Assembly (NCBI RefSeq): GCF_032062105.1 | Contig: NW_026937667.1 | Location: 1 to 64,000, forward strand | DNA from: Saccostrea cucullata | Lineage: Eukaryota | Reading direction: 5' to 3' | Length of the DNA: 64,000 bases | Part shown: positions 1-64,000 of the stretch, piece after piece | How the letters are laid out: every line of letters starts with the position of its first letter | How positions within the stretch are numbered: position 1 is the stretch's first letter | Position numbers and translations under genes: made by a program | The notes under the pieces: model-generated | Told to the model about the DNA's origin: nothing | The model's input: only the letters and a program-made list of their open reading frames with translations | Databases searched by the model: none

Positions 1-27360: not shown

Positions 27361-27514
27361 AATACATGGTTACTGTCTTGAAATATAAGCGATATTTGGG
27401 CGAGGGTAAGAAAACGTGATAGAGGACAAGGCTTGCCAAGCAAGCTTCGCCTTTTATCACGTTTTCGACCTGAGCCCAAATATCGCTTATATTTCAAGAC
27501 AATGTCCTTGTATT
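27361..27514. repeat. Palindromic element (partial copy at 46292-46404)
   Basis: Arms TGTCTTGAAATATAAGCGATATTTGGGC..AAAACGTGATA and TATCACGTTTT..GCCCAAATATCGCTTATATTTCAAGACA. Confidence 0.75.
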
Positions 27515-28310
27515 TTGTTTATCCTGCAAAACATATTTAATCTGACCTCCAATATGAATTATTTTAAACCCGATTTAGACACATATCTGCAGAGGAAACT
27601 AAGACGCCATTGCGTAAACATTGCAATGTAGTTACGTGGCGTCACAATACTTTTAGAACGTCGGAATACATGCACGAGGCTTTATTAGGACATAGACCAA
27701 ATAAAGCTTTAGTTTGTTAGGTCACTGCAAGGGGGTAGTTGCAGGATAAAAAACAGTGACCTGCTTGCTTTAAACATAAGAGTAATCAAGTAAAATACAT
27801 GTATCACATTTGGAAAACACCCAAAATGCAATTGTTAAAAATTATTTTTACTAACATAATATATATATTTTGATATTTAAGTTTTCTTTTAATATTTTCA
27901 ATTAAATGAGCTTTGACAAAGGAACATTATAGTGCCCAATTTATTTCAGTATCTGTTGTTGATTTTACATTTAATATATAATTTATTCCTGAATGAGTTT
28001 CCTGTTTTATTATGCTTTTAAAGCTGTCTGAAAAAAGCCTAATTACATTTTGTTTGGAGTTTTCACTATGCATATAAGAATGTTTTCCTTATGTTTTAGA
28101 TTATTTAAATAAAACCATTACCGATCTACAGAATGAAGTCAAACAAACACAGTATGACCAGCTGAAATTATCTTCTACTGTCTCTTCCTAGTGGTGTTCC
28201 GGGTGAGTGTCACTAATAATCGTTGTGGTATGCGTGCAGGATTGATAAATGATAGTGAGAAACAAAGACAACAAAATGTCGTAAAAGCAGACATATGGTT
28301 TATGAATATA

Positions 28311-28707
28311 CAGGTAAAAATTGTCTAATCCGACACCTGTGTAATCGGACACACTGAATTCCGACATTTAATTTCCTGCCCATTTTACCGTTAACCATAT
28401 TTCTTTACACTGAGTAGTCCGACACACTGAATTCCGACATTTAATTTCTTTCCCATTTCACCGTTAACCATATTTCTTCACACTGAGTAGTCCGACACAT
28501 TGAATTCCGACATTTAATTTCCTTCCCATTTTACCGTTAACCATGTTTCTTTACACTGTGTAGTCCGACACACTGAATTCCGACATTTAAATTCCTTCCC
28601 ATTTTACCGTTGACCATGTTTCTTTACACTGTGTAGTCCGACACACTGTCTATTCCGACAAAAAAAAACTGTCTCCCAGTGCATGTCGGATTGGACAGGT
28701 TTCAGTG
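28311..28707. mobile_element. Tc1/pogo-like MITE with an internal 73-bp tandem repeat (~4 copies)
   Basis: TA flanks, imperfect TIR TGTCTAATCCGACA / TGTCGGATTGGACA. Repeat units start at 28351, 28424, 28497 and 28570. Confidence 0.7.
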
Positions 28708-31220
28708 TAGATCTATATCATTTATTTTGTTTATAACATTTTATGAGATAGATTTCCCTCGAATTTTTATACAAGCATATCTTACTAAAACCAATCTAGA
28801 TCTCAAAATCAATGCAATTGTATATCCAGAATTTTTTTTACATTAAAGTTATAGGTCTGTCAAAAAGAGTGGCTTTCACTGTTGGAGTGGAACCTGTGTA
28901 GTTACCATTTGTCTTATTTATATCACTAAGTAAGTCAACTTTAATCAATGACCGCCATTAAGAGTCCTAGTTCTGAATAAATTGTACAGGTAATGATCTA
29001 CCCTCGATGTTAAATGGAATTTAAAAAAAATCAAAGTACCCCGTTGATTCTAATTTTGAATCTGTAAAGGCGTACATATCTTAAACAAACATACATGTAT
29101 ATGTAGTCCTGCTTTATGGAAAATTATAACACATTAAATTGTTCTCACTCTCAGAATATAATTGCATATCTCTTAGATGTCACAGCTTACTTGACTTTAA
29201 AAGAAAATTTCTATATCAATCCAATGATAAAATATGATTACATTTCATGAACATCTAGATTGATGTTGTGATAAGGCTGCCACTTTGAGTATGTTTATTT
29301 TAAAATTATACGAGTTTCCATAAATTTGTTTTCTTTGTCATATGTCCATTAGAGTTCATTATCCATGAACTGCATGTAAGGTGAAAAGAAATGTACGAGG
29401 GTTGTCCCAAAAAGTCGTAGACAATGTTTATAACTTTTTTTTTAAATGCAGCTAATACTAACCAATTTTTGCATAGACATAACATATTCAATGTTCCTTA
29501 TGTTCGTACATCCAAATTCTTTTTGAGACTTCTCTGAGCTCATGCTAAAGAGTTATTACTGTACTTTCTGTAGTAAACTCTATTTTCATTCCAGATAACT
29601 TTCCACTGAAAACCTAAAGAGATGAAGAATACTTCTATTAAAAACATGCTTTGGTAAGAACTTATTATGTAGCACTATTTTAGAAAATTAAGAAAATTAG
29701 AAAATTAAGAACTAAAGGTCAAAAATTAATATTTTCATTTTTTCCCTATTATTTCCTTACTGTATAATTTTCAGTTCTCTTTTTTCATAGTAACACAGCC
29801 ATTGGTGGTTGTCAGTGTGTGTGCATGGGGGGATAGGGTAGCTGCTTTCCTTTACTTTTTAAGCTTTATATACGCACTTTTTAAACTCACATGTTTTTGT
29901 ACAAATTAACGTCACATTGTTATCATGCAAAATTGTCTAACAAGGCAACAAGACATACTTAAAAGTGACTTGAAACTGAATTTTGATTTTAAATCACTAA
30001 TTAAAACAATTCACACATAATGATTGACAGGATTTGATATGCTTTTGGATGATTGATCGTGACAGTTTTCAAATGTTTTTTTTTCATGGTTTCTCGTTAA
30101 ATTCAGTCCGTTTTATATCCCTTCTTTTTAAAACAGTCATTTGCCTTGCTTATATACAGAAACAGTGAAGTTCGTGTAACTTCTGTACTTTCTATGCATT
30201 AACATAACTCTTAAGCGCAAAGATGATAAGAATTTTTCTCGGCTGTTGGACTAATTTCCATGTTAAAAGCTGTCATTCTTTCAGGATTACTTTCTGAAAT
30301 CTAGCATCATCAAAGATACGCCAAACTACAAAATGTTCATAGTTTCAGACCTTAAGGTAGAACCTATGTCGGAAAAGTCTTTGTCACAAGATTTTCAAAC
30401 TTTTTAAAATGATAAATTAGTACTTGTTTATCAATAAGTAAAATGCTCATGATATGTGTCCTTGTTTTTAAATCTAGTACAGTATGGTAATTACACACTG
30501 CGTCTACACATTTTCAGTTATTTTAAGTGGTATTTGTCAAGAAGAGAATATGCAAAATCACAAAAATACCTCTTCAAACATCGTCGTTTACTTGTCACAA
30601 GGAATACTCCTTTGAAATTTGAAAGCCATAGTCCATCCGGTCAAAAGTTATGGGCAAGGTTAAAGTTTTCACAGACAAGCATACGGTTGGAAGGTAAAAT
30701 CGTCGTTCACGGGGGCATAAAAATCCTTTTATTGCCCTGAGAATCAGGAACAAAGGGAAAAAAGTTATATTGATATGCATACATATTCAGGTACATTTAA
30801 ATTGAATTCAGGTTTGTTTAAAAATTAATTCATTATCCCTGGTGTTTAAAGAGGCAACTTTAATAGACTAGTGAGCCTTTACACTTAAAGTTTTAAATGT
30901 TTATTTAAATCATTCTAATAAAAATGCTGAAATTGTTAAATAAATAAAAAGGACTGTACTAGGACAGCATTACGGATTTTCATTTTGTCAATCTGATTAA
31001 AATTAAAGTTTGATCTGCTCGCATACTTGCAACACTAACATTTTTATAACTTGTCACATCAGAGGTCATATTCTATCGACCAATCAACTCGTCGACTGCA
31101 AAATAACTTTTGTTTGTTTTCGACATGAACAAATACCAAGCAGAATCTTGACGAATAGTACAAAATATTAACTGAATTAATCAAATGTGAAAGTTAGTAG
31201 TGTAAAAAGTAAAGTTTCTT

Positions 31221-31520
31221 TAAGTTTCTGCAATGCTGAAACCATTAAATACTGCTTGTATATCAAATGGTCAGCACGCTGATACTATTCAAATACTTAA
31301 GCTTCATCAAGTTTCTGCAATGCAGAAACCATTGTATACTGCTTGTTTATCAAATGTTTACGCACGCTTAAACTATTCTTACACTTAAAATGCTTAAATT
31401 TCATCAAGTTTCTCCAATGCGGAACCATAGTATACTGCTTTTATATCAAATGTTTACGCATACTGAAACCTTACATATACTTCAAGTTTCATCAGGTTTC
31501 AGTTGCGGAGACCATTTGGA
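31221..31520. repeat. Degenerate ~90-bp tandem repeat, ~3.3 copies
   Basis: AAGTTTCT.CAATGC.GAAACCAT..ATACTGCTT..TATCAAATG recurs near 31222, 31309, 31406 and 31494. Confidence 0.7.
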
Positions 31521-32019
31521 TTTGTGAACAGCTTAGTTTCAGCACTGAAGCTTTGTGGAAACTATAAGTAAGCTTAAGTTTTTGCATAGTTTTCAGCTTT
31601 GCGGAAACTTTTTTTTCATCCAGTGATTTAGAGTTCCAAAAAAAGTGTGTTACGTAAATAAAGTCTGTGCATAGTTTTATTAACATAGGTTAAATAAACT
31701 AATATATGTTCGTTTAAAGCAGATTTTTTCAATAAAGAATTTATTTTTGAATACATGTATGATTAGACAGTTACCAGTGATTGCTAAATCTCATCAGTTT
31801 GTTTTAAATATATTTGCTATAGTAAACAAAAGCTAGGCACGGGTTTTCTTTAAATCATGAGGAATTTTAAGTTCTGCATCGACTTTTTAGATCCAAAAAA
31901 AAGTTCAATTTTTTGCTGATCATTAGAATTCCCTTAATTAGGAAATGTAAACATTAGAATTGGTTTTTAAAAAATCAGTTCAAGTTTTATATATTCCCCT
32001 TTAAAAGGGGTGAAGAAGA

Positions 32020-32572
32020 AACTTCAAGAGTTCTGTGCAACAATGTATTCGAGAAGTGGTGTAAATCGTCGGATTTGGATGCTTAAAAGTTCGCAGGAAT
32101 TTTTTGAAAATTTGAAATCTCAAGATTTTACAAAAATCAACAGCTTAAAAACTTACTTTTTAACTTAATACACAATCATTCCCCAAAATAAATTAAGGTC
32201 CAGGTTTTTTGATATCATGGACAGCTGCTTTTTCATTCAATGGAACTCGTAAATCTTTATTTACCTAGTCATTAGTCTTTTACAAAATTATTCTGTCAAA
32301 AACATTCTTGTTGTGCACACAAGTTAACTACTGTGAAGTTGAAATTTAAAGAATGCAGGAGTTTCTTATTGACAATATCTTTGTGGTTTTTGGAGACAAG
32401 GTCTTCCAACAACCAATTGGAATTTCCATGGGTACCCATTGCACCCAGTTATTACCAAAACTATTTTTGTATTCATACGAAGCATAATTCGTCCAAGTCT
32501 TCGTGAAAAGAAGAAAACATGGTCAACTTGCTGTGATAATGGCCTTTGTCTCTATACATTTAGATATGTCGA
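32020..32572 (+). mobile_element. Penelope-like (Naiad-type) RT fragment, decayed
   Basis: Aligns to the reverse complement of 42975-43500 (YSRSGVN..W.LK, FGDKVFQQPIGISMGT, TFRYV). Confidence 0.75.
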
Positions 32573-35500
32573 AACAAGACTGCTGAATTTCTTGTTTGAT
32601 CAAAACTCGTTTTACAAATTGATAATACGTAGAGCATGCTTTCGCGTATCAAACCAACGCAGAAATCAAAACCGTGTGTTCAGGTGATAAAGGTATGTTT
32701 CTGCATAAGTAAAGGAAGTACACGATTGAAAACTTAAAATTCTCACGTTTATCAAAAATTTTCGCTAATAGATTTTTAGTAAGGTCTTTTTCAAATAAAA
32801 TACCCAAATATGAAGTGGAATATTGATATATTGAAATTGTAATAACGTAACTATGAAATTTTAAACAAATTAGTATACGTATTCACGAAGAACATTTTTA
32901 ACAAATAAAAATAGAAAGGGAGCTATGGCACCCCTACTAATGGCTTCGGAACTTTTTATTTTTCGGTGCTCTGCAAATTATAAAATCCGATGAGTTCAGA
33001 GTAGCTCTGGCAAGAGTCAGCGAGACTACAGCGAAATAGGGTAAATTATTCACGGAAATGTGGCTAGAAAGTAACTAGCACGTGGAGACACGGTAAACAG
33101 AAAGGTTATGTTACGTTTCAGTTTTCATCACCCTATAATATTTGTAGAAATGTACTTCAATCGATCTCTCTTGAATTCATTCAAACTTAAATAAGTATTC
33201 TCTATGAAACAATCTTCTGCAGTCATGAATTAAAATTTCTTTTTGGATAATTATTTTGCATGGGAACTGGGACTATTTTTTGGCGTCAGATTAGCAAATG
33301 AGGCACCAACATGACAACTGACAAATCTGATGAATGAGAATTGCATTATGGGTTACTACGATTACTACAGAAATTTTACGCTTGAAAAAATAGGAAAAAA
33401 AGACCATTTTTCCATCCATTTCGTAACTGAATAGCATGTTTATAATTCTATTATTTTTCATTGTCATATTGACAAACAATTCATTGTTAAATAAGCGATG
33501 GAAGTCTAGGTTTCTCAAAGTCATACTGCAAAGCGATTGCGTCTTATTAATTCCTTTGTTGTACTATCGGTGAATGCAATTGTCATGTAGATTTCCTGGC
33601 CAAACACGTGATCACTAAAATAGTAATGTAAAAATGTTTTGTCCATTTAAATGCGTAGGAGATGCTCCTCGCTTTCTTTAACCCTTGAAGCGCTGATGTT
33701 CTCAACTTGACACAAGCTACATTTTAATAAACATATTTTTTTAGTTAACAACAACTGAAAAACACCATTGACATCTTTCATAAATTCTTATCTTTGTATT
33801 TTGTTCAGTTCATAAGATTCTTTTTATTTTGCACTCCATTGACATGATCATAGATTAACCTGAACTACGTGTTCGAAGTAAAATGTAAACATGTATTTGG
33901 CGTAAACGTTGCTATTCATTCTACGATTGGTCAGTTGCTCGTGATAAGATCGTCTATGTGCATTCATAACGATAGCCATATAAGGCAAACAAAGGTTTGT
34001 CAGTGTAGATGATATTACACATTTTTTACAAGCGTATCGGTCGCTAGTGAGCTTTAATTTTCGCCGTAAATTATGATGATATATTGTTTTTTAAAGCCCT
34101 CCCCCTTTGGCCACCCTTATCTATTGAAAATCATGAAAGTCTCTCAGAAACGTCTAGAACACATTTTTCACAGGACATGTTTTCAACAGAAAAAGACTCT
34201 GGCAGTTTCCTGTTTACTGCCAATTTTATTTTTGAAACCGGTTCTATCCTATAACCTTTGAATAGGTCAACCTGAACCACTGGTCTTGAATTTAAATCAC
34301 AATAAAATTAATAGGTTGTATGGGTATAAGTTGGATTACCACTTGTAGAATTAATCGCAGTTCCTCTAAAGTACAACGTAGATAATGAGTCTTTCAAACT
34401 ACAACAGTGTTGTTACCTGCTTTGTCAGCATGAACCAGTACATACTGAACGTGCAACGTAATTTTTTTTTCGCTTCTGAATTATTGAACACAGAAGAATA
34501 GTTGCTTTTCATTCGCGAGATTTAAGCGGTCATACATCGGATACATTTAATTCATCGTGCCAATTCGACAATTCGAGGTTTTTATTCATGTCTGGCCCAT
34601 CGCCTGGCGCAATCTTTCAAAGAATCCATAATATGTTTAAAATTATTACAAGATTCCTAAATTTTGGCCCTTACTATATATACGTCATTAGTAATGAACC
34701 TGTCCAGTAGAACAATAAACATATGGTGAAGAAGAACAGGAATACAGAGTAGAATTATGTTTCAGATTTTTCGATTTCTAAGTGTATATATTACACAATG
34801 ACATTTTTTGACATATGAACATATGAATTCAAGATTGAGTGGTGTAGCTAGGTTTGCGGTACTATACATTTTTTTTAAATCGTCCAATTGGCTTGTATGC
34901 AAAGAATGTCAAGATTTCCTCTTCCAAAAAATCACTCAATTATCTGTGATATCTGGCATGGTCACGGACATATTTTGATACTTTTTTTTGCTTGTCCCTA
35001 TAAAATGTATACGAATGTTCCTCGGGCATTTAACTGTAGAATTTCTTGATTTTCTATGCACCAATTAACTGTTCTTCACTGTCAATGAAAAGGTGTGTCA
35101 TATTTCAGTTCATTTATCCCCAATTTTATCATGGTAATAGCAGGGTTCCGTGGCAAATTTCATTCATGGTCTGCTGTAGCAATGCCCTTCCGAAAACAAT
35201 TATTTCTTTTCTTATCTCTCAACCAATCAGATTAATCCATTCTGTGATTAACAACTTGTAACACGTGCATCTATGGTGTAAACCGAATCCTTTAAGTGTA
35301 CATTATCTTACTAATTATGGAAGCTTTAATTTATTTGGTTCAATGAGAGAAGCAAGCTATAAAATATCGAATGAAATTTGAAAGGGGTCCCACGGCAATG
35401 TTTGACTCTGAGGACTCCTGGTATTGGAAGGATGCCTCGATTTTTTTCTTAGTTATATATCGCTGGAATATAATCCTTTATCTTTTTATTAACAAAATCC

Positions 35501-35980
35501 TTGGAAAACTGATGGGTGTTCCGTTAGGTCTTAAAGCTTGTTACCATATTTTGTATGTTTTGCGCCGTTGGGAATTGGAAAGTAGTTACTGTAATAATTG
35601 GTCTCTTTTCTATATCCGTCCTTAACCTTTCCTATCTACATTTTCTACTTGAACACTTATTATATCCCTTTTTGAGATGTTTTTTAGTTAAATCCTGAGC
35701 ACTTCCCATCTTAATTAACATTTTTTTTTATATGACACTCGTTATCAGATAGACTCACTTGTACATTTATGACAAGAGCACAATAATTAAAACGTTATCT
35801 TTAATCTCAGCATGATAAGGATATTCGTACTTGACACTTGCCAAACTAATGATGTCATATTTTGATACACCATCAAGGGGAATAACTAGTTATATCAATA
35901 TATATTTGAGTATGTTATTATTAACATTTAATCTGCGGACAGTAAGGCACATACACATATTGAAAACCAGTAGCTAAAAA

Positions 35981-38829
35981 ATGGCACATTTACTTAGATG
36001 TTTCCTGTATTGCCTGTTAAGCGAGTGTTTTATTGCTTTTTCATTGCTGAACAACCACAATTTTAGTACAGGAAATATGTCTGGAGAACTAGTGACCAAT
36101 TTTGCGTTGGAAAATTCTAATAGTTTCCGTCAGCTTCTTAACCAAGAAGCTCTTATTCGAGTGGCTCTGGCACAAAACGTTCACTCCTTAATGAAAGATA
36201 TTATGACAGTCAAGAATTCAATGCTCATGTTGGAAACAACTACAGAAAAATTCAAACTTGCAACCGAAAAGACAATTTTCCAGTTAGAAGCAGAAATAGA
36301 AAAGCTTAAATCGGAAAATCAGCGTTTAAGGAACGATTATGCAGATAAACATCGAAAATTAATTCCCTGTGATAATGAAACATTTCAAACAGTTAAAGAC
36401 TCAATTTCACAAATGCAAAAAAGTTTTGATACAAGGTTACAGATGATTGAAGAGAGGAAAGCGAATGTGTCATCTACTGCAGCTTTGGAGATGTCTTTAA
36501 CAAAAGTTTCAACTAAAATTGAAAGTAAGTAAATAGAACTAATACGCTTTATTACGGAAGCGTACATGGCTCTAGACTTGTTGTGTTATAACTTTGTATA
36601 TTGTCTTATACAGCTGGAATCAGACCTTCGGTGCTGATACATCAGAGACATGTGTAAAAGTTTATTCTATGTTAATTCCATATAAAACTATAAAAATCGT
36701 GACTCTGTTAGTGTCTTTGAGGTTTTAATGAATTAAGGTTCAATAATAAGAGAAAATCTCAAGGATGACCCATTTGACGGAAAACCATCCTGCACGGGGG
36801 TATATTTATGCCATCCACATAACCTTTTGTTATCATAGCGTATCATGCCATATCAAGAAAATATTCTCGTTAAGTCATGATAACTTTATGGTTTGTCGAC
36901 AAACATCGACTTCATGTCTCGTAAGTCAAGAAAAGATATCACATTTGTTGCGATAGCTATCTTGACATGACGAGATAACTTATCTTTAATCAAGAATCAA
37001 AAAGCTAGCGCAAAAAAACAATTGCTTATCTTTACTGGACAAGATATAAAGTCGGCGATTGTCGACACAAGAAAGTTACTGTATACTGGGAAATTTTAGC
37101 CCCGTTTTACTTTCGCCCCTTTCACCCTATCCTCTTTTGGGCAAATTCAAAACGGGGTGAATTCAAAGAATATTGTATAATTTCTTAAACAAAACTATAA
37201 CTGGGCGAATTTAAAACGGGACAAAATTATTTTGAAGTGTGGAAGGGCGAAAATAACACAGGGCGAAAATAACCCTGTATACAGTATCATTATTTGACGA
37301 GAACGTTATTTTGACTTAATTGGCATGATATGCTATGTTAACAAAAAGTCACATTCTCCTTTGGTGTCTTGTGTGCAATCTATCTTTCTAAAGTACTTGA
37401 ATGTTCTCCCAAATGAATAACTTAATCCCTTTTATTAACTTTATTGATTAGAACTTAGTTTGCAGTTATATTTGAAAAGGTACATGTATCTCGTTTAAAG
37501 AATATGATTTAATTTTATTTGGATTGTTTGCTTCTTACTTGGCACAATAGTATTTCTTAAGAATGTGCTGACATGACACGATTTTTTTTTCAGATGATAT
37601 GAACAAAACTATTGCCGATCTACAAAATGAAGTCAAGCAATCACGGTATGACCAACTCGAATTATCCTCTACTGTCTCGTCCCTCGAGGTGTTCCGATTG
37701 AACATCACTAAAAATCTATGTGGTAAGTTAAAGCGATTTTTAAAAATGTTGTTTATGATAAAATATTTTACATTTCAAAATTTCATCGTCCTAAAAAAAC
37801 TTTATTTCTACATAAATCTACTGGTTCATCAATAGATGTTGTTTAAAAAAATCATGTGTGGGGTGGAGACAGAGTTAAGCGGGGCTTGTAGCTTGTGGAT
37901 TTGCGGACTCAAGGGCATGTAAATATAAGGAATACATGTAACTGTAAGATTTTTTTTGTTTCATGACGATGATCAGTCGATTGGCTTGCTTGATAATTTT
38001 ATGCATAAACGCCTTCATGCAAATTATCACGCAAGACAATCAATTGATCACATCATGAAACCAAAGAATTACACAGATGTGTAATATAGAATTTCATGTA
38101 TTTCCTGAATTTTATGAAATACACGAAGGACATGAATTTTTTATGCATCGAGGAAATTCTTATAATTACTGTTTAGTTATGAAATACATGTATTACAACA
38201 TATGCGTTAAATCTTAAAAAAGGGAAAAAGGCATTTTTCCTTTTAATATATCTTAAGGGTCATTTTGGGAAACTTTTCCACTCGTATATTCATATAATTT
38301 CTTTTGAGTAAACTTCTTTTTGCATTTTTTGGACATTTTTGTCGGACAATATTTTAAAAAGTGCGTGGGGCCTATATCGCAAATGTGTCAAAATCAATAT
38401 TTTCACCATTTTACAATTGTAGACCTTTCTAAGAGAGTAGCTTTTACAGCTGGAGTAACGTCTTCTAGCAGCTCCTGGAGCGATGGAACCTTAGTGTACA
38501 ATAAAGTCATCAACAACGTAGGAGGAGGATATAACCCGAACACCGGAATCTTCACCGCACCAGTAGAGGGACATTATGTGTTCTACGTCAGTATCGTAAG
38601 TTACAGTAAAAACAATGATATATACGTAGATATCGTACTTAACGGATCTAGAAAGGTCAGAGCGATGGCAAAAAGATATGGTTCTGATGACGGATACGAA
38701 ACAGGTACCAACATGGCGACCTTCAGATTGCAGCAGGGAGACACGGTATGCGTCCAAGAATGGTCTGGTACAGGTTATTACTCTTATAGTGACGCTCCTG
38801 TTACCACGTTTTCTGGATTCCTGTTATAA
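35981..38829 (+). CDS. C1qDC gene 4, intact; join(35981..36524,37594..37722,38423..38829), 359 aa
   Basis: Signal peptide, coiled coil, 129-bp phase 1-1 exon and gC1q exon. All introns are GT-AG. 544+129+407 = 1080 nt in frame, ending TFSGFLL*. Confidence 0.9.
37079..37284. mobile_element. TA-flanked MITE nested in an older inverted-repeat element (~36825-37348)
   Basis: TA-CTGTATAC.GGG..ATTTT.GCCC / GGGCGAAAAT..CCCTGTATACAG-TA. Outer inverted repeat TTTTGTTATCATAGCGTATCATGCCA / TGGCATGATATGCTATGTTAACAAAA. Confidence 0.7.
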
Positions 38830-39149
38830 ACAGCTGATTTACTAAAACACAGCACAGCAGACTAAAATACAAACTAGAACGTTTGCTATTAAAAGCAATA
38901 ATGTGTGTCCCCTAAAATTGACCTCCCTCCGTTTCTCCGGCAACAGCGGTCGTTTTGATTGCATGCGCAACTACACTCATGTGATTATATAGAAATATGA
39001 GTGAATACTTTTTAATTTTTGAAATACAACTTAGTTTTGTTGTTGTTATGTTTTCGTTGTAATATCTTAGTAACATTCATGAAAAAGATAAAAATAACAA
39101 ACAGTGACCGATCCCCCCAACCCAAATATAAACAATACAAATTAGCAAA

Positions 39150-41290
39150 GAGAGCATAATACACACAGCCTTGGAAGTTTCAAAGTTGGGATCATGTGCA
39201 AAGGAAGAGTAAGTACCCCTTGTTGTCTAATCGTACTCCACCGTGAGACCTTTGTATTGATTAAGTAGACGGAAATTTCCGTAGTTTATGTTAGTGTATT
39301 TAAATGCAGTATAAAACCAAAAGCCTAGCAGTTAGTCTGAAAATGTCAGCCAGAGTATGATTACATGATAGGTTAATATGTTTGCTTACATGTTCAGAGC
39401 AACCATGAAATGATGATTTCAATCAAGTTTGTTTAAAACCCTTTAACACAATCTTATATGTCAGTAGCCTGCCTCTGTTCAAAAAATGAACATACTCGGC
39501 GCATGCTCTTGAGTATCGCAAAAGTTTGGAGATGTAAACATCATATACATGGGATTTGGGGATGCTACTACATAGATAAGGAAAGTTAACAACGGGAAAA
39601 TTGAAGCCATTTCATTTGTCAGCCAATTTTAATGTTAGTTAGCCCTTATATCTTTAAAATCAGTTAAGCCACCAGATATGAAGCAGATGTGGTATACTCT
39701 TTGGTGAAGGCCACGACAAATGGGATTTTTTTTTTTGGTCTTTTCAAGTAGAAGTCTTTGAATAAATTCTACTTCATGGGAGTATTAAAACAGGCCAGCT
39801 ACTAAAAGAATATACAATTAATGACCATTGATATCAACAGTTTCAGTTTGTTGGAAGACCTTGTCTCCAAAGACAATATAAATGCTGTCAATGAGGAACT
39901 CTGGACAGTATCCTTTTAGAAACTTCAGTCTACTTGTAAGTGGAATAAATTAAGTGATTTTTAACAAGGTAATTTTGTTAATGGCCAATCACACGATAAG
40001 ATACTTTTCGGCTTTCATTTTTATTGAAGAAGCAGTTTTCTATGATATCACATAACTTTATTGTGAGGGATGGTTTTATAAAGTGTTTTAAAAAGACGTA
40101 CGCTTTAATTTTACCGACTTCTAAAAATTTTGACGATTGTGCATTTTATAAAAGTTCTCAGGTGTTTTTGAGAATCCACATCTGATGCCTGTTCAACAGA
40201 GCGAACGTTCACGAGCGCTCGCCAGAATTCCTTATACCTCCAATAGAAATGTTTGCGAGCGCTCGCTCTGTTGAACAAGCCTATTATTTACAGCAATTTT
40301 GAAATATATTGTAGAACAGTACGTCTAAAGTTCCTCTGTTAGCGTAATTAATATCTTTGAAATGAGTAAGGAAAGGGGCTAGGTAGAGAATTGCTAGACT
40401 TTGCAATGTATCTACGTTTGTGAGTATTTTGATGAAGTTAAGGATTCAAATATAAGTAGGGTAGATCGAACTAATGACGGTTGACCAGAATGCTAAAAGT
40501 TTTAAATCTGGAATATAATTTCAAAGAAGTTTTTCTTTAGAGAGTGAAGTGTGAACATATAAGTTGGATTTCCAAAAGAAGAAGTAAAACCTAAAGTTCC
40601 TCTAAATAATAATATATTATATTAGTATTCAAATGAATAAGAATTTATTAAAAAACTCTTCCTCTGGTAGTCAAATGAACATTATCATCGTTTAACAATA
40701 GATACTTTCATTCATATGTCGATTCGATATATTCCATTGAACCTGAAATAAAAATATACCACAGAGTCTGATATATCTGTTTCATATTTGCATATTTTAC
40801 TAGAATAAGACGTTAATGGATATCCTAACAATGAAACTTCATGATAAACCTGATGACTTCAACTTTTCATTGTATTCGTCTATTACTTATGTTCAATGTA
40901 GCAATATACCATTACACATGCACACGGATTCGTGTCTCCCAGTTGACTCGATTTGTGGGAGCATGCTCTATGTACGACCAATTTTTAAAATGAGACAAGC
41001 TATAAACCAACAAGTTGAATAAACGAGAATATATAAGTTCCATGGTCGATATAATGACCTTTACAGCAATTTATCATTAAGTCAAATGCTGACTGACGTT
41101 TTTGGTACTAATTGTCGAGTCGTTCTTAACACACTTAAATATCTACAGATTTTTCTGTTCACCCGATCATGACAAAGAGCACACGACGGATGTGACCGTT
41201 CCACAGTGAATGATTACTCCTCGACAGGGGCACCTGATCCCGCGTCTCATATCATTGGAGGTCTGCTCGGCTTCCAATTTGTATTGATTT
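39150..41290. mobile_element. Decayed Naiad-type Penelope fragments in inverted arrangement (~39150-40560 on -, ~40670-41290 on +)
   Basis: Both arms align with 42287-43501 (KL.DK.DDFNFS, SNIP and the 3' UTR motif). A small hairpin insertion lies at about 40187-40281. Confidence 0.65.
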
Positions 41291-42286
41291 AAAGGACTAT
41301 GAACTTGATTCTATTGAAAATAATTTGAATTTTCTAAACAGTACAAAATATATCTCCGTTAACGTACTCACTAACTTTTCTTACACTTTTTCCTCCCTAA
41401 ATTTTGATTCAACTGATTTTGATTTTTCAGTATAGGTTACATAATTAATGTCGAGTAAGTACATTGTACTGAATACTAGGATAGTAGTATACAGTTTCAT
41501 AAAATGTTGAAATCGAGGGCGAGACTTCCTTTCTTCATAAAACAGTATATCCAATAACAAGAGACCTCCATGATGTAAACAACTTGTCACATATCTGATT
41601 ACGCCTGTGTCATGAGATAAAATTTGCAATCGGACAGGTCGGAGGTTATAAAAAAGGCTGTCAAGTTACTTTCTACAACCATCAATTGAAATTTTTTTTC
41701 TTGTAATTGTACCTCGTTAATTTTTTTTCAATCATATTACATTTTGCAAAGACATTTTACAAAGACAACAAACGAGCAATTATTTAGTGAAATAAAACTA
41801 AACATATTGGTCCTGCAAAACTGTAAATGTTATGTTCACTTACCTATGTCTCGAAATCTAAATGATGAAAAGAAAAATTAAATGCCATGCCTAATTAGCA
41901 ATTACAATGTTTCATTGTGTGCAATTACATGTAGTTGAATAAAAAAAATACAGGATAAACATGTGCATAACTTTATTTGTTATTTACATACTGAACATCA
42001 TTACTCCAAGTGCAGTTGCATGCTGTTGTTCTTAAAAGTTGCAAATTGTTACGAAACTGTTCTTAGTGTAGGATATGATACATTCCCGCATAACGTAGCC
42101 AGTACATATACTCTAGATTCGTCCAAAACGGCGACTTTCATCGCTATGGTTTATTTCAGATAGAGGACTTAAACAAATGGAACAGTGACACAATAACGTT
42201 TGATCAGGTGATTATACCCATTTCTTTATTTCAATCAGAATATTAAAAACAGTGAATCAGTGATATAATAGTGTCAACCAATATAT

Positions 42287-43501
42287 GAAGGATATGGAGA
42301 TAACGAACAGTATTCAATCTCAACGTCCATTAAACAATATACAAAATAAGAGCAGAGTAAACACGGACCTCCGAAACATCAGAGGTGGGATCACGTGCTA
42401 TGGAGGAGTGAGCATCCCCTGCCGACCGGTCACACCCGCCGTGTGCTCGTTTTCATGATCAGGAAATAACGGAAAAAATCCGTCGTCAATTCAGTGTATA
42501 AATAATGGAGAAACAATTGGTATGAAGAACGTCAGTCAGCATTTGACTCAATGATAAATTGTATTTGCTGACAAGGTCATTGTATTGACCATAGAATTTA
42601 CGAAATGATGACTTTAAACGAGACTGTTGATATACTTGTTTCATCAACTTGCATGTCAATAATTTACCTCGTTTAAGAAATTGTTCATACATAGAGCATG
42701 CTCTTGCATATCGAATCAACTGAGATATATATACTCCGTATGCAGGTGATGAAGGTATATTGCTGCATAAGTAAGGGAAGTTGACGATAGAAAACTTAAA
42801 GTCATCACGTTTATCATATACCTTAGTTGTTAGATTACCATTAGTGTCTTTTTCAAGTAAAATATCCAAGTATGAAGCAGAAGTGTCAGACTCTTGGTAT
42901 CTTTTATCTCAAGCTCACCAGGATATATCGTATCGACGTAGGAATGGAAATTATCATTATTAATAGACAATACGTCGTCGATATATCTAAATGTCGAGTT
43001 GAAGGCCACAGCAAGTGTTTTCTTCTTTTCACGCATAAGATTTTGTATAAATTCTGCTTCATATGAATATAAAAATAACTCTGCTAATAACGGAGCGCAA
43101 TTTTACCCATGGGAATTCCAATAGATTGTTGGAATACCTGGTCTCCAAAAACCACATAGATATTGTCAATCAGAAACCCAAGCATTTTCTTGATGTCAAC
43201 TTCAGAGTACTTATGTGTGCAATCAGAATCTGTTTTAACAAAATAATTTTTAAAATGACCAATGACGAGGTAAGTAAATTTACGAGTTACATTTTTGTTG
43301 AAGAAGCAGCTGTCAATGATATCAAAAAGCCTGGATTTTAATTTGTCGTGGGGAATCGTTGTGTATAAAGTTGAAAAGTCGTAAGTTTTTAAGCTGTTGA
43401 TTTTTGTAAAGTCTTGTGATTTCAAATTGTCCAAAAGTTCTTTAGAATTTTTAAGTATCCACATCTGATTTACACCACTTCTTGAATATATAGTTGCACA
43501 G
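42287..43501 (-). mobile_element. 5'-truncated Penelope-like retroelement, Naiad-type (C-terminal RT), frameshifted
   Basis: KTYDFSTLYT (motif A), QQSIGIPMG (B'), FRYIDD (C), YDKRDDF.FSIVNFP..SNIPSSPAYGVYISQLIRYAR. The ORF ends with no C-terminal GIY-YIG. TATAT is duplicated at the flanks and the empty site is at about 24185. Confidence 0.85.
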
Positions 43502-43664
43502 TATATCTGAGAAGTTTTTAAATCAGGAGTGATTACTTAAAAAAAAATATCAAGGAACTTTAAGAAATTTTGAAATCTAAAAACTTTACCTAATTCAACT
43601 ACCATTCTAAGAGTATTGCATAAGAAATATATGTCTCTACCGGATTTCCTTTTTCTGTTTAGGA

Positions 43665-43972
43665 TACAAGCTCGTCTGGAATATTAATTTAATGCACCAC
43701 GATCCCGATCGTTAGCGCAATTATAAAAAATTAAAATGCCATAATAGCGTCAAAAATCAAGGATACGGAAAGAAATTCAAATGTGATCTGTAACTCATCA
43801 CGGTGCACTTATATACCAAAAATTAAGCTCAATATCTGGAAGCGTTTAAAAAAAATGTGGAAAACAAAGTGCGACAGACTGAGATGGAGGGACAGACAGC
43901 TAAACAGATGGACGGACAGACTCAGAGGAAACCCATACCCCCATACGGTTTCACCGGTAGAGGACTAATAAA
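43665..43972 (-). mobile_element. HINE-like element
   Basis: (GACA/GGAC)n tract, terminal inverted repeat CCCCATACGGT..ACCGGTAGAGG, A-rich end. Absent from copy A. Confidence 0.6.
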
Positions 43973-45668
43973 ATTGAAACGTACGTCTTCTCAACTCTTA
44001 ATACAACCATTAACCATTAAAAAAATTAAAATCCAGGCATTCATACATCATAGACAGTTGCATAATCATTATAAATGATACTCTCTTAAATTAAATGAAT
44101 TAACGAGTCATTTTAATTAGGCAAACGTGTTTCGTAAATATTATCCTGATTGAATACACAAATGCATGAAGTGTCAAAGTGTTCACTATAGTAAATCAAA
44201 GTGTCAAAGTGTTCACTATAATAAATCTAAGTTTTCATAGTGTCAAAGTGTTCACTATAGATAACTGTAATATTTTTTTGCTAGGGCTATCCGGCCGCTG
44301 ATGTTTAAGAGGTACCAGTTTGTTTTCCTCCCAGTATGTATTGTTTAAAGGGATTTTTGAATTTCATTACTAATCATTAAATTTATATCCCATCAAAGAG
44401 TACTAAAATGCATTATCTAGGCATTCTGTGAACAAACTACAAACAATGTGATTATGGATAGAACGTCTCTATTGTATTGAAGATATTGAATAAACTGGGG
44501 TGTTAGAAGTTGAGAAAATCACATGTTACCCTGTTTACTTTTATAAAATAATCAAAATTACACCCAATCGTTTTATATTATTATATATATGCATAGCTAT
44601 TTAGAGCCATGTTAAAGTTCTGGATTGACAATAACTGCAGAAAATCTATTTGTAAATAAAATCTTTCCTAGTTTCCATATAATATTCTTAGAAATATTTT
44701 AGATTCCTTAAATCATATTTTGAAACAATAAGAACTGAATGATGAAATCAATATCTACATAAGAAAATTTAATTTGTGCCATAAAAGTCATCTAAGTTGA
44801 CTCATTATTCTTTTTTTTTTAATAAACAGTAATATATTTTATCTATTTTATCTTCTCAGGTAAGTAATATTTAATTTCAATAAACAGGATTCATAAATAT
44901 AATGCAACTGTTTCCATAATATTTCTTACTAAAATTAAAGAAAAAAACTTTAACAAAATCGACCCGTTTTTATTCTAAATAAGAAGGAAGAGAAAAAAAA
45001 TTCTGCAGTTCTAATACTTTTTAAATCTTTTTTCCTCTATATAATCTTAAAATAAAAAAACAGTTTATCTCTAAATTCTGATAAAGATGCCATCGATGTT
45101 TTAAGCTTAATGTATCTTGAGCATGATAAATAAACTTTAAAAGGTTTAGCTTTTTTGAAACAGATTTTGATAATGTCTTTTGTATAATGTATTTGCCATG
45201 CTCTTCTGATTTTTTTATGGTAAGAACCATTAGAGGACGATTCTATCCATCAGGCCTGGATGCAGGATCATAAAACATCTTCAGCTGAAGTAAAAAAATT
45301 CATATCATACTAGAATTTGATTAAGTCAAGTAGACAAAAATTAAAATATTTTTTTAATATTGCTTCACCAAAGTGTTGTTATCTGCAAAATTAGAGATTC
45401 TTTCAATAATTAATAAACATTTTACAGGCGATAAAAATTTGACTTAAGTCTAAGTCTGTTTCATGATCCTGGGATCTGGTGATGATATGCGTCATTGGTA
45501 AAGAAAACGCATTTGTATTTTAAAGTTTAATGTAACCAATATAACTTTTTGATTATTAACCTTTGCAATAATTGAATTTTTATCCTAAGCATTTCAATTG
45601 CAAAATGTATTGAAGGAAATAAAGTGTTCAATCATATTCCTGATCGGTACGACCCCGATCTAGGAAAT

Positions 45669-46274
45669 ACGTTCAAACTGAAAAGCAATATTGCCTTTGT
45701 GTTACTTATTCTGAATATCGTACAAGTGCAGTGCCTTTCCATATTTACGGACAACAGTGGTCAGAATATCAATCAACTGGACACAGATGACTCCGATTCG
45801 AAAAATGTGGATGTATTTGGGTAACTTTTGAACCAAGAAGGATCATAAGAATAGCATTGGCTAAAAATGAATACTCACTGATGAAGGACATAGTCACCCT
45901 GAAACAAGGTATGGAGACATTAAAAACTTTACCGCAAAAAAGGAAATAGAACTGACAGCATGGCAACAAGAAATGAACGAACTAGAACGAGAAAATGAGA
46001 AGATCAAACTTAAAAAGAGAAAATATGAAGATACTTTCAATAACGTAATGGACAACTTTACACAACTCAGCGATGATTTCCAAAGGGGTTTAGTACAGGT
46101 CAAAGAGAAAAGAATAGATTTTGAGAATACGAGCACAATACTTGGCGACTTGAGGGTTGAAGTCCGTATTATGTCAGTAACTTTGCCTGATTTGAATAAA
46201 CACGCCTTCGAGAAGTATTCTAGAAATGATCCAGGAAAAGTAAGAAATATTGTCAATGACATTGAATACGTCAC
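45669..46274 (+). pseudogene. C1qDC exon 1 pseudogene (copy B), with no downstream exons found
   Basis: Probable start mutated to ACG, signal-like NIAFVLLILNIVQVQC, TAA in place of Q in the QLLNQE motif (45822), frameshifts, no intact donor. Confidence 0.7.
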
Positions 46275-46582
46275 AGGATGATATATATAAAAATACATGG
46301 TTATTATCTTAAAATATATGCGATATTTGGGCGAGGGTAAGAAAACGTGATAGAGGGCAAGGTTTGCCAAGCAAGCCTCGCCCCCTTTCACGTTTTCGAC
46401 CCTGATTGGATAAAAGATTTAATTTATATTGTATCACATAACTTGGTCACGTCATAATGAGCTACGACAAAAACGCTTATAGTCCGCTTGACGTTAATTC
46501 TAGAATTTACTCAGTTTGAAGCCATTTTTGGAAGAAAAAGTATCTCTTTGTCTACACTGAAATCATAAGGAATGAAGCTTAA

Positions 46583-47607
46583 GGGGATGAAGGACCTTTA
46601 GCTGAAAAAATACCTGTGATTCAATTTTTTTCATATTTTGTATCTCTCTTATTTAGTATGTCCTACATACCTTAAAGCAGATATATCAAAAGGTTTCTAG
46701 ATTTATTTCTGAGATATTGGGTGACAAATACTATGCCCCACAGTGTCTGAGTGAAGTTTTGATTCTCCGCATTTCTGGGCCCATTACTCGGTCCATAATG
46801 GAATTTTTCAGCCTAGATAAAAAATATGTCCGCGAACATGTGTCTTTTAAAATATCTCAGAGTATGAATAGGGTTAAAAATTCGAAAAAGCAAGATTCTT
46901 TTGTCACAATGCATCTGGAGACGGAAAATTACGTTCTTTTTAAGACAACTTAAACGACAAAAAAATTAATTTACAAAAAATCCTATCATTCAATATTTGA
47001 AAAATTACTTCGATGCAAGTTCGTCATGTTATTGATTAATTGCAAAAATATTGATTGGTGAAGCTGAGCTCAATATTGCACAGGGCATAGTTAAACAAGA
47101 CATGAGCATGAGAAAAACGTGTCATGTTTACATTTCTCGAGTACGGGAAAACCCTACTATGACGTCACACATTTGCGAAATAAGCTAAGTAAGACATAAC
47201 TACAATATATTTCCGTCAACAACCATGTAAAAATATTTTTTGTTTTCTGTAATTCATAAAATATCCCACCATGTACTGATCATGACCCGTTTTTATGATA
47301 TTATACTACCCGTGTTTTACCTTGTATAATCTTACTGTACTAAGATCCACTATGACGTCAGCGACTCGTTGGTCGCGCAGTGTAGGGAAACATAAGAGTG
47401 GATCAATCTATTTCGTAATTTGAAAATATTTGCAAAAAAGTTTGAATTTGAATGTTTTTAGATATTTTTTTTATACAAGATGGTGAACTCAAACAAACAG
47501 TCATTTTTTTTTCTAAACACTGTGGTTTCAATCTGGTTTTTTGCATATTTTATAAGAGATTATGACGTAATTAAACTGAGTGATGTGACCATACATCCTT
47601 CGTCCCC
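46583..47607. mobile_element. Kolobok-like MITE
   Basis: TTAA-GGGGATGAAGGA...TCCTTCGTCCCC-TTAA. Confidence 0.65.
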
Positions 47608-47661
47608 TTAATGTAACATATGTTATTCGATACATGTATATACATAACTTGGTCCAAGTTA

Positions 47662-47868
47662 CTGTGGTTTCATCAATTTTCGTTGACATCAAATTTCGTG
47701 GATTTTGTAAAACAGACGTTTTCGAGGATACGTAATTTCGTGGACAAAAGCATTGCCTATACAAATAAATGTCATATTTCGTAATTCAATGAACATTAGA
47801 ATTCGTGGATCTAATCAACAACGAAATCCACGAAAATTGGTGCTCAACGAATATTGATGAAACCACAG
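47662..47868. mobile_element. TA-flanked MITE
   Basis: TA-CTGTGGTTTCATCAAT.TTCGTTGA...TCAACGAATATTGATGAAACCACAG-TA. Confidence 0.8.
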
Positions 47869-49879
47869 TATGTTTTATCGTATATTATAGGTTAAGATTA
47901 GCTTCATTCCTTAAATATACTTAAGGTATACATTTCTTTTTTTTATAGTAAATAGACACTTGAGCAATAATTTAGAGTACACATTACATATACACTACTT
48001 GTTAGTCCATTATTTATACGCTGAATTGACGACGGATTTTCCAGATCATGAGCAAACGGCGGGTGTGACCAGTCGTCAGGGGATGCTCACTCCTCTACGG
48101 TACCTGATCCCAACTCTGATGTTTCGCAGGTCCGTGTTTGCTCTGCTCCTGTTTTGTATTGTTTTATGAACTTTTGATCTTGAATACTATTCAATATCTC
48201 TATATGTTTCATATATATATAGAATTGAATTAGAATTATAAATACGCGTGTTCATGCAGTGAAGTTAAATATACTGGCTATTAAAAGGAGATGGGATAAT
48301 AAGGCGTCAGAATGCCCAAAGCTTCAGATATATAAAATCATATTCAATTTGTGAAAATAGAATTTAGAGTTAATTTTTCATTATTGAAATTTTGATAAAC
48401 AAAACCTTTCTGAGAAAAATTTTCTCGAAAAAAAATTATTCCAGACCTGTTATTGTAAATGGTATTCGTGGAGTTCGAATTCCTTGCAATAAAAACATTG
48501 AGTATCACCATAGGCATTTGAGGGCTGGACCTCCCCCCCCCCCCTCCATTTTTTCTTTCTAAATCTGTGATTGACACATATATTGGTAGTATAATGAGCA
48601 TTACTTGATACATGTATTGATAATGTAGCCCTTTTGTTTCTATAACACTGTTTGAATATATCGTTTTAGACTGATACAGTCGAAAATGATATTACTACAC
48701 ATCTCCTGATGAAAAGTGGAGTGGACTCATAACGAAATTTTAAAAGTATTTCTCCGAAAAAAAAAATCGAATGTTGTGTCATAGAAATGTATTTTAAAGG
48801 ATAGTGGGTCTTGGCTCCATGTTTTTGTTAACAAAAAATGTACATTTTACGCAAACTTACGCATGTATGCTATTTTATTGGCAAATAATTTTAATCTTTG
48901 TAAGATTTTTGCAAATTGTGGAGATTCTTCAAAAGAGATTAATGTTAGATGAAAGGAACTTGAGTTATAATTGAATTTTTTTTATTTCACCTTCATATTT
49001 GTAGCACCATAGGATTAGCTTGCCATATTCGACTCTTTTTCCGTAGTAGTACAAATAAGTTCAGATTAACAAAGATCTGTTGTGTAAGAAATTGGATTAA
49101 TAAGTAATTAGAATTAAGTTTCTCGTTTTTTTTTTTTTTCAAAAGTATACCTATTTTTCTTGTAGAAGTTGAAAGTACGCGCAGTTTCCCTGTGAAATCT
49201 GTGGAAAGACTTACTCAACAAAATCAAATTTAAACAAATATAAAATGTGTCCTTTATCAGAATCTTATTGATCATTGTGGTAAAATCTTTGCTACAAAGC
49301 ACTATTTGTCGAATCATTTAAAAAGACAGTTCCAATTTAAATTCATATACCAGGATCTAAACAATTAAAACAGAGCAGATTTTAAGAATTACGATTGATA
49401 TACAATGACTAAAAATTATTCCTTCCCCCAGCCTCCACTAAAATCTTTACACCCTAGTTCCACACACTTAAATTGAAGTCTGTCCCCTTTATTTGAGGTG
49501 GAATTCTCCAACACATTAGAGTGTCTAGAGCAAAATCATATTTAGAAGTCCCTCACATAAGTCAAATGAAGCTAAGTGATATATAAGGCACCAATTTTCA
49601 CAAAAGAAACGGTCTTTGCGTTCTTGCATGCTCTTGCCAGATTTTGCAGAAGTGTTCATGTATTTCTAGGACGAGTCCCGAGCAGGGAAACGAGTAACAG
49701 AAAGCTGGGATATCACAGTGTTCCGCCGTAAGTGAATTTTAGGATTATTTTCATCTCAATCACACTGACTATAGGAAAGCTAATCAGGTCAGCGAACATA
49801 GCAAATTCCGCTTCGAATTCTGCGCCCCCATATGTCATCATTCCGCGCCCCCATATGTGGGGTTATGCATGGTGTAATT

Positions 49880-50495
49880 GTTCATTTTTATATGGGAGCA
49901 TCCTAAGGTGGTGTAGATTCTAATTTATTTAAATCATAACCTCCCCCCCCCCCTCGGATTATAGCTGGGCTACAGTAGACGATTAAAATTAAACAAGGGA
50001 GTATATTGGAAAATTTTTCTCTAGAACAGCAAAGCCATGATTGGTCATATTTATATGGAAGCATCCTACAATAGTGTAGATTCAAATTTGTTCAAACCAT
50101 GTCCTTATGGAAAAGGTGAGACCAAAATGGACAATCGAAGTTTTACATAGAAATAAATAGGAAAATTCTTTTTAAAAAGTCTTCTTCTCCAGAACAGCAA
50201 AATCTTGATTGGTCATATTTATACGGAAGCATCCTCAGGTTGTGCAGATCAGATTTGTTCAAATCAAGACCCCGAGGTGTAGGGTGACATCACAATGAAA
50301 GTTCAAACATATAGGGGAAAAGCCAAAGTTATGAAATTTTAAGCATCCTTAGTTAGTTTTGATTCAACGCATGTTTTTTAAAATCATAAACACCTTTCAG
50401 GAGAGGGTCAGGAGCATTTAAGCTTATTAATGCTGAATTCCTTTTCCTAGTCGAGTTCCCAGTCGAGTTATGTGGCCCATAAGTCTATTATTTAA
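49880..50495 (+). repeat. HINE with ~165-bp tandem units (oyster Cg170-satellite-like)
   Basis: GCATCCT....TGT.AGAT recurs at 49898, 50062 and 50229, with a 3' TGTGGCCCAT end motif. The family assignment is from recall, not from a search. Confidence 0.55.
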
Positions 50496-50787
50496 TTATT
50501 TTTTGAGGACATTTAATAACTTAGCCGGGTGTGTGTGTGTGTTCAAGTTCTGATTTATTCAACCAAGTTTGCTATAAACCATTCTCTGGTCTGTAGGATT
50601 CAAGTATGTTAAAATGAAGAGCTACGCCCTCTAAAAGAAAAATACGTGTATCCTAAAAAAGAGTTAAAAAAAATAAGGATCACTTATAGTTCTTTATTTT
50701 CAAAACCAAATGTACCAGAAAGAAAAAAACTTATGCTAGATCTGCATATACATAATTGAGTGTAAGATCATATTTCTTTTATCCTTA

Positions 50788-52899
50788 AGGCCGTGTCCCA
50801 CTGTCACGATTTTTGCTACGATTCCACACGACTTACAAAAAACCATAAATAGCCGACAATCGCCACGCTAGCCTAGAATTTTTTTGACAGAGGGTGATTT
50901 TTTTTTCCAGTGTGTCACGATACGACTACGATGTCTGCTCAACAATATACAAGGCTTATACGATAACAGAACGAGTTTTTGGCGAGTAATGTACGAACAA
51001 AGACGATCAAATAACGAACACAATACGATCTTTATACGAATTAGTACGATAAAAAACGATTTCAAACGATGATCTTACGAATATACCTACAAGTTTGTAC
51101 GATGCATACACGATATTCCCACGAACACTGACGAGTTCTTACGAATATCCTTGGTTTGAGTAGATATATAGAGGGTTGCTTGAAATTCTTAAGCATAATT
51201 TCGAAGTTGTATAATTATGACAGTAGCTACCGTGAGGAGGTTTCAACAACTGCAATATTTGGGGCAACTTGAACAGAATATTGCATAAAATGACAAGGCA
51301 TTTGCCCATTTATCACACAACGGGCATCCACAGAGGCAAAGAAGAAGATACTGGATAAGACCATGGATCACCAGACATACTCAGTATCGATATTTTGTTC
51401 GCTTGATGAAAGAACTTGAAACGGAGGATGTATTAATATTGTCATTCAAAAACTTCCTCAGAGTAGAGCCAGATTTGTTTATAGAGTTTGTAGACAGATT
51501 GAGACCCAGATTACAAAAAATAAGACACATGGTTCAGAAAGGCTTTGGAACCTGGATTAAAGTAGGTCATTACACTTCGGTATTTAGTAACAGGAGAGTC
51601 TTACACAAGTCTTATGAACGGATTTCCAGTTCCACATAATACAATTTCCTTGCTGGTTCGTGAAGTTTGTGAAAGTATAATAGTGGAATATGCTGATGAA
51701 GTAATTGCATGTCCAACAACTACAAATGAGTGACATCAGTTAGCTGAGCAGTTCAGAATTAGATGGACCCTAAACCATGTCCTTGGTGTTTTGCATGGGA
51801 ACATATCAATTGCTATAAAATGCCCCCGAAACGAAGGTTCACTTTATTACGACTACAAAGGGTTCCACTCCCTCATTCTTATGGGCCTTGTTGATGCTGA
51901 TTATAAATTTATTTAGGTTGACGTAGGTGCAAATGGTTCTGCATCAGATGCTTCTGTGTTTAACAACTCAGAATTAAAAGATGTCATCGAAAATCAAAAT
52001 ACTGGTTTTCCAGAAACTGTCCCTCTACCAGAGATAACAGCTACATCCCGTATTTCATCGTGGGTGATGACGCCTTCACTCTCACGACATAGCTTATGAA
52101 TTCAAACTTTTCGCAAGAAGGACTTTGACCAATGAGAAGCGTATATTCAACTATAGACTCAGCAGAGAAATGCGCGTTATAGAAAATGCACTTGGAATAC
52201 TCGCCAAAAGGACTGGGGTCCATAAAACTATGGCGTGTTCACTTTTGATCTGTCTCACTTTGACCAAAGGAATTAATAGAGGAAAAGTTAGACTGAGATC
52301 AAGAATGAACTCATCTAACTTTTATGGCCCCCCAGGCCACTCCACCAAGAACCAGAAACTATTTCATCTATTGTATAAGCATTTTGCTGTCTTCATGATT
52401 TGATGCGAATGAGATTTCCAAATCTCCAAAACGCGTACAATCGTACTATTTCGCAGTTCACTCGCACGGTACTTGTATTGCACTCGGCATCAATCGCCTG
52501 TTTTCGGATCATATTCGCAAGAAATCGTATGGTATTCCTTTTGAGTCGAGAAACACTCGCAAGAACTCGTGGGACACTCGCATTAAATCGTAGAAAACTC
52601 GCAGATCGAAAGTTCTACGAATTTTTGCGAGTGTTCTACGAATGTCAAAGATTTACAACGATTATGTGTACGAGTGTATTGCGATTCCTGTACGATCGCT
52701 TACGGATGATTAAAAATCGTACTGTGGCCACGATTGTTTTGAACATGCTCAAAACAATCGCCTTGTTTGGCGATTTGCTGCGATGAAACACGAGTTAAGA
52801 AGATATCCTACGACTATCTCTACGATGAACGCCGAATTACTGCGATTTTTTAACTCGTACTCTGTCGTAGCCAAAAATCGTGACAGTGTGACACGGGCT
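50788..52899 (+). mobile_element. Decayed PIF/Harbinger transposon
   Basis: TIR AGGCCGTGTCCCACTGTCACGATTTTTGCTACG, TTA/TCA flanks. Disrupted DDE_Tnp_4 transposase at about 51217-52220 (YYDYKGFHS, DADYKF, VGDDAF, FNYRLSR..RVIENALG). Confidence 0.85.
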
Positions 52900-53256
52900 T
52901 CAAGCCCAGGGTGTGGACGCAATGGAAGATCAGAGTTTGAAAATAGAATAAAGAGGACAAATTTAACGATGAACAGAAATATTCGGTCATTTAAATTTTG
53001 AATAAATATAAATGACCCTTTATAAAAGGCAAGCATGTCGGCCACACTTTGTGAGCTACCTACTATTATAAATTGTTTATTTATTTATTATTATATTATA
53101 TATTATATATATTATTAAATAACATTAATTATTCATTTAAGAAAAATTTTTAATAACAAGCCTACTTTTGTTATTCAAATATGATGAATCATGGCCTATG
53201 GGACTAGGGCGGGGATACGAAAGGAATTGTTTTGATGTACAAGTAAAATAAAAAGA

Positions 53257-53919
53257 AACAAGATGTGTTTGTGAGACACTGATGTCCCCTTATGGCAACA
53301 TAGCGTTAAATTTTCTCAAATGCTAATCAAACCTTAAGTAAGGCCTTTTCACAAGAAATACAAATGTGGAACATAAAACCCTAGCGCCACCTGTTGAAAA
53401 GTTATGGCCAAGGTAAAAGTTTTTTAAAACTCCGGAGTGAAGGTCAAAGGGTTAGTTCCTAAAGAAAGGCCTTATCACAAAGATTACATATGGGAAGTTT
53501 GAAAGCCATAGCCTATCCGTTGAAAAATTATTGCCAAGGTTTAGTGGTATTTTTGAAAATAGGTCAATCTACAAGGTCAAGGTCATAGGGTCAAAGTTGT
53601 TGGTATCTAATGAATCGCCTTGTCACAAATAATACATCTGTGAAGTATAAACGTCCTAGCACCAACCGGTCAAACCGGTCAAAAGCTATGGCCAGGGTAA
53701 AAGGTTGGAATATTGGTGTAAAAGTGTGTCAAACTTTAAAAGTCAAGGTCAAGTTTGGGGGTATCCAAAGAAAGGTGTTTTGTCTCAAGAAATGCACCTG
53801 TAAAATGACAGCCATAAATCCAACTGGTCAAAAGTTATGGGCAGAGGTAAAGTGAAAAACACAGACAGACTGACGGACAAAAACTATATACCCCAGAAAC
53901 TTCGTTGACGGGGGCATAA
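53257..53919 (-). mobile_element. HINE with ~150-bp internal tandem units (remnant at ~30590-30720)
   Basis: AACAAG start, repeated AAAAGTTATGG and AAGGTCAA units, (GACA)n tract, terminal CCCC..GGGGGCATAA. Confidence 0.6.
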
Positions 53920-54219
53920 GATCCTTCATTAATTTTGCTCTGAGAAACAGGAAAAAGGAGAATTATTATATTGGTATGCATACCTATTCAGATACATTTA
54001 AATTATATCCACGCTTTTTTAATTCATTATCTCTAGTGTTTAAAATAGACAAGTTTAATAGACTAGTGAGTTTTTAACTAAATTTTTTTTTTATTTTAAT
54101 TTTAAAAAATGCTGAAATTTTGAAATTAATCCCAAAAGAGACTTCTGTTAGAACAGCATAAGGGATTTTCATTTTGTCAATCTAATTAAAATTAGATCTT
54201 AGATTCGATCGCATACTTG

Positions 54220-54956
54220 TGTAATGAAACGGAAAATCATATTGGATTGAAATGCCTTTGAAATAGACCAATCGAATCATTATATAATTGACCAATCAGC
54301 GCTTGATATTATAACCAATCAGAGTTCCAGAATCATCAACCAATCATTAGTAATTAGAATAAGGTATAAATACAGACGCCCATGAAGATTTCGGCTACTT
54401 GGTGGTAACTCATCGCTTGGTTAACACCTCCTGGACTAGGTTCTTGGGCTGTGTCGGGAAACAACAGAATTGTTAGTTAAACCACTCAGCTCAGGAACCT
54501 ATTCCTTAATAGTGTGTCTCAGTGACTATAGTGTCTTGGTGACTTAAAATAGTGTCTTGGTGACTTTTAATAAAAGGTGTCTCAGTGACTTTTAGGGTGT
54601 GTTTTTTAGGTAGTTGCAGACTGTGTCGGGAAACAACAGGATTGTTGGTTAAACCACTCAGTCTGCAACTACAGTGTTATAACTTCATATTTGATTATTT
54701 TCTTGATCGTTAGTGATTCAATTGTGGTTGATTCTTTTCTTATAATTCGTTGTCGTTAAGTTCATATTTGTTTGCTAATCATTTATCCAGATAGGACCGA
54801 GGAAAAAGTATATACACATAGTGAATTTCAGTCAGTTTCTTGTTATAGTGCCATTGTTGTTGAAGTTTGTTTGATTCATATTATAAACGTGATACTTAGG
54901 AAGGAATCCTAAGCGGACCTATCAAATAATTATTTGTACTTTGTAAAAACGTTACA
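54220..54956 (+). repeat. 5' LTR (737 bp)
   Basis: Differs from the 3' LTR by 1 indel and 1 substitution by eye. Four CCAAT boxes, TATAAAT at 54365, AATAAA at 54569. Confidence 0.97.
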
Positions 54957-54960
54957 AATT

Positions 54961-54973
54961 TGGTGGCAGCGGT
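54961..54973 (+). promoter_or_regulatory. Primer-binding site, complementary to the tRNA-Leu 3' end
   Basis: TGGTGGCAGCGGT, 4 nt after the LTR, complements ...ACCGCUGCCACCA. Confidence 0.8.
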
Positions 54974-55057
54974 TTTAGGAATATTACGTTTATATATTTT
55001 GTATCATTTGTTGATCTATTATTTGTTTTCATTTTGTGGGCATGTTGTAAAACATGG

Positions 55058-58000
55058 ATGACAAGGATATTACAGACATTGACAAAGAAATACTCATATA
55101 GTATAAAGAAACATCCTGTACAAAACACATTCAAATGCATCACGTCTTACAAAGCTCAAGTTGGGGTAAACCAGAATGACCCTGAGGCTGGAATGTACGT
55201 GAAAGCTACCATCCAGGGGATTGAAGCGAATTTGCTTGTTGACACAGGAGCAACACTATCAGTACTGTCAAGTAAAGTTTATGAGGCTATACAAAACAAA
55301 CCAGTTTTGTACAAAACCGATCAAATAGTCTCTTCCGCATGTGGGACCGACTTAACTGTGAAAGGAAAAACTAGCATTTGCATTAATCAGGGTGAGAGTT
55401 TTTATAGCCAAGATGTCATTGTAGCAGATTTTTCTCTTGATGGAGTCATTGGACTCGACTTTATGAAGAAATACAATTGTACAATAGACATAGTTAATGG
55501 GTATTTTAAGGTAAACGACAAAGTTTACAAAGTTGATTTCTTTGGCAAAATCGGTTGCTTTAGAATTAACTCGAAAGAGATGATTGTCGTTCCTGCCAGA
55601 AGTGAGATAGTGACTTATTGTAAGGTCTCAATGCCGTCAAAATCCTACGACATGAAAGAAGTTTTAGGTATGATAGAACCATCGGAAAAGTTCCTCAAAT
55701 CAGGAAAAGCATTAATAGCAAGATCAGTTGGATATGTAAAAGATGGAGAAATACCAGTCCGAATGATGAATCCATCCCATGAACATCAAACTGTGTATCC
55801 GGGAACATTTATTGCGAATTTGAGTTCAGTTGACAATGTTTTTGAACCAACCTCTTCTGTAAATAAGCCATGCAAAGATCTTCCATCTCAACTGCAGGAT
55901 CTGTTTGAGAGATCTAAAGTTAATCTAAATGGTGGTGAAATACCTAAATTACAAAAGTTCTTGACTAGGTATGCAGATATATTTGCAAGGTCAGACAGAG
56001 ACTTGGGACGCACTTCACTGGTCAAACACACGATTGATACCAAGGATGCGCACCCACTAAATGAACCTCCTAGAAGAATTCCACATCATTTACAGGATGA
56101 AATGAACAAGCAGTTAGATGACATGCTTGACAGAAATATCATTGAGAAATCGAATAGCCCATGGGCATCAGGAGTCGTTTTAGCCAAAAAGAAAGATGGT
56201 TCTTTGCGATTTTGTGTGGATTACAGGCGTTTAAATGCAGCTACAGTCAAAGACGCCTACCCACTTCCACGCATCGACGACTCGTTAGACAGTCTTACCG
56301 GAGCAAAGTGGTTCTCAACCCTCGACTTGTGCTCCGGGTATTGGCAAGTTAGCATGGATGACTCAGATAAACTAAAAACGGCATCTGCAACTAAACGTGG
56401 TTTATACCATTTTAATGTTATGCCGTTTGGCCTTTGCAATGCCCCGGCAACCTTCGAAAGGCTAATGGAAACTGTTTTGAGTGGCTTGCAATGGCAAATA
56501 TGTTTGGTGTACCTAGATGACATCATTGTTATCGGAACATCGTTTACCAACATGTTAGAAAATCTTACACAGGTATTTGATAGACTGTCATCTGCTAACC
56601 TGAAACTGAAAGCAAGAAAGTGTCACTTGTTTCATAAGACTGTTGAATTTCTCGGACATGTGATATCAGAGGAAGGAGTAAGCACAGATCCTTCAAAAAT
56701 TTCTGCAGTACAAAATTTGTCTGTGCCTACTAATCTAACAGAGGTTAAAAGCTTTTTAGGCCTTTGCAGCTACTACAGACGTTTTATTCACAACTTCGCA
56801 GCAAAGGCAAAACCACTGAACAAATTGACTGAGAAGGGATCAAATTTCAAATGGACAGATGATTGTCAAGCATCCTTTGAATCCCTTCGACATGCACTTA
56901 TCTCCGCACCAATTCTTGCCCATCCTGACTTTACACAGTCATTTATTTTGGATACAGATGCTAGCGACGTAGCAATAGGGGCAGTTCTTTCACAGACACA
57001 AAACGGAGTAGAAAGAGTAATTGCTTTTGGAAGCAGAACCTTATCAAAAGCAGAACGGAAATATTGCGTTACAAGAAAGGAGCTGTTGGCTGTTGTCTAC
57101 TTTACAAAGTATTACAAACACTACTTGTATGGCAAGCAGTTTTTAGTCAGAACAGATCACAGTTCTTTGAAATGGCTAATGAACAGCAAGAATCCAGAAG
57201 GCCAGCTTGCTCGATGGTTTGAATCACTGAGCAATTTTCAAATGACCATTGAACACAGACCAGGGAATAAGCATGCAAATGCCGATGCGCTCAGCCGTTT
57301 ACCTTGCAGAAAAGCATGTTGTACATCTTCTGAAAGTATAGTTAATACCATAAGTAGCGCAACACCTACGGATAAATTGTCTTTGAAAGCCAAACAAAAC
57401 GGTGACAGAGACATAACTCAACTGATCAAATGGGTTGAAAAAGGTGTAAAGCCGGAGTCATCAGAGATTGCTGGTCAAAGCAACTTCATTAAGTCTCTAT
57501 GTTCTCAGTGGGATGCTCTGGTATTAGAGGATGGAATGCTCTTCCGAAAGAAAAAGCACAAAAATGGCAAAGTTTCTCTGCAAGCTGTTGTGCCATACAG
57601 TGAAAGACGAACAGTATTAGGACAGTTCCATGATGAAAGAACTTCTGCACATCTTGGGATAAAGAAAACATTGGCGAAGATAAAATGCAAATACTATTGG
57701 CCAGGATTGCAGAAAGATGTTAAATTGTACATTGCTGGTTGTGAAAAATGCCAAAGGCGAAAATCACCAAATACTACTAAACGTGCCCCAATGCAAGTTG
57801 TCACTTGCGGCGCACCAATGGAACGTATTGCTACAGATATATTAGGCGAACTTCCTATGTCCAATAATGGTAACCGATATATACTAGTCGTATCGGATTA
57901 CTTTATTAAATGGACAGAAAGTTTTCCTATGGCAAATATGGAAGCCGCAACTGTAGCTAAGGTGATAGTGGAAGAAGTCATAGCCCGCTTTGGAGTGCCT

Positions 58001-58834
58001 GGAACTATTCACTCCGATCAAGGAGTCCAGTTTGAAAGCAATCTTTTTACAGAAATGTGCCGGCTTTTGAATATAAAGAAAACACACACCACCCCGTACC
58101 ACCCCCAATCGGACGGGATGGTCGAAAGATTCAACAAAACTCTGGCTACCATGTTATCAGCCTATGTCAATGAGCACCATACGGATTGGGACGAACATCT
58201 CCCATACGTAATGATGGCATACAGAGCAGCAGTCCACGAATCAACGGGTGCAACTCCAAACAAAATGATGTTAGGTAGAGAGGTCGCTACACCTCTGGAC
58301 ATCGTATACGAGGTCCATTCTGATATTAAGAGAATTCCGCAGAATAGATGGGTTTGGGAGTTACAAGAAAAATCAGAAGAAGCACATGCAGTTGTCAGGG
58401 AAATGACAAAAGAGAGTATAGAACGACAGAAGTGGTACCATGATAGAAAGTTAAACTGGCAGTTGTTTAAGCCAGGTGACAAGGTTTACGTTTACTTCCC
58501 AAAACGTAAGACCGGTACATCTCCCAAATTCACGTCATATTGGCAAGGACCATTTGATATTATTGAGAAATGTTCCAATGTTACTTATAAAGTAAACTGT
58601 GGATACAGAGGTGCAAACCAAGTCATTCATACTGACAGGATAAGGCTAATGAAAGACCAAATCCTAACATCAGAACCTTTGCAAGCAAATAACATTGCAG
58701 AAAATACAATGTCTGATTCCTCTGAAAACATTGCTCAAGATGCCGAGGAAACATATGAAAAGGAGAGTTTTCAGGCAGATGGCAAACGAAAGAGAAGCAG
58801 ACCAGCCTACCTTAGTGATTACGTCTCTTTCTGA
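55058..58834 (+). CDS. pol: Gypsy Pol polyprotein (protease, RT, RNase H, integrase)
   Basis: Uninterrupted ORF with LVDTGA, LRFCVDYR, MPFGL, YLDD, TDAS, HHCC, D-D35-E (ATDILG/HSDQG/VERFN) and GPF motifs. First in-frame ATG at 55058. Confidence 0.95.
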   Translation: MTRILQTLTKKYSYSIKKHPVQNTFKCITSYKAQVGVNQNDPEAGMYVKATIQGIEANLLVDTGATLSVLSSKVYEAIQNKPVLYKTDQIVSSACGTDLTVKGKTSICINQGESFYSQDVIVADFSLDGVIGLDFMKKYNCTIDIVNGYFKVNDKVYKVDFFGKIGCFRINSKEMIVVPARSEIVTYCKVSMPSKSYDMKEVLGMIEPSEKFLKSGKALIARSVGYVKDGEIPVRMMNPSHEHQTVYPGTFIANLSSVDNVFEPTSSVNKPCKDLPSQLQDLFERSKVNLNGGEIPKLQKFLTRYADIFARSDRDLGRTSLVKHTIDTKDAHPLNEPPRRIPHHLQDEMNKQLDDMLDRNIIEKSNSPWASGVVLAKKKDGSLRFCVDYRRLNAATVKDAYPLPRIDDSLDSLTGAKWFSTLDLCSGYWQVSMDDSDKLKTASATKRGLYHFNVMPFGLCNAPATFERLMETVLSGLQWQICLVYLDDIIVIGTSFTNMLENLTQVFDRLSSANLKLKARKCHLFHKTVEFLGHVISEEGVSTDPSKISAVQNLSVPTNLTEVKSFLGLCSYYRRFIHNFAAKAKPLNKLTEKGSNFKWTDDCQASFESLRHALISAPILAHPDFTQSFILDTDASDVAIGAVLSQTQNGVERVIAFGSRTLSKAERKYCVTRKELLAVVYFTKYYKHYLYGKQFLVRTDHSSLKWLMNSKNPEGQLARWFESLSNFQMTIEHRPGNKHANADALSRLPCRKACCTSSESIVNTISSATPTDKLSLKAKQNGDRDITQLIKWVEKGVKPESSEIAGQSNFIKSLCSQWDALVLEDGMLFRKKKHKNGKVSLQAVVPYSERRTVLGQFHDERTSAHLGIKKTLAKIKCKYYWPGLQKDVKLYIAGCEKCQRRKSPNTTKRAPMQVVTCGAPMERIATDILGELPMSNNGNRYILVVSDYFIKWTESFPMANMEAATVAKVIVEEVIARFGVPGTIHSDQGVQFESNLFTEMCRLLNIKKTHTTPYHPQSDGMVERFNKTLATMLSAYVNEHHTDWDEHLPYVMMAYRAAVHESTGATPNKMMLGREVATPLDIVYEVHSDIKRIPQNRWVWELQEKSEEAHAVVREMTKESIERQKWYHDRKLNWQLFKPGDKVYVYFPKRKTGTSPKFTSYWQGPFDIIEKCSNVTYKVNCGYRGANQVIHTDRIRLMKDQILTSEPLQANNIAENTMSDSSENIAQDAEETYEKESFQADGKRKRSRPAYLSDYVSF

Positions 58835-58959
58835 ATATGTAAATAAAAATCAGTTTGGTAGGAAATACTACTGCAGTTTTAAAGTTCAATGTTTTTAACC
58901 TTGTTATACTCTTGTTAACCTATGCGAGGACGCATAATTTTTTTCGAAGGCGTGGGTAA

Positions 58960-59697
58960 TGTAATGAAACGGAAAATCATATTGGATTGAAATGCCTTTG
59001 AAATAGACCAATCGAATCATTATATAATTGACCAATCAGCGCTTGATATTATAACCAATCAGAGTTCCAGAATCATCAACCAATCATTAGTAATTAGAAT
59101 AAGGTATAAATACAGACGCCCATGAAGATTTCGGCTACTTGGTGGTAACTCATCGCTTGGTTAACACCTCCTGGACTAGGTTCTTGGGCTGTGTCGGGAA
59201 ACAACAGAATTGTTAGTTAAACCACTCAGCTCAGGAACCTAGTTCCTTAATAGTGTGTCTCAGTGACTATAGTGTCTTGGTGACTTAAAATAGTGTCTTG
59301 GTGACTTTTAATAAAAGGTGTCTCAGTGACTTTTAGGGTGTGTTTTTTAGGTAGTTGCAGACTGTGTCGGGAAACAACAGGATTGTTGGTTAAACCACTC
59401 AGTCTGCAACTACAGTGTTATAACTTCATATTTGATTATTTTCTTGATCGTTAGTGATTCAATTGTGGTTGATTCTTTTCTTATAATTCGTTGTCGTTAA
59501 GTTCATATTTGTTTGCTAATCATTTATCCAGATAGGACCGAGGAAAAAGTATATACACATAGTGAATTTCAGTCAGTTTCTTGTTATAGTGCCATTGTTG
59601 TTGAAGTTTGTTTGATTCATATTATAAACGTGATACTTAGGAAGGAATCCTAAGCGGACCTATTAAATAATTATTTGTACTTTGTAAAAACGTTACA
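58960..59697 (+). repeat. 3' LTR (738 bp)
   Basis: Near-identical to the 5' LTR and followed by the CTTG TSD. Confidence 0.97.
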
Positions 59698-60820
59698 CTT
59701 GCTTCACTAACATCTATCAATATTCCTTAGAGGGTCACGCCAGAGGTTTTTAATTTTAATTAGATCGGGATTCGTTAAGCTATATTTATATATTTTCAAG
59801 AGGCTCAAGTAAATGATGTGCAGGTCAATCCAAATTGAACATATCATTTCTCCAAGGATGAAACCAAATCTCTTGTGTACACAATCATTGATATTGTTAA
59901 AGTTAACAGACACCAGATCAGACCACTTCAGGACTTTTATTTTAGATGAAGGTGGAATACAAACCTAATAGTCAACAAAGGAATTCACCAATTTGATTCT
60001 GATTGGCTACTATTGATGTGAAATTGTGCAATTTTTATCCCAAGTACTTTTACATTAATTTTGCTTGAAGACATTATACGAGGGGTGAACAAAAAGTTCG
60101 CGAACTAATTGAATAACTTCCATAAAAGAAACTATATTTGGTTTCAGTGTTGATAATATTTTAATTGGTCCTCTCCGATTTTAATGCACATTTGCCACCG
60201 TTCTGCTCATGCGCAAATCACGTGATATTGGCGACAAGATTGCCACTTTTCCTAAGGATTAAGAATAAAGTTAAAATCTGTGAAGGTGCAAGGATGTGTC
60301 AATCAAGTTTTAATAACTTTTAAATGAAATAAGATTTTTAATTAACTTTAGTGTGAAATGCTATAAAAATATACAATTCGTGATATTATACAGAAAATAT
60401 TAACTTCAACTCTGTGTCCAAGTACCTTTAAAGCTTGTTTCCACTTTTGAGCTCTTCAGACTTATAAAGAAGTACATGTAATAATTGATCTCTCTTCTAT
60501 ATCCCTCCAAAATTAACCTTTCTTATCTGTATTTTCTACTCCTACATTTGTTATATACCTTTTTGAGATGCATTTTGCAAATTTGCAAAATTTTCTGACC
60601 TGACACTCATTTGCCCATTATGACGTCAGTACAATAATTCAAAAAATGTTATCTTTTGTCTCAGCTTGATCTTGGGAAGTTCATACTTGACACTAGACAA
60701 TGCTGTTATATTTTTATGCACCATCAGCAAGAATAACTGTTTATTTCACTATAAATTTGAGGTTGTTCTTATTAATATTTAATCTGTGGACTGTAAGGCA
60801 CATAAACATATTAGCAAAAA

Positions 60821-61373
60821 ATGGTAACGTTACTTAGATGTTTCCTACTTTGCCTGTTAAGCGAGTGTTTTATTGCTTTTTCATTGCTGAACAACCAAAA
60901 TTATAGTATTGGAAATATGTCTGGAGGACTAGTGACTAGTGACATGAGTGATGCGTTGGAAAATTCTAATAGTTTCCATCAGCTTCTAAATCAAGAAGCT
61001 CTTATTCGAGTGGCTCTGGTACAAAACGTTCACTCTTTAATGAAAGACATTATGACAGTAAAGAATTCAATGCTCGTGTTGGAAACAACTTTGGAAAAAT
61101 TCAAACTTGCGACCAAAAAGACAATTTTCCAGTTAGAAGCAGAAATAGAAAAGCTTAAATCGGAAAACCAGCGTTTACGGAACGATTATGCAGATAAACA
61201 TAGAAAATTAATTCCCTATGATAATGAAACATTACAAACAGTTAAAGACTCAATTTCACAAATGCAAAAAAGTTTTGATACAAGGTTACAAATGATTGAA
61301 GAAAGGAAAGCGAATGTGTCTTCTACTGAAGCTTTGGAGACGTCTTTGACAAAAGTTTCAACTGAAATTGAAA
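60821..61373 (+). CDS. C1qDC gene 5, exon 1 (close paralog of gene 4; continues beyond the window)
   Basis: Open signal peptide + coiled-coil exon closely matching 35981-36524, phase-1 donor A|GTAAGT, TATAAA at 60750. Confidence 0.85.
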
Positions 61374-62885
61374 GTAAGTAAATAGAACTAATGTGCTTTA
61401 TGCACACTATTACTATTTCTAGTCAGTTTGAATAAACCATTGATAAAGAATTTTATAGCAGGATGCATATAAATATCGAAGGAAAGTTACAGATATTTTA
61501 AAATTACAATTATCATGTTAATATGTTAGCAAGTTTAAATCTTTTTGATAAATAAATACAATTCTTTGAAAATTTACCTGTCTAAATGTATCATTTTTTC
61601 ATCGAAATAGTATCTATAAATTATGCTTTTGGTTTTCATCTATTATGGTCGTACAATTGAATAATAATTGAAATCCATCGTCAATTACGCGTGAGCTATC
61701 GTAATATTGATTTAATTATGGTTGCATCAAAAAGTTTTTATGGAGAAATAAGACGATATATAAAAGGATATACATGTAGTTCTTATTAATAACGCATAAA
61801 TTAAAATCATGATTCAATAATTTAAATATCACTACATATTTAAGTAGATTTTTTAAGGAAGAGCGGGACATTGAGCTGAAAAAAAAATCCAGTCAGTTAT
61901 TTTTTTTTCATATTTCTAATTACATGTATATTACTAATTGATTATGTCCTTAATATTTAAATCAGTCTTATCACTAGATTTTAAAGAAATCGCCCCACAA
62001 ATATCGCCCTGTATAGTTTTTGTATAAGTTTCGATTCTTCATGTTTACGGGTCCATTACCGAGTCAATAATGCGAATTTTTACGCACAGATAATAAATAT
62101 ATTAGATAATACGATCCATCAAAATATTTCAGAATATTCAGAGAGTTTCAATTATCTGAAAGCATTTTTTGAATTTCACATTCTATTTTGGTGGGATAAA
62201 TTTTGCACTTTTCAATACAGCTTCAAAGATTAAAACCTCATTTTGAAAAAAAAAAACTATGTCAATAATAATGGCTAAATTTTACATCAATATCAACTAT
62301 GACGTAATCCGTCTTTTGAGTCATGTGACATGTGCCCTGTTTCCACTTAAATATGTTTTAATTTGTACGAGAAATATGAATTAACAAACATATTATAGAT
62401 TGTAGTTACAATTTAAAGTAGGTTGATCGCAATTTTTGTTTTGTGACGCCACAAACTAATCGGATTTTGTATTATTTTTTAGAAAGAAAAAAAAAACGGA
62501 CAAAATTTACAATAACATATTTGAACTTTCTCCTTCACTACTGTTTAGGCTTAGTACAACATTTGCTGGATCCCACCATGCATCTTTGTTCGAGTGGCTT
62601 TAGTAAAAAACGTTAACTTTTTAATGAAAGACATTTTTAACATTAAAAAAATCAAAGCTCCTGTTGGAAAAAATCCAACTTCCAACTAAATGACAATGTT
62701 CCATTAAGATGCAGAATTAGAAAAGCTGAAATCGCAAAACTAGCGTCTACATGTATATAAAGAATGATAATGCAGATATGTGTAGAAAATCAATTCCTTA
62801 TGTGATCTGAACATTTCAAAAAGTCAGACTCAATTTTACAATGCAAGAAGTTTTTGACACAGGGATTTTACAATTTTTTTTTCAG

Positions 62886-62975
62886 GGTTACAGACAATTG
62901 AGGCAATGAAAGCAAACGTGTCATCTATTTCAGCTTTAGAGACGTCTTTGACAAAAGTTTCCTCTCAGTTGGGAA
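62886..62975 (+). CDS. Putative 90-bp phase 1-1 exon of gene 5 (RLQTIEAMKANVSSISALETSLTKVSSQLG)
   Basis: Poly-T + CAG acceptor, GTAAGT donor, open frame, paralogous to the last 30 codons of exon 1. Confidence 0.6.
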
Positions 62976-64000
62976 GTAAGTTAATAAAACTGATATGTTT
63001 TATGTGTTCTGTTATATATGAGAATATGTGAATAATGTCCTTATCTGACCAGTGAATATCTGGGAATACAGTTGTGCCATTAAAGTCAGACAGGAACTCG
63101 AGCCATGTATCTACGTCTTCGCGAAGTACCCTTGATATAGTTATATAATGGTGTTGTTTGTATGTTTATAATGCTATAGTCCTTGTGTCTATGTGAGCGG
63201 ACCTCAAAATTACTTCGAATTAACAGTTTTTCAATTTAACCGATTTCATTTTACCAAGTATTGTTTTCAAAGAAACTATACCATTTTTTAGGGGAATGCA
63301 GATTCATTTTAAAGTAACTGAATTTTTTTCAATTAAGAGAGTTTATTGTGAGTTCGAGTGTATTTACAATACAAATTATGACACATGACTGTGTTCACTA
63401 TACCTTGTCAGTCGAATTCATTCATACTGCATATTCCTCAAACTCCAATTTACTAATTTATTTATCTGCTAAAACACAACAGAAGATGATACCACTCACA
63501 AGATACCAACGGATAACATGATGAGTTAATGAAATTATGAAAATGAAAAGATAATATCAATTTATTAGGCCTATAGTATCCTTGTGAAAAGCCCGCGCTT
63601 TTGAAAATAGTTTGCGTATATGTGCATTTAGTAGCATATGTGCACAAAATGCTCTATCGCAATTAAACCCTAATAAGATAAATATCTTATTTGTCTTTTA
63701 ATTTAGTTTTTAAAAAAAATATTGATTTACATTTCCAAAGACTGAGATGTTAAAAATCTGTGTTTAAGTTTCGTCTCTCATTTTGACTATTTGTTTATCG
63801 GGAATATCAATCTGCCTGGACGCTGTTTGATTTTTTGTTTACTTTTTCTGTGGAGCTATTTATAGTTACTGTAAGAAAGGTGTCCGTCATGGCCTATAGC
63901 CAGGAATTTGCTTTCAGCAAAGCCCGGAAAAAAATCCAACTTGCAACTAAAAAACACTTTTCCATTAAGATGCAGAATTAGAACAGCTGAAATCGGAAAA

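What the first reader, a model, noticed from the sequence alone, without database searches (positions are those of the whole stretch)
62664..62981. Exon birth in progress: a duplicated half of exon 1 trimmed to a 90-bp in-frame exon by a newly inserted splice acceptor
Seen: 62664-62981 is a copy of the 3' half of gene 5 exon 1 (61091-61379), including its donor. The upstream part (62664-62862) carries indels and stops. Where exon 1 reads GATACAAGGTTACA, the copy has a short insert GATTTTTACAATTTTTTTTTCAG (poly-T + CAG). The 90 nt after it are stop-free, indel-free and phase 1-1, so they splice in frame. Gene 4 has no such copy. Inference: the insert created an acceptor, the upstream part became intron, and the 30-aa coiled-coil module is kept by selection. 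This would be a way to lengthen the stalk of an immune lectin.
Basis: partly seen in the sequence, partly recalled or inferred. Interest (0 to 1): 0.8.

Follow-up and report, generated by a model that had tools for sequence, protein, structure and literature searches.

The report
Duplicated stalk mini-exon in oyster C1q gene
A 90-base piece copied long ago from the first exon of an oyster C1q immune-lectin gene is a real, spliced exon that adds 30 residues to the protein's helical stalk; it is old and already annotated rather than being born now, and this contig carries five tandem copies of it.

Summary
Window 62586-63004 is a decayed copy of gene 5 exon 1 (61002-61402). Its last 90 nt (62886-62975) are open, indel-free and phase 1-1, between CAG and GTAAGT.

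RNA-seq raw reads show the joint 61373^62886 (46 reads in two runs, plus contigs in two more). They then run from 62975 into the C1q exon, and the decayed part has almost no coverage. So it is a real exon.

- It is not "in progress". The copy is about 20% diverged from its parent, predates the split of four paralogous exon 1s, and sits in three other contigs. RefSeq for Saccostrea cucullata already annotates it as coding sequence.
- The "inserted acceptor" is not an insertion. Outgroup paralogues carry a homologous 21-nt coding stretch there, and the parent lineage deleted it. The AG is ancestral and the T-run arose by substitution.
- Substitution density against exon 1 is equal on both sides (22%). 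Constraint shows only in indels, stops and later divergence.

Beyond the window the exon occurs five times in a young 2.35-kb tandem array that carries a MITE. No read carried gene 5's private bases, so use of this particular copy is inferred from relatives.

The parts
60821..61373 (+). Gene 5 exon 1: hydrophobic N-terminus plus helical stalk, 184 codons + 1 base (ends in phase 1); donor GTAAGT at 61374
   Evidence: ORF; donor read; equals the N-terminus of RefSeq protein P0008
61002..61402 (+). Parent segment of the duplication: 3' two thirds of exon 1, the donor and about 28 nt of intron
62586..62862 (+). Decayed copy of the interior of exon 1, now intronic: 5-8 stops per frame, at least 4 indel events
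   Evidence: RNA depth about 1 against about 37 on the exon
62863..62885 (+). 3' splice-site block (TTTTAC branch-like motif, T9, CAG). It is the relic of an ancestral 21-nt coding stretch that the parent exon 1 lineage lost.
   Evidence: alignment with five outgroup exon 1s; AG 62884-62885 used in the RNA joints
62886..62975 (+). 90-nt phase 1-1 exon (A1) encoding a 30-residue helical stalk module. It is the first of five tandem copies; the others lie at contig 65234, 67583, 69936 and 72288.
62976..63004 (+). Donor GTAAGT and the copied start of intron 1
   Evidence: (family D2); 44 reads in X23 run from 62975 into the start of the C1q exon
63005..63928 (+). Spacer of the tandem unit. It is also present upstream of the single copy in C6900 and C9842.
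63929..64000 (+). Start of the second decayed copy (unit 2), 5'-truncated. At contig 64037 it is interrupted by a 1081-bp MITE.
37594..37722 (+). Gene 4 exon 2 (129 nt, phase 1-1), unrelated to the 90-nt exon. This is the exon type that is widespread in the family.

Best explanation
Gene 5 encodes a secreted oyster (Saccostrea cucullata) C1q-like type II protein: hydrophobic N-terminus, alpha-helical stalk, globular C1q head.

In the common ancestor of a small paralogue clade, about 400 bp covering the 3' two thirds of exon 1 and its donor were duplicated into intron 1. (The clade is gene 4, gene 5, and the genes on contigs C9842 and C6900/C8840.)

Inside the copy, an AG already present in the coding sequence (ancestral TCAG|AG) became a 3' splice site. 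This happened when the roughly 9 bases before it mutated into a T-run. Because exon 1 ends in phase 1 and that AG lies at phase 1 of the old reading frame, the last 90 nt of the copy splice in frame between exon 1 and the C1q exon.

The result is a second copy of the 30-residue terminal stalk module in the protein. The rest of the copy decayed into intron. The parent exon 1 later lost the homologous 21 nt by an in-frame deletion, which is why the copy appears to carry an insert.

The exon then spread among paralogues, probably by recombination in the phase-1 introns. On this contig it was recently amplified to five copies, in a 2.35-kb unit that includes a MITE.

Shown: homology, phases, the RNA joints in close relatives, constraint among copies, and the array. 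Inferred: the order of events, that gene 5's own copies are spliced, and that extra modules lengthen a trimeric coiled-coil stalk.
For: - Homology and extent of the copy.
- Phases of exon 1 and the C1q exon.
- RNA:
  - Joint 61373^62886 (GT..AG) in X23 (35 reads, 25 starts), X24 (11 reads), X1 (1 contig) and X2 (3 contigs).
  - Loose end behind 62975 equals the start of the C1q exon (44 reads in X23).
  - Depth on the exon bin is about 37 against about 1 on the decayed part and 25-50 on exon 1.
- RefSeq proteins contain the module once (P0006, 345 aa, C9842), four times (P0008) or five times (P0007) on this contig.
- Constraint:
  - Among copies, 35 variable + 9 gapped of 193 columns in the decayed part against 7 of 90 in the exon; Fisher p 0.019 and 0.0016.
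  - Exon against parent: omega about 0.3, no indel.
- Age: the copy clade is sister to the four exon 1s. Stems are 0.134 + 0.065 substitutions per site against crown branches of 0.02-0.045.
- The 'insert' aligns with a 21-nt coding stretch in five outgroup exon 1s. The proteins agree: P0005 and P0003 have 7 more residues there.
- C1q domain: PF00386, E 1.5e-27.
- AlphaFold model of P0008: one helix from residue 170 to 302 through the modules, then a beta sandwich.
Against: - No RNA read carries gene 5's private bases or its 9-nt private insertion. All reads carry the alternative base at 13 gene-5-private positions, and G instead of T at 62930. The joint is therefore shown for close relatives (C9842-like alleles or paralogues), not for this very copy.
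- No exon-to-exon (62975 back to 62886) joint was seen, so multi-module transcripts are unsupported by these four runs.
- Substitution divergence from the parent is the same in exon and decayed part (22%).
- The omega test rests on 29 codons and is marginal.
- The copies compared are not independent, and gene conversion could add to the lower variability.
- The structure model has low confidence (mean pLDDT 63.6), and a monomer cannot show a coiled coil.
- The five-copy array could not be checked against DNA reads.
Confidence: 0.8

Rival explanations
1. Exon birth in progress: a young duplicate in one gene, with the acceptor created by a fresh insertion and inclusion still partial.
For: The copy, the acceptor and the open 90 nt exist. 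RefSeq lists a skipping isoform for the C9842 gene (P0001), so inclusion may not be complete everywhere.
Against: - The copy clade is about 0.2 substitutions per site from the parent and predates the paralogue split.
- The same copy is present in C9842, C6900 and C8840.
- The 23 nt are ancestral sequence, not an insertion.
- No loose end at 61373 made the list, against 35 joint reads plus 12 more reads entering 62886 from an exon 1 end.
Confidence: 0.05
2. On this contig, gene 5 with its five-exon array is a silent or decaying haplotype-specific copy, or the array is partly an assembly artefact. Only the single-module relatives are functional.
For: - No RNA read with gene-5-private bases in four runs.
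- No public RNA run held more than 0.18 of exon 1's words.
- Gene 5's exon 1 has 13 private substitutions and a private 9-nt insertion relative to all four relatives.
- Units 1-4 are 98-100% identical.
Against: - All exons are open with intact splice sites.
- The units differ at scattered sites, mainly in the MITE's satellite, so they were resolved as separate copies.
- RefSeq models use four or five modules.
- The RNA came from other animals, and oyster immune genes vary between individuals.
Confidence: 0.3
3. The 90-nt exon is the ancestral state (a separate small exon), and the end of exon 1 arose by intron loss or fusion.
For: The exon keeps ancestral-looking residues (QTI, SSI, Q-G) that outgroup exon 1 ends also have and that the parent clade changed.
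Against: - Homology to exon 1 runs about 300 nt upstream of the acceptor, through a stretch full of stops and indels. So much more than the exon was copied.
- All outgroup genes have the module once, inside exon 1, followed directly by the next exon.
- In the tree the copy is nested as sister of the gene 4/5 clade.
Confidence: 0.03

Closest known systems
Tandem exon duplication as a source of new exons (Kondrashov and Koonin 2001, Letunic et al. 2002, from my own knowledge; human duplicated exons reviewed in PMC9741552)
   Same: A neighbouring exon is the source, the copy keeps phase and donor, and the product is a repeated protein module.
   Different: The textbook cases are mostly whole-exon copies used in a mutually exclusive way. 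Here only part of a first exon was copied. It had no acceptor of its own and gained one from its own former coding sequence. Parent and copy are used together in one transcript.
Bivalve sC1q-like type II genes: signal peptide, coiled-coil tail, C1q head (Gerdol et al. 2019, PMC6835236)
   Same: Same architecture and the same tandem-cluster setting. That paper describes type II as the majority class in oysters, expanded by tandem duplication and unequal crossing over.
   Different: In the passages I searched, that paper treats duplication of whole genes with conserved architecture. Here the unit of duplication is a stalk exon inside the gene, so stalk length varies between paralogues or haplotypes (0, 1 or 5 extra modules).
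Copy-number-variable exon arrays that set protein size, such as the kringle IV-2 repeat of human LPA (from my own knowledge)
   Same: A kilobase-scale unit with in-phase exons is repeated head to tail at near identity, and each unit adds one module to the protein.
   Different: One 90-nt exon per 2.35-kb unit and five copies. Variation between individuals and expression of the array are not shown here.

Membership tests
C1q-domain-containing protein, secreted C1q-like type II | C-terminal globular C1q domain | tested here: met
   PF00386, E 1.5e-27, full profile 1-127, on the exon at contig 73482-73880
C1q-domain-containing protein, secreted C1q-like type II | N-terminal signal peptide | not tested
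   The start is hydrophobic (MVTLLRCFLLCLLSECFIAFS), and AlphaFold gives a helix at residues 2-24. No signal-peptide predictor was run.
C1q-domain-containing protein, secreted C1q-like type II | Coiled-coil tail instead of collagen before the C1q domain | tested here: inconclusive
   There are no Gly-X-Y repeats. The model is helical from residue 43 to 302 with two short breaks. Pfam gives only weak matches to coiled-coil families. COILS was not run, and a monomer model cannot show oligomerisation.
Exon derived by duplication of a neighbouring exon | Sequence homology between the exon and the neighbouring exon beyond chance | tested here: met
   About 420 nt at 71%, E 1.5e-58; 21 of 30 residues identical
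Exon derived by duplication of a neighbouring exon | Symmetric phase, so that inclusion keeps the frame | tested here: met
   90 nt, phase 1-1; exon 1 ends in phase 1 and the C1q exon starts in phase 1
Exon derived by duplication of a neighbouring exon | Splice sites used in RNA | tested here: met
   Joint 61373^62886 in four runs, and continuation from 62975 into the C1q exon. The reads come from close relatives, not from this copy.
Alternatively spliced cassette exon | Both the inclusion and the skipping form present in RNA | tested here: inconclusive
   RefSeq lists a skipping isoform (P0001). In one search no loose end at 61373 made the list, but 12 rows were not shown.
Exonised transposable element | Exon sequence derived from a repeat family | tested here: not met
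   A genome search with the exon finds only the eight copies and exon 1 ends of the family. The MITE lies in the intron.

The most novel reading that the evidence does not exclude
The stalk mini-exon is a copy-number-variable array: haplotypes of one oyster C1q lectin locus carry one or five modules, and relatives carry none. The five-module form would be expressed, giving length-polymorphic stalks on the same recognition head. The array would have been made within the last 1-2% of sequence divergence by unequal crossing over between units.
Probability: 0.3. Interest if true: 0.55.

Novelty: new member of a known kind. Interest (0 to 1): 0.35.

Why it matters
This is a clean, datable example of how part of a first exon, copied without an acceptor, can become a new internal exon. 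A coding AG at the right phase gained a pyrimidine run by a few substitutions, while the rest of the copy decayed.

It also shows that oyster C1q lectin diversity is built at more than one level. Whole-gene duplication is the process described so far. Here in-phase stalk exons are also added, swapped between paralogues and multiplied.

If stalk length alters reach or oligomer geometry, this would be a further axis of immune-receptor variation. The exon itself is already in the RefSeq annotation, so what is new is its history, not its existence.

Tried and rejected
- Public RNA runs holding gene 5's exon 1: none held more than 0.18 of its words. I therefore laid two unindexed raw-read runs of the species at 90% likeness. 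This brought in relatives rather than gene 5.
- A counterpart of gene 4's exon 2 in gene 5, C9842 or C6900: none.
- My first reading of the 23 nt was a local micro-duplication of the adjacent CAGGGTTACA plus T-run slippage. I dropped it when the outgroup alignment showed homologous coding sequence there.
- Intron loss as the source of the exon 1 end: rejected (see rivals).
- Simple tandem duplication of the unit 62668-63928: it does not fit, because the sequence after the fifth exon is unrelated to the spacer. A better fit is two older copies (units 1 and 5, 4-6% apart), a MITE insertion, then amplification of a 2349-bp unit running from 62769 to the end of the MITE.
- Whether C9842 and C6900/C8840 are haplotigs of this locus or paralogues elsewhere: unresolved. 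C6900 is a mosaic of a gene-4-like 5' half and a gene-5-like 3' half.
- Two tree runs failed on a thread setting and were repeated.
- I built no joined spliced model for any search. Searches used single exons by reference and the public RefSeq proteins that the word search returned. In scripts only the split codons at exon ends were completed, to read the frame.
- The large representative search was not used.

Full report
**What is in the sequence**

The window is the first 64 kb of an 82,258-bp contig. Matching RefSeq proteins and their contig lengths identify the genome as Saccostrea cucullata. The window holds a tandem cluster of genes with a C-terminal C1q domain.

Gene 5 has these parts:
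- Exon 1 at 60821-61373: 553 nt, hydrophobic N-terminus, then a long helical region, ending in phase 1 with donor GTAAGT.
- A C1q exon at contig 73480-73883, whose acceptor is also phase 1.

Window 62586-63004 is a copy of 61002-61402, the 3' two thirds of exon 1 plus the donor and about 28 nt of intron.
- Its first 277 nt have 5-8 stops in every frame and at least four indel events.
- Its last 90 nt (62886-62975) are open and indel-free. They are preceded by a branch-like TTTTAC, a run of nine T and CAG, and followed by GTAAGT.

**Is the exon used?**

I laid two raw-read oligo-dT RNA-seq runs of the species, and the contigs of two further RNA runs, on 60700-63900 at 90% likeness.
- The joint 61373^62886, with GT..AG ends, is seen in 35 reads (25 start positions) in X23, 11 reads in X24, one contig in X1 and three contigs in X2.
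- Behind 62975, 44 reads of X23 continue with the first 30 bases of the C1q exon. They differ from gene 5's copy at one base.
- Depth on the bin holding the exon is about 37. It is 25-50 along exon 1 and about 1 over the decayed part.
- No loose end behind 61373 made the list, so skipping is at most a minor form in these samples.

The exon is real, and the decayed part is intron.

**The caveat on which copy is expressed**

The reads are mostly 90-95% like the window. At 13 positions where gene 5's exon 1 differs from all four relatives, every read carries the relatives' base. Fourteen of 15 reads lack gene 5's private 9-nt insertion. All 62 reads over 62930 have G, not the T of copies 1-4. The best-fitting genomic copy is the gene on contig C9842 (20 of 26 variant positions).

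So the junction is shown for close relatives with the same acceptor block. It is not shown for the copy in the window. No public indexed RNA run held more than 0.18 of exon 1's words.

**Beyond the window**

The exon occurs five times on the contig, at 62886, 65234, 67583, 69936 and 72288. The first four are identical and the fifth has four substitutions. All have the same splice signals.
- Units 2-5 carry a 1081-bp MITE inside the decayed part. It has perfect 22-bp terminal inverted repeats, a 7-bp target duplication and internal 83-bp satellite arrays in both orientations. The family is high-copy in the genome.
- Units 1-4 are 98-100% identical over the shared parts. The first 108 nt of units 1 and 2 are only 94% alike, and unit 5 is 95-96% like the others around the exon.

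The simplest history has three steps. There were first two older copies (now units 1 and 5). The MITE then inserted. Finally a 2349-bp unit was amplified recently. This order is inferred. I could not check the array against DNA reads.

**The same copy in other contigs**

The same decayed copy, acceptor block and exon occur once each in three other contigs: C9842, C6900 and C8840. In each it lies between an exon 1 (90-91% to gene 5's by BLAST) and a C1q exon (86-90%).
- C6900 and C8840 are identical in exon 1 and show the same layout.
- C6900 is a mosaic. Its promoter and exon 1 match gene 4 (94%), and its 3' half matches gene 5.
- Gene 4 itself has no copy. It has an unrelated 129-nt phase 1-1 exon (37594-37722) of a type found at 20 or more places in the genome.

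All introns concerned are phase 1, so recombination within them swaps or multiplies stalk exons without breaking the frame.

**Age**

A maximum-likelihood tree was built from the copies (23 nt removed) and the exon 1 segments. It places the five copies as sister to the four exon 1s of genes 4 and 5, C9842 and C6900, apart from the outgroup paralogues (support 89). The stems are 0.134 and 0.065 substitutions per site, against terminal branches of 0.02-0.045.

The duplication is therefore several times older than the paralogue split. 'In progress' does not fit.

**The 'inserted acceptor'**

Five outgroup exon 1s were aligned with the copies: C6011a, C21477, two copies near C6011:227 kb, and gene 2 of the window. 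All carry, at exactly this place, 21 nt of coding sequence that aligns with the copy's extra 23 nt. The match includes an exact ATTTTACA in one outgroup and the TCAG that ends the block. The proteins agree: P0005 and P0003 have seven more residues there than gene 5.

This gives the following account:
- The copy kept ancestral sequence, and the parent clade lost it by an in-frame deletion after the duplication.
- The AG of the acceptor is the ancestral TC-AG-AG.
- The T-run replaces CTTGA(G/T)T by about four substitutions. Slippage then took it from T7 in unit 5 and C9842 (T6 in C6900 and C8840) to T8-T10 in units 1-4.
- That AG lies at phase 1 of the old frame, the phase in which exon 1 ends. 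This is why the exon reads on in the ancestral frame.

**Selection**

Against the parent, substitution density is the same in the decayed part and the exon (41/182 against 20/90). The difference lies in indels (14 columns against 0) and stops.

Among the copies, after they separated, the decayed part has 35 variable and 9 gapped columns of 193, and the exon has 7 of 90. Fisher p is 0.019 for substitutions alone and 0.0016 with gaps.

Omega is about 0.3 for exon against parent and in most pairs of copies, on only 29 codons.

This is consistent with purifying selection since the exon was established. The copies are not independent samples, and gene conversion is not excluded.

**What it does**

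An AlphaFold model was made of RefSeq protein P0008 (gene 5's exon 1, four modules, C1q) with 17 homologues. Its mean pLDDT is 63.6. It gives one helix from residue 170 to 302 through all modules, followed by the C1q beta sandwich.

Gerdol et al. (PMC6835236) describe this architecture as 'sC1q-like type II'. It is the majority class in oysters, and the coiled-coil tail is taken to drive oligomerisation.

That each module lengthens such a stalk is an inference. Thirty residues is not a whole number of heptads, and the module's hydrophobic spacing has 3-3-4 breaks.

**What is known**

RefSeq already annotates the exon:
- LOC134275302 X1 (345 aa, with the module) and X2 (315 aa, without it) on C9842.
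- LOC134248621 on this contig, with four modules (P0008) or five (P0007).
- P0007 joins gene 4's exon 1 to gene 5's array across 26 kb. This may be a modelling effect of reads from a C6900-type gene.

Exon duplication as a source of repeated modules is textbook. I found no paper on exon-level stalk duplication in bivalve C1q genes, but three word searches are a narrow basis.

The scan's other note on this window (s1-703944) proposed a tandem array from the second copy at the window's end. That is confirmed.

**Verdict**

The exon is genuine, old, established and already annotated. Its acceptor was made from former coding sequence, not by an insertion. The young five-copy array is the part most worth following up.

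Noticed in passing
L013:4037-5117 (contig 64037-65117), repeated in units 3-5: A 1081-bp foldback MITE. It has perfect 22-bp terminal inverted repeats (GTTGCAACCACTATTGAAATAA), the 7-bp target duplication AATGCAG, and internal 83-bp satellite arrays in opposite orientation. The genome search gave 242 matches from at least 1149 candidates, many at 95-96% identity, so the family was recently active.
   Followed up: partly
window 35981-36524 joined to contig 62886-73883 in RefSeq protein P0007: The RefSeq isoform LOC134248621 X2 joins gene 4's exon 1 to gene 5's five-exon array and C1q exon across about 26 kb. It skips gene 4's own exons, a Gypsy element and gene 5's exon 1. It may reflect reads from a C6900-type gene mapped onto this contig.
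   Followed up: partly
L018/L019 (C6900:10001-24841) and L020 (C8840): The gene on C6900/C8840 is a mosaic. Its upstream region and exon 1 match gene 4 (90-94%). Its spacer, copy, exon and C1q exon match gene 5's 3' half (88-90%). Its downstream flank matches the flank of gene 3 (88-92%). This indicates unequal recombination within the cluster, or a structurally different haplotype.
   Followed up: partly
L022:2950-5650 (C6011:224950-227650) and L024 (C3737): Another family member has two successive copies, about 2.3 kb apart, of a longer (about 60-residue) 3' part of exon 1. The second ends in GTAAGT. This looks like an independent duplication of the stalk end.
   Followed up: no
window 3554-3943: Gene 2's exon 1 contains an internal tandem repeat of the 'IP-x-N-x-TFQTVQ...' stalk module (two copies in one open frame). 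The family also lengthens its stalk inside exon 1.
   Followed up: no
window 62292-62351, 62122-62164 and 63020-63163: Short blocks inside the introns collect RNA reads that run on into unrelated sequence on both sides. These are probably repeat fragments transcribed elsewhere, not exons of gene 5.
   Followed up: no
window 60821-61373: Gene 5's exon 1 has 13 substitutions and a 9-nt insertion (around 60937-60948) that none of the four relatives nor any RNA read shares. The copy is fast-evolving, unexpressed, or absent from the animals sampled.
   Followed up: partly
window 55034-58834: A 1266-codon open frame with a protease, reverse transcriptase and integrase look (Gypsy-type retrotransposon) lies between genes 4 and 5. 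It was seen in the ORF list only.
   Followed up: no
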